Shown here: piece after piece, positions 1 through 60,538 of the stretch | Layout of the letters: every line of letters starts with the position of its first letter | Numbering within the stretch: the first letter of the stretch is position 1 | DNA from: a virus | Lineage: Duplodnaviria > Caudoviricetes | Reading direction: 5' to 3' (one strand) | Length of the DNA stretch: 60,538 bases | IMG/VR virus record: IMGVR_UViG_3300020044_008864 | Span: 1 to 60,538 of that record | Notes under the pieces: model-generated | What the model was told of the DNA's origin: nothing | The model's database searches: none | The model's input: only the letters and a program-made list of their open reading frames with translations | Translations under genes and position numbers: made by a program

Positions 1-172
1 GTCCCGTCACAGGGTTCTCATACACCACACGCTGTGCTGTTGGATAAAGTTCCTTAAGCATCTGCCAAGCGAATGCCCATGATAAGTACTCGACCTTTCC
101 TTTGGTCTCTACCTTGTCTCTTACGTTGATAGCGTTCAACGTAGCGAAAGCTGTCTGTTTTTTCTCTGCCAT
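1..172 (-). CDS. Sak3/DUF1071-like single-strand annealing protein (N-terminal part; runs off window start)
   Basis: Manual translation from ATG at 172: MAEKKQTAFATLNAINVRDKVETKGKVEYLSWAFAWQMLKELYP...; L-x-x-INV...YLSWAxAW is the typical DUF1071/Sak3 N-terminus. Confidence 0.8.
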   Translation of the reverse strand, partial: MAEKKQTAFATLNAINVRDKVETKGKVEYLSWAFAWQMLKELYPTAQRVVYENPVTG

Positions 173-190
173 TTTATTTGATTTAATAGG

Positions 191-493
191 TTACAATTTT
201 ACTGAGCGCTCGATGTCGCTGATGATTTGAGCGTAGTCTGAATCCTCTGAGATGTTCTTCTCTATCTTACGAACACCATTGTTAATAGCGCTCTGCTGAA
301 TAGACAACCCTCGCTCTGCCATGTAGGCCTTAATTGAATAGGCCGGAATCGGTCTGCTTGTGCAGAGATAGAACAACATATGTCGTGCGTCGACCATCTC
401 TTGCTTCCTTGAACGTACGAATAACTCCTGCTCTTCCACGCGGTAAAGCTTGGCGATTTTGGATACGTACTGATTGAAAATTTCGTGCTTCAT
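191..493 (-). CDS. DnaA domain IV-like helix-turn-helix protein
   Basis: ELFVRSRKQEMVDARHMLFYLC resembles the DnaA C-terminal S+R-x-x-x-x-x-AR-x-x-x-Y-L motif. Confidence 0.7.
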   Translation of the reverse strand: MKHEIFNQYVSKIAKLYRVEEQELFVRSRKQEMVDARHMLFYLCTSRPIPAYSIKAYMAERGLSIQQSAINNGVRKIEKNISEDSDYAQIISDIERSVKL

Positions 494-512
494 TTGATTT
501 AATTTGAGTGTA

Positions 513-520
513 CAAAGATA
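513..520 (-). promoter_or_regulatory. Bacteroidota -7 promoter element TATCTTTG
   Basis: CAAAGATA on + strand, 20 nt upstream of the 493 start; matches TAnnTTTG. Confidence 0.65.
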
Positions 521-548
521 GTTAAGTTCTTGTTAAGTTGTACAAATG

Positions 549-935
549 TTAATAACCTTTTTTCCATATGTTAACCTCGTCGTCAACCTTAAGATTGTAC
601 ACCTGACGAACCACTTCGTTGAAGTCTTTCGACATTAACTCGACGGTGACACCCTCGAAGACGGTCTGATAATAGTACGCCTCATGCGGCTCGTCGCCGA
701 GCAATTGGATGTACTCGCCGAGCATGAACATGATGATCGTGGTGCACTCTTTCTGTAGTCGGATACTGAAGTACTCGCTCTCGAAATCTTCTCTGTCGAT
801 AGCGCGAGCGGTAGAGATAAAGTCTTCCAACTCAATGCGCTTCTTATCCATCAGCCTTTGCAAGCGTTGGATGTATAACTTGTCGGGATACGTTCTTGAT
901 TTCTCCCTGAGAATGTCTTTGCTAACTGCTTCCAT
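549..935 (-). CDS. hypothetical protein
   Basis: 128-aa ORF in tightly packed minus-strand run. Confidence 0.7.
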   Translation of the reverse strand: MEAVSKDILREKSRTYPDKLYIQRLQRLMDKKRIELEDFISTARAIDREDFESEYFSIRLQKECTTIIMFMLGEYIQLLGDEPHEAYYYQTVFEGVTVELMSKDFNEVVRQVYNLKVDDEVNIWKKGY

Positions 936-938
936 GAT

Positions 939-1034
939 TTAAGTAAGGATTAAAGTAAATAATAAAATAACAAGGATGATGTTGATGTAAAACCATAGCA
1001 TGATATACATCGGTGGTTTATGGTAATGCTTCAT
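939..1034 (-). CDS. putative small membrane peptide
   Basis: MKHYHKPPMYIMLWFYINIILVILLFTLILT fills the gap between neighbours; one hydrophobic helix. Confidence 0.4.
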   Translation of the reverse strand: MKHYHKPPMYIMLWFYINIILVILLFTLILT

Positions 1035-1053
1035 AGGATAATGAAGACACCAC

Positions 1054-1290
1054 TCACTCGTCGTCGTGCAACAGAACAGACTTGAGGTCACGCATCGGGT
1101 ATGAAACTTCATCGTCTTGATAGTAGTTCTCCGAGATATACCTGAAGAACACAGCCTTCTGAGGTACTGATAGTTGGTTGAATAGAACTCTTGACTCGTC
1201 GATGTCGGTGTCAATGATGCTGTATATAATCTCGAAGTACTCTTCGATAGTTGAAATGTCGTGAGTGAGTAGTGTCTGCTTGGTTACCAT
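1054..1290 (-). CDS. hypothetical protein (paralog of N-terminus of 4368..4799)
   Basis: MVTKQTL..STIEEYFEII..LFNQLS; packed operon. Confidence 0.7.
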   Translation of the reverse strand: MVTKQTLLTHDISTIEEYFEIIYSIIDTDIDESRVLFNQLSVPQKAVFFRYISENYYQDDEVSYPMRDLKSVLLHDDE

Positions 1291-1436
1291 TTTCTTTCTT
1301 TTGCCTCCAAATATCGGAAATAAAGTTCAACATTAAATGAACCTCCTTTATCTCCACATTGAGTCAAAGTCTGTCCTCTCCAAAAGCGGATGTATTGCAT
1401 CATCTTGGATGGCTCTTCGTAGTTTCTCTGTGTCAT
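1284..1436 (-). CDS. small hypothetical protein (50 aa, not in ORF track)
   Basis: Manual translation MTQRNYEEPSKMMQYIRFWRGQTLTQCGDKGGSFNVELYFRYLEAKERKW; ATGA overlap with upstream stop; fills the gap. Confidence 0.65.
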   Translation of the reverse strand: MTQRNYEEPSKMMQYIRFWRGQTLTQCGDKGGSFNVELYFRYLEAKERKW

Positions 1437-1759
1437 GCGTCTCGTAGTTTACAAGCGTATTCATAGTCCTCCTGCTCCAATGCGTGAGCAAGCATCTCAT
1501 CCACCGGAGCGAAGTTGACACTCAGCGTCCAATGTACTCCGTTGGTGGGAATCTTACCACCGCAGTGGCACAGGAGCATCTCACGTTCGGATGGTGAGTT
1601 GGTTACGTTAACCATCTGCGAGCCGCAGTTACTGCACTCAATGGCATCGATTACTGAGTATACCTCACCCTTCTTTCGAGGTTGGCATCGGTCCAACACA
1701 TTGGGTGGTGTGTTGGTTAGGGCGACTATCTTATCGCTGATTTTAAACTTTTTATCCAT
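1433..1759 (-). CDS. Zn-ribbon protein with C-terminal UVR-like motif
   Basis: CSNC...CHC and C-terminal ALEQEDYEYACKLRD (UvrB/UvrC-motif-like). Confidence 0.65.
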   Translation of the reverse strand: MDKKFKISDKIVALTNTPPNVLDRCQPRKKGEVYSVIDAIECSNCGSQMVNVTNSPSEREMLLCHCGGKIPTNGVHWTLSVNFAPVDEMLAHALEQEDYEYACKLRDA

Positions 1760-2222
1760 TGAGTTCTATATCTATTTGGTAATTACCTTGCTTAGACAGG
1801 ACTGTTACCATCATGTGCTGCTTGTTTATCTTGATGTCAAACGCATAGGTGTGGTCGTCGGTGCTGAATACCAAAGATAATGATTCGAAGCGTACGTCAA
1901 TGGTCGCGCAGAACTTTCTGTAGTCATGCTCCCAACAGATAGGGTAGATGAACTCGTCGGCAGCCTGAAGACTGATGACAAAGTTCTTCACTTGGTGTAA
2001 CGTGTAGGCTTGGGTCTCGTAGATAAGGTCAAGCATACCCTCTTCGACTTCAATGTACTCACGCGACTTGTCAATGTCGTAGATGTAATTGATGAAGTCG
2101 TCGAGCGACCCGAATATCTTAGCGTACCCATCCTTGATGTATACCTGTATCGCGTTACCGCAGTTGTCGTGACGTACCTCATAGATTTCGTCAGCTTTTC
2201 TTAAGTGCTCGTTGTGTGTCAT
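1752..2222 (-). CDS. hypothetical protein
   Basis: 156-aa ORF overlapping both neighbours by a few nt. Confidence 0.7.
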   Translation of the reverse strand: MTHNEHLRKADEIYEVRHDNCGNAIQVYIKDGYAKIFGSLDDFINYIYDIDKSREYIEVEEGMLDLIYETQAYTLHQVKNFVISLQAADEFIYPICWEHDYRKFCATIDVRFESLSLVFSTDDHTYAFDIKINKQHMMVTVLSKQGNYQIDIELNG

Positions 2223-2446
2223 AGCGCTGTTGGATTGATTAGTACATTTAGTTCCACCCTGTAGTCATGGCCCACTCCACCCGCCTCGTAGTGCGGATGC
2301 CCGTCGACCATCTCCATGGTATACTTGTAGCCAAGTGAGTGACACATGGTCTTGAACTTGAATACGGCCTTCTCTAAACTTAGGAAGACATAAGAGTCAC
2401 CACCTGTGATGTGCTCTTGCATTGGTTTCTTGCTTACAATGATCAT
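2219..2446 (-). CDS. hypothetical protein
   Basis: 75-aa ORF, ATGA-coupled. Confidence 0.65.
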   Translation of the reverse strand: MIIVSKKPMQEHITGGDSYVFLSLEKAVFKFKTMCHSLGYKYTMEMVDGHPHYEAGGVGHDYRVELNVLINPTAL

Positions 2447-2679
2447 GATTCCTTATTTCTTACGTTTTGCATAGCGAGGTTGTTAATGAAGCGGGTCAAC
2501 TCGTAACCTCGGCATATGTCGTAGCCGTTTAGCGCCTTGTCGTTATCCTTGATTGCAAAAGCCACTAAGGCTTCGTACGTCTCATCATTTAGAATAGTTC
2601 TGTACTCTTCTAATTGGTCGTTCTGCACGGCAATGCCATGCTCTATTGTGAATCCATTTTCCTGTTTCATACTATCCAA
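2443..2679 (-). CDS. hypothetical protein
   Basis: 78-aa ORF, coupled to neighbours. Confidence 0.65.
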   Translation of the reverse strand: MDSMKQENGFTIEHGIAVQNDQLEEYRTILNDETYEALVAFAIKDNDKALNGYDICRGYELTRFINNLAMQNVRNKES

Positions 2680-3055
2680 ATATTACATCTCCGTAAAAAA
2701 CTGTCTGTAAAATCACGTCAGCCGTATCGCCGTCGTCCTGCTCATTGATGGCGTCCAATAGATGCTTAACAGGTGTGTTCTGCACACGCTCGTGCACGTC
2801 AGCAAGCTTGATAGGTGATGGCTCCTCGCCGTTCTCCTCATCGATGAGCGTGAGAGTTCCACCACCTCTGAGTATCTCCATCCACACGTCTTCGAGGCAT
2901 GGTGATTCACCTTTAGCTTTGAGACGCTGTTTTGCTTCGTAGTACTCGGTCTCGTCGTAGTCTAACTGAAGGCCATAGTGTGCTATCTGATGGCCATTGC
3001 ATAGTGAGTTGTGGAAGAATGTCTCTGACTCTTCCGGCTTTAATTTAATTGTCAT
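2672..3055 (-). CDS. hypothetical phage protein
   Basis: 127 aa, acidic, ends DGDTADVILQTVFYGDVIFG. Confidence 0.7.
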   Translation of the reverse strand: MTIKLKPEESETFFHNSLCNGHQIAHYGLQLDYDETEYYEAKQRLKAKGESPCLEDVWMEILRGGGTLTLIDEENGEEPSPIKLADVHERVQNTPVKHLLDAINEQDDGDTADVILQTVFYGDVIFG

Positions 3056-3276
3056 GATTCTATTTGGTATTTGGTTGAACTTATTTTTTTATAAACAGGT
3101 AACGTGGCTCTGAAGAGTTCTTGAATCCGATATACATCCATCCATTGAATAGACTCCCATCGCCCACTCTTAGTCATTACATAAAGTCGCCACATATTTG
3201 GGCCGCCAAAGTCTCCTGTATCCTTCTCGGCTTTTAAACCGCCTTCGATAACTTCATAGTTTTGTATGCTATTCAT
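3052..3276 (-). CDS. hypothetical protein
   Basis: 74-aa ORF, coupled. Confidence 0.6.
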   Translation of the reverse strand: MNSIQNYEVIEGGLKAEKDTGDFGGPNMWRLYVMTKSGRWESIQWMDVYRIQELFRATLPVYKKISSTKYQIES

Positions 3277-3279
3277 GGC

Positions 3280-3543
3280 CTAAGATTTAAAGTAAAGTTC
3301 ACCTACTGAAAAGTATCTGTCTACTGACACGTTCTCTACTATGGTGACCATCGAGCCGTTGCGTATACCATCTGCATAGTACTTAGCATACCTGTCACTC
3401 GAGGTGTCGAACACCTGCAGTACGTGGGTTGGGTTGACCTTGGTCACACCATACATTGGCGTGTGTGTCAAGGCAATTCGAATCATTGGGAACGTATCGG
3501 CCAATATCTGACGATAGTATCCTGTTGGGGCTTTCTCTGCCAT
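3280..3543 (-). CDS. hypothetical protein
   Basis: 87-aa ORF in operon. Confidence 0.65.
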   Translation of the reverse strand: MAEKAPTGYYRQILADTFPMIRIALTHTPMYGVTKVNPTHVLQVFDTSSDRYAKYYADGIRNGSMVTIVENVSVDRYFSVGELYFKS

Positions 3544-3544
3544 A

Positions 3545-4048
3545 TTACTTCTTTTTTATTTGGTTATACAATCTTTGAATTTGATGCTCGGGAAGATGCA
3601 AAGCCTCAATGGCCTCGTACTTATACTTGGCGTCTTCAGACTCGTTAAGTTCATGCTCCCAATAGAACGCTTTACTATAGGTATAGTAAGTAATCACAAG
3701 ACCATCCTCGCGCTGATACAATCTGTCTTTTTCCATATCGTAAAGCACGTAGAGATGTCGCACTGCTGACTCCTCAGCCGTGTACAATAAAAGATGTCCG
3801 TAGTCACCGCGCTCATACCAATAGTCGCAGTCGTCAATGTCCCACTCCGTATGGTAGTAATCATCATTGGCATATGCATCCTCAAGTAACTCAGCGTCAC
3901 TCATATGAGGGTCGTCATACCCATTGGCGCGAAGAAATGCAATGAGGTACTTCTCTTCTGAAAAATGGTGCTCGCCGTCGTAGACAACAAAGCCTGTATG
4001 CATACCAACTCCCGTGGCATCGCATCTGCGTGGGAATCTATCTTTCAT
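3545..4048 (-). CDS. hypothetical protein
   Basis: 167-aa acidic/aromatic ORF in operon. Confidence 0.7.
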   Translation of the reverse strand: MKDRFPRRCDATGVGMHTGFVVYDGEHHFSEEKYLIAFLRANGYDDPHMSDAELLEDAYANDDYYHTEWDIDDCDYWYERGDYGHLLLYTAEESAVRHLYVLYDMEKDRLYQREDGLVITYYTYSKAFYWEHELNESEDAKYKYEAIEALHLPEHQIQRLYNQIKKK

Positions 4049-4356
4049 GATATAAGTGAAAATGATTTTGGGTTAACATCAAGGCAATAGTAATCAGACA
4101 ACAGCCTGTCACGCTCTCGATTAGATTCTTCGTCATCACAATCTAAGTTAGAAATGCACTCAATAGATTTAGTCAGCATAATCTGCATCTGTTTCATCTT
4201 ATAGAAGTACACAGCCTCTTGAATTGTGCTGAAGTAAGACTTGCTGATTGAATACAACTCCTCGCTTTGAGCGTCCCAAACTGATTGAACTACAGAGTCG
4301 CCTTCGATGGTGAAATATTGGTCACCTTCTTGGAATGGATATTTTTTCGCACTCAT
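4045..4356 (-). CDS. hypothetical protein
   Basis: 103-aa ORF, coupled. Confidence 0.65.
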   Translation of the reverse strand: MSAKKYPFQEGDQYFTIEGDSVVQSVWDAQSEELYSISKSYFSTIQEAVYFYKMKQMQIMLTKSIECISNLDCDDEESNRERDRLLSDYYCLDVNPKSFSLIS

Positions 4357-4367
4357 GATTTGAATTA

Positions 4368-4799
4368 TTATTTTATATAGTTATTTAAGAACTGCTTGTC
4401 GCTAATGAGACGCTCGGCCTCCTGCTGAGACTCGACTGCATAAGAGCGTCGGTATTCAGAGCCATTGACCCAATCGGTTATGTTGAACATCGAGTCCCAA
4501 CCATTCATATCGAGCCAATAGAAACACACCTCATACTCATGCACCTCAGCAGTGATTGAAGAGAAACGCTGATTGGCCGGAACAATGTTGTCGTTGTCCT
4601 TGTTATCGTGGTATTCGTAATAGTAATCAGTAGTGAACATTTCATACTCAGCCTGTTGCTCTTCAGACAATGCATCGAACATCAACTCAGCATCAGGTGA
4701 ACCTTCGCCATCAGCCTCCATGTCTAAGGCATAGATTCTCTCGAAGTACTCCTCAATAGAGGAGTACCCGAGACTTTGAAGAATCTCTGTTGTGACCAT
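4368..4799 (-). CDS. acidic hypothetical protein
   Basis: 143 aa, D/E-rich; N-terminus similar to 1054..1290. Confidence 0.7.
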   Translation of the reverse strand: MVTTEILQSLGYSSIEEYFERIYALDMEADGEGSPDAELMFDALSEEQQAEYEMFTTDYYYEYHDNKDNDNIVPANQRFSSITAEVHEYEVCFYWLDMNGWDSMFNITDWVNGSEYRRSYAVESQQEAERLISDKQFLNNYIK

Positions 4800-5212
4800 T
4801 ACGCTTCTTGTTTAGGGTTAAGTAACTCTGTAATCTCAATGAGGAACGAGTCATCTTGAAACGAACCTTCATTCTTGAAGTCACTGCTGTCAACATTCAC
4901 CTCAGTAGTGATTCGCAACTCACCGCTGTACTCATGCGTGTCGTACTCAATAGACTGATTGAAGTCATAGTTATCCGCGCAGTCCTCGGCATACAGCTTT
5001 GCATATTGCTCAGCTATCTCAGCGATGCGGAGAATAACCTCATCATTCACCGCACTCACCTCTTGCTTAGGCATGGCATCGATCGATGCTTGCACCCTCT
5101 CGGCAAAGATGTTAATGATTCTACTCACGTCCTCTCTGTTGTAGAACGACCCGCTTAGCGGTGATTGATTGTTTAGTTCAGTCAAGAACTCATTTTTGAT
5201 TGTTTCTAACAT
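4799..5212 (-). CDS. acidic hypothetical protein
   Basis: 137 aa; AT-rich initiation region. Confidence 0.7.
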   Translation of the reverse strand: MLETIKNEFLTELNNQSPLSGSFYNREDVSRIINIFAERVQASIDAMPKQEVSAVNDEVILRIAEIAEQYAKLYAEDCADNYDFNQSIEYDTHEYSGELRITTEVNVDSSDFKNEGSFQDDSFLIEITELLNPKQEA

Positions 5213-5229
5213 TGTATTTGATTGATTAA

Positions 5230-5937
5230 TTAATTTACTAAATTGAACTCAGTCTGTTTGAACAGACTCACTACGAAACCTGTCTCGTCATATCGAGCTT
5301 TGCCCTTGGCCTTAAGACCCAAGACCACAGCGCCACGGACGTCTAACATAAGGTCGTCACGCTCATCGCCATCGACGACGCGGAATCCATTCCACAGCTT
5401 TGGTATCTTGTCGAAGACCACAGCCACAATACCGCCTGCATTGAGTACGTCAAGCGCATCGCTCTCGTTGACCTCAGAGCGAGAGAACGTCACCACATAC
5501 CGGTGACCCGACGCAAGCACCCGACGGCCTGCCTTCTGTTTTATCTTAGTGTAGTCGTAGAAGACTACATTGGGCGCAATCTCATACAGAGCGGTCATCT
5601 GCTCGACAAGCTTGACGTCAGACGTGCCGTTGAGACGAACGGCCAACTGCTTGACGTTCTTAGCCCGCCTATTTATCTGCAAGGCCACGCTACTTAAGAA
5701 TGCTTTGCGGTCACTGAGGAACGCATCTGTCTTCTGTCGTCGTGCATTGGCCACGTTACTGAATACACCACGGCCTGCTGTGAAGAGACACGCAACAGCG
5801 CAGCCGTCACTTGCCTTGGGGCACATATTCACGCCGTGTGAATTTTGATTGAGAGGTGCGAGATACAGAATTAACGTGTCTCGTTTGTTCTTGGCTGTCT
5901 TCGTGTTCGAATAGCCTTCACTGAGGTACTTTGTCAT
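5230..5937 (-). CDS. GP88-like protein (Cys-cluster, radical-SAM-like fold suspected)
   Basis: Motifs LYLAP, CPKASDGCAVACL, RLNGTSD, FYDYTK, SRSE, DGDERD, GLKAKG. Confidence 0.75.
   Translation of the reverse strand: MTKYLSEGYSNTKTAKNKRDTLILYLAPLNQNSHGVNMCPKASDGCAVACLFTAGRGVFSNVANARRQKTDAFLSDRKAFLSSVALQINRRAKNVKQLAVRLNGTSDVKLVEQMTALYEIAPNVVFYDYTKIKQKAGRRVLASGHRYVVTFSRSEVNESDALDVLNAGGIVAVVFDKIPKLWNGFRVVDGDERDDLMLDVRGAVVLGLKAKGKARYDETGFVVSLFKQTEFNLVN
5248..5270. repeat. dispersed palindrome copy 1 (AGTCTGTT-TG-AACAGACT core)
   Basis: Read directly; other copies at 7150, 7419, 8701. Confidence 0.9.
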
Positions 5938-5966
5938 ATTGAATTGAATTAAGGATTTACACTATT

Positions 5967-5995
5967 AAAAGAGTACACTTGAGTGTACTCATTTT
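5967..5995 (-). terminator. intrinsic terminator-like hairpin
   Basis: GAGTACACT-TG-AGTGTACTC stem; AAAA on the + side gives a U-tract on the minus strand. Confidence 0.6.
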
Positions 5996-6043
5996 CGTTG
6001 TGAGAAACACACGCTTGTTATACGTGCGCTCTCATAACTTTTA

Positions 6044-6074
6044 CAAAGATAATACAAAACTTTGAATTACCAAA
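6044..6074 (-). promoter_or_regulatory. early promoter TTTG-N19-TATCTTTG
   Basis: Match to Bacteroidota -33/-7 consensus with 19-nt spacer. Confidence 0.85.
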
Positions 6075-6077
6075 CAT

Positions 6078-6899
6078 TTATGCAACTATTTTGCATTGCT
6101 TTACAGCCTTGTTTATCTCCTTGAACGTAATGGTGTGACAGCCAATCGAGATACTCTCTTTGTTCACGTCGCGTACCTCATACTGCATGAGCTTATCGCC
6201 GGACTTTATCTTGCCTGCAGAGAGGTATTCATAGAACATAAGGCCAATTGCAGTTGGTATCTTCACTCCCTGTGAGGTCTCAAAATGATCGAAGTTAAAT
6301 CTTATATAGTCAAGCCCATTTCGTGTGTATATACTATCCCGCTTGAACTCTCGGAATAGAATCAATTCTTTCTTATGTGCTTTCTCAATTTCTTTTTGCT
6401 TAAGACGCTCGGCTTCCCGTGTATATTCCTCGGCTTTCTCCTTGTCTTGAATAGACACTAAGGCCTGCAATTTACTATCCACCTCGATGCCGAAATACTC
6501 CGAATACTTTTTCGCTTTCTCTTCAATACGCAACAACTCAGCAATGTACTTCTCGGGTTTTCGCGACCGCTTGAGCAGTTCCAACTGCTCACTCGCTCTC
6601 GCTTTCCACCAATTGAAATTCTCAGCGTGAGAGCCGGACGGGAACGGACAGCGTATTTGCTTAATATGTATTGTGGCACTCCATGCATAGTTTATATGCT
6701 TAGCCGTCGAATTGCTGTAACTACGTTCGGTGAATAGCAACGTATTCGCATCGGCGAATTTCGCTATACAGAAATGCCGGCCGTAACTGAATAATTCAGT
6801 GCCTTCGAAATAGAAACTTCTATTCGAATTCATTGCCTCAGACTGAGACTGAAGCGCAAACAAATGCGCAACGTCGCGATTGCTAACTACTTTTTTCAT
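6078..6899 (-). CDS. hypothetical phage early protein
   Basis: 273 aa; VAHLFA..FYFEG..LFSYGRHF..YSNSTAKH..ETSQGVKIP..IGCHTI. Confidence 0.8.
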   Translation of the reverse strand: MKKVVSNRDVAHLFALQSQSEAMNSNRSFYFEGTELFSYGRHFCIAKFADANTLLFTERSYSNSTAKHINYAWSATIHIKQIRCPFPSGSHAENFNWWKARASEQLELLKRSRKPEKYIAELLRIEEKAKKYSEYFGIEVDSKLQALVSIQDKEKAEEYTREAERLKQKEIEKAHKKELILFREFKRDSIYTRNGLDYIRFNFDHFETSQGVKIPTAIGLMFYEYLSAGKIKSGDKLMQYEVRDVNKESISIGCHTITFKEINKAVKQCKIVA

Positions 6900-6912
6900 A
6901 ATTGAATTGAAT

Positions 6913-7122
6913 TTAGATTATTGATTGAATTATTTTTTCTGAAAGTTCTTCGCTTGAACAGAATACCTCTCCATTTATTCTATATCGGTGGTATCCTGTA
7001 CCACCGAAACCAATGCTATCTGCTTGCATCCAAATTCCGTTATGGTCGCAATATTCTACTTTATCGCCTTTGGCGAATGCTACGAATAAAGGCAGCAAGA
7101 CTTTACAAACTTCTTTTGTCAT
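6913..7122 (-). CDS. hypothetical protein
   Basis: 69 aa with A-rich initiation region. Confidence 0.65.
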   Translation of the reverse strand: MTKEVCKVLLPLFVAFAKGDKVEYCDHNGIWMQADSIGFGGTGYHRYRINGEVFCSSEELSEKIIQSII

Positions 7123-7149
7123 TTTTTTTGGTATTAAATTTTACTTTTG

Positions 7150-7179
7150 AATCTCAGTCTGTTTGAACAGACCGAGATT
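7150..7179. repeat. dispersed palindrome copy 2
   Basis: AATCTCAGTCTGTT-TG-AACAGACCGAGATT. Confidence 0.9.
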
Positions 7180-7384
7180 ATTTTTCACACTCCTTTATTG
7201 AAGCGTATATTAAATGAGCACCCGCGCACAATACAAGAAAGATTCCCATCGGGTTTGAATGAATTACGTCAAAATAATTTACCCAAAATAGAGCGCTAAT
7301 TACAGCGCTTATGAATGAATAGGTTAGGGCGTATAATACCACATAGGTAGATAACACCACAAAGGGCTTGAGAACTTTTTGCAT
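7178..7384 (-). CDS. small two-TM membrane protein
   Basis: Likely start ATG 7384 (MQKVLKPFVVL...) after an AT-rich leader; two hydrophobic segments. Confidence 0.65.
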   Translation of the reverse strand: MQKVLKPFVVLSTYVVLYALTYSFISAVISALFWVNYFDVIHSNPMGIFLVLCAGAHLIYASIKECEK

Positions 7385-7418
7385 ATGAATTGATTTTTGA
7401 TTATTTACTTTTTTATAT

Positions 7419-7442
7419 CTCAGTCTGTTCAAACAGACTGAG
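7419..7442. repeat. dispersed palindrome copy 3
   Basis: CTCAGTCTGTT-CA-AACAGACTGAG, perfect 11-bp arms. Confidence 0.9.
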
Positions 7443-7507
7443 TAATATTTTCGCTATCTGTATTTTCGTTATTCACTCGCTGTTGTTCGCTGCTGTTATA
7501 ACTTTTA

Positions 7508-7538
7508 CAAAGATAGTACAAAACTTTAGATACACAAA
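7508..7538 (-). promoter_or_regulatory. early promoter TTTG-N19-TATCTTTG
   Basis: Consensus match; 7498-7527 is 29/30 identical to 6034-6063. Confidence 0.85.
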
Positions 7539-7666
7539 CTTTTTGAAGATTATTTTTGAATGAATTCGTTACTCAGCATATGAACAGCGCCCGATATTTT
7601 CGCTATTGAAAAAATAGTTAGCGCGACGGCAAAAATGATCATTTCGAAGCGCTACAGCGAAAAAAT

Positions 7667-7861
7667 AGGACCTTACACAGGACAGGACCTTACACAGGGA
7701 CAGGACCTTACACAGGACAGGACCTTGCACAGCACAGGACCTTGCACAGCATAGGACCTTGCACAGCACAGGACCTTGCACAGCATAGGACCTTGCACAG
7801 CACAGGACCTTGCACAGCATAGGACCTTGCACAGCACAGGACCTTGCACAGCATAGGACCT
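7667..7861. repeat. 17-bp tandem repeat array, 11 full units plus a 7-bp partial
   Basis: AGGACCTT(A/G)CACAG(G/C)A(C/T); three ...ACACAGGAC units (one is 18 bp) then eight alternating ...GCACAGCAC/...GCACAGCAT units. Confidence 0.97.
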
Positions 7862-7918
7862 AAAAAAACAGCGCGTTATACGCGCTGGAAAAGGTCTTGA
7901 TTCAAAACAATAGGGCAC

Positions 7919-7944
7919 AAAAAAAGCGCCCCGCGGGGCGCTTT
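7919..7944 (-). terminator. intrinsic terminator
   Basis: AAAGCGCCCC-GC-GGGGCGCTTT preceded by an A-run (U-tail on minus), just downstream of the 7966 stop. Confidence 0.8.
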
Positions 7945-7965
7945 CCTTTGCTGTTTAACGTCGTC

Positions 7966-8628
7966 TTATTCGGCGCTATCTGTTGTAAAAAATTCGTGCA
8001 AATCCTTAACCTTTTGCGCTTTCTTGTTAGCGGCTTTTTTCTTCGCCGTGCCCGTGCCCGTTTCAACGACAGCGGGCGCGCTATCCATTAGTCCCGAACC
8101 TTTCAAGGCCTTAAGCAAGTACGAAACGGCTTCGCCTATCTGTTGCGCGTCGTTGGACGTCTTAAATTGCCCGTCGGAACCAATACGAACCGACACGTTA
8201 GAAAGGCCAATTGAGGCGCCCGCAAAAGATAGCGTAAACACGTCTTTTACCTTTTCCACTACAGACGGCGCGCTTTTTTCCGCTTCGCCCGCTTCGCCCT
8301 CGCTTGCTTCGCTTGCTTCGCCCGCTTCATTCGTCGGCGCTTCGTGCTTCGCGTCTTTATAAAATTTTATAAGGTAGAAAATAGAGCGCGAAACGCTCTT
8401 ACCCTCTTTTTCCGCGTCTTCGCACGCTTTTAGATATTCCTCCACTATTTCGGGCTTTTCTTCGATAATATAACCCGCGTTTTTTAGGTCGTTAAACCAT
8501 TGTTTAGAAATTTTAAAAACGTCTTCGCGTTCAATGAATTTATACATCCCGTCGGTTTCAGCCTTTATAAATTGCTTGCCTTGAATCGAAGTTAACCACT
8601 TATGAGCCTCTCGCATAAGGGCCGCCAC
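7966..8628 (-). CDS. hypothetical early protein, possibly 5'-truncated
   Basis: 220 aa with low-complexity EA linker; GTG start in GC-rich context lacking the AT-rich initiation region typical of this genome. Confidence 0.7.
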   Translation of the reverse strand: MAALMREAHKWLTSIQGKQFIKAETDGMYKFIEREDVFKISKQWFNDLKNAGYIIEEKPEIVEEYLKACEDAEKEGKSVSRSIFYLIKFYKDAKHEAPTNEAGEASEASEGEAGEAEKSAPSVVEKVKDVFTLSFAGASIGLSNVSVRIGSDGQFKTSNDAQQIGEAVSYLLKALKGSGLMDSAPAVVETGTGTAKKKAANKKAQKVKDLHEFFTTDSAE

Positions 8629-8700
8629 GCCGCCGCTTCGCGTATCTGTAGACCTTAGCCGCGCGCCCGCTGTTTAACCTTGAAGCGGGCGCGCTTAATT

Positions 8701-8723
8701 TCTCAGTCTGTTTGAACAGACCG
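8701..8723. repeat. dispersed palindrome copy 4
   Basis: TCTCAGTCTGTT-TG-AACAGACCG. Confidence 0.9.
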
Positions 8724-8824
8724 AACCGACGAACCGAACCGAAAAGCAACTCGGTTTCCTGTTTCAAAGTTTTTTTCAAAAATGGCGGGGAGCCCCCACA
8801 CTGCTATTATGTGATATAATTTAT

Positions 8825-8832
8825 TACCTTTG
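8825..8832 (+). promoter_or_regulatory. -7 promoter element TACCTTTG
   Basis: TAnnTTTG 16 nt upstream of the first plus-strand gene. Confidence 0.7.
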
Positions 8833-8848
8833 TTAAAACATTAACACT

Positions 8849-9118
8849 ATGAAAATGAAAATGAAAGGTAGTATTTACCAAGGCGGGGGTGCCGGCATGG
8901 GCCTTCCCGTACAAGATGGCCGTTTGGTCAACAATCGTCCTGATGGGATGACAGGTATTCAGCAGATTGCTATGGCTCGTAAAGCCATGAAGCGTGAGGC
9001 CAAGATTAATATGGCGGCTGAGGGCTATATGCGTGGCGAGCAGATGTCTGAGATGAATGAGATGATGTCATCTATGATGAATGGTTGTTCATGTGGTAAA
9101 CCAAATTGTAACTGTTAA
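8849..9118 (+). CDS. Met-rich hypothetical protein with C-terminal CSC-x4-CNC
   Basis: 89 aa behind promoter element. Confidence 0.7.
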   Translation: MKMKMKGSIYQGGGAGMGLPVQDGRLVNNRPDGMTGIQQIAMARKAMKREAKINMAAEGYMRGEQMSEMNEMMSSMMNGCSCGKPNCNC

Positions 9119-9128
9119 ATTTAAAGCT

Positions 9129-9293
9129 ATGAATAAGGATCAGATTTTAGGACTTGTGCGTCATGGTTTGACGTTCATTGGGGGTATTGTTTTGTCGAAG
9201 GGGTTGATTGAAGAATCGACGTTGACAGAAATTATTGGGGCAATATCGACGTTAATTGGGGCTATTTGGTCTATTTCTGAGAAGACCAAGTAA
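9129..9293 (+). CDS. putative small holin (two TM)
   Basis: MNKDQILGLVRHGLTFIGG...IIGAISTLIGAIWS; start moved to ATG 9129. Confidence 0.65.
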   Translation: MNKDQILGLVRHGLTFIGGIVLSKGLIEESTLTEIIGAISTLIGAIWSISEKTK

Positions 9294-9311
9294 GGAAGAA
9301 TTCTCAAAATG

Positions 9312-9345
9312 GAGGGGGGCTTAAAAAAGTCCTCCTCTTTTTTTT
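9312..9345 (+). terminator. intrinsic terminator
   Basis: GAGGGGGGCTT-AAA-AAGTCCTCCTC followed by a T-run. Confidence 0.8.
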
Positions 9346-9351
9346 GTCTTT

Positions 9352-9549
9352 GCGTCGATAATCGACGTTTTTCTTTTCTTTTGCGTCGATTTTAGCGTCG
9401 ATTTTTTTTTACTAACTAATTGATTATTAATATATTATTCTTTTTATGTCGAAAATGTCGATTTTAAAGTTAAAATATAGTGGAAAAAAAAAGAGAGAGA
9501 GGGAAATATATATATATATATATAGGGACAAAAAATCGACATTCGACAT
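9352..9549. other. origin-like element A (IHF-consensus site, TGTCGA repeats, AT core)
   Basis: TAACTAATTGATT at 9413; TGTCGA at 9447 and 9456; (TA)n at 9506-9524; TCGACA at 9536 and 9543; paralog at 59692-59840. Confidence 0.6.
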
Positions 9550-10010
9550 AAAGCATCATTTATGATGCTTTCTTGTCCGATTTGTCCCCACCCCCTTCGG
9601 GGATACTTTCAGTTGGTTTCAATCCCTAACCATCTTGTCGATATCAACTTTATGGTTTTGGAAAAATTCATGCAGCAATTCGGAGGACTTCCGAGTTCGG
9701 CGATGTTTTATTACCGAGTTTGGCAAAGTGGGGTTGGGGATTATTTTCCACTATAAGCCTTATTCTGTAGATTATTTTCCACTATAGGTCGCCATTACTT
9801 AATTTTCTCATGAGTTTTGGCGAACTATGCTGTCGCAAAAATATACTATACTTGCGACCAAGTACCCAACAAGCTTGTCACAATTTTTAAAATATATGTG
9901 ACAGATGTTATAAACCACATTTAACTCGTACCCTTCAGGGTACGGGGTATAGTCTTAACGTAGGGTAACATCCCTTACCGGGTACAAAATCACATTATCG
10001 TGTGACTTTT
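9550..10010. repeat. non-coding array of diverse short inverted/direct repeats
   Basis: About ten different palindromes plus two direct-repeat pairs; listed in findings. Confidence 0.7.
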
Positions 10011-10067
10011 GCGACACAAACGTCAATTTTTTTTATTGATTGACTGCGATTCCGTACTTTAATGTTG

Positions 10068-10075
10068 TATATTTG
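10068..10075 (+). promoter_or_regulatory. -7 promoter element TATATTTG
   Basis: TAnnTTTG 19 nt before groEL ATG at 10095. Confidence 0.7.
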
Positions 10076-10094
10076 TCTCACTAAATTTAATTCA

Positions 10095-11702
10095 ATGGAT
10101 TCAACGATTGGGTATTCTCCTAAAGATTTGCGTTTCGGTTCTGATGGCAGATCAAAATTAATCAATGGTGTAGCTAAGATGTCTCGTGCTGTTAAGAGTA
10201 CGTTGGGGCCAAGTGGTAACACGGTGCTTATTGAGTCACCTGAGCATACGCATGGTCTTACTGTGACCAAGGATGGTGTGACTGTTGCTAAGTCGATTCA
10301 CTTGATTGACCCTGTAGAGAACCTTGCGGTTAGGATGATGAAGGAGGCTGCTGATAAGACGGCTACCTCGGCGGGTGATGGGACGACTACTGCCATTGTG
10401 TTGACTGAGGCTTTGGTCTTGTCGGGCAATGAGCTGATGGAGCAGGGGTTAAACCGCACTGAGATGTTGCGATCTTTGGTGGAGCAGAGTGAGAAGGTGG
10501 TGGATAAGCTTAAGTCGAGCGCTAAGAAGTTAACGAGCAAGATGCTTGTTGACGTGGCGACTATCTCGGCGAACAATGACAAGGTGGTGGGTAAGATTAT
10601 CGGTGATGTGTATAAGGGCGTTGGCAAGGGTGGCATCGTTACGGTGGAGAAGAGTCAGACGAGTGAGACATATGCTGAGGTGACTAAGGGGTTAAAGATT
10701 GACAGAGGGTATTTGAGTTCTTTGTTCGTGAATAACCAACGCAAGGACGAGTGTGTGTATGAGGATACGATGGTGTTGGTTGCTGACATTGAGATTTCTA
10801 ATCTCTTGCAGCTTGAGAATGTTTTGAAGCCAATCATTTCTGAGGGTAAGAAGCTGTTGATCATTGCCCCATGTAATACCAATGTGGTAAATACGTTGGC
10901 GGCTAATGTGATGAAGGGGAATTTGAAGGTTTGTGCTGTGCCTCCTCCTAACTTTGGGTATAAGCAGCACGAGCTGATGCATGACATCGCTGTTAGCGTG
11001 GGTGCTACCTACTTCAGTGAGAAGACGGGTGATGATTTGAGCCATATTAGCTACGCTGACCTTGGCCATGCGGCTAAGATTATCGTCAATGGTGATCAGA
11101 CTGTGGTTATTAAGTCTAATGTCAAGGCTGACGACGCTAAGATTGCTGAGCGCGTGGAGCAGTTGTGGCAGGCGCACCGCGATGCGGTGAAGAAGAACGA
11201 TAAGGACTTCATTTTGGAGAGGATAGCGTCACTAACCGGTGGCATTGGTGTGATATATGTGGGTGGTAACACTGATCTTGAGCAGAAGGAGCTGTATGAC
11301 CGCGTTGATGACGCTGTTTGTGCTGTTCGTTCAGCCCTTGAGGAGGGTATCCTGCCGGGGGCAGGTATGTCGTTGGCTTATATGGTCAATAATACCATTG
11401 ATAAAGAGCTTAGCAAGGAGCAACGTGTGGCTCAGCAGGTGCTTAACTTAGCTCTTGTGGCGCCGATGACTCAGATCATTGAGAATGCGGGGTTGTGTGT
11501 CAACAATCTGTACCATGGCAAGGAGGAGTTTGGTGAGGGTGTCAATGTGAAGACCAAGGAGAAGGGTAACTTGATAGCTATGGGTGTCATTGACCCGCTT
11601 AAGGTAACGCGTAGCGCTTTAGAGAACGCTATTAGCGTAGCTGTGACTATCTTGAGTACTAACGCTGTGATTACCATGGCAAGAACATATGACGCGCAAT
11701 GA
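10095..11702 (+). CDS. groEL: phage-encoded chaperonin GroEL
   Basis: TLGPSG, TKDGVTVAK, AGDGTTTA, ATISANND, ERIASLTGG, GVIDPLKVTRSALENA; no GGM tail; start moved downstream of promoter. Confidence 0.97.
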   Translation: MDSTIGYSPKDLRFGSDGRSKLINGVAKMSRAVKSTLGPSGNTVLIESPEHTHGLTVTKDGVTVAKSIHLIDPVENLAVRMMKEAADKTATSAGDGTTTAIVLTEALVLSGNELMEQGLNRTEMLRSLVEQSEKVVDKLKSSAKKLTSKMLVDVATISANNDKVVGKIIGDVYKGVGKGGIVTVEKSQTSETYAEVTKGLKIDRGYLSSLFVNNQRKDECVYEDTMVLVADIEISNLLQLENVLKPIISEGKKLLIIAPCNTNVVNTLAANVMKGNLKVCAVPPPNFGYKQHELMHDIAVSVGATYFSEKTGDDLSHISYADLGHAAKIIVNGDQTVVIKSNVKADDAKIAERVEQLWQAHRDAVKKNDKDFILERIASLTGGIGVIYVGGNTDLEQKELYDRVDDAVCAVRSALEEGILPGAGMSLAYMVNNTIDKELSKEQRVAQQVLNLALVAPMTQIIENAGLCVNNLYHGKEEFGEGVNVKTKEKGNLIAMGVIDPLKVTRSALENAISVAVTILSTNAVITMARTYDAQ

Positions 11703-11947
11703 CAAGAAAGGAGATTATAGACTCGTTTGAGGACGAGGAGCTTTTATTCGTTGATGGCTTTGATGCTGCCATCATCGGTATTGACACTGTCAACTACCGT
11801 GTGGTATATAACACTGAGATAATTATTGAGGTGTTGATCTCCGAGGGTATGTCGTATGAGGATGCCCTTGAGCATTTTGGTTACAACATTCAAGGGGCGT
11901 ATGTCGGTGAGAAGACGCCTATCTACTGTCAAACAACAATACTATGA
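11699..11947 (+). CDS. hypothetical phage protein
   Basis: DGFDAAIIG..RVVY..GMSYEDALEHFGYNIQGAYVGEKTP; ATGA-coupled. Confidence 0.75.
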   Translation: MTRKEIIDSFEDEELLFVDGFDAAIIGIDTVNYRVVYNTEIIIEVLISEGMSYEDALEHFGYNIQGAYVGEKTPIYCQTTIL

Positions 11948-12303
11948 TGTTAAAGGTTGAGGACATAGCTAAGACGTGCCACGAGGTGAACAAGGTTTAC
12001 TGCGAGAGTATCGGTGACTTCACTCAGTTGCATTGGGACAAGGCTCCCAAGTGGCAGAAGGACAGCGCCATTGACGGTGTTCGGTTCTTGGTCAATAACA
12101 TTGACGCGACGGCTGAGGATATCCATGAGAATTGGATGAAGGCTAAGAAGGAGGACGGTTGGCGATTTGGTATCGCTAAGGATGAGTACGCTAAGACGCA
12201 TCCTTGTCTGATCCCGTATAACTTCCTGTCTGCTGAGCAGCAGATGAAAGACACATTATTCATTTCAATTGTAAGATCATTCTACCATGAAGGCAATAGG
12301 TAA
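11944..12303 (+). CDS. RyR-domain protein
   Basis: IHENWMKAKKEDGWRFG...KTHPCLIPYNFLSAEQQMKD matches the RyR repeat pattern H-x-x-W...GW-x-G...HP-x-L-x-PY-x-x-L. Confidence 0.8.
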   Translation: MMLKVEDIAKTCHEVNKVYCESIGDFTQLHWDKAPKWQKDSAIDGVRFLVNNIDATAEDIHENWMKAKKEDGWRFGIAKDEYAKTHPCLIPYNFLSAEQQMKDTLFISIVRSFYHEGNR

Positions 12304-12544
12304 GAACATTATTATTAAGACCGTTGAGGAGGAGATTAAAACTTCTTCAGGGTTATTGTTGTCGGGTGAGGACGCGAACATGATGCGCTACAAGCGCGGC
12401 ACTGTGGTTGTCCCGGGCACTGAGGTATTAACTATTAACGCAGGCGATGATATCTACTATGACAAGGGACATGGATATACTATGGTCATCCACGATGAGC
12501 AGTATACCATCATACAGGAACGCGACGTGGTCGTGGTCCTTTAG
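12287..12544 (+). CDS. groES: co-chaperonin GroES
   Basis: Mobile loop EIKTSSGLLL, GTVVVPG, GDDIYY, IIQERDVVVVL. Confidence 0.88.
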   Translation: MKAIGKNIIIKTVEEEIKTSSGLLLSGEDANMMRYKRGTVVVPGTEVLTINAGDDIYYDKGHGYTMVIHDEQYTIIQERDVVVVL

Positions 12545-12975
12545 TCCTCAGCCTCTAATCGTTTTTTCCGAATCTCCTGATTCATTTGAGTGATCATCAT
12601 GCGCTGTACTTTGCCCATGTAGCTCACGTTCTTCCTGTACATCGGGTTGCACTTTGGGTTTTCTGATATCTCCTCACCGTCAAGCTTCTTGTACATATCT
12701 GTTATCATTAGCTTGGCTCTGTGCGACATTTTGTACAGCGTGGTCTGCTTACCTTGTTTCTTTCTGAACACTTCGATCCATCCATTTTTCAACAGCTTGT
12801 CAAATCTCCTTACGTCCCACGACATGATATTATTGAAGTGTGAGAACTTTGACTTGTTGAAGTACTTCTCGCTGTAGAGAAAGAGCAGCATATCCATCTC
12901 CACTTGTGAGATGCCGTACTTCATTTTGGTGTAGTTGCGGATTACTTTCCAATACTTTAGATAATTTGATTTCAT
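12541..12975 (-). CDS. winged-helix (MarR-like) DNA-binding protein
   Basis: ISQVEMDMLLFLY..RFDKLLKNGWIEVFR..TTLYKMSHRA; only minus-strand gene in the late arm. Confidence 0.65.
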   Translation of the reverse strand: MKSNYLKYWKVIRNYTKMKYGISQVEMDMLLFLYSEKYFNKSKFSHFNNIMSWDVRRFDKLLKNGWIEVFRKKQGKQTTLYKMSHRAKLMITDMYKKLDGEEISENPKCNPMYRKNVSYMGKVQRMMITQMNQEIRKKRLEAED

Positions 12976-12985
12976 TTTATTTTAT

Positions 12986-13003
12986 TATATTTGTCCAAAG
13001 TTA
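12986..13003. promoter_or_regulatory. overlapping divergent promoters: + TATATTTG (12986-12993) and - TAACTTTG (13003-12996)
   Basis: Both match TAnnTTTG and are 2 nt apart, between starts 12975(-) and 13025(+). Confidence 0.7.
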
Positions 13004-13024
13004 AACATACAAAACCAAATTACA

Positions 13025-13345
13025 ATGGCTAAAGATTACAACGCTATCAATTTCAAGAATAAGGACATTGATAGATTTGCTACTAAGTTCGGTCAGCCTG
13101 ATCCCGGAAAAGGTATTGTCTCTCAAGCAAAAGACGCGATGAATACTATCGCTAATAGTGCAAAGTCTAAAGGCACTATTGACAAGGTGAGAGATACTAT
13201 GAACACTATCGCTAAGAAAAAAGATGATGATAGTCTTATAGGCGTATCTTTTCAAGAGATTCCTTCTAAAAATAAAGATGAGAGATATTTTGAAACTCCA
13301 AGTAAAACAAGGAAACTCATTCTGAAAGGATTTAAAAAGAAGTAA
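13025..13345 (+). CDS. shared-leader small protein 1
   Basis: MAKDYNAINFKNKDIDRFATKFGQPDP + basic cargo with internal repeat D(A/T)MNTIA x2. Confidence 0.8.
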   Translation: MAKDYNAINFKNKDIDRFATKFGQPDPGKGIVSQAKDAMNTIANSAKSKGTIDKVRDTMNTIAKKKDDDSLIGVSFQEIPSKNKDERYFETPSKTRKLILKGFKKK

Positions 13346-13348
13346 CTA

Positions 13349-13597
13349 ATGAACTCAAAAGAATCAGTTAAGGACAATCCTCAAGACATTGCGTTCCGCA
13401 ATAGTGTTGTTGAACGCTTGTCTACTTTGGAGAGCGACTACACTGCGCGTCGTATTGAGAAGATCAAAGCCGGTAAGGCTTCGTCTATTGCTAAGAAAAA
13501 CCTTGGTCGTGGTGCTAAGGAGATTGCAGGTCTCGGTGCTCTTCAAGGATTCCAATCAGGATTGGGTAACCCTACAAAACTAAATACAAGAAAATAA
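13349..13597 (+). CDS. shared-leader small protein 2 (degenerate leader)
   Basis: DIAFRNSVVERLST aligns with AINFKNRDIDRFST. Confidence 0.7.
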   Translation: MNSKESVKDNPQDIAFRNSVVERLSTLESDYTARRIEKIKAGKASSIAKKNLGRGAKEIAGLGALQGFQSGLGNPTKLNTRK

Positions 13598-14052
13598 TGG
13601 CTATTGACTACAACGCATTTAACTTCAAGAACAGGGACATTGACAAGTTCGCAAGCAATGATCCTATCATTAGAAAGAACCTATTAGGTCGTGACGTTAA
13701 GATCACCACTGAAGGTAACACCAAGACTCGTGAGGTGACGGGTGAGAATGTTGCTAAGACAAGAGTGACTAAGGAACTTAAGTCAGGCGGTTCAAAAATA
13801 ACTGAGAGTAAGATGAAGATCTCTCCTCGTGAGCAGATGATTGACGTTACCAACAAGACTAAGTATACCGGTGAGGCTGCGAGAAAGAGAGTCCTTGACG
13901 TTAACCCTGAGACGAGCAGAACAAAGACTACGTCTAAGGCGTTCTCTGTTGACCCGGCGAAAGCTAAGGAGACGAAGAACACATTGTCTGTAAGAGAGAA
14001 GGCTAAGAAGTCTTACAAGGGAAGTAACTTACCGCGCAACTACAACGACTAA
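13597..14052 (+). CDS. shared-leader small protein 3
   Basis: MAIDYNAFNFKNRDIDKFASNDP + K/T-rich cargo. Confidence 0.8.
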   Translation: MAIDYNAFNFKNRDIDKFASNDPIIRKNLLGRDVKITTEGNTKTREVTGENVAKTRVTKELKSGGSKITESKMKISPREQMIDVTNKTKYTGEAARKRVLDVNPETSRTKTTSKAFSVDPAKAKETKNTLSVREKAKKSYKGSNLPRNYND

Positions 14053-14053
14053 G

Positions 14054-14386
14054 ATGGACTATAACGCTATCAACTTTAAGAATAGAGATATCGACAGGTT
14101 CTCTACGAGGTTTGGTAACGGTGACCCGAAGAAGAAGGCTGATCAAACGTCAGCTCCTTCACCTGCGATGCCTGAGTTTAAGACTACTGCTCCTAAGTCA
14201 ACGGAGAAAGATTGGAGAGAACGCTCACGTGTGGGTGCTGCTCTTCATGGCACTCCTTATGCGGGTGGTAAAGACAAAGGTGGTAAGAAGAATATGAATA
14301 CAGGTGGAGGTAAGAGTACGCTTTGTATCGATAAGTTCGGTCAGAAGAAGCAAGATGAAGAATGTAAAAACCCTAACGCTAAATAA
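14054..14386 (+). CDS. shared-leader small protein 4
   Basis: MDYNAINFKNRDIDRFSTRFGNGDP + basic cargo. Confidence 0.8.
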   Translation: MDYNAINFKNRDIDRFSTRFGNGDPKKKADQTSAPSPAMPEFKTTAPKSTEKDWRERSRVGAALHGTPYAGGKDKGGKKNMNTGGGKSTLCIDKFGQKKQDEECKNPNAK

Positions 14387-14387
14387 T

Positions 14388-14507
14388 ATGGCTAAGAAAA
14401 TGACAGGTAAAGGCTCTTCATGTGGGAGCACAGGTAAGTCTTCATCAAAGAAGATGATGATGACTTCAGAAAAGAAAATGTATAACACACCAACTAAGAA
14501 GAAATAA
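14388..14507 (+). CDS. small basic protein (39 aa)
   Basis: MAKKMTGKGSSCGSTGK...; starts right after previous stop. Confidence 0.6.
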   Translation: MAKKMTGKGSSCGSTGKSSSKKMMMTSEKKMYNTPTKKK

Positions 14508-14508
14508 C

Positions 14509-14691
14509 ATGGCTAAGAAAAAAGAAGTTATTGAAGAGCTTACAGTTGAAGCTCCTATTGTTGAAGCTCCTGTAGCTGAAACTCCTATTGTTGAAGTTCC
14601 TAAGAAAGCTTCAAGAAGCATTGCTCCTGATGTGGCTAAGCCTCAGCCTGCGCAAGTTGGACACACAACACGTGCGTTCCGTGGCAGATAA
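14509..14691 (+). CDS. small protein with VEAP repeats
   Basis: 60 aa, EAPIVEAPVAETPIVE. Confidence 0.65.
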   Translation: MAKKKEVIEELTVEAPIVEAPVAETPIVEVPKKASRSIAPDVAKPQPAQVGHTTRAFRGR

Positions 14692-14971
14692 GTCATCAAT
14701 GAAATGCAATAGCCCAAAGCCTTCTGACCGTCCCGGGAAGAAAATGATGGTGAAGGCGTGCTCAGGAGGTCAGGAGAAGCTCCTGCACTTTGGAGCTAAG
14801 GGCTACGGCAATAACTATTCAGCTGCAGCTCGCAAGAGCTTCAAGGCGAGACATAGTTGTGACACAGCTAATGATAAGCTGACGCCACGCCATTGGTCTT
14901 GTAAGTATTTGTGGAAAGGGCCGGGTGGTCCGACCACCTCTAATCCTTCAAACCGTAAAGGGAAGTACTAA
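14681..14971 (+). CDS. basic hypothetical phage protein
   Basis: GTG start; PGKKMMVKAC..EKLLHFGAKGY..RKSFKARHSC..KLTPRHWSC. Confidence 0.75.
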   Translation: MADKSSMKCNSPKPSDRPGKKMMVKACSGGQEKLLHFGAKGYGNNYSAAARKSFKARHSCDTANDKLTPRHWSCKYLWKGPGGPTTSNPSNRKGKY

Positions 14972-14972
14972 A

Positions 14973-22220: not shown

Positions 22221-24444
22221 TCTTTACAAAATTGTAAAAGGCTTAATCCCGAAGACTGTCATATCCAATAAGAACAGATCAAGGTCTTGGGCTTATGGAT
22301 ATAATTCGGATTACAATGTTGTCATCATATCAAAGACAGGGGAGATAGGAGAGATATACGACGTATCGGGTCTTTTGATTGCGCTGCCTCCGGCCCCTAA
22401 ACAATGTTACCATAGAAGTCACGCTCCATCCGAGCAGTATTGGGAGAGGGTGGCAATGCCTCGTGAGCTTAATAAGATCTCTACCATCTTTCAATGGAAT
22501 CAAATGCCGTCGCTCTTTAAGAACAATTGGGTTGATTACATAGAGAAAGAGTTCGACAAAAGGGAGCAAGGCTTTTGGTTCATGAACAATGGCGAGCCAA
22601 CCTATATTACAGGATCACATTATATGTACTTGCAGTGGGCGAGTATTGACATTGGATATCCCGACTTCCGTGAGGCGAATAGAATCTATTGGATTTTTTG
22701 GGAGGCGTGTAAAGCTGACACGAGATCATTTGGTATGGTGTATCTGAAGATACGTCGTTCAGGATTTTCTTTTATGTCGTCATCTGAATGTATTAACGTG
22801 GGAACTCTTGCACGTGATGCAAGGGTTGGTATACTATCAAAGACCGGAGCAGATGCTAAGAAGATGTTTACTGATAAGGTTGTTCCTATTAACAACCGTC
22901 TTCCTTTTTTCTTTAAACCTATTATGGATGGAATGGATAAGCCTAAGACTGAGCTTTCCTATCGCATCCCGGCTTCGAAGATCACGAAGAAGAATATGTT
23001 TGATGCTGAGGCAGAAGAGTTAGAGGGTCTTGATAGCACGATAGATTGGAAGAACACAGAGGACAACTCCTATGATGGAGAGAAACTACTCATGTTGGCT
23101 CATGACGAGAGTGGTAAGTGGCAGAAGCCAAACAACATCAAAGAGAATTGGCGGGTAACAAAGACCTGTCTTCGTTTGGGTAGTAAGATCATCGGTAAGT
23201 GTATGATGGGTTCTACATCCAACGCCCTGAATAAGGGTGGTCAGAACTTCAAGGATATATACGAGGACTCTCGCGTGACCAATCGTAATGCGAACGGTCA
23301 GACTAAGAGTGGCTTATACGCTCTGTTCATTCCTATGGAATGGAACATGGAAGGATTCATCGATATGTATGGTATGCCTGTCTTTAGAAAACCTGAGAAG
23401 GCTATCAAAGGTATTGACGGTATGCCAATCGTCAACGGCGCTATTGATTATTGGGAGGCGGAGGTCGAGTCGCTTAAGAATGATTCAGATGCACTCAATG
23501 AATTCTATCGTCAGTTTCCTCGTACAGAGTCTCACGCGTTTAGAGATGAGACCAAGTCGTCTTTGTTTAACCTGACCAAGATCTATCAACAGATTGATTA
23601 CAACGACACGCTTATCAAGGAACACTACCTTACGCGTGGGTCTTTCATGTGGAAGGATGGTGTCAAGGATACCAAGGTTATATTTAGTCCCGACAAGAAG
23701 GGAAGGTTCTTGGTCAGTTGGATGCCGGCCAAGCATCTGCAGAATAACGTGATAGATAGGGGTGGGTCTAAGTACCCGGGCAATGAGCATATCGGTACAT
23801 TCGGCTGTGACTCCTATGATATCTCAGCTGTTGTAGACGGCAGAGGGTCTAATGGTTCTTTGCATGGTATGACCAAGTACCACATGGACGAAGCTCCAAC
23901 AAATGAGTTCTTCTTAGAATATATAGCTCGCCCTCAAACGGCAGAGATATTCTTCGAAGAGGTGTTGATGGCTTGCGTATTTTATGGTATGCCTATCCTT
24001 ATTGAGAACAACAAGCCTCGTTTGTTATACCACTTTAAGAACAGAGGGTACAGAGGGTTCTCTTTGAATAGACCTGACAAACATTACACGAAGCTTAGTA
24101 AGACAGAGAAAGAACTCGGGGGAATACCTAACTCATCTGAGGATGTAAAGCAGGCTCACGCCGCAGCTATTGAGTCGTACATAGAGAAGTACGTAGGCAT
24201 GGATACAGCAGGTGGGTATAGAGATCCCGACGAGATAGGCAGTATGCCGTTCACAAGAACACTTGAGGATTGGGCTAAGTTTGACATTAACGATAGAACA
24301 AAGTTTGACGCCTCGATCAGTTCGGGGTTAGCTATTATGGCAAATCAAAAACATCTTTACGTGCCGGAGAAAAAACAATCAAAAATTAGCATTAACTTTG
24401 CGAGATATAGTAACAAAGGATCTACAAGTGAATTAATTAGATGA
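22165..24444 (+). CDS. terL: terminase large subunit
   Basis: Walker A variant KIRRSGFS, Walker B LAHDESGK, motif III GST, nuclease GCDSYD and KFDASISSG; start uncertain (22102/22165). Confidence 0.92.
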   Translation: MAQVKQIQNKDSQRDVRDSLYKIVKGLIPKTVISNKNRSRSWAYGYNSDYNVVIISKTGEIGEIYDVSGLLIALPPAPKQCYHRSHAPSEQYWERVAMPRELNKISTIFQWNQMPSLFKNNWVDYIEKEFDKREQGFWFMNNGEPTYITGSHYMYLQWASIDIGYPDFREANRIYWIFWEACKADTRSFGMVYLKIRRSGFSFMSSSECINVGTLARDARVGILSKTGADAKKMFTDKVVPINNRLPFFFKPIMDGMDKPKTELSYRIPASKITKKNMFDAEAEELEGLDSTIDWKNTEDNSYDGEKLLMLAHDESGKWQKPNNIKENWRVTKTCLRLGSKIIGKCMMGSTSNALNKGGQNFKDIYEDSRVTNRNANGQTKSGLYALFIPMEWNMEGFIDMYGMPVFRKPEKAIKGIDGMPIVNGAIDYWEAEVESLKNDSDALNEFYRQFPRTESHAFRDETKSSLFNLTKIYQQIDYNDTLIKEHYLTRGSFMWKDGVKDTKVIFSPDKKGRFLVSWMPAKHLQNNVIDRGGSKYPGNEHIGTFGCDSYDISAVVDGRGSNGSLHGMTKYHMDEAPTNEFFLEYIARPQTAEIFFEEVLMACVFYGMPILIENNKPRLLYHFKNRGYRGFSLNRPDKHYTKLSKTEKELGGIPNSSEDVKQAHAAAIESYIEKYVGMDTAGGYRDPDEIGSMPFTRTLEDWAKFDINDRTKFDASISSGLAIMANQKHLYVPEKKQSKISINFARYSNKGSTSELIR

Positions 24445-26876
24445 AAGACGTAGTAATAAAAGTATCTTCCACCGCATTCCCGAATCAGTTCGTGTCTGAC
24501 GCTGAGAAAGCAACACTTGAATTTGGGTTGCAAGTAGGGCAGAGCATACAATTTGAGTGGTTCAAAAAAGACGGAAACAAATGTAGATACTACGGTCAGT
24601 GGAGAGACTTCCATAGGCTAAGACTATACGCTCGTGGTGAGCAGTCAGTGGGTAAGTACAAGAATGAACTTGCTATTGATGGCGACCTTTCTTATCTAAA
24701 TTTAGATTGGACTCCTGTTCCTATTATCCCTAAGTTTGTAGACATCGTTGTTAACGGAATGTCTGACCGCTTGTTCAAGGTTAAGGCGTATGCACAAGAT
24801 GCTATGTCGCAAGCTAAGAGAAGCAAGTATCAAGATATGCTTGAGGGTCAGATGGCTGCTAAAGATATTCTTACTATCATCCAACAGAAGACAGGTGCTG
24901 ATCCATTCATGATGGATCCTAACGAGCTTCCTGAGACTGATGATGAGATGGCTTTATTCATGCAGCTTAACTATAAGCCGGCTATTGAGATCGCAGAAGA
25001 AGAGGCTATCAATACCATCTTCGCTGAGAACCACTATGATGATTTGCGTAAGCGTATTGACTATGACCAAACTGTATTAGGTATTGGTGTAGCGAAGCAC
25101 GAGTTCCTTCCGGGAGCAGGTGTTGAGATTTCTTATGTAGACCCTGCCAATGTGGTATATAGCTACACAGAGGACCCTTACTTCAGAGATTGTTTTTATT
25201 GGGGAGAGATTAAGACTCTACCTATTACTGAACTTATGAAGATTGATCCGACGCTTACCCCTGAAGATCTTGAGGAGATATCTAAGTACAGCCAAAGTTG
25301 GTATGACTATTACAACGTAGCTCAGTTCTATGAGAATACTATGTTCAATAGAGATACCTGCACGTTGCTTTACTTCAACTACAAGACCACAAATAAGGTA
25401 GTGTATAAAAAGAAGATGCTTGAGGGCGGTGGTGTAAGATATATTGAGAAGGATGAGAACTTCAATCCTCCCGCAGAGATGATGGAAGAAGGTAGCTTTG
25501 AGAAAGTTGAAAAGACTATTGACGTTTGGTACAATGGAGTTATGGTTATGGGGACCAACATTATCCTTAAGTGGGAGTTGGCTCAGAACATGGTTCGTCC
25601 TAAGTCAGCATCTCAGCACGCTTTACCTAACTATGTAGCTTGTGCTCCGCGTATGTATAAGGGTGTGATCGAGTCGTTGGTTAGAAGAATGATTCCATTC
25701 GCTGACTTGATTCAGATTACCCACCTTAAACTACAGCAGGTTATTGCGCGTGTTGTGCCTGATGGTGTATTTATTGATGCCGATGGATTGAATGAGGTAG
25801 ACTTGGGAACAGGTGCAGCCTACAACCCTGAGGATGCATTAAGACTTTACTTCCAAACGGGTAGTGTAATAGGAAGAAGCTACACGCAGGATGGTGAGTT
25901 TAATAACGCTCGTGTTCCTATCACTCAACTTACTTCTAACTCAGGAGCTTCTAAGACTCAGATGTTGCTTGCTAACTACAACCACTATCTTGATATGCTT
26001 CGCTCTGTGACAGGATTGAACGAGGCTCGTGACGGTAGTACGCCTGACCCTAACGCTTTAGTTGGTGTTCAGAAGTTGGCTGCACTTAATTCAAACACAG
26101 CTACTCGTCACATCCTTGAGGGTGGCCTTCATATTTACCGTTCACTTGCAGAAGGATTAACTTATAGAATATCTGACATCTTAGAGTATGCAGACTTCAG
26201 AGAAGACTTCGCGAATAAGATTGGTAAGTATAATGTTTCATTGCTTAATGAAATCAAAGACTTATATATCTATGACTTTGGAATCTTTATCGAAGTGGCT
26301 CCTGACGAAGAGGAGAAGGCTCAGCTTGAATCTAATATCCAAATGGCATTGTCTCGTGGAAATATTGACATTGAGGATGCTATTGACATTAGAGAGATTA
26401 AAAATATCAAACTTGCCAACCAACTCCTTAAACTCAAGAGAACTAAAAAGCAAGACAGAGAGGAGAAGATGGAGATGCAGAAGCAGGCGATGATGGCTCA
26501 GCAAAACCTCAAGTCTCAAGAGATGGCAGGACAGGTTGCTATGCAGAAGATTCAGTTGGAGTCTCAAGCCAAGATGCAGATCAAGCAAGCTGAGGTGGCT
26601 TTTGATATTGAGAGGATGAAGCAAGAGGCTATACTTAAGACTCAGCTTATGGCTGAAGAGTTTAAGTACAATATGCAACTTGCCGGAATGCAAGAGAGTC
26701 AGATTAGAAGTAGAGAGATGACTAAGGAGGAAGAGAAGGCTAAGCGTATTAGCATTCAAAATACTCAGCAGTCAAAGCTCATCAACCAAAGAAAGAATAA
26801 CTTACCTCCGTTGAACTTCGAGTCTAACGAGGATAGCTTAGATGGGTTTGACATGGCTGAATTTGAGCCTCGTTAA
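24441..26876 (+). CDS. portal protein
   Basis: 811 aa after TerL; PIIPKFVDIVVNG, TGLNEARDG, Q/M-rich coiled-coil C-terminal barrel as in crAss-like portals. Confidence 0.88.
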   Translation: MKDVVIKVSSTAFPNQFVSDAEKATLEFGLQVGQSIQFEWFKKDGNKCRYYGQWRDFHRLRLYARGEQSVGKYKNELAIDGDLSYLNLDWTPVPIIPKFVDIVVNGMSDRLFKVKAYAQDAMSQAKRSKYQDMLEGQMAAKDILTIIQQKTGADPFMMDPNELPETDDEMALFMQLNYKPAIEIAEEEAINTIFAENHYDDLRKRIDYDQTVLGIGVAKHEFLPGAGVEISYVDPANVVYSYTEDPYFRDCFYWGEIKTLPITELMKIDPTLTPEDLEEISKYSQSWYDYYNVAQFYENTMFNRDTCTLLYFNYKTTNKVVYKKKMLEGGGVRYIEKDENFNPPAEMMEEGSFEKVEKTIDVWYNGVMVMGTNIILKWELAQNMVRPKSASQHALPNYVACAPRMYKGVIESLVRRMIPFADLIQITHLKLQQVIARVVPDGVFIDADGLNEVDLGTGAAYNPEDALRLYFQTGSVIGRSYTQDGEFNNARVPITQLTSNSGASKTQMLLANYNHYLDMLRSVTGLNEARDGSTPDPNALVGVQKLAALNSNTATRHILEGGLHIYRSLAEGLTYRISDILEYADFREDFANKIGKYNVSLLNEIKDLYIYDFGIFIEVAPDEEEKAQLESNIQMALSRGNIDIEDAIDIREIKNIKLANQLLKLKRTKKQDREEKMEMQKQAMMAQQNLKSQEMAGQVAMQKIQLESQAKMQIKQAEVAFDIERMKQEAILKTQLMAEEFKYNMQLAGMQESQIRSREMTKEEEKAKRISIQNTQQSKLINQRKNNLPPLNFESNEDSLDGFDMAEFEPR

Positions 26877-26894
26877 ATATTAATTATTTTTGTA

Positions 26895-26902
26895 TAACTT
26901 TG
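26895..26902 (+). promoter_or_regulatory. -7 promoter element TAACTTTG
   Basis: TATAACTTTGTAAAAATTAAATCA, repeated at 29503. Confidence 0.75.
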
Positions 26903-26917
26903 TAAAAATTAAATCAA

Positions 26918-28021
26918 ATGGAATTCACATCAGTAAAATTGTTAGACGACAGTAACACGAAAGGTGTTGCAGAGAAAGAAGCTGAATTGCTTGCAAACCA
27001 TGAAGCTGCTCAAGCCGCTTCAGATAACGCAGGACAATTAATAGATGAGACTCCTGAGTCTGCGCCTGCAGGGTCGGTGGTTGAATCAAACGAGTTAAAA
27101 GAAGAAGACGTTCTTTCATATATTGGTAAACGATACAATAAGCAAATCAATTCATTTGATGAGTTGATGGCTGAGCGTAGTCAGGCTGAAGAGATGCCTG
27201 AGGACGTAGCTGCTTATATGAAATATAAGAAGGATACGGGACGTGGGTTTGATGACTTCCTCAAATTGAGAAAGGACTTCGACTCGATGGACCAAGATAC
27301 CCTTCTTAAAGAATACATTAGTTCGACTCAACAGGGTCTTGACCCTGACGATATCGATGTTATGATGGAAGACTACCGTTATGACGAAGATCTCGATGAC
27401 GAGTCGACTGTTAAGCGAGTTAAACTCGCTAAGAAAAAAGCTGTTGCTGAAGCGAAGAGATTCTTCAATCAACAAAAGGAACAATACAAGATGCCACTTG
27501 AGTCAAGTGCGCCATCTGTTTCTGATGAAGAGAAGGAGATATACGAATCGTATAAGCAATACACCAAGCAGGCGAAGACTCTGCAGGAAGAAAACGAGCG
27601 CAAAGCAAAATGGTTTGACAGCAAAACTAACGAGTTGTTTAATGGAGAGTTCAAAGGTTTTGAGTTCAAGATAGATGACAAGACGGTTAAGTTCTCACCC
27701 GGTGATGCTTCCGAGCTTAAGAAAGCCCAATCAAGTCCGATGAACCTCATCGGTAAATTCTTGGATGAGAGTGGGATGATTAAGGATGCCGTTGGATACC
27801 ATAGAGCATTAGCTGTCGCTATGAACCCGGAGAAGTTTGCTAAGTTCTTTTATGAGCAAGGCATGGCTAACGCCACTGACGATGTAATGCGCAAAACAAA
27901 GAACATTAATATGTCTGAGCGCAGAGCACCTGAGGTAACTAATACGGGCGGTTTTCAGGTTAAGGCTGTTAATCCTGATCACGGAAGAAAATTAAAAATT
28001 AGCAGCGCAAAAAGAGTATAA
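26918..28021 (+). CDS. putative capsid scaffolding protein
   Basis: Acidic, helical, between portal and capsid genes. Confidence 0.7.
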   Translation: MEFTSVKLLDDSNTKGVAEKEAELLANHEAAQAASDNAGQLIDETPESAPAGSVVESNELKEEDVLSYIGKRYNKQINSFDELMAERSQAEEMPEDVAAYMKYKKDTGRGFDDFLKLRKDFDSMDQDTLLKEYISSTQQGLDPDDIDVMMEDYRYDEDLDDESTVKRVKLAKKKAVAEAKRFFNQQKEQYKMPLESSAPSVSDEEKEIYESYKQYTKQAKTLQEENERKAKWFDSKTNELFNGEFKGFEFKIDDKTVKFSPGDASELKKAQSSPMNLIGKFLDESGMIKDAVGYHRALAVAMNPEKFAKFFYEQGMANATDDVMRKTKNINMSERRAPEVTNTGGFQVKAVNPDHGRKLKISSAKRV

Positions 28022-28041
28022 ACTAAAAACTTAAAAACAAA

Positions 28042-29451
28042 ATGGCTATATTAAGTACGCCCGGTTATCAATTGCAACCTGCTGCTGAGCAAGTTGCATT
28101 ATCAACAAACTACATCACTGACTTCAACTTCTTAGATCAGTATCTTCCTGATACTTATGAGAAAGAATTTGAGCGTTATGGAAATCGCACAGTATCTTCA
28201 TTCTTAAGAATGGTAGGTGCTGAGATGCCTTCTATCTCTGACCAAATTAAATGGGCAGAACAAGGTCGTCTTCACATTAAGTACACCAACTGTAATGCTG
28301 ACTCAGCTGTTAACTCTGATACAGCTACATTTACTGTTAACGACACTAATGTTACTGCAGTTGCTATTCGTGTTGGTCAAACTTTAATGATTCAATCTAA
28401 CGCTAACGGAGCTACTAACAAAGCTATTGTTACCTCAGTTGACACTACAACAGGTGAAGTTGAAGTGGCTTTCTACGAAGCTGCAGGTCAAGCATTTGCT
28501 GTTAACACTACTTGTACAATCTTCATTTATGGTTCTGAGTTTAAAAAAGGAACTAATGGAATGGTTGGTTCTTTGGAAGCTGAAGATGAGTTCTTCTCTA
28601 ACAACCCTATTATCATCAAAGATAAGTATTCGGTTAACGGATCTGACATGGCTCAAATCGGATGGGTTGAAGTAACTACTGAGAATGGTGCTTCAGGATA
28701 CCTTTGGTATTTGAAGTCTGAGCACGAGACTCGTCTTCGTTTTGAAGATTACTTAGAGACTGCAATGATCGAAGCTGTTCCTGCTGCTGCGAATTCAGGA
28801 GCTAAAGCTTTGAACATGATGGGTTCTGAAGGTGTGTTCTACGTAGTTAACCTTCGTGGTAACGTATGGGGTGGTGGTACTCCAACTTCATTGGCTGATT
28901 GGGATTCTATTGTTTCTCGTTTGGACAAGCAAGGAGCTATCGAAGAGAACGTAGTTTTCGCTAATCGTGGTCTTAGCTTTGACATCGACAATATGTTGGC
29001 TACCTTAAACGGTTTCAACGGAGGATCTCCTGCTGCTGCAGCTTCTTATGGTCTTTTCGACAACGACACTGAGATGGCGTTGAACTTAGGATTCACAGGT
29101 TTCCGTCGCGGTTATGACTTCTACAAGTCTGATTGGAAATACTTGAACGATCCAACAATGCGTGGTGGTCTTTATGCAGGTGGTGCAGGTACTGTTACAG
29201 GACTTATGGTTCCTGCAGGATCTACTTCAGTGTATGACCAAATCATGGGTAAGAACGCTAAGCGTCCATTCTTGCACGTTCGTTACCGCGCAAGCGAAGC
29301 TGAAGATCGTCGTTACAAGACTTGGATCACAGGTTCTGCCGGTGGTGCTGCTACAAGCGACTTAGATGCAATGGAGGTCAACTTCCTTTCTGAGCGTTGC
29401 GTATGTACCTTAGGTGCAAACAACTTCGTATTGTTCCGTTACGGAGCATAA
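28042..29451 (+). CDS. major capsid protein
   Basis: 469 aa, strong codon bias, QYLPD..ERYGNR, WAEQGRLH, GFRRGYDFYK; followed by terminator. Confidence 0.88.
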   Translation: MAILSTPGYQLQPAAEQVALSTNYITDFNFLDQYLPDTYEKEFERYGNRTVSSFLRMVGAEMPSISDQIKWAEQGRLHIKYTNCNADSAVNSDTATFTVNDTNVTAVAIRVGQTLMIQSNANGATNKAIVTSVDTTTGEVEVAFYEAAGQAFAVNTTCTIFIYGSEFKKGTNGMVGSLEAEDEFFSNNPIIIKDKYSVNGSDMAQIGWVEVTTENGASGYLWYLKSEHETRLRFEDYLETAMIEAVPAAANSGAKALNMMGSEGVFYVVNLRGNVWGGGTPTSLADWDSIVSRLDKQGAIEENVVFANRGLSFDIDNMLATLNGFNGGSPAAAASYGLFDNDTEMALNLGFTGFRRGYDFYKSDWKYLNDPTMRGGLYAGGAGTVTGLMVPAGSTSVYDQIMGKNAKRPFLHVRYRASEAEDRRYKTWITGSAGGAATSDLDAMEVNFLSERCVCTLGANNFVLFRYGA

Positions 29452-29466
29452 TCGATGTTCTAAAAT

Positions 29467-29501
29467 AAAAAAGGAGGTGTCCACACGGGCACTTCCTTTT
29501 T
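29467..29501 (+). terminator. intrinsic terminator (possibly bidirectional)
   Basis: AAAAAAGGAGGTGTCC-ACAC-GGGCACTTCCTTTTT. Confidence 0.85.
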
Positions 29502-29504
29502 ATA

Positions 29505-29512
29505 TAACTTTG
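29505..29512 (+). promoter_or_regulatory. -7 promoter element TAACTTTG
   Basis: Same context as 26895. Confidence 0.75.
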
Positions 29513-29532
29513 TAAAAATTAAATCATATCAA

Positions 29533-30279
29533 ATGAGCACACAAAAAAAAGTACCTGTAGATAAGGTATATCGACTCGTAAATGGGTCACCCCTTTCTTA
29601 CACATTAGCCTCACGCAATCATCCGAGATACCCATTAATGTGGTATGATGAGGAAACCAATACCAATCGCGCTTTGCGCTACGCTTCTAATCAGAAGTCT
29701 CCATTTGAAGACGCTCAAGATGGCAACTCTATAATTGAGCCTGTCATTTTTGAAGATGGATTTTTAAGAGTTCCTAAAAAAAATCCTGTGTTGCAAGAGT
29801 TCTTGAGTTACCACCCGATGAACGGTACGGTATTCGTAGAAGTAGATAACGAGAAGGAAGCTCACGTTCAAGTTGAAGACTTAAACACTGAGGTAGACGC
29901 TCTTATCGCTGCAAGAGGATTGACTATTGACCAAATTGAAATGCTTACTCGCGTGATGTTTGGTAAAGACCCATCAGTTATTTCAACAGCTGAGCTGAAG
30001 AGAGATATGTTGGTATTTGCCAAGAAAGACCCTCGCGGGTTCTTGTCTATATTAAACGATCCTGAATTGCAATATCAAGATCAGGTTCGTGTATTCTTTG
30101 AAAGAAGTTTACTCTCAGTAAAGAACAATGGTAAGGATATTTATTTCAATACACCTACCAATAAAAAGAAGATGTGTTCAATACCTTTCGGGGAGAATGC
30201 ATATGATGTAGCTGCTCACTATTTACGTAGTGATGAAGGCATCGATGCCCTTAAGATGTTGGAGACGATCCTGTCATAA
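29533..30279 (+). CDS. hypothetical structural-module protein
   Basis: 248 aa, RALRYASNQKSPF, IFEDGFLRVP. Confidence 0.8.
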   Translation: MSTQKKVPVDKVYRLVNGSPLSYTLASRNHPRYPLMWYDEETNTNRALRYASNQKSPFEDAQDGNSIIEPVIFEDGFLRVPKKNPVLQEFLSYHPMNGTVFVEVDNEKEAHVQVEDLNTEVDALIAARGLTIDQIEMLTRVMFGKDPSVISTAELKRDMLVFAKKDPRGFLSILNDPELQYQDQVRVFFERSLLSVKNNGKDIYFNTPTNKKKMCSIPFGENAYDVAAHYLRSDEGIDALKMLETILS

Positions 30280-30299
30280 TTGATTTTCGGTTAAAAGGA

Positions 30300-30328
30300 A
30301 GGGGATGCAATTGCATCCTCTTTTTTTT
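30300..30328 (+). terminator. intrinsic terminator
   Basis: AGGGGATGCAATTGCATCCTC followed by T8. Confidence 0.8.
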
Positions 30329-30331
30329 ATC

Positions 30332-30339
30332 TATCTTTG
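30332..30339 (+). promoter_or_regulatory. -7 promoter element TATCTTTG
   Basis: TAnnTTTG upstream of ATG 30354. Confidence 0.7.
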
Positions 30340-30353
30340 TGGAAAAGAATCAC

Positions 30354-31325
30354 ATGATTAATTCGGTTCGAAACACGGTACTATCTGTTCTCAACAAAAA
30401 TAATTACGGTTATATATCTCCCGCTGACTTTAACTTATTTGCTAAGCAGGCTCAGTTGGAGTTGTATGAAGAGTATTATAGCAATTATAATAACGCTATA
30501 AAACTTGAGAATAGAAGATTAGCAGGCAGTGAGTATGCTAATCTATCGCAACCTCTTGCTGAGGTGGTAGAGTATTTTTTAGTGTCTGACTTTTTAGTTC
30601 CAATAGTTTATCCAAATGGGGATAATGCTAATTCGTTTGAGATTCCTTCTAATGTAACCACAGGTAACTTTGGTTTTATGTTTAGCCGAGTATCTTACTA
30701 CAATGAGATGATATGTGATGGTGATAATACTGCTGTAGGTTCATTTCAGCTTATTGAATCGGGGACAGATTTTAATGCCTTAGGTGTAGTACAAGGAGAC
30801 ATTGTAGTTAACTTAACCACTCTTACTAACACTACTGTTTCGTTTATTTCAAATCCTGATACAATTGAACTACGTGATGATATATTTTTAAATGTAGGAG
30901 AAAATTTTGCAATATACTCAGCAACAAATATATCAGAAGCAGAGAAGGTAACAGACGGGAATATATTTAGGCTTAACTCATCTCTTCTTACTGCTCCTTC
31001 GCAAATGTTTCCTGCATACACATTGTCGGGAAATAGTCTTGTGCCTTACCCTCAAAGACGAGCGCAATATGGAAACGTAAGAGCAAACTACTTTAGATAT
31101 CCTAAAGATCCAAAGTGGACATACATCACCTTATTTGGAGGTGAGCCTTCGTTTGATCAATCGCAACCCGATTACCAAGACTTTGAGCTTCCTATTGAGG
31201 ATGAGTACAAGTTGGTAATGAAGATACTTCAGTATTGTGGTGTATCAATTAGAGAAGCTCAAGTTACTCAATACGCCACGGCACAAGAGCAGCAGGATAA
31301 ATCTGCACTTAATCAACAACAATAA
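30354..31325 (+). CDS. head-tail adaptor / tail ring protein
   Basis: LNKNNYGYISPADFNLFAKQAQ..YFRYPKDPKW..DFELP..ILQYCGVSIRE; position after capsid. Confidence 0.7.
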   Translation: MINSVRNTVLSVLNKNNYGYISPADFNLFAKQAQLELYEEYYSNYNNAIKLENRRLAGSEYANLSQPLAEVVEYFLVSDFLVPIVYPNGDNANSFEIPSNVTTGNFGFMFSRVSYYNEMICDGDNTAVGSFQLIESGTDFNALGVVQGDIVVNLTTLTNTTVSFISNPDTIELRDDIFLNVGENFAIYSATNISEAEKVTDGNIFRLNSSLLTAPSQMFPAYTLSGNSLVPYPQRRAQYGNVRANYFRYPKDPKWTYITLFGGEPSFDQSQPDYQDFELPIEDEYKLVMKILQYCGVSIREAQVTQYATAQEQQDKSALNQQQ

Positions 31326-31331
31326 TAGATC

Positions 31332-32255
31332 ATGGCATATATTTCAGATTATCAATACTATACCAACAATGGAGCCTCGCCCGAGGATTCCAATTGGGGG
31401 TCTTATCAATATGTGAGTCTGTTTGATATCGTTAACAATTTCATGTTGATGTACGCAGGCAATCACTCTCTGATAAATAACGAGGAGCGTTACAAAGTTT
31501 TGTTTCACGCCAAGCGTGCTATTCAAGAACTTAACTACGACGCGTTTAAAGAAATAAAAGTATTAGAGCTGAGTGTATGTGACAGACTTAGGTTTGTCTT
31601 GCCGTCTGACTACGTCAATTGGGTTCGTATCTCTATGTACAAAGATGGATTGTTGCGACCTTTGAGTGAGAATATTCAAACTCTTTCTTCAAATGCTTAT
31701 CTTCAGGACAACAACTGTGAGATTCTTTTCGATCAGGATGGTAACATCTTGAGACCTGAAAATTCAACCATTGACTTTCAAAGAATTACAAAGACCAAGA
31801 AGAGCATATACCTTAGCCCGGGCAATCCATTCAATGGACAAGAGGGTTGGTTCTTCGATGGCAGTTGGTATTTCAACTACTCCTTTGGGAGTAGATTTGG
31901 ATTGAACACAGAGACAGCAAACTCTAACCCTACGTTTAACGTAGATAAGAAAGCAGGTGTTATTAATTTCTCTTCCGAGATGGCAGGAGAACTTTGTATA
32001 CTTGAGTATATCTCTGACGGTATGGAGGGTGGTGACAATTCTATAATCTCAGTGAATAAGTTGTTTGAGAAATATGTGTACGCGTATATTCAGTCTGAGA
32101 TATTAAGTAGTAAACTTGGTGTTCAAGAATATGTAGTGATGAGAGCAAGAAAAGAAAAGTCTGCTTTACTTCGCAATGCAAAAATTAGAATGAGTAACAT
32201 TCATCCCGGCAGATTGCTTATGAATCTCCGTGGTATGGACAAGTGGATAAAATAA
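31332..32255 (+). CDS. tail ring / tubular protein
   Basis: AKRAIQELNYD, LPSDYVNWVRI, LEYISDG. Confidence 0.7.
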   Translation: MAYISDYQYYTNNGASPEDSNWGSYQYVSLFDIVNNFMLMYAGNHSLINNEERYKVLFHAKRAIQELNYDAFKEIKVLELSVCDRLRFVLPSDYVNWVRISMYKDGLLRPLSENIQTLSSNAYLQDNNCEILFDQDGNILRPENSTIDFQRITKTKKSIYLSPGNPFNGQEGWFFDGSWYFNYSFGSRFGLNTETANSNPTFNVDKKAGVINFSSEMAGELCILEYISDGMEGGDNSIISVNKLFEKYVYAYIQSEILSSKLGVQEYVVMRARKEKSALLRNAKIRMSNIHPGRLLMNLRGMDKWIK

Positions 32256-32256
32256 T

Positions 32257-35200
32257 ATGGCAAATCTTACGAGGAACTTTGTAGCGGGCAAGATGAATAA
32301 GACGTTCGATGAGCGTGTTGTTCCTCCCGGAGAATATATTGACGCATTGAACGTGCGCATGGGTTCTACCGAGAACTCTGAGGTGGGTACTCTTGAGAAT
32401 ACCAAGGGAAACTTGGCTCTCACTACATTGATGTATGACGGCGAGGAGTTAAGTGAGGACGCTCGATGCATAGGAGCCTTTCAAGATGGTGCTAATGAAA
32501 CTATCTATTGGTTTGTTCACGATCCTAACTTTTCTTTAGGTGCTACAGGGAAGGTTGATATGATTGTATCTGTCAATGTACTTACCTCAACACTTACGTA
32601 TCACGTCATTAGTATGAACGACGATAGTGATGATAACACTACGTTGAATTTCAATCCGACCTATCTAATCACAGGTGTAGATAAGGTAGATGACTTGTTA
32701 TTCTTTACTGACGACTACAATCCTCCACGTTTTATAAACGTGAATAGATCGTATCCTAATCCTAACGGCTCTTATATAGACTACAATGGAAACCCGTCTT
32801 TATTCGCAGAAGCTTTGCAGGTGATTAAGAAACCACCGACGGCTTCGCCTACTGTAGTTCCATATATCACTCCCGGTCAGGAGGAATTCATGTCAAATAG
32901 ATTTATCAGCTTTGCATATCGCTATCGATATGCTGATAACGAATACTCTGCTACCTCTCAATGGTCTGACATATCATTTTCTCCTGAGCCATTTGACTTT
33001 GATTTTGACACGGGATTAAATGAAGGTATGACTAATGCTTTCAATGCTGCTACTATAACATACAACGCGGGAGGTCCGCTTGTAGTTGGTGTTGATCTTC
33101 TATTTAAAGAAGCTAACAGCAATGTGATTAAGGTAATTGAGAAGTTGAATAAGGCTGAGTTAGCACTTGAAGATTATTACGATTATACATATCAGTTTTC
33201 AAATAGTAAAATCTTTACCATACTTCCTTCATCTGAAATCCTTCGCTTATACGATAACGTACCTCGCTTTGCCAAGGCGCAGACCGTTATGGGTAATCGC
33301 CTTATGTACGGGAACTATGTTGAAGGTTATAACTTAGTTGATAGTAGTGGTAATCCAACAAGGTTTACGTATCAAACTGATTTAATAAGTGAACCAATAG
33401 GAGGTTACTACCCTGCAATAACACTTTCACAAGGATATTATACCTTTAGAGGTATTGGTCAATTTATAAACGATGCGTTTATAAATGTAGATCTTTCAGG
33501 GGCAGATCTTGTTGAGGGAAGTTTCTTTAACATTAACCTTACCATTACTCACGCTACATTTAATGGGGATGCTCCATTTCCTTCTCAGACCACTCAGAAT
33601 TTAGAATTGTCATTTGCCTACTATCTTGATGCAGATTACGATTCTGTATATGATTTAATTACAAGCACATCATTTTTAAACACAGTAGGAACCGCTTCTA
33701 ATATAAAACCTCCTTTTAATGTTTCCGGAGGACCCACAGCTTGCGATGGTAATACATGGACAGATGCGTTCAACTGCTCTATACCAACTAATCTAAATTC
33801 TTTATTTAAATACATAAGTGGTATAGTAGATTGGAATAATGAACCTATTGGTATTCAATGCGACCCCGGAGATACATCTTTTAGAATGTTATTGCCCGCG
33901 ATGCTATTTATAGATGCTTATCCCGGAGCTACAAAAGAAGTAATTGAATATTATAGAATAGTTAATGCTGAAGCTTTTTTTCAAAAACAAGGAAACTCAA
34001 GAAGTCTTCATAGCAACAGAGGTTATGAGGTTGGTATTGTTTATATGGATGAATTTAATAGAGCGACAACAGCTTTAGTGAGTCCTAATAATACCGTAGC
34101 TGTTCCTTGTCAGTATTCTGCAAATAAAAATTCAATACAAGTAACGATACCACCATCACAAATCCCCCCATATTGGGCAACTCGATATAAATTTGTTGTC
34201 AAGGCTGATGAGGAGAACTATGATACTATTTTTTCAAATATATACTTTCAAGATCCTAATACTAACTCAACTTATTTTTTAATTGATGGTGAGAATCCAA
34301 GGAAAGTAAATGCGGGAGATCGTCTTATTGTGAAAGCGGATAGTAATGGACCGAAACAAAATTGTACGTACGTTACCGTTCTTGAGAAAGAAGCTAAGCA
34401 GGCAAACTTTATATCAGGGGTTGGGTTTGTTCCTGCAGGAACTTATTTAAAAATTAACGCTAATAATTTTTCAGCTACAACAGCAGCTCAGAGTAGCATA
34501 ACTTGGGGTAAAATAGAGAGTTGTTATGTAGCTGCATTTAATGTTCCGGGAAATTATCCCAATATAGCGTACCCGATGTTTGACAACCCCGGAGGTGTCA
34601 ATATAAATTACGATGTTCCTGCAGGAACTCGAATAACTATAAGTGTTAAACAGACAAGACAGGGAAGAGGTGATGGAAATGGAAGTAGTTGTGAAAGAAG
34701 AAATTACACTCTTAACAAAGATTATATTGCATCTACCAATTATGAAGATATGTATGCTTGGTGGATTGGAGATAATATAACTTCAACTATTAATAGCGGA
34801 ACACCTGATGTTGGAGGAACCGGGTGTTCTATTACTAATGTTTTCATACCTTGGATTGGAACCGTTAATGTAGATAATGTTCAGACTGATGCGTGTGCTA
34901 ACTATTATCAATTCTTTCAAAGCTCGGGATTATTATATTTAACAATAACGGGAACAATAAGTTGTAATGGAGTGGGAGATGACAGCAAAAGAAGATCTTG
35001 TGTTGAAGCTACTATCACAGTTTTAAAATCTACAAACCTTATTATTTTTGAAACTGAGCCAACAGACACATTGCCTGACGTTTTCTTTGAGAATAACCTA
35101 TCGTTTCCAATTGAAAATGGAAACCACATTGGTAATGTGCAAAATCAAGATATTGGATCGAATATCCCTGCCATTGTAGATACAAGCTTTTTTAACTGCT

Positions 35201-36897
35201 TTACCTTTGGTAATGGTGTTGAGAGTTACAAAATAAGAGACTCAATCGTAGGAAGAACATTCAACTTAGGTGAGCGTGTGACTACTGTTTCCGCTCAAGA
35301 CTACAAGGAGTCTGATCGCTTTGCAGATATCACCTATAGCGGTGTATACAACGATGAGAGTAACGTCAATAAGCTGAACGAGTTCAACCTTGGTCTACTT
35401 AACTTCAAGCCACTTGAAGATTCATTCGGACCTATCCAAGTATTGGACGCGAGACAGACCGATGTGTTGACTCTTCAAGAGGATAAGATATCTTATGTGC
35501 TTGCAGGTAAGAACTTGCTGTCAGACGCGGCAGGTGGTGGTGCTATTGCATCTATCCCTGAGGTGTTGGGAACACAGATAGCACGTACAGAGAAGTATGG
35601 TATCAGCTACAACCCTGAGAGCTATGTTCAGTGGGGTCAAGACCGATTCTTTACCGACGCTAAGCGCGGTGCTGTCATCCAACTAAGAGGTGACGAGTCA
35701 GGTGGGCAGCAATTAAAAGTTGCATCTGAGTCGGGTATGCGTACTTGGTTTAGAGATTTGTTCAATGAGTCTTTCAACACGCAGAAGCTTGGAGGATTTG
35801 ACCCGTACTCAAATGAGTATGTGCTTAGCTCTAACGAACAGGCTATCCCTTCTATTGAAGAGTGCTTAGATTGTGGAATCATCAGAACATTCACAATAGA
35901 AAAAACAAAGGGTGATAAGATAAACTACTGCATTGACTTGGGCTTTGCAGTGGGTGAGGTTGTAATCACTTACAATGTTATTGCTATAGCACCTGAGGGA
36001 GAGTTTTCTATAAAGTATGACTACAACGGAAACATAGGTAACACAGGTTTTATAAACACCTCGGGGAGCATATCTTTTAACAAGGATACGAACGCGTTTA
36101 ACTCTGTGTTAATTGAGGTGTCAGCAAACTCTCAAATTATCTTAGAGGTAATTGTAGCTTGTCCTGCAACAACGCAGTTAACTCTTGTTGAGGTTGTGTT
36201 GACCAATAACTTTGAGGCAGGTCAGACTATACACACAGAGTATAATTATACCAATGCTCCTTACATATCTCCTGTTCAGTCAAACCTTGTGACGTTTGTA
36301 AGCGGTTCATTGAATCCACTTGTATCAAGATATAATGAAGTGACGGGTGCTCAAGGCACAGCAGGTATACCTATCGATGGCAACACAATGACCATCGCTA
36401 CAAATAAGATAGGTACTGATACGTTTAACTTTGACGATACAAGCGATTCGTTTAAGTACTTGCGTACTGATACTTACTTCGAAAACACTCCGGTTGATAT
36501 AGCTACGCTATTGACATTGGCTACAACAGCTACGCCATTGATGGGAGGAGGTACTTACAACTACGCTAACTTTAACGTGGGGTCTGCTGACCAATTCTTA
36601 TATCTCATTTGGGATTTTAGAAATGCAACTCCCGTTGATTTGTGTTTCAGTAATAAAAATGCAGAAGAGGTATGTTGCGACTGCTCAATTTGCGGAGATC
36701 CTTGTTCTACTTGGAAAGTTTACGCAGGAGAAGACTTGACAATTGGATATTATCAATGTGCGGGAAATAATTATATAACAAGTAATATTGCCGCGGGATA
36801 CGAACAAACATTCTGTGCTCGTAGTTGGTTTACACCTACGATAACAGAAGGATCAGGGAGCTTGGAATTACTGTTAGAATGCGGATGCGATCTTTAA
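32257..36897 (+). CDS. tail stabilisation (muzzle) protein, N-terminal part with Cys-rich appended domains
   Basis: FVAGKMNK..GEYIDALN..ENTKGN, LFFTDDYNPPRFINV, GNRLMYGNY, YGISYNPES, FTDAKRGAV, GGFDPYSNEY. Confidence 0.8.
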   Translation: MANLTRNFVAGKMNKTFDERVVPPGEYIDALNVRMGSTENSEVGTLENTKGNLALTTLMYDGEELSEDARCIGAFQDGANETIYWFVHDPNFSLGATGKVDMIVSVNVLTSTLTYHVISMNDDSDDNTTLNFNPTYLITGVDKVDDLLFFTDDYNPPRFINVNRSYPNPNGSYIDYNGNPSLFAEALQVIKKPPTASPTVVPYITPGQEEFMSNRFISFAYRYRYADNEYSATSQWSDISFSPEPFDFDFDTGLNEGMTNAFNAATITYNAGGPLVVGVDLLFKEANSNVIKVIEKLNKAELALEDYYDYTYQFSNSKIFTILPSSEILRLYDNVPRFAKAQTVMGNRLMYGNYVEGYNLVDSSGNPTRFTYQTDLISEPIGGYYPAITLSQGYYTFRGIGQFINDAFINVDLSGADLVEGSFFNINLTITHATFNGDAPFPSQTTQNLELSFAYYLDADYDSVYDLITSTSFLNTVGTASNIKPPFNVSGGPTACDGNTWTDAFNCSIPTNLNSLFKYISGIVDWNNEPIGIQCDPGDTSFRMLLPAMLFIDAYPGATKEVIEYYRIVNAEAFFQKQGNSRSLHSNRGYEVGIVYMDEFNRATTALVSPNNTVAVPCQYSANKNSIQVTIPPSQIPPYWATRYKFVVKADEENYDTIFSNIYFQDPNTNSTYFLIDGENPRKVNAGDRLIVKADSNGPKQNCTYVTVLEKEAKQANFISGVGFVPAGTYLKINANNFSATTAAQSSITWGKIESCYVAAFNVPGNYPNIAYPMFDNPGGVNINYDVPAGTRITISVKQTRQGRGDGNGSSCERRNYTLNKDYIASTNYEDMYAWWIGDNITSTINSGTPDVGGTGCSITNVFIPWIGTVNVDNVQTDACANYYQFFQSSGLLYLTITGTISCNGVGDDSKRRSCVEATITVLKSTNLIIFETEPTDTLPDVFFENNLSFPIENGNHIGNVQNQDIGSNIPAIVDTSFFNCFTFGNGVESYKIRDSIVGRTFNLGERVTTVSAQDYKESDRFADITYSGVYNDESNVNKLNEFNLGLLNFKPLEDSFGPIQVLDARQTDVLTLQEDKISYVLAGKNLLSDAAGGGAIASIPEVLGTQIARTEKYGISYNPESYVQWGQDRFFTDAKRGAVIQLRGDESGGQQLKVASESGMRTWFRDLFNESFNTQKLGGFDPYSNEYVLSSNEQAIPSIEECLDCGIIRTFTIEKTKGDKINYCIDLGFAVGEVVITYNVIAIAPEGEFSIKYDYNGNIGNTGFINTSGSISFNKDTNAFNSVLIEVSANSQIILEVIVACPATTQLTLVEVVLTNNFEAGQTIHTEYNYTNAPYISPVQSNLVTFVSGSLNPLVSRYNEVTGAQGTAGIPIDGNTMTIATNKIGTDTFNFDDTSDSFKYLRTDTYFENTPVDIATLLTLATTATPLMGGGTYNYANFNVGSADQFLYLIWDFRNATPVDLCFSNKNAEEVCCDCSICGDPCSTWKVYAGEDLTIGYYQCAGNNYITSNIAAGYEQTFCARSWFTPTITEGSGSLELLLECGCDL

Positions 36898-36907
36898 TTA
36901 AAAAAAT

Positions 36908-38215
36908 ATGCCATACTATATAAACGCCCCAACACTTAGCTCAGCAACAGCTGTATACGACGACCCTCAATTAACCATCTGTTCAGCAAATGGTTATTAC
37001 GCTGAAGGTCCTGTCGTTCGTCAACAGGTTGGTTGCGTATTACTACCTGAACAACAGTGTCCGTTCTGCGGAGTTGAGTGTGGGTTTACTGTTAGTGGAC
37101 CTGTGAATAAGGGAGTGTATTATTTCAGTGTTGAATTAGGATTTTCTACAGGGCCTATTGAGATTAGATTCGATCCTCAAGATTTCCCTAATGGCATCCA
37201 AGCGGTATACGACAGCACGGTTTACAACACATTAGTATCACCTCTCTTTGGCGTCCTGTCAGCACCTACGTCACTACCCGTATTTGTTGGAGATGAAACT
37301 GAAGACTGCGGTATAGTGGGAACACATACCTTGCAAGAATTTGAGTATATAGGTGCAGATAATTCATTTCACAACTTAGGAACAACTGAAGTCGTGAATG
37401 TCCTTGCTTCTCAATCTCTTCTCACGTGGTCTTCACCCGGAGAGTGTATAATGATTATACCAAAACCAAATGCCACACCTTCTTCTCTTGTAATCAAAGC
37501 TATAAGTCCTTGTGACTTAGACTCATTCTCTATCTCAGTCTCATGTCCCGGTGACGGTGATGTGTTTGAAGTTGACGGTAGTGAAGGAGGGCCTGAAGAG
37601 TTGATATGCGGATATCCTTCAATTGGAATCAGCTATTACTTGATACCTGTCAATGGAGACGGAACGACATTGGGATTATATGATATGCTCTATAATGAGA
37701 TTGATTGTATAACACCACTTGCCGATAACTATTACTTATCAAGCGCTTGCCCTGCTCCTAACGCTTGGTTTAGGGTAGAGAATGGAATCATCACTGAATT
37801 TGGAGAATGCGAAGATACATTTAAATATAATGTTCGAGTATGCGGAAATACCTCTGCTCCTACAATTGTAGTGCTTAGCCCATTCACATTGACCTTAGGC
37901 AACACCGTTTCATTATCAGACCCTATATACGAAGGTTGTAGGTTCGAAGTAATTTCTGTCGCTGCAGTAGAAAGTACTCCTATTGCCTTAGTAGTAGAGG
38001 AGTCTACAGATAGTTGTGAAAACTCTTGTGTATACTATAAGGTTTATAATGAAGATATTAAACCTGCTATTGTTAATTATACAGACTGCGCGAAAGATCC
38101 TCAAACAGTAACAATACCATTCCATGCTTTCGTTTATATTTGTGCTATGGTAGACACTATTACAAGTGCTCAAGAGATAGAAATAGGTTTCGAAGACTGT
38201 CAATGCCCTTCATAA
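36908..38215 (+). CDS. Cys-rich tail appendage protein
   Basis: 435 aa, acidic, many Cys, ends CQCPS. Confidence 0.7.
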   Translation: MPYYINAPTLSSATAVYDDPQLTICSANGYYAEGPVVRQQVGCVLLPEQQCPFCGVECGFTVSGPVNKGVYYFSVELGFSTGPIEIRFDPQDFPNGIQAVYDSTVYNTLVSPLFGVLSAPTSLPVFVGDETEDCGIVGTHTLQEFEYIGADNSFHNLGTTEVVNVLASQSLLTWSSPGECIMIIPKPNATPSSLVIKAISPCDLDSFSISVSCPGDGDVFEVDGSEGGPEELICGYPSIGISYYLIPVNGDGTTLGLYDMLYNEIDCITPLADNYYLSSACPAPNAWFRVENGIITEFGECEDTFKYNVRVCGNTSAPTIVVLSPFTLTLGNTVSLSDPIYEGCRFEVISVAAVESTPIALVVEESTDSCENSCVYYKVYNEDIKPAIVNYTDCAKDPQTVTIPFHAFVYICAMVDTITSAQEIEIGFEDCQCPS

Positions 38216-38216
38216 A

Positions 38217-39017
38217 ATGTCAATATACACACTAACATATAGCGATCAGGTAGAAGGATGGGTGTCCTTCTACTCTTACGAGCCTGATTGGATGATCGGG
38301 ATGAACAACTACTTCTATACCTTTAAAGGAGGTAACTTGTATCGTCACAACGTCAATCCAATTAGAAACCAATTCTATGGGGTTAACTTTCCTTCTACGG
38401 TAAAGTCAGTATTCAACGACGTGCCTCTTGAGAACAAGCTATTCAAGACCATGAACATCGAGGGTGATGACGCGTGGGCGGCCACCATGGTTACTGATAT
38501 TCAAAACTCAGGATTCATTGAATACGATTGGTTCGAGAAGAAGGAGCAGTCTTACTACGCGTTCGTTAGGAACTCAGGAACCACGCCTGCTGATATAAGC
38601 GAGTACGCTCTTCGTTCACTTAATGGTATTGGCAGAAGTATTAATACGATTGGCCCTAATAACGCGTTTGTTATTTATTTCTCCATCAATCCGCTTGTAG
38701 CTATAGGAACTATTGTAAGTGTAGGTGACTACCTATACTTCTCATTACCTCCGTATACATCTCCTGTTCTATGTGGTCAAATCACAGCTATCAATCAGAA
38801 CTATCCACTTGGCATCAATGAGATAGTGGTTGATACAACCATTGCCGGAGGTGGCACACCGCCTATCAACACGCCGTATTTCTTGTTCATAAAAAACACT
38901 GAGGCTGAGTCTCATGGGGTGCTTGGACACTACTGTGTCTTTGAGCTTACCAATGAAAATCAAGACAAGGTAGAACTTTTTGCAGTTGAGACAGAAGTGA
39001 TGAAGAGTTTCCCATAA
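38217..39017 (+). CDS. muzzle C-terminal portion as a separate gene
   Basis: TLTYSDQVEGWVSFYSYEPDW, LYRHN, KLFKTMNIEG, FEKKEQSYY, ELFAV. Confidence 0.7.
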   Translation: MSIYTLTYSDQVEGWVSFYSYEPDWMIGMNNYFYTFKGGNLYRHNVNPIRNQFYGVNFPSTVKSVFNDVPLENKLFKTMNIEGDDAWAATMVTDIQNSGFIEYDWFEKKEQSYYAFVRNSGTTPADISEYALRSLNGIGRSINTIGPNNAFVIYFSINPLVAIGTIVSVGDYLYFSLPPYTSPVLCGQITAINQNYPLGINEIVVDTTIAGGGTPPINTPYFLFIKNTEAESHGVLGHYCVFELTNENQDKVELFAVETEVMKSFP

Positions 39018-39023
39018 TTTTGA

Positions 39024-39031
39024 TATCTTTG
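39024..39031 (+). promoter_or_regulatory. -7 promoter element TATCTTTG
   Basis: TAnnTTTG 5 nt before ATG 39037. Confidence 0.6.
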
Positions 39032-39036
39032 TAGGG

Positions 39037-39444
39037 ATGTTTACTCTACGACCTCTTAACGAATCAGACTACGACAGCATTCTACTTGGATGGTGGGAAG
39101 ATTGGGGATGGGTAGCACCTATGAAGGATATGCTACCGCAAGATGGTATCGGTGGGGTTATTGTATACGACGAAGAAGAGCCTGTATGTGCGGGCTTTTT
39201 GTATATGACAAACTCAAAGATGGCTTGGGTTGAATGGGTGATATCAAATAAGAATTACAGAAAGAAACCACAGAGAAAAGAAGCTATAGTGTATCTCGTT
39301 GAGACGCTTACCAATATCGCAAAGAACAATGGCGCTACGTTCGCTTACACAGTTGTAAAGAACCGATCGTTGTCAGCGATATATGAGCAGCTTGGATACA
39401 TTGATGGTGACAACAATATAAAAGAAATGATTAAATCATTATAA
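39037..39444 (+). CDS. GNAT-fold protein (T7 gp13-like position)
   Basis: LRPLNESDY..PVCAGFLY..YEQLGY; located before ejection proteins. Confidence 0.7.
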   Translation: MFTLRPLNESDYDSILLGWWEDWGWVAPMKDMLPQDGIGGVIVYDEEEPVCAGFLYMTNSKMAWVEWVISNKNYRKKPQRKEAIVYLVETLTNIAKNNGATFAYTVVKNRSLSAIYEQLGYIDGDNNIKEMIKSL

Positions 39445-39446
39445 CT

Positions 39447-40352
39447 ATGCCCGCATTTACTACAGTAGCCGCAGCTGCCGGATTAGCAGCAACAGCAGGA
39501 ACAACATTCATGTCTTTTAAGCAGGCCAACAATCAAAGAGATGCTATGCTTAATGCTCAAGAAAAGGCTGATGCCGCAATGGCTGAAGCTCGTAAGAAAC
39601 TTGACGTTAACTTCTATGAGTCACTATCTATTCCTAAGGAAGCTTACGCTCAGCAGGTGCAGGCTAACTTGGTTGCAGGTGCTCAGGCAATGCAGGCCGG
39701 TGTTGAAGGAGAGGGTCGTGGTGCCGGAGCTATAGCGGGTATGGTACAAGCTCAGCAGAACCAAGCGCAGAATGAGATTAGAGCCAACATGGGGCAAGAC
39801 ATCTACAACCTTCAGGCAGCTACGGCTCAGGAGGATGCTCGCCTTAGAGACATTGGTATTCAACTTGACCTTGGCGAGGTTGAGGGTGCTCAGCTTGCAG
39901 CGGCTAATGCTCAGGAGATGAGTGCTGCTGCAATGCAACAAGGTATGCAGGGAGTGACAAGTCTTGTAGGACAAGCTGCAGAGATGGCTCCGCTATTTGA
40001 GAAGTCAGCATCAACAAGACAGTATAACAAGTTGATAAAAGAAAACGTAGGAGATAAGCCGGGGCAATATAAAACAATACAAGATTTTCAGAACTCTCTT
40101 CCGAATACAAATTCTACTATTGACCTATCAGGTGTTGGAAGTACTACTGATTCTGACTATATGGATAATCAAATCGCTACATTAATGTCTAAGATGCAAG
40201 CTGCAGGTACTCCTATAACAAAAGAAGATGCTGCAAAGCAAATTACAAAACTTATGACAGGAAATCAATTTATGGATTACATGATACAACAAGACAAAGG
40301 TCAGTTGAAAGGATTGAGAAGAGAATTAAATAATGATGTTATTAGCTTCTAA
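39447..40352 (+). CDS. internal virion / ejection protein
   Basis: Ala/Gly hydrophobic N-terminus, A/Q-rich helices. Confidence 0.7.
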   Translation: MPAFTTVAAAAGLAATAGTTFMSFKQANNQRDAMLNAQEKADAAMAEARKKLDVNFYESLSIPKEAYAQQVQANLVAGAQAMQAGVEGEGRGAGAIAGMVQAQQNQAQNEIRANMGQDIYNLQAATAQEDARLRDIGIQLDLGEVEGAQLAAANAQEMSAAAMQQGMQGVTSLVGQAAEMAPLFEKSASTRQYNKLIKENVGDKPGQYKTIQDFQNSLPNTNSTIDLSGVGSTTDSDYMDNQIATLMSKMQAAGTPITKEDAAKQITKLMTGNQFMDYMIQQDKGQLKGLRRELNNDVISF

Positions 40353-40358
40353 TAAGAC

Positions 40359-41957
40359 ATGGCAACATATTACAAATACGCAGAGAGATCCGCAGGTAGC
40401 CAAGTCAATTGGGCCGAGATAGGTAAGAACCTTACCGACACTCTTCAAGAGGAAAATAAGTTACGTGAAGAAAAGAAAGCTGCTATTGACGAGGCGTCAA
40501 GGCAGTATGGTATAACACTTGAGAACTCTCCTCAGGGTGAAAACACTACGTTAAACCAATGGGGATTAAATTTTGGAGGAGATGCCCAAGAGGCTCGTCT
40601 CCTTCAAGACAGATTGCTTAGACAGGGTAAGTTGAGATTAAAGGACTACACTATTATGCGTCAGAACTTAACTGACGGAACTAAGCAGGCGTTTAATCTT
40701 CTTGATGAATATCATGCTGAGTATAAGGAGAAGATGGAAAGATTTAAAGCTACAGATCCTGCTAACGCTTCTCAGCTATTAGAGTCGTGGCTTTTAGAGC
40801 AAGCTGAATCATTTTCTAATTTTAAAAACTCAAAGCTTTATATCAACCCTACAACCTTTGCTGTAAATATAGCTAAGGTAAATAGAAAGGATGGTGTTGA
40901 AGAGATGTCAACCAACCCTAACGACTTTACAACTGTCAGTGAGTTGCGTAATAGAATTAAAGCTCGATACGACAGGTTTGATAGTGATAAGTATCTTGCA
41001 CAGCAAGTTGCTTTATTAGGTACTGAGATACAAGCTGAGTTAAAATCGGGTACATCTACAAAGGTTGGTCAAATAATAACTTTAGAAAGTATTCTTGAAA
41101 GACCCGGTGTTAAAGAAGCGGTATCAGTAATGGTTGAAGCGGGGTTAAATTTACCTACCAATGTTAGCTCAGTACTTACTAACGATCTTGGTAAAGATGA
41201 TAAGGGTAATACTTTTTCATTTACATTTAATAAAGATGAACAAGGTAAGATTACTGCAGACAAAAAGAATCTTATCTATTTAGAAAATATAGATGGTCAG
41301 TTGACACCAAAGTTTACTCCTGAGCAGAAAGAACTTGCGAAAAAATATATGCTTGACAAGTTTAACACAATGCTTACCCGCAAGGAAGATATCGATGTGT
41401 TCACTGAGCCGAGACCTGCTGCTTCGACATCAACATCGTATAAACCCACTGCAGGTCAAAGCGCAGATGCAGGTCTTGGAAACTTAATAGGATATTTATA
41501 TAGTGGAGATGAAGGGCAAGTAAATGCGGCTATCGACGGTTTAAAAAATATGAAAGGAGTTCAAGATATCCAAAGATTTAGAGATCGTGTTGAAGTAAAA
41601 TTTGAAGGAGATAGTCAGTATAGACCAATAAAATTTGGCAGTACTATAGAAGATTTTGTGAGGTCTTTTGGTCTTGCTTTAAACTCTGAGGCTGATCTAA
41701 ACGCAATGGTAGCGGGTGCTTATAACATTGGTAACCCTGTTTTAAATGAAGGGTATGAAACAGGACCTGACTTCATCGGTCAGTTTCCTACGGGCTATGA
41801 TCCTAACAGCATAATCGACCGAACGAAAATGAAGGTATTGACTGATCAGTACGAGCAGAGGAAAAGAGAGTACAATCAAAGAAGAGCGGCACAACAAAAT
41901 AGCGGTGGTCAGCAAGGCGGTGGTCAGCAAGGTGGTGGTACAGGTGAGTTAGATTAA
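40359..41957 (+). CDS. internal virion / ejection protein
   Basis: 532 aa, helical, between ejection genes; GGQQ tail. Confidence 0.7.
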   Translation: MATYYKYAERSAGSQVNWAEIGKNLTDTLQEENKLREEKKAAIDEASRQYGITLENSPQGENTTLNQWGLNFGGDAQEARLLQDRLLRQGKLRLKDYTIMRQNLTDGTKQAFNLLDEYHAEYKEKMERFKATDPANASQLLESWLLEQAESFSNFKNSKLYINPTTFAVNIAKVNRKDGVEEMSTNPNDFTTVSELRNRIKARYDRFDSDKYLAQQVALLGTEIQAELKSGTSTKVGQIITLESILERPGVKEAVSVMVEAGLNLPTNVSSVLTNDLGKDDKGNTFSFTFNKDEQGKITADKKNLIYLENIDGQLTPKFTPEQKELAKKYMLDKFNTMLTRKEDIDVFTEPRPAASTSTSYKPTAGQSADAGLGNLIGYLYSGDEGQVNAAIDGLKNMKGVQDIQRFRDRVEVKFEGDSQYRPIKFGSTIEDFVRSFGLALNSEADLNAMVAGAYNIGNPVLNEGYETGPDFIGQFPTGYDPNSIIDRTKMKVLTDQYEQRKREYNQRRAAQQNSGGQQGGGQQGGGTGELD

Positions 41958-41973
41958 TTATTGAAATAAAGAT

Positions 41974-44900
41974 ATGAACGAGTTACAGAAGTTATACGAC
42001 GTATTAGTTAGAGAAGGAAAGTATACAAAATCCTTTGAAGAATTTCAAAACCAATGGAATGACGAGCAGTATCAATCAAAGGTATACGAGGTAGTACATC
42101 GTGATGGTCTGTATACAAAGGACCGTGACTCTTTCAATCAGAAGTACGGAGCGCAATCTCAACAGCAAGTTCAACAACAACCTGCTCAAGAAGACCAAGG
42201 ACTTGTAGGTAATATAAAGTCCCAATTCCTTAACCAACAACCTCAACAACAGCGAGAACTTCCTCGCATGCCGAATCCGGGAGAGTTAGCCAACATAGGT
42301 AAGGAAGATGAGGATGCTACATTTGATTCTCAGGGTAACTACAACCCTATCAATGCGCTTCCTGAATCTGTAAGAGTAGGAGCTAAGGAGAGAATGGCAG
42401 AGAGCAAAGCAAGAGAGGAAGCAAAAAAAAAAGAAGTGGACAAATTGGCTTCGCAATCCGATTTATCTTCACAACAAAGTCTTGTGGAATCTACTGCAAG
42501 ACAGCAAGAGGAGGCGTCTTCATCGGCGTCTCAGCGGTACGAAGCAGCAGCTGAGAAGTTTCCTATCCTACGCAACGAACTTCTTAAAGACGTATACCAA
42601 CAGTTACAAAAGGAAAAGGACCTTCCTTCTTTTGTAAAAGATCAACTTAATAGCATCACGCCTAACCTTATAAACTTAGGTGAGGCTACTCCATCGGGAC
42701 ATAATATTCCGGGGATGGTTCTCTCAGCATTTCCTATTATTGGTATTCCAATAGGAGCTAATTCGCAAACTTTAGCAGGACTTAGTGTTGAGGAGGCTGT
42801 AGTTCCTAAGATGAATTACATGTTCGGCCCTCTTGGTTTTACGTTTGAAGAGTCAGGAGCAACAGGGGATTACATGACAGTAACAGCTCCTAATAAAGAT
42901 AAGATAGAGATATCTCTTAATAACTATACCGAGAGTAGTAACACCGAAGAAGCAAAGAAACTAAAAAACTTTATTGCTTCTAACTCTACTAAGATCCCTC
43001 AGATAGAAAAGTATGCTGCACAATATGCGGGTAGTGACATGAGATTCAACTCCGAAAAGCAGATAGATATCCACACAGAAGGTATTTCAATACAATACGA
43101 TAACTTAAATAAAGACGCTGCGTTACTTAGCAACGATATTAAAAAAGTTGAAAGTGATTTGGAATATCTTAATAGCGCTCCTGCTAATGAGAGAAACACT
43201 CCGCAGTATCTTGAAAAGAAAAAGGCTACTGAGGCTGCTCTCTTGGATGTTAATACAAGAAGACAGGAAATCATAAGTAGAAATAGTCAAATTGAGGCCA
43301 ACAAAACAAATCTTGATAGAGCTGTTGGTAAATATTCAGCGATGAAAGCTGAGCAAGGCACATGGACCGGAGCTACCGTGTCTTTTATTAGTGAAGGTGT
43401 TTCAACTGCATTATCAGGACTTGCTAATCTTGCTTTAGATTTTAGCTCTGTAGACATGACGGGAGACGTATCTCAACAAAGACAGTCTGCTATCAATAAG
43501 TCGGTTTCAGATAAAGTAGCTACGGGAAATGTAGAAGAGGATGCTAAGCAAGGAGGATTTGTAGTAGATGCTGCGCTTAGATTGAATAACTATAATAGAG
43601 GTCGTGGAAAAAACACCATGCCTGAACCAAAAGAAGGGCAGTCATATAAAGATTGGTATAACTCACTGAGTGCTGACCAAAAGAATGATATACGTATAAA
43701 AGTAGAGGACGATATATTAAAGCGTTCTAAAGAAATAGTATTACCTACGATAAGAGAAGGTATTAAAGGAGCTATAACCGATCCTAACACCTCAGTTGAG
43801 TGGAAGCAATTAGCAGAGGAAGGATTTTGGGGTGGCGCTTACGCAGGTCTTATCAAGTCAGCACCTGCTATGCTTGCTCCCGGAGGATGGGCAGGAAGAA
43901 CAGCAGCGTTCTTTGGTCAAAGTAATGACGCTGTCAATGAAGAGATGAGTAAGAACCCTGCGTTTGCAGACGTGCCTGAGTCTGAGAAGCTATTGGTTTC
44001 AATACCTATTGGTATAGCTAACGCAGTATTAGAGGAGATAGGTCTTAGTAACTTGATTAAGAATAAAGGTCTTGTAAATAGCCTTGTCCTTAAGGGTCTG
44101 CAAAAGGCAGGAGTCAACGCCACGGAGACAACTCTATCTAAGATAATAAAGAACGACGTAGAGAGCATGGTTGCAAGAGGCACGCTAACTCTTGCCGGAG
44201 CAGGTCTTGCTGAGGCTGAGACAGGTGCAGGTCAACAGATTGCTGAGTATGCGGTGAAGGATATCTATAATATAGCTAAGGAGAAGGAGATGTTTGACAC
44301 CCCTGACTCTTTGAAAGAATATGTTTATGATGTAGTTAGGTCAGGAGCACAAGAGGCTGTCGGTGGTTTCGTTATGGGAACACCTTCAGCTGCAGCGGCT
44401 GCCTATCGCAAGCAAGGATTTAAAGGAATGAGTGATGAGCAGTTCGAAACATTTGAGGCGATAGCCAATGATGAGAAGATGCAAAGCTCATTCATCGCTA
44501 CCTTAAAGACCAAGGTTGCATCGGGTGATATGACAATGGAGACCGCTAAGGAAGAGCTTAACGACTATCGTAACTCCGTTGGTTTATACAGATCCATTCC
44601 AACAGACCTAAGCACTGAGGCTAAGAAGGAAGCGATGAACTTGGTTCGTGAGAAGCAGGTAATTGAAGAAAGAATCAAAGACAAAGACGAAGCCTTAGTA
44701 AAGAAGCAGAAGGATCGTATAGCTGAAATTAATGTACAACTAAATAACCTATCAGAAAATGCCGTTCAAAAGCAAACAACAAGTGAAGTTCCTATTCAGT
44801 CAGAAGCCGCAGTTAGCGAAGAAGTGGCGGGAGGAAAACCCGCAGCAGAACCTCAAGTCACTACCGAAGAAGGTAAAGAACAAGAAGTAAATCGTATAAA

Positions 44901-47900
44901 TCCTGAGACGGGAGTTCTTGAGGTTGGTTTAGCAAACCCACCGATAGTTACAATTGAAAGAGAGACTGCTCCTGCTGCAGAGACAACTACCCTTACTCAA
45001 GAAGAACAGGATAGAAAGACTGAGCTTGAATCAGCTATTGCAAAAGATAATGGAAAGGGAACTGTTACTGTAGGTGACGCTCTTGTGCCAATCGAGGAAG
45101 CTCAGGCTGAGTTGGATGCGTTGAATAGTAAAACAGAAGTTGAAACGCGTGAGTCAGTTGAAGCTAATAGAAAAGCTGAGTTAGAAATATTCAAGGATAA
45201 CCTTGATGACGCGTTTAGACCGGGAAGTGATGAGACAGTTGGAGAATATATCAATAGAAAGTACGACGAATATATCAATAGGAAGTTTGGCGAAAAACCA
45301 ACCGCTGAAGTGACGGCTACCGAGGAGGTGACTACTCCTAACTTAGAACTTCAGACAAAACAGAATGAAGTTAAAAATATTGATGTTAAAATTGCTGAAA
45401 TCAATGATAAGGCTGACGCCGAAATTAATGATTTAAAACAGGTTGCTAAATCCAAAACGAAAGAAGCTGAACATAAAATACCTAAATCTGTAAGTTCGTA
45501 TTTAAGCACTCCTAATTCAGATGGTAGTTTTAACAAATCATCTGAAAAAACATCTTTTACTCCGGGTGCTTCCATGTGGGCTTTTGAGCCCATAGGAAAT
45601 AACAGATTTAATGTATATATAGCTAACAATGATGACGCTTCAAAATTAGCTTTAGCATTTCCTATTAGAAGTGTAAGTCCAATATTTCCTAATATACAGG
45701 TTGATTTTAGTAGTGGTGAATTGATGAATGGTAATTCTTTAAAAACCATAGACCCTGCTGTAGTTGAACTTCAAGGAGATAGATACGTGTTGATATCTCC
45801 GGGTAAAATAGATCTTGATAATAAGCTTGTGAAAACTAAATCTACAGAAGTTGATCAAGCGAAAATAGATGAAATAGAAAAAAGAAGAAAAGAGGATTTA
45901 GTTAAATATGAAAGTAAAAAGAAAAAGATTCAAGCCGAGTTGGATGCGCTGAATACTAAGGCTACCACAACCGCTGAGGTGACGGCTACTGCTGAGGTTA
46001 CTCCCGCTGCTGAGGCGGCGCCTGCTCCTAAGAAAAGAGGAAGAAAGAAGTCTGCTCCTGCTGCTGCAGTCGAGGCAGCTCCTGCTGCTGAGGAGAAGCC
46101 AACGGCTAAGCCAAAAGAGGAGCCTGCTAAAGGGAAGTCTCTTCTTACCGATAAGGTTAGAGCGCAGATATCTGAGATTGTAAAAGAATGGAACAAAACA
46201 AAAAAGAGATATCTCAAAGAAACAGGTGAAGAATCTGAAGGAAGAATTGAACTTGAAGTCCATGGGTTTATAGAATCTGCTAATGGATTGTATGAAGATC
46301 TTTTAGACTTTGATTCATTCTCAGGGTTGAAGAACATAAACAAGGATATAGAAAGAATTATAAAAAATTATCCTAATGTAAGCCGTATCGATTTCAAATA
46401 CCCTGAACGAGCAGATGGTGGAGATTGGAATTGGATTACTATCTACGAAGTGCCTACCGCTCCTAAGGCTGAAGCTGCCCCCGTAGTAGAACCTGCGCCT
46501 GCTCCTAAGGCTGAGCCTGCTCCGACTCCAACACCTGCACCGGCTCCGGCTAAGAAGACAGCAGCTGAGAAGAGGTTGGATGAGGATATAAATCAGACAT
46601 CTAATGAGGTTGAGTACTTCAAGGATGAAATTGAAAAACTCAAAGAGGAAATTGCAATAGAGAAGGGGAATACAAAAGAAGAGATTGCTAATGTAAAAGA
46701 AAAGATTGCCAACATAAAGGCAACTGTAACAAGTAAAGCTACTCAGAATAGACTCATTCAAGAGCTAAAGGATAATTTAGGAATATTCAAGGAAGACCAA
46801 GAAAATCAGTTAGAAATATACGCTGAGGACATGGTCCAACTGAAAGCTGATTTAAGAAAGGCAGAGGCTAAACTGAAAAGACTTGAGGCGAAGAAGGCGG
46901 AGACGTCTCCTGCTCCTGAAGTGGAAGCTGAGCCTGCACCTGAGGAGAAACCTGCTCCGACACCTGCTCCGGCTAAGACAGCGAAAGAGATTAAGGCTGA
47001 GAAGGAGTTGGATGATGAGATTAAAAGTCTTGAAAGAGATATTGATATATCTATAGGTAAGATTGAGGATCTTGAAAATGATATTGTAACAGAAAAGGAA
47101 GATAAAAAGGAAGGTACAGAGCGATTCAAGGAACAGATAGCTGAGGTTAAGCAAAAGATATCAGCCCAAAAGAAATCAGGACTTCCTAAAGAAACTATCA
47201 AGACACTTGTCAAAGAACTTGAGGTTGAACTTGATGAATTAGAAGCTAAGTTGTTTCAGTTCAGAGAAGATCAGGACGACTATGTTGAGTCATACAAAGA
47301 AGAGATTGCTCAAGAGAAAGCCGATATGAAGAAGGCTCAGAAGAGACTTGATAAGTTGATATCGAAGAGAGAGCAGATGACTCAGCCTGAAGCTGCTCCT
47401 AAGAAGCCCGGCATTATCTCGATGGCTGAGATTGAAAAGAGATTCCCTCTTGCTGCTGAGTTTATAAAGGCGCAGTACAATAATATTTCTGAACTTACAT
47501 CTAAAGATTCTTTAACCGTATTAGCAGAAGCTTACGATCAGTTAATGAGATATAAAGTAGGTGCTGAAAAACGCTTGCTTCAAATAGAAGAGATTGAAAA
47601 TTTAGTTGAATCATTAGAGCAAAGTGTAAAGAAGGTATCCAAAGAAGAATTCAAGAAGCAGATAGCTGCAAGTGGTGACTTCACTAAGGCGCAACTTAAA
47701 ATATTCAATGCTCTTGTTGATTCACTTCAGACTGAAACAATGCCTGAGTACATGTCGGATGAACAGGCGGCTAAATACAATGCAGGAACTGAAAACTTTT
47801 ATGTCGCTTCTTTAAATAGAATTGTTTCAAAACAACCTGAAGCTTTTATCCATGAGATAGGTCACTTTGGTTTCTTTAGAATACTTTCTAAGGAAGATAG

Positions 47901-50900
47901 AATGAATTTCTATCAGTATATGATTGACTCTAACTATGGTAAGGGTAAACCTTCTTTGGCATCTCGAATGGCTGTCACTGTAGATACTTTGCTTGGACGT
48001 TCTGCTGAAGGTCAAGAGTTTAGATTTAAATCCAACGCTGCCGACAATTTCTCTGAATACTTTGCACAGCAATTCTCAGAGTGGTATATGAACGAACGTC
48101 TATTTCCTAAGGAAATAGATGCCATATTTGGAAAGGTGGCTAAGTTCTTTAATTTACTCATAGAGAAACTTAAATCAGGTGAGTATGTAGATAAGAATCT
48201 TAGCGAATACTTTAATAAGATATCTGTTAAGATTGAGAAGCAGCAGAAGAAGAACGAGAAGATTCAAGATGCCCTTGGTGTTGAGGAGACAATGATGAAT
48301 GAGCTTCAAGACCTTGAAGACTTCTTCGGTATTGATCCCGAGATCTCTCCGATGAATATGAAATACATAACACCACTGCAGAAGATGGCGTTGATGTACA
48401 ACATGACTGAGAGCGGGTTTTTCCCAAGAAACGTAAGCACGTCTCACGTGAATAGAGACTTCGCTCAATTCAACTTAGAGGCTAAGCAGTCAGCGTCAGG
48501 TTCATACTACTTAGTGAACAGAGACACCAAGAAGATGGCTCGCCCATTGCGACAGCCTAAGGGTGGCATCCCTCCGCAGGTATCGAGGATGAGTGTGACT
48601 GCTCAGCCTGCTACTGTTAAAGAAATACTTAGAGAAAAGTTAGATGACAAGGACATTAATTCATTAAGAGCTTCACTAAGAAGAAAGGCTCCTGATAGCT
48701 ATATCATTGAGGTGTTAGATGAGTTGCAGGAGTTAAAGAAGAATGAGAACTTAGTGCCAAGCCAATCTGAAGTTTCTGATTTACTTGATAACGGAGTTAC
48801 TCTTGGTAATGTAATCAATATGCTTATTGAAGATGGAGTATTTGATAACTCTCAAGAAGCTATTAGTTACTTCACTCAGATTGGAGGACAGGAGTCTCAA
48901 GGATTATTTAAGAGATTGTCGGGATTAAAAACAGGAATATCTCCGGAAGTTTCACCAATGAAAGTAACCCCTATCTCTGTCAAGAATATGGGCATGGATG
49001 AGGTGATAGAGACAGCGAGAGAGAATGGTTTCTCTGACGATGTGATCAAGGCCCTTCTTATGAAGAGAGGGTACGCGGCTAAGGATATTGACAGCGCCCT
49101 TACGTTCAACATAAACTTCGCGTCAGCGTATACCAACAACAACCCAAGAACAGACAGCCCACTGCCGCGTCCATTTAGAACCCTTGACGGTGGCGTGAAC
49201 GCCGGCATCAAGTTGTTCTTCGACGTGCGTAACAAGCTGATTGACTTTGCTAAGTCTGACCCTAAAAAGAAGAAGACATACGCTGAGATAAGAGCGAAAG
49301 CTATCGAGCTTCTCAAGGCTAACCCTATCTTCCAAGGACAAGAGGACACCAAGCAGTTGGAGTTGATTGCAGCGTTCGACAAGACGCTTAACATCACAAG
49401 AGGCAAGGCGATATCAGCACAGATAGCTGACATACGCAAGGCCATCAAGGAGAGATTAGAAGGGGTGAAGGACCTGAAGAAGGCGCAGCTTATCTTGAGA
49501 AACTTCATTCGTCAAAGCCTTCCGGCTGTGAAAGTGCCAAGAGTATTCTTTAACCTTGAAGGGATGACATCGCCTGCTGAAGGGATAAACTTCTTCAATG
49601 GTCTACGTAAGCAGATATACGACTTCGCCCGCACGGATGCAAGTGGTGTTGTGGGTAAAAAGATATTGGTGAAAGATGCTGAGAAGATTAAAGAGTTCAG
49701 CAGAAATTTACTTAAGAATACTGAGCTGTATAAGAAGCAGTCACCGGCTGTGCAAGCAGACATGGAGAACGCTCTTATAAATAGTCAGTACACCAAAGGG
49801 GCATCACACACCCTTGACATCTACTCTCAGAAAGAGGTGAACAAGTTAATTGATATAGTGTCTCAGACAGATAGCAAGAACTTCTTATCTCAGGCTGAGA
49901 AAGTATTTGACATCATCACTGAGCAGAGAGCTAAGATTAAGAATGGTCTACTGAAAGAGATACTAACCTTGGTAAATAACAAGGCGGCATCTAACAAGAC
50001 TGCCTCAGGTAAGGTAAGGTCAAAGGGATTGGATGCGCAAGGCCAAGCCTTCTACAAATCAATCAAGCCAATCGTTGCAGCTGCCATTAAGAATGACACT
50101 GAGGCGATGATAAAAATTGCTGATGAGCTTTCTGATTTAGAAGCTATCGGTGACGCTCTTGATAAGGAGGCAGCAGGAGAGGACCTTACTACATTGGAGC
50201 GTGCTCTTCTTGATAAGGTATATGCATTCGACACCTTCGGCGATATCCTCAACATGGAATTAGAAGAGGTGCAGGATCTTCTCGATGGTCTTAAAGGCAT
50301 ACGCTCAGCGTCTATCATTCGCTTGAATGAGAAGAGAGCTGACCGTGCAGCGCAGAGAGAAGCCATGACGAGAGAGGCTGACGAGCAGATTAAAAAAGAC
50401 TTCAAAGCTTTATACAATCCTGACGGAACGCTTAAGGATAAAAACGAACTTGATAATGACAGAGCTATGATATGGCAGTCATTTAAACAAGGAAAGGTAT
50501 GGAATGCTCTTGCGCAATGGCTTGAGCGTTATGACTTTTTTACAACCAATATAACCGATTTCTTTAGAAAGACATTAGCTCACTTGGGTACTATCTCAAA
50601 CATCCTCGATAAGTCAGGTACATTCTTTAATGATAATGTATACCGCCCGTTGAATAGAATGGATGAGGCTAATAAGACTGCATATTCAAACGAGATGAAA
50701 CATCTTGATACCTTAGCGAATTCTATTAAAGGAGTAACCAAAGGGTACAGACAGATCCGTAGACTTATTGAATCTGCAGGTGTAGTTAATATGGTTATCA
50801 ATGGGAAAACAACCCCGAAGAACGGTGATCAGTTGTTAAGAATATACGCTCTTAGTTTGAATGAAGTTCAAAGAGAGAAGCTTCGCAATATGGGGTATAC

Positions 50901-52833
50901 GGATCAGAAGATTGAAGATATTAAAAAAATCCTTGGTCCTGAGGTTATTGAGTTTGCAGATAAGTTAGTTGATTATTTTTCTAATGAATACTACGAGTCA
51001 GTTAATGACGTGTACTCATTTGTTAATGATATAAACCTTGGCTACGTAGATAACTACTTCCCTACTCAGACACTTTCTAAATCTAAAGAGCAAAAGGATT
51101 CAATAGATCAGGATTTATTAAACGGTAATTTCAACGGAATCTTTGACGCCGAGTCTTCACCTGCGTTGAAGGAACGTACAGATATGTCGAGTCCAATCGA
51201 CTTATCTCCTTCATTTACCAATGTTATTGAGAGTCACTTGCAGACAATGGAAAGGTACAAGGCATATGCTGTTGGTGTAAAGAGATTGAACGACCTGTTT
51301 AAGATTGAATCTGTAAGTACATTACTCGATCAGACAGGATTGAAGTCTACCATGAAAACTCTTGTTAATAATTCCATCAATCCCAACGCAGGTATTAATG
51401 AAACGCAAGCGAGATTCAGTGGTATAATGAACAAGTTCTCAGGATATGCTTTGGCTTTCAAACTTGCTCAGATACCAAAGCAAGCAACTGCTATATTAGC
51501 TGCGTATGAAGACTATCAGTTCTTAAAGAACAGAAAAGTTCCCGGATTAGATGCGGTTATGTTTGCTTTTGACGTAGCTAAAGCCTTGACATTTGCTCGT
51601 TCTAACTTTAACAAGTTCTACAATACATCAGGTAACTTTAGAGACCGTATCATAAAAGGTGTTGAAGGTGATGTGTATGGCTTGGAAGCAGGAGGAAGAG
51701 TGTTTAAACCTCTATCTCAAAAGGCAAATACATTAGGTGACGTGAAGAGATTCATAAAGTCATCTGCTGCATCTCCAACAATGGTTGGTGATATCATCAG
51801 TGTGTACGGTTACATGGCTAACTACAACAGAGATATCGCTAATGGCATGAGTCCTGAGGCAGCATTAGAGAAGTTTAACAACTACAATGCGACACTTCAA
51901 TCTCGTAGAGCAGCTGACAAGAGCGCTCTTCAATTTAGTAAGAGTGGATTAGTTAGAGCGTTTTCAATGTTTGGAAGCACAGGTATCTTACAGATGAATA
52001 AGGTATCAATGGCTTATAAAAACATTATGAGAAGTATATTTTCTAAAGGAGAATTCCCTTCAGGAAAAGACTTGAGAGCGTTGGCTATTAACCTTGGTAT
52101 AGCTAACGCTGCATTCGTTGCCGCGTCATATGTCTTCGCTTTAATGAAAGGTGATGACGAGGATAAGGAGATGGTTGAAAAGAAAATGTTTGAAGCTTTG
52201 ATTGGTTTAAACCTTCTTTATCAAATACCATTAGTAGGAACAGCAACAGAAGAGATAGTTAATGCTATTAAAAATAACGCAAACAAAAGCGAGACATTAA
52301 AGGATATCTTCGGAGCAGAGTTTATTAATAACTTGAAAGGCGAGAAGGTTATGGGTGGTGATGTAACCAATCCGTACTCATCTGTCTTTAGAAAGATTAA
52401 GAAATACTATGACGATGACAATACTATTATTGAAAACTTCAGACCTGCTGCTGAACTTGCATTAGGTATGCAGCTTGATCCGTTTATCGGGTTGTACAAA
52501 GGGGCAACTGAAGAGTTTGACGACGAGGTTATGTATGATATCTTAGGTATCAGTCCATCTTACCGACCAAAGAATGCGAGCAGTCTTGAGAATATGAGTA
52601 AGTCTGAGATGAAGAAGTATGACCCTGATGAGTACGAGAGATTGTATGGCCCGGGGTCAGATGGCTACGACGAGGAGCAGGCTAAGAAAGAAGAGAAGGC
52701 TGCTGAAAGAAAGGCTCGTAAGGATGCGATGGATGACTACTACAACTACAGCTCAGGAGATGGAGTGAAGAGAGGAGGAAGTAGAATAGGAGGTAGAGGC
52801 GGAAGCAGAACAGGCGGATCAAGAACCAAATAA
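41974..52833 (+). CDS. giant internal virion (polyvalent-type) protein with zincin metallopeptidase-like domain
   Basis: 3619 aa; IHEIGH (HEIGH at 47851-47865) with downstream SEYFA; P/A/E linkers and coiled coils. Confidence 0.85.
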   Translation: MNELQKLYDVLVREGKYTKSFEEFQNQWNDEQYQSKVYEVVHRDGLYTKDRDSFNQKYGAQSQQQVQQQPAQEDQGLVGNIKSQFLNQQPQQQRELPRMPNPGELANIGKEDEDATFDSQGNYNPINALPESVRVGAKERMAESKAREEAKKKEVDKLASQSDLSSQQSLVESTARQQEEASSSASQRYEAAAEKFPILRNELLKDVYQQLQKEKDLPSFVKDQLNSITPNLINLGEATPSGHNIPGMVLSAFPIIGIPIGANSQTLAGLSVEEAVVPKMNYMFGPLGFTFEESGATGDYMTVTAPNKDKIEISLNNYTESSNTEEAKKLKNFIASNSTKIPQIEKYAAQYAGSDMRFNSEKQIDIHTEGISIQYDNLNKDAALLSNDIKKVESDLEYLNSAPANERNTPQYLEKKKATEAALLDVNTRRQEIISRNSQIEANKTNLDRAVGKYSAMKAEQGTWTGATVSFISEGVSTALSGLANLALDFSSVDMTGDVSQQRQSAINKSVSDKVATGNVEEDAKQGGFVVDAALRLNNYNRGRGKNTMPEPKEGQSYKDWYNSLSADQKNDIRIKVEDDILKRSKEIVLPTIREGIKGAITDPNTSVEWKQLAEEGFWGGAYAGLIKSAPAMLAPGGWAGRTAAFFGQSNDAVNEEMSKNPAFADVPESEKLLVSIPIGIANAVLEEIGLSNLIKNKGLVNSLVLKGLQKAGVNATETTLSKIIKNDVESMVARGTLTLAGAGLAEAETGAGQQIAEYAVKDIYNIAKEKEMFDTPDSLKEYVYDVVRSGAQEAVGGFVMGTPSAAAAAYRKQGFKGMSDEQFETFEAIANDEKMQSSFIATLKTKVASGDMTMETAKEELNDYRNSVGLYRSIPTDLSTEAKKEAMNLVREKQVIEERIKDKDEALVKKQKDRIAEINVQLNNLSENAVQKQTTSEVPIQSEAAVSEEVAGGKPAAEPQVTTEEGKEQEVNRINPETGVLEVGLANPPIVTIERETAPAAETTTLTQEEQDRKTELESAIAKDNGKGTVTVGDALVPIEEAQAELDALNSKTEVETRESVEANRKAELEIFKDNLDDAFRPGSDETVGEYINRKYDEYINRKFGEKPTAEVTATEEVTTPNLELQTKQNEVKNIDVKIAEINDKADAEINDLKQVAKSKTKEAEHKIPKSVSSYLSTPNSDGSFNKSSEKTSFTPGASMWAFEPIGNNRFNVYIANNDDASKLALAFPIRSVSPIFPNIQVDFSSGELMNGNSLKTIDPAVVELQGDRYVLISPGKIDLDNKLVKTKSTEVDQAKIDEIEKRRKEDLVKYESKKKKIQAELDALNTKATTTAEVTATAEVTPAAEAAPAPKKRGRKKSAPAAAVEAAPAAEEKPTAKPKEEPAKGKSLLTDKVRAQISEIVKEWNKTKKRYLKETGEESEGRIELEVHGFIESANGLYEDLLDFDSFSGLKNINKDIERIIKNYPNVSRIDFKYPERADGGDWNWITIYEVPTAPKAEAAPVVEPAPAPKAEPAPTPTPAPAPAKKTAAEKRLDEDINQTSNEVEYFKDEIEKLKEEIAIEKGNTKEEIANVKEKIANIKATVTSKATQNRLIQELKDNLGIFKEDQENQLEIYAEDMVQLKADLRKAEAKLKRLEAKKAETSPAPEVEAEPAPEEKPAPTPAPAKTAKEIKAEKELDDEIKSLERDIDISIGKIEDLENDIVTEKEDKKEGTERFKEQIAEVKQKISAQKKSGLPKETIKTLVKELEVELDELEAKLFQFREDQDDYVESYKEEIAQEKADMKKAQKRLDKLISKREQMTQPEAAPKKPGIISMAEIEKRFPLAAEFIKAQYNNISELTSKDSLTVLAEAYDQLMRYKVGAEKRLLQIEEIENLVESLEQSVKKVSKEEFKKQIAASGDFTKAQLKIFNALVDSLQTETMPEYMSDEQAAKYNAGTENFYVASLNRIVSKQPEAFIHEIGHFGFFRILSKEDRMNFYQYMIDSNYGKGKPSLASRMAVTVDTLLGRSAEGQEFRFKSNAADNFSEYFAQQFSEWYMNERLFPKEIDAIFGKVAKFFNLLIEKLKSGEYVDKNLSEYFNKISVKIEKQQKKNEKIQDALGVEETMMNELQDLEDFFGIDPEISPMNMKYITPLQKMALMYNMTESGFFPRNVSTSHVNRDFAQFNLEAKQSASGSYYLVNRDTKKMARPLRQPKGGIPPQVSRMSVTAQPATVKEILREKLDDKDINSLRASLRRKAPDSYIIEVLDELQELKKNENLVPSQSEVSDLLDNGVTLGNVINMLIEDGVFDNSQEAISYFTQIGGQESQGLFKRLSGLKTGISPEVSPMKVTPISVKNMGMDEVIETARENGFSDDVIKALLMKRGYAAKDIDSALTFNINFASAYTNNNPRTDSPLPRPFRTLDGGVNAGIKLFFDVRNKLIDFAKSDPKKKKTYAEIRAKAIELLKANPIFQGQEDTKQLELIAAFDKTLNITRGKAISAQIADIRKAIKERLEGVKDLKKAQLILRNFIRQSLPAVKVPRVFFNLEGMTSPAEGINFFNGLRKQIYDFARTDASGVVGKKILVKDAEKIKEFSRNLLKNTELYKKQSPAVQADMENALINSQYTKGASHTLDIYSQKEVNKLIDIVSQTDSKNFLSQAEKVFDIITEQRAKIKNGLLKEILTLVNNKAASNKTASGKVRSKGLDAQGQAFYKSIKPIVAAAIKNDTEAMIKIADELSDLEAIGDALDKEAAGEDLTTLERALLDKVYAFDTFGDILNMELEEVQDLLDGLKGIRSASIIRLNEKRADRAAQREAMTREADEQIKKDFKALYNPDGTLKDKNELDNDRAMIWQSFKQGKVWNALAQWLERYDFFTTNITDFFRKTLAHLGTISNILDKSGTFFNDNVYRPLNRMDEANKTAYSNEMKHLDTLANSIKGVTKGYRQIRRLIESAGVVNMVINGKTTPKNGDQLLRIYALSLNEVQREKLRNMGYTDQKIEDIKKILGPEVIEFADKLVDYFSNEYYESVNDVYSFVNDINLGYVDNYFPTQTLSKSKEQKDSIDQDLLNGNFNGIFDAESSPALKERTDMSSPIDLSPSFTNVIESHLQTMERYKAYAVGVKRLNDLFKIESVSTLLDQTGLKSTMKTLVNNSINPNAGINETQARFSGIMNKFSGYALAFKLAQIPKQATAILAAYEDYQFLKNRKVPGLDAVMFAFDVAKALTFARSNFNKFYNTSGNFRDRIIKGVEGDVYGLEAGGRVFKPLSQKANTLGDVKRFIKSSAASPTMVGDIISVYGYMANYNRDIANGMSPEAALEKFNNYNATLQSRRAADKSALQFSKSGLVRAFSMFGSTGILQMNKVSMAYKNIMRSIFSKGEFPSGKDLRALAINLGIANAAFVAASYVFALMKGDDEDKEMVEKKMFEALIGLNLLYQIPLVGTATEEIVNAIKNNANKSETLKDIFGAEFINNLKGEKVMGGDVTNPYSSVFRKIKKYYDDDNTIIENFRPAAELALGMQLDPFIGLYKGATEEFDDEVMYDILGISPSYRPKNASSLENMSKSEMKKYDPDEYERLYGPGSDGYDEEQAKKEEKAAERKARKDAMDDYYNYSSGDGVKRGGSRIGGRGGSRTGGSRTK
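44759..44890 (+). CDS. nested +1-frame small basic protein (43 aa)
   Basis: MPFKSKQQVKFLFSQKPQLAKKWREENPQQNLKSLPKKVKNKK; AT-rich initiation region with A at -3. Confidence 0.6.
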   Translation: MPFKSKQQVKFLFSQKPQLAKKWREENPQQNLKSLPKKVKNKK

Positions 52834-52835
52834 CT

Positions 52836-53057
52836 ATGGCAACAACAATAATGGCGGGGGTGTACTTGGTACCCAACTCAGACGAACAAATAGTACCTGA
52901 GATATATATTGACCATGCTCTGATACAATTTCTTGACGAGGATGGGAACTTTATACTTCAGATAACATACGAAGAACTCAGGGGCGTGATGGCTATCATC
53001 GCCGCTGAGCAGGAGAAGAGTCACCTACGCATCATTGCTGCATCTAAAAATAACTAA
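52836..53057 (+). CDS. hypothetical protein
   Basis: 73 aa; last plus-strand gene, stop overlaps convergent gene. Confidence 0.6.
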   Translation: MATTIMAGVYLVPNSDEQIVPEIYIDHALIQFLDEDGNFILQITYEELRGVMAIIAAEQEKSHLRIIAASKNN

Positions 53058-53473
53058 ACGTACCTAACGTACTTTAGATTCTTCTGCTTGTCGAAGTAGA
53101 CCATCGGCTCTTCATCGTTGACAGCGCCTTCTCTCGGCGTCCGTCCGCCCCACTTTAGGTCTCCTTCTAACTTGGATATCCTGCCGTAGATTATACCGTC
53201 CTCACAGGCCCATATGACCGTCGGATTGAGTCGCTTGCTGTGTAGCTTGTGTAACTTAGACACGCTGAGCGGAAGCGGGTATGCATCATATAGTGTTTTG
53301 ATCCGGCCCTTAACCTCGACGTAAGCAATCAGCTTACCTTCCTTATCAAAGACCTTGAAGTCTATATCGAAGGGGTCAAGCTTTTGAAATGACCCACCGA
53401 ATACAGAGACGAATGTTTCAATAGCACGTAACTCCCGCTTAAGATCTTCCTCTCTTTCAAAAATCACGCTCAA
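53054..53473 (-). CDS. PD-(D/E)XK nuclease-family protein
   Basis: FDIDF...YVEVKGR. Confidence 0.7.
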   Translation of the reverse strand: MSVIFEREEDLKRELRAIETFVSVFGGSFQKLDPFDIDFKVFDKEGKLIAYVEVKGRIKTLYDAYPLPLSVSKLHKLHSKRLNPTVIWACEDGIIYGRISKLEGDLKWGGRTPREGAVNDEEPMVYFDKQKNLKYVRYV

Positions 53474-53636
53474 TAGATTTAAGTAACTCCTTCAGCTCCA
53501 TGATTAACTTAACAGTCTCCTTCTTACACGCCTCGTGTTCTCTATCGACAAGAGTCTCATAGATTATAGTCAATGAATCGTGATGCTCGTTAATGAGTAT
53601 CAGTATCCGTGCAGCACGTTCATTTTCTAAGTTCAT
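53457..53636 (-). CDS. small helical protein (59 aa, not in track)
   Basis: MNLENERAARILILINEHHDSLTIIYETLVDREHEACKKETVKLIMELKELLKSIERDF. Confidence 0.65.
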   Translation of the reverse strand: MNLENERAARILILINEHHDSLTIIYETLVDREHEACKKETVKLIMELKELLKSIERDF

Positions 53637-54145
53637 TTGAATAGGTCTCCGTTAAGTATCTTGACTATCTTCTCAGAGATAATAGGTTCCATACCAATGG
53701 GTGTCCTTTCGTCCATCTCCTTTAGTATTTCTTTAAACCTGTTGTACATCATCTTTGATTTCTGAAGTCTTTCGTTCTCCAAAATTAGTGAATCTATTCT
53801 ATATTGCAATTCTTCTGCGTAACTATTACTTGGCATCTTACCTACTACTCTTATTGGTTCAACTCTTTCTTTAAACGAACGACTGCATTCGAAGTAAATA
53901 TCCTTCAAATATTTATCCTGAGTGATGAGGTTATAGAACTGCTTTATCCCTACCAATACCGTCGCGTGGTCCTTACCCACGTAGTCTCCGATAGATTGCA
54001 ATGTACAACCTTGGTTTCTCATAAGCACATAGAACACCATCCTTGCGTAAGTGAAGTCAGTCTTCTTGGTCTTGTTCTTTATATCGCATCCTGATACTAT
54101 CTGTATCGTGCTGCGTAGCAAATCAAACTCCTCTATCTTATTCAT
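53633..54145 (-). CDS. DnaA domain IV-like HTH protein with coiled coil
   Basis: KKTDFTYARMVF..TLQSIGDYVGKDHATVL. Confidence 0.8.
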   Translation of the reverse strand: MNKIEEFDLLRSTIQIVSGCDIKNKTKKTDFTYARMVFYVLMRNQGCTLQSIGDYVGKDHATVLVGIKQFYNLITQDKYLKDIYFECSRSFKERVEPIRVVGKMPSNSYAEELQYRIDSLILENERLQKSKMMYNRFKEILKEMDERTPIGMEPIISEKIVKILNGDLFK

Positions 54146-54383
54146 TTCCTTTGTATACTTCTGTTTTAATTCCGTGATTGTTTAGTTCTTTCATTCTATA
54201 TTCTTGTAGCTTACTTGGCTTCTGCCCCGGCCGCTTCACCTCGCTGAACAGCACACCGCTGTCAGGTGGTATCGCAAGCAGGTCAGGTATACCATTCTTG
54301 TTGGTGCGTATGAGCTTGATTACATAGTAACCTTCAGCCTCAAGTTGCTTTATCCTTTTACTCTGTATCTGCTGCTCTGTCAT
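54138..54383 (-). CDS. VRR-NUC domain nuclease
   Basis: EQQIQ..GIPDLL..FSEVKRPGQKPSKLQ. Confidence 0.85.
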   Translation of the reverse strand: MTEQQIQSKRIKQLEAEGYYVIKLIRTNKNGIPDLLAIPPDSGVLFSEVKRPGQKPSKLQEYRMKELNNHGIKTEVYKGNE

Positions 54384-54651
54384 TGGGTACTGTTCTTAAT
54401 CCCCACATGAGGTTAATCATATTCGCCTGACGGACTGCTACGCTTTTAGGATAGCGCTTATGCTTGCGTACATATCCCGTCAGCCATTCGATGAACTTCT
54501 CTTGTTGGTCAAGGGTCATGCTCCACTGCATATACCACTCATCCTTCCGGTCCTTTATGTCGTCGTAGCCTACGTCATGGCCGGCAATGACGAACATCAC
54601 GTTGATGATCTCGCGAAGCATCTCTTCATCGGTCTTTCTTTTAGCTCTCAT
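54358..54651 (-). CDS. hypothetical protein
   Basis: Start moved to MRAKRKTDEEML. Confidence 0.65.
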   Translation of the reverse strand: MRAKRKTDEEMLREIINVMFVIAGHDVGYDDIKDRKDEWYMQWSMTLDQQEKFIEWLTGYVRKHKRYPKSVAVRQANMINLMWGLRTVPNDRAADTE

Positions 54652-54883
54652 CTTCACCTCCAAATGTTTCGTTGTATATTTTTTCTTCATCGACATATTT
54701 ATTAAAAGAATCATTACTTTCATTCAATACCTTATAAGAAAAATTAATCATCTCTTCCTTGTGCATTGATTTGGCTTGTTCAAAGATTTCTAACCATTCG
54801 TATAATGATTTAGATTTTACCATTTGGTCTTCCGTAATGCAATTGATTAACCAATCTATACTACTTAGCATTTTATTACTCAT
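54641..54883 (-). CDS. hypothetical protein (QAKxMHKEEM...YNETF type)
   Basis: Start MSNKMLSSIDWL; paralog of next gene. Confidence 0.65.
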   Translation of the reverse strand: MSNKMLSSIDWLINCITEDQMVKSKSLYEWLEIFEQAKSMHKEEMINFSYKVLNESNDSFNKYVDEEKIYNETFGGEDES

Positions 54884-55115
54884 TGTTACCTCCAAATGTT
54901 TCGTTGTAGTATTGCTCAAAACTTCCTTCATCATTCAATCGATCTGCTGAACCGTTGAAGTAAGCACTTTCCATCTCCTCCTTGTGCATTACTTTGGCTT
55001 GGTCAAATGCTTTTCGCAAGTCATCAAGTTGATTTGCATAAAACCATTTTCCTATCTCCATATCCACTAACCTCATTAAGAAGTAATTTAAACTACTTTG
55101 TTTATTGTTACTCAT
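54876..55115 (-). CDS. hypothetical protein (QAKxMHKEEM...YNETF type)
   Basis: Start MSNNKQSSLNYF; paralog of previous gene. Confidence 0.65.
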   Translation of the reverse strand: MSNNKQSSLNYFLMRLVDMEIGKWFYANQLDDLRKAFDQAKVMHKEEMESAYFNGSADRLNDEGSFEQYYNETFGGNNE

Positions 55116-55119
55116 AGCT

Positions 55120-55380
55120 TTAAAATAAATTAAGTTGGTTCTCATCTACCTTGTAATGCACCTTGTCAATGTCAAGAGCGTCAATGTTTTTACGTGCCTC
55201 GAGGATCAGCTTCTTCATATAGATGGCGTGGTCCAACGACTCCTCGTAGGCGTGCTGCATCCACTGAATAGTATCGAGCTTAGCCTTGTCTACACTGACA
55301 CCGTACTTCTCGATGCCCATCTTCTCTCTTACCCTGAGGTCAAGCATGACCTGAGCGTACACTTGTTTTGGTCTACCCAT
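55120..55380 (-). CDS. all-alpha NTP pyrophosphatase (MazG-like) protein
   Basis: GIEKYG...WMQHAYEESLDHAIY (EExxD). Confidence 0.6.
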   Translation of the reverse strand: MGRPKQVYAQVMLDLRVREKMGIEKYGVSVDKAKLDTIQWMQHAYEESLDHAIYMKKLILEARKNIDALDIDKVHYKVDENQLNLF

Positions 55381-55612
55381 TTTGTATTTCTTGTTTTACT
55401 TGTTCCCAAAATCTAAATTCACTATCCATGTTCTGAAGTTGAAATGAATCTCCTCTACCATAATCGGTAAGTGCTTTTTCTATTTCATCTACTGCAACGA
55501 TTGCACATTGTTTTGTATCTCTATACAAATCAATATTATGGTCTTTTTCAACCCATTCAAATTCATTTCTAAATTTGCTTACTAATTCAATCGCTTTTTC
55601 TTTTGGTGTCAT
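55373..55612 (-). CDS. hypothetical phage protein
   Basis: MTPKEKAIELV..KQCAIVAVDEI..FWEQVKQEI. Confidence 0.7.
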   Translation of the reverse strand: MTPKEKAIELVSKFRNEFEWVEKDHNIDLYRDTKQCAIVAVDEIEKALTDYGRGDSFQLQNMDSEFRFWEQVKQEIQNG

Positions 55613-57108
55613 TCTTTGATTAGTTTTTTAAAGTGGTTAAGTGTGAAATCTTTCTTCTTAGTTACGGTCTTGTAAATGTCGTGCTCAATTCCTCCCTTTG
55701 CAAATATCCAATACACATCGCTCTCAAGTCTATCCTTAGTGGTCATGCGATCTCTCGCCTGCCAATAACTTGTAGCACTGAAGTCAATGTTATAGAAGAT
55801 AAGGCTGTCCGCATTGCGCAAGCTGATACCCTCACGACCCGATACTATCTGTAAAGCTATGGTCTTATGAGAGTTGTCGAACTCCTCAAGGTCAGTAGTT
55901 AGTTGGTCTCCATACACACTCTTCAGCGCATTGAGTTCTTCCTTGAACTTGTAGAAGATACCTGCACGCTGACCAACGAAGTTGTCGTAGATGAACTCAG
56001 CCTTGGAGGTATCAATCACCATCGACTCACCGCTCTCAAACTTAACAGTACCTGAGTACATCTGATGCACCTTGCTCATAAGTTTTACCGGAGTGTCGGC
56101 AATGATATCATTGGCCACACCCTCGATGACCAAGTCCTTCTGCAGGCGCTTGATCAACTTATAGGTTGATGGTTTCATATCCACCTCAATGATATGCTCT
56201 CTCGTCTCCACCTTGAAGCCCGCCTCCTTCTGAGTATAGTTGATGGTGAACGGACGCATAGCATCAATGATAGTATCACGACCATGTGAGTAGTCCTTGA
56301 TGAACATACCATTTACTTTTTTCTGCTTAATATCTACATAATCATCGCAGAATTTATAGAAATTTGCATAATGATTAAATGGATTGTTTGGAATACCATA
56401 CACTTGGTGATATATCTGCGAGTAAGACTCCGGAGATGGCGTACCCGAAAGTAAGATGACCTTGCTGTTGTGCTTCTTGATTAAGTCTTTCACCTGCTTA
56501 GCCCTTAGGCTTGGCTTAGCGAAAGCACCCATGCTGTGTGCCTCATCGCAGATGATCAAGTCCCATTTGGTGTTAGGCAGCTTATGTAAACTCTCGTAGT
56601 TCATGATTGTTAAATCATACAACGGGTTAAGCATCTTGTAGTCAGCCTCAATACTACTCATCGCTTTCTTCTTTGTTAAGAATAGGACATCAAAGGCTGA
56701 AGTCATTGATACAATACCGAGGCTCGTCAGTGTCTTACCTGTCCTCACCTCCATGGCAAGGTACAAGAACCCGTGCTCGTTGAGAATCTTAGCACCATCA
56801 TAAATGATCTTGGTTTGGTAGTCTCTGAACTGCACTGATTCACATACGGTGGAAACTAATTCGTCTATAATCTTATCCTTCTCTATCTGCTCGTTGAGGT
56901 ATAGGTTCTTGTAATGCTCAGCGCTACGCACGATGCGGTCGATGACTTCTTTGTCTGTCTTAAACTTAAGCGCCTTCTTCTCTACATACTTACGACCCAC
57001 CCTCTCCTTCACAGTCTTCTCAGCAAGCACAATAGACTTAAGCAACTCGCACTTCTCCCACATCTTTTTGTGTGAGCAGAAGCTATCTAATGGTATTATG
57101 TCAGTCAT
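55609..57108 (-). CDS. SF2/SNF2-like helicase
   Basis: FRDYQ, MEVRTGKT, DEAH, LSGTP, SGREGISL, QARDR. Confidence 0.88.
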   Translation of the reverse strand: MTDIIPLDSFCSHKKMWEKCELLKSIVLAEKTVKERVGRKYVEKKALKFKTDKEVIDRIVRSAEHYKNLYLNEQIEKDKIIDELVSTVCESVQFRDYQTKIIYDGAKILNEHGFLYLAMEVRTGKTLTSLGIVSMTSAFDVLFLTKKKAMSSIEADYKMLNPLYDLTIMNYESLHKLPNTKWDLIICDEAHSMGAFAKPSLRAKQVKDLIKKHNSKVILLSGTPSPESYSQIYHQVYGIPNNPFNHYANFYKFCDDYVDIKQKKVNGMFIKDYSHGRDTIIDAMRPFTINYTQKEAGFKVETREHIIEVDMKPSTYKLIKRLQKDLVIEGVANDIIADTPVKLMSKVHQMYSGTVKFESGESMVIDTSKAEFIYDNFVGQRAGIFYKFKEELNALKSVYGDQLTTDLEEFDNSHKTIALQIVSGREGISLRNADSLIFYNIDFSATSYWQARDRMTTKDRLESDVYWIFAKGGIEHDIYKTVTKKKDFTLNHFKKLIKE

Positions 57109-57271
57109 AGTTCTCAAATTTTAATAGGTATATACCTTTAGATGTTGGCATTCTATCTATCCACATAGGCTTAGAATTGTAATGAGGAAACGCTATTAGG
57201 AACCATATCCCACCTTGTCTTCTCCTATACCATTTGAAATCGGATAGTATTAATTTAATTATGTCTCTCAT
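57101..57271 (-). CDS. small hypothetical protein (56 aa, not in track)
   Basis: MRDIIKLILSDFKWYRRRQGGIWFLIAFPHYNSKPMWIDRMPTSKGIYLLKFENYD; overlaps both neighbours. Confidence 0.6.
   Translation of the reverse strand: MRDIIKLILSDFKWYRRRQGGIWFLIAFPHYNSKPMWIDRMPTSKGIYLLKFENYD

Positions 57272-60538: not shown

Follow-up and report, generated by a model that had tools for sequence, protein, structure and literature searches.

A small gene of a widespread phage protein family appears to lie out of frame within the linker of a giant phage gene

Results

A complete small ORF within a giant structural-block gene

The window analysed here is the whole 60,538-nucleotide stretch of the tailed-phage record IMGVR_UViG_3300020044_008864. 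Five features of the window, all encoded on the plus strand, concern us here.

41974..52833, plus strand: host giant gene, an ORF of 3,619 aa and the last gene of the plus-strand structural block
41974..44751, plus strand: conserved giant N-terminal domain (aa 1-926), delimited by tblastn and alignment
44734..44758, plus strand: A-rich, G-poor stretch before the nested ATG, resembling the gene starts of this phage
44759..44890, plus strand: nested small gene (43 codons and a TAA stop), lying in the giant gene's frame +1
44782..44985, plus strand: disordered linker in the giant frame (giant aa 937-1004), based on AlphaFold2 pLDDT and the linkers of relatives

The nested ORF begins with the ATG at 44759, closes with a TAA ending at 44890, and encodes a product of 43 aa, MPFKSKQQVKFLFSQKPQLAKKWREENPQQNLKSLPKKVKNKK. 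It lies entirely within ORF 41974-52833 at an offset of 2,785 nt, which corresponds to frame +1, and the giant frame reads NAVQKQTTSEVPIQSEAAVSEEVAGGKP across it; the ORF and both readings were thus described correctly in an earlier note on this DNA. By itself, the length of the nested ORF is within chance expectation and ordinary for an alternative frame, as the giant gene contains two same-strand out-of-frame ATG ORFs of at least 43 aa and five when any start codon is allowed. It stands above chance because of its conservation, selection signature, and homology. The product is predicted to form a two-helix core (residues 6-15 and 17-26) followed by a Lys-rich tail (AlphaFold2 pLDDT 88.8).

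The sequence upstream of the nested ATG reads ...CAACTAAATAACCTATCAGAAA, and no Shine-Dalgarno motif occurs in 44734..44758. Scored with a position weight matrix trained on 54 gene starts of the window, the start context reaches 4.76, a score that ranks second among the giant gene's 203 internal ATGs and, set against real starts, falls at the 61st percentile. In 58 unique nested contexts, 72-90% of the bases at positions -13 to -11, -3, and -2 are A. The A-richness 5' of the ATG is partly owed to a helix of the giant protein that is rich in Lys, Glu, Asn, and Gln. A scan for sigma-70 promoters, using a model ill-suited to Bacteroidota, found fewer sites than in shuffled sequences.

The giant protein has no match in PHROGs and none in Pfam (run on three parts of the protein), and it carries a HEIGH motif. 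The Elemovirus ortholog by position is annotated as structural and carries DUF3293. Homology between the giant protein and its relatives stops just 5' of the nested ORF, with tblastn alignments to three loci (L142, L097, and L104; 41-51% identity) ending at giant aa 926-927. Beyond this point, AlphaFold2 gives pLDDT <50 at residues 137-204 of a fragment starting at giant aa 801, equivalent to giant aa 937-1004. Most of the overlap falls inside this disordered linker, the first ~8 overlapped codons forming the end of the preceding helix. Relatives that do not have the nested ORF carry a short, unrelated linker of Ala, Pro, and Glu at the same site. The low pLDDT and the unrelated linkers both support the earlier reading of the host frame as a disordered linker.

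The nested peptide belongs to a large family of phage proteins

An earlier note likened the nested peptide to small basic phage proteins encoded by stand-alone genes, and database searches bear this out. Using tblastn, we identified stand-alone ORFs of 34-39 aa with an MPFKS start in Phage C75C1, Synechococcus phage S-CBS2, and phage 023Pt_psg01. The peptide matches the phrog_1375 profile over residues 3-27 (E 0.0027, 19.1 bits), and 15 of the 30 aligned phrog_1375 members match in turn, with a best E of 3.6e-8. An HMM built from 28 stand-alone copies scores 53.7 bits against the nested ORF (E 2.6e-15), and its position 1 is the Met; these copies were retrieved by a pattern over the first 8 residues, so that stretch of the match is partly circular. 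Searches found 446 small relatives, down to E 3.6e-17, and 4,304 cluster representatives at E <= 1e-3. The interval 44759-44890 most likely holds a genuine second gene, of the phrog_1375 family, that annotation has missed.

Hallmarks of the family are a Met-Pro-Phe-Lys-Ser start, two short predicted helices, and a Lys/Arg-rich tail. In other phages it is found either as a gene by itself, 35-60 codons long and located in the head-assembly block, or as the first ~40 residues of longer proteins. Among the best 150 representatives, 134 have matches that begin at residue 1-3, and the family is mostly an N-terminal module of ~40 aa. The module heads unrelated longer proteins, which have no BLAST similarity to the giant protein. 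The stand-alone copies are found alongside different portal and terminase families, including those of cyanophage S-CBS2. The nested peptide shares the length class, N-terminal motif, predicted two helices, and basic tail of phrog_1375, but the stand-alone members examined sit between other genes, whereas the window gene is embedded in other coding sequence.

Pfam returned nothing for the nested peptide, for 155 relatives, or for the scaffold-position proteins. The family DUF3008 (PF11450) has a similar start (MP.KS..Q) and end (LP.K), and it is the nearest named cluster in the ESM Atlas (score 0.85), where only 15% of members carry the family. Direct comparison gave no DUF3008 match in any of 156 proteins (nested peptide at E <= 10, 155 relatives at E <= 1), and membership was rejected. 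Profile matches among PDB sequences were limited to designed beta-propeller repeat proteins and were rejected as additive noise, because each repeat scores about 5 bits. Foldseek found no match in the PDB, and solely uncharacterised members of the same family in BFVD. Literature searches, judged by title and abstract, turned up nothing on the MPFKS motif or the nested gene.

Distribution of the nested ORF among relatives

To sample relatives without bias toward the nested ORF, the upstream neighbour gene was used as a query that is blind to it. This returned 42 loci, 12 of which are too short for a presence/absence call. The nested ORF is present in 26 of the 30 informative loci, always in frame +1 of the downstream giant ORF and 546-1,124 aa from its start. 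It is absent from the remaining four (L097, L098, and L104, with >2,100 aa scanned, and L096, with the whole record scanned). In a second set, obtained with the flanking giant segment as query, all 10 loci that reach the site have the nested ORF, which is ~84% identical vs 48-49% for the flank. A further 35 loci (L016-L050) were retrieved via the nested peptide itself, and 80 of at least 388 viral contigs with the motif were taken into the analysis. Querying the phage collection with the surrounding 3 kb by distant-mode blastn produced no match.

The nested gene is missing from the complete relatives G001 and G004, from a three-member clade, and from Maribacter phage Panino. It is therefore not essential, as some relatives do without it altogether. 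In one lineage (two contigs) the ORF is truncated to 29 codons. Peptide subtypes track the clades of the neighbouring-gene tree, on which absence needs just two changes, and the nested copies appear to be old within this phage group. In seven loci, an ORF of this kind is nested in a second host gene, the ortholog of window gene 26918-28021, again in frame +1. The earlier note named a lack of homologs and an unconserved start and stop as the outcome that would count against the gene; the opposite was found, with homologs present and start and stop kept. Its expectation that standard annotation would overlook the gene also held. The nested ORF is unannotated in 68 of 68 cultured Elemovirus records, and in these and in MW202828.1 only the large structural gene is annotated over the match. 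In the vB_FspP_elemo phages, whose host is Flavobacterium sp. BAL314, it starts at 53581 of NC_062743.1.

The small frame could instead be reached by programmed +1 ribosomal frameshifting, in which case the product would be the truncated N-domain joined to the basic module, in place of or besides a free 43-aa peptide. In two proteins, P0123 (1,075 aa) and P0291 (203 aa, N-terminally incomplete), the module is fused in-frame to the C-terminal end of a large protein that finishes at the stop of the module, so a fusion product is a natural form. The module also lies near the C-terminal end in 8 of 111 longer relatives, most of which look like upstream-extended gene calls. Against frameshifting, every nested copy seen keeps the ATG, homology to the stand-alone proteins starts exactly at this Met, and even the P0123 and P0291 fusions retain a Met at the junction. 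Moreover, a small-frame stop occurs 1-22 codons upstream of the ATG (a single codon in L137), which leaves almost no space for a shift site, and no conserved slippery motif was noticed by eye in the flank, which is itself unalignable between loci. We therefore regard frameshifting as improbable.

Selection and codon use in the two frames

Variation among nested copies follows the codons of the small frame. Mean pairwise diversity at small-frame positions 1, 2, and 3 is 0.137, 0.057, and 0.338 in 42 unique sequences, and 0.267, 0.156, and 0.383 in the unbiased set, an alignment of 27 loci. In the latter, pN/pS is 0.29 for the small frame, 1.68 for the giant frame, and 1.05 for the third frame, from Nei-Gojobori counts that treat overlapping frames as independent, a known bias. 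Serine codons swap between AGC and TCN with Ser retained in the small frame. These patterns indicate purifying selection on the nested small frame.

In each of the 61 unique nested copies neither frame is interrupted, while the shadow frame of the stand-alone copies contains a mean of 5.5 stops and is open in none of the 28. Codon choice differs accordingly. T occupies 2.2% of third positions in the 61 nested copies, 24.6% in the 28 stand-alone copies, and 36.1% in the genes of the window, and the nested ORF of the window has T at the third position in only 1 of 43 codons. With T-ending codons nearly absent from the nested ORF, the giant frame stays open. Since both frames are open and conserved in orthologs, the two genes appear to be a same-strand dual-coding pair.

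Conservation of the island as a nucleic-acid element, such as a junction where recombination shuffles modules of the giant gene or an RNA signal, would make the +1 frame a by-product or the unexpressed relic of a captured gene. The island is indeed the sole alignable stretch between giant-gene flanks that otherwise cannot be aligned, and the N-domains that precede it lack any similarity that BLAST can detect; in MW202828.1 the portal is 78% identical, yet the giant region has no match. The codon-wise variation described above, with its third-position excess, Ser codon swaps, low small-frame pN/pS, and kept start and stop, argues for a protein instead, as do the higher identity of the peptide (86%) than of the nucleotides (82%), the lack of an Rfam match to the interval, and unremarkable RNA folding (z = 0.57). 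A nucleic-acid element is very unlikely as the explanation.

Discussion

The observed conservation, frame-specific selection, homology, dual-frame adaptation, and linker position are best explained by an older small gene that was read through by the giant gene and that persists as a genuine second gene, translated from its own ATG and serving an accessory role. We put the probability of this reading at about 80%. The phages concerned would be podoviruses of the type that infects Flavobacteria, with the small gene in frame +1 inside the interdomain linker of a giant virion gene. The small frame would be the older and constrained one, and the giant reading a tolerated, disordered, acidic spacer. 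Both frames would be maintained, the small one via selection on its amino acids and the giant one via removal of T-ending codons that create stops. We infer that ribosomes on the late structural mRNA start independently at the ATG of the small gene to make the peptide, probably in the Shine-Dalgarno-free, A-rich manner of Bacteroidota. The product may be a small basic accessory protein tied to head assembly, packaged DNA, or the giant protein, and it seems dispensable in some lineages. Gene neighbourhood, charge, and domain fusions are the basis for viewing it as a late, virion- or DNA-associated, basic two-helix protein.

Regarding direction, it is most likely that the giant ORF engulfed or overprinted the small gene, as the earlier note suggested; this is consistent with the distribution, the small family being far wider than the linker. 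De novo birth of the small gene by overprinting in an ancestral giant frame, followed by its escape as a stand-alone family, hardly seems credible: in its favour, the 43-aa family yields no resolvable rooted tree that would prove the direction, and the nested copies are old within the phage group, but the 4,304 cluster representatives extend far beyond the giant-gene linker, stand-alone copies occur in phages of different portal and terminase families, the module heads unrelated proteins, and the giant frame encodes a disordered spacer that is poorly conserved and swapped for unrelated linkers in relatives. The presence/absence pattern is equally compatible with a cassette in the linker of a gene that was already continuous and with two genes having fused. 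When loci carrying stand-alone copies were searched by tblastn with the giant protein, nothing matched; no relative therefore turned up with the small gene placed between separate homologs of the giant halves.

A more speculative and rather doubtful extension is that the MPFKS cassette, as a portable stretch of coding sequence, persists through lodging out of frame in the disordered linkers of late virion genes, its peptide acting as an address or DNA-binding tag. The host is the giant protein in most of the group and a scaffold-position gene in others, and the host frame is always one base ahead of the cassette. Such a cassette would gain late expression with no promoter of its own, and recombination between the mosaic halves of the giant gene would have no other conserved DNA to use. 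Elsewhere, the tag would be covalently attached to virion-delivered effectors (DUF3293/SAM-lyase-like, ligase, DUF5661, DUF6321, and HExxH proteins), and here the peptide would act in trans with the giant protein.

Returning to the older small gene read through by a giant one, complete small genes of about 40-60 codons that lie on the same strand, out of frame, within larger genes include Rz1 inside Rz (the lambda spanins) and comS inside srfAB of Bacillus subtilis, the latter in a giant host gene of about 3,600 codons. Both are lineage-restricted embedded genes. The nested gene is likewise complete, small, on the same strand, and wholly inside a larger gene, but it has no sequence relation to either and its family is widespread. 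An embedded Rz1-like spanin was excluded, as the nested peptide is hydrophilic and basic, with no signal peptide, lipobox, or Cys. One peptide subtype does bear Cys, within the helices and not in a lipobox.

Another parallel is a model outlined for Hepatitis B virus, in which a short pre-existing gene (PreS/S) lay between two coding regions and a new frame across it became the polymerase spacer, a linker joining both into one multidomain protein (Pavesi, 2021, PMC8227390). The same account describes the phylogenetic criterion by which the more widely distributed frame is taken as ancestral. We propose the same relation between the small gene and the linker of the giant protein. Hepatitis B virus differs in being a reverse-transcribing virus of animals whose overlap is long, and its scenario is itself presented as a hypothesis, whereas the overlap here is 132 nt in a dsDNA phage whose relatives have the giant gene with and without the cassette. 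As for the host protein, polyvalent virion-packaged proteins as described by Iyer et al. (2017, PMC5512222) are similarly giant and multidomain, are encoded in the portal-terminase block, and carry HExxH, and the Elemovirus counterpart carries DUF3293, a further likeness to them. The giant protein of the window differs in that Pfam and PHROGs identified no domain in it, and it is a candidate for this class only.

The usual explanation of overlapping viral genes is that a new frame arose within an old gene, and proteins born in this way mostly lack relatives. In the present case it is the embedded frame that has thousands of relatives, and the host frame would be the makeshift one. Close relatives with and without the cassette offer a clean natural case for the mutual accommodation of two frames. 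The finding also brings to light a large family, uncurated and with no Pfam model, of phage proteins and N-terminal modules of ~40 residues, whose nested members were entirely missed by genome annotation across the 68 cultured Elemovirus genomes. The system lends itself to direct tests, because the nested gene is present in cultured phage-host pairs and because a single base change (ATG to ACG) removes the small start and is silent in the giant frame, where AAT becomes AAC and Asn is kept.

A small gene nested in the giant structural gene

The 60,538-nt window, a virus record in IMG/VR, has genes for GroEL, a large terminase and a portal, along with a series of virion structural genes on the + strand. 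The last of these holds a second reading frame:

41974-52833, + strand: giant ORF of 3,619 aa, closing the structural block
44759-44890, + strand: nested ORF of 43 codons (ATG at 44759, TAA ending at 44890), frame +1 relative to the giant frame, 2,785 nt past the giant start

The host is probably a member of the Flavobacteriia because the closest named relatives of the portal infect that group: the Flavobacterium phages vB_FspP_elemo (Elemovirus; 68 records) and phages of Cellulophaga, Tenacibaculum and Maribacter. The uncultured MW202828.1 (78% identity) is likewise among the portal's nearest named relatives. The GroEL gene (10062-11702) matches phrog_5725 (E 5e-131), and GroEL and GroES-like genes are also annotated in the elemo and Panino relatives. 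In the giant protein an HEIGH (HExxH) motif occurs alongside several Ala/Pro-rich spacers, an RGG-like C-terminal tail and a pair of similar coiled-coil blocks that follow AP-rich spacers; three parts of it searched against Pfam and PHROG gave no family match.

Re-reading the sequence returned exactly the coordinates, frame and length described for the nested ORF in the earlier note. As a bare ORF it is ordinary: the giant gene includes two out-of-frame, same-strand ATG ORFs of at least 43 codons, and five if GTG and TTG starts are also counted. On the sequence evidence, we regard it as a real, long-maintained and unannotated overlapping gene whose translation is predicted. The observation is thus confirmed, and the interpretation that the giant ORF overprinted or engulfed a small gene is supported.

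Conservation among giant genes

A query with giant aa 601-928, directly upstream of the site, retrieved 11 viral contigs, and all 10 that reach the site have an ORF beginning MPFKS in frame +1. Eight of these ORFs encode 41-44 aa; the other two are identical and encode 29 aa, shortened in one lineage (L008/L010, the contigs of loci L114/L134) by a CAG-to-TAG change at codon 30. This short form retains the two-helix core and has lost the basic tail. In this set the peptide is ~84% identical to that of the window, versus 48-49% for the flanking giant protein.

The neighbouring gene (40359-41957), chosen as a second query for its independence from the region, yielded 42 loci, which were scanned in six frames with the family HMM. 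The small ORF is present in 26, always +1 of the downstream giant ORF and 546-1,124 aa from its start. It is absent from L097, L098 and L104, each with a giant ORF of >2,100 aa, and from the whole of L096, a complete record that has terminal repeats; 12 of the 42 loci were too short for a call. Two complete relatives lack the small gene, and it is dispensable in at least two lineages.

In the cultured Flavobacterium phage elemoC_14-1A the ORF lies within the giant gene gp20, also in +1. All 68 elemo records hold it, and the sole annotation over the match is "structural protein", as expected from the earlier claim that standard annotation would miss the gene. The uncultured MW202828.1 has a 43-aa copy beneath one giant CDS. 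A shortened second start of the family unit (HKK-MPFKSKKLMK, then a stop; L138:37583, NC_062743.1) occurs in elemoC_14-1A gp20, in +1 and 396 nt before the complete nested ORF, with the same HKK ahead of it, and suggests a local duplication within the giant gene. The giant ORF stops ~340 nt past the small ORF in L123 (8810-11692), and near the conserved stretch holding the small ORF (the island) it is broken into two overlapping ORFs in L134 (8571-10943 and 10918-13590); these interruptions may be real splits or assembly frameshifts.

The N-terminal domain of the giant protein (aa 1-926) shares 41-51% identity with L142 (a complete relative without the small gene), L097 and L104, in alignments that end at giant aa 926-927; the L098 alignment reaches aa 1053. 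The nested ORF spans giant aa 929-973. Relatives without it have a short Ala/Pro/Glu-rich linker at the site, and past this linker L142, L097 and L098 become homologous again to the window, in the region of its downstream "...AQAELDALN" sequence. AlphaFold2 modelling of giant aa 801-1100 gave confident helices to residue 935 and pLDDT of 35-40 at 937-1004, in line with the earlier description of the giant frame here as a disordered linker. Based on these alignments and the predicted disorder, the small gene occupies an interdomain linker. Because the giant-gene flanks of the island are mostly unalignable over the wider set, and the giant region around the island in MW202828.1 has no BLAST-detectable similarity to the window despite a portal that is 78% identical, the giant genes are mosaics joined at or near the island, and much more mosaic than the remaining structural block.

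Selection on the two frames

Across 42 unique 108-nt sequences, mean pairwise diversity at small-frame positions 1, 2 and 3 is 0.137, 0.057 and 0.338. Variation is greatest at small-frame third positions, which are giant-frame first positions, and giant-frame wobble sites vary least, the constraint that the earlier note had proposed to look for. Identity is 0.863 for the small-frame peptide versus 0.588 for the giant frame, and at Ser5 and Ser14 codons swap between AGC/AGT and TCN while the residue stays Ser. As 35 loci of this set had been fetched via the peptide itself, the analysis was redone on loci fetched via the neighbouring gene (23 loci, 18 unique, first 27 codons; four Cys-type loci with a two-codon insertion excluded). 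In these, pN/pS is 0.29 for the small frame, 1.68 for the giant one and 1.05 for the third, values whose direction is more reliable than their size since Nei-Gojobori counts take overlapping frames as independent. An Rfam search of the island gave no match, and its RNA folding is no better than that of shuffled sequences (z = 0.57).

The giant frame is maintained as well. A giant-frame stop arises wherever a small-frame third-position T precedes a codon beginning AA, AG or GA. Codons ending in T make up 2.2% in 61 unique nested copies (1 of 43 in the window's ORF), 24.6% in 28 stand-alone copies, which are not nested in another gene, and 36.1% in 17 window genes. The shadow frame is open in none of the 28 stand-alone copies (mean 5.5 stops). 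Given this depletion and the closed stand-alone shadow frames, nested copies have been recoded, keeping the giant protein intact.

A widespread family of small phage proteins

The likeness to stand-alone phage proteins, pointed out in the earlier note, holds. Searches with tblastn found MPFKS-start ORFs in Phage C75C1 and Synechococcus phage S-CBS2 (unannotated in both) and in phage 023Pt_psg01 (annotated, 39 aa). The window peptide matches phrog_1375 (unknown function in PHROGs; E 0.0027; 15 of 30 aligned members match), and an HMM built from the 28 stand-alone copies alone matches the window ORF from its Met (53.7 bits, E 2.6e-15), with no other segment of the window better than E 0.6. The copies in Phage C75C1 (L001:1501-1605) and S-CBS2 (L002:1501-1611) stand alone in gaps between annotated CDS, so the family is under-annotated even where un-nested.

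With a cutoff of E <= 1e-3, a profile search gave 446 small proteins (best E 3.6e-17), none with a Pfam domain and all, where named, "hypothetical protein". Of 1.84 billion cluster representatives, searched exhaustively with an HMM, 4,304 score E <= 1e-3 and 811 reach E <= 1e-10. Among 185,579 species-representative genomes there are only 17 matching loci, 16 under MAG or uncultured-bin titles and one in a Prochlorococcus sp. AG-409-L21 record, a pattern that fits a phage-borne family. DUF3008, a candidate by resemblance, is the nearest named cluster in the ESM Atlas (0.85); membership in it is unsupported, as Pfam scans of the window peptide and its relatives gave no model covering the family. 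AlphaFold2 (100-sequence alignment; pLDDT 88.8) predicts helices at residues 6-15 and 17-26 and a basic extended tail, and fold searches with this model found uncharacterised relatives only.

The ~40-aa family unit (the module) usually sits at the N-terminus. The best 150 of the 4,304 representatives range from 40 to 707 aa, and 134 of these 150 have it beginning at residue 1-3; of 111 longer proteins, 101 have it beginning at residue 1. Apart from the module, the proteins that it heads are unrelated; they include a DUF3293/SAM-lyase-family protein (P0313), DUF5661 proteins, a LigD-type ligase, a DUF6321 protein, P-loop proteins, a cupin and one protein of 1,096 aa that has an HExxH motif. They resemble kinds that appear among the virion-delivered polyvalent proteins of Iyer et al. 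(2017; PMC5512222). In two proteins (P0123, P0291) the order is reversed: a large upstream protein ends in the module, fused in frame. In P0127 (352 aa) the module is joined to E3-binding and 2-oxoacid dehydrogenase acyltransferase domains; its composition suggests a chimeric assembly more than a genuine fusion.

Genomic settings and a second host gene

Most stand-alone copies are housed in head-assembly blocks, and GroES-like genes adjoin such copies repeatedly in other contigs.

Settings of stand-alone copies
L051, L064, S-CBS2: adjoining the portal and a phrog_7595/phrog_220-like small protein
L060, L080, L082, L091, L092, L094, 023Pt_psg01: between the portal and holin, lysozyme, GroES and phrog_28737 genes
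L086, L089: behind the large terminase
L078: behind the major head protein
Two copies: near ribonucleotide reductase genes

Of 80 loci fetched with the peptide, 44 have the ORF nested and 28 lack any same-strand frame that contains it; one is ambiguous and seven escaped classification by the exact-motif script. Seven of the 80 (L069, L073, L074, L077, L079, L084, L085) have the ORF in a second host gene, again in +1, one base behind the host's frame, and in the N-terminal region of a ~400-aa gene. This gene has the portal (phrog_6547, like the window's portal) on one side and phrog_13704 on the other. Its ortholog in the window is gene 26918-28021 (35-36% identity, E about 1e-53), in an alignment that leaves out the ORF-holding region. 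This second nesting occurs within the same broad phage group as the giant-gene nesting. The arrangement is also found in L062 and L067, where the large containing ORFs have no detectable similarity to the giant gene of the window.

Expression and function

The window's gene starts follow A-rich, G-poor sequence that lacks a Shine-Dalgarno motif, in keeping with translation initiation in Bacteroidota. With a weight matrix built on 54 putative gene starts of the window, the nested ATG scores 4.76, ranking 2 of 203 ATGs internal to the giant gene and at the 61st percentile of real starts. Over 58 unique nested contexts, A occurs at -13 to -11, -3 and -2 in 72-90%, part of this A-richness stemming from the host's Lys/Glu/Asn/Gln-rich helix.

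Frameshifting from the giant frame into the small frame is a less likely rival route, retained since in-frame fusions of the module do occur in nature. However, a small-frame stop lies 1-22 codons upstream of the nested ATG, which would leave little space for a shift, and no conserved shift motif was seen by eye in the largely unalignable flank. Together with the start-like context, this favours independent internal initiation at the nested ATG on the late mRNA, by which the small peptide would be made. Its late head-related location, its strong positive charge, its place as the leading module of diverse proteins and two fusions to the N-terminal part of giant genes tentatively suggest a DNA- or virion-associated accessory protein that would work with the head or ejection machinery, a role we consider possible, with the odds against it.

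History

A maximum-likelihood tree of the neighbouring gene (41 rows; L126 and L136 dropped as too short) has its midpoint root between carriers of the small ORF on either side. Loci without the ORF, four in all, fall in two places, the clade (L104,(L097,L098)) and L096, sister to the window, and peptide subtypes (Cys-bearing; "...PQNLRPLRRLR") track clades. The simplest reading, from a tree of an adjacent gene with an arbitrary root in mosaic genomes, would be an old nested state passed on vertically with two losses. By the distribution criterion quoted in the Pavesi review (PMC8227390), the wider-spread of two overlapping frames is the ancestral one; since the small frame is widely distributed, it would be ancestral and the giant-frame linker the newer reading. 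The same review sets out a comparable model for the spacer of the hepatitis B polymerase.

The overlap is thus unusual in that the embedded frame appears to be the old and widely distributed one, and in that it lies within two different host genes. Cultured Elemovirus-host pairs make the translation and function of the small ORF open to experiment.
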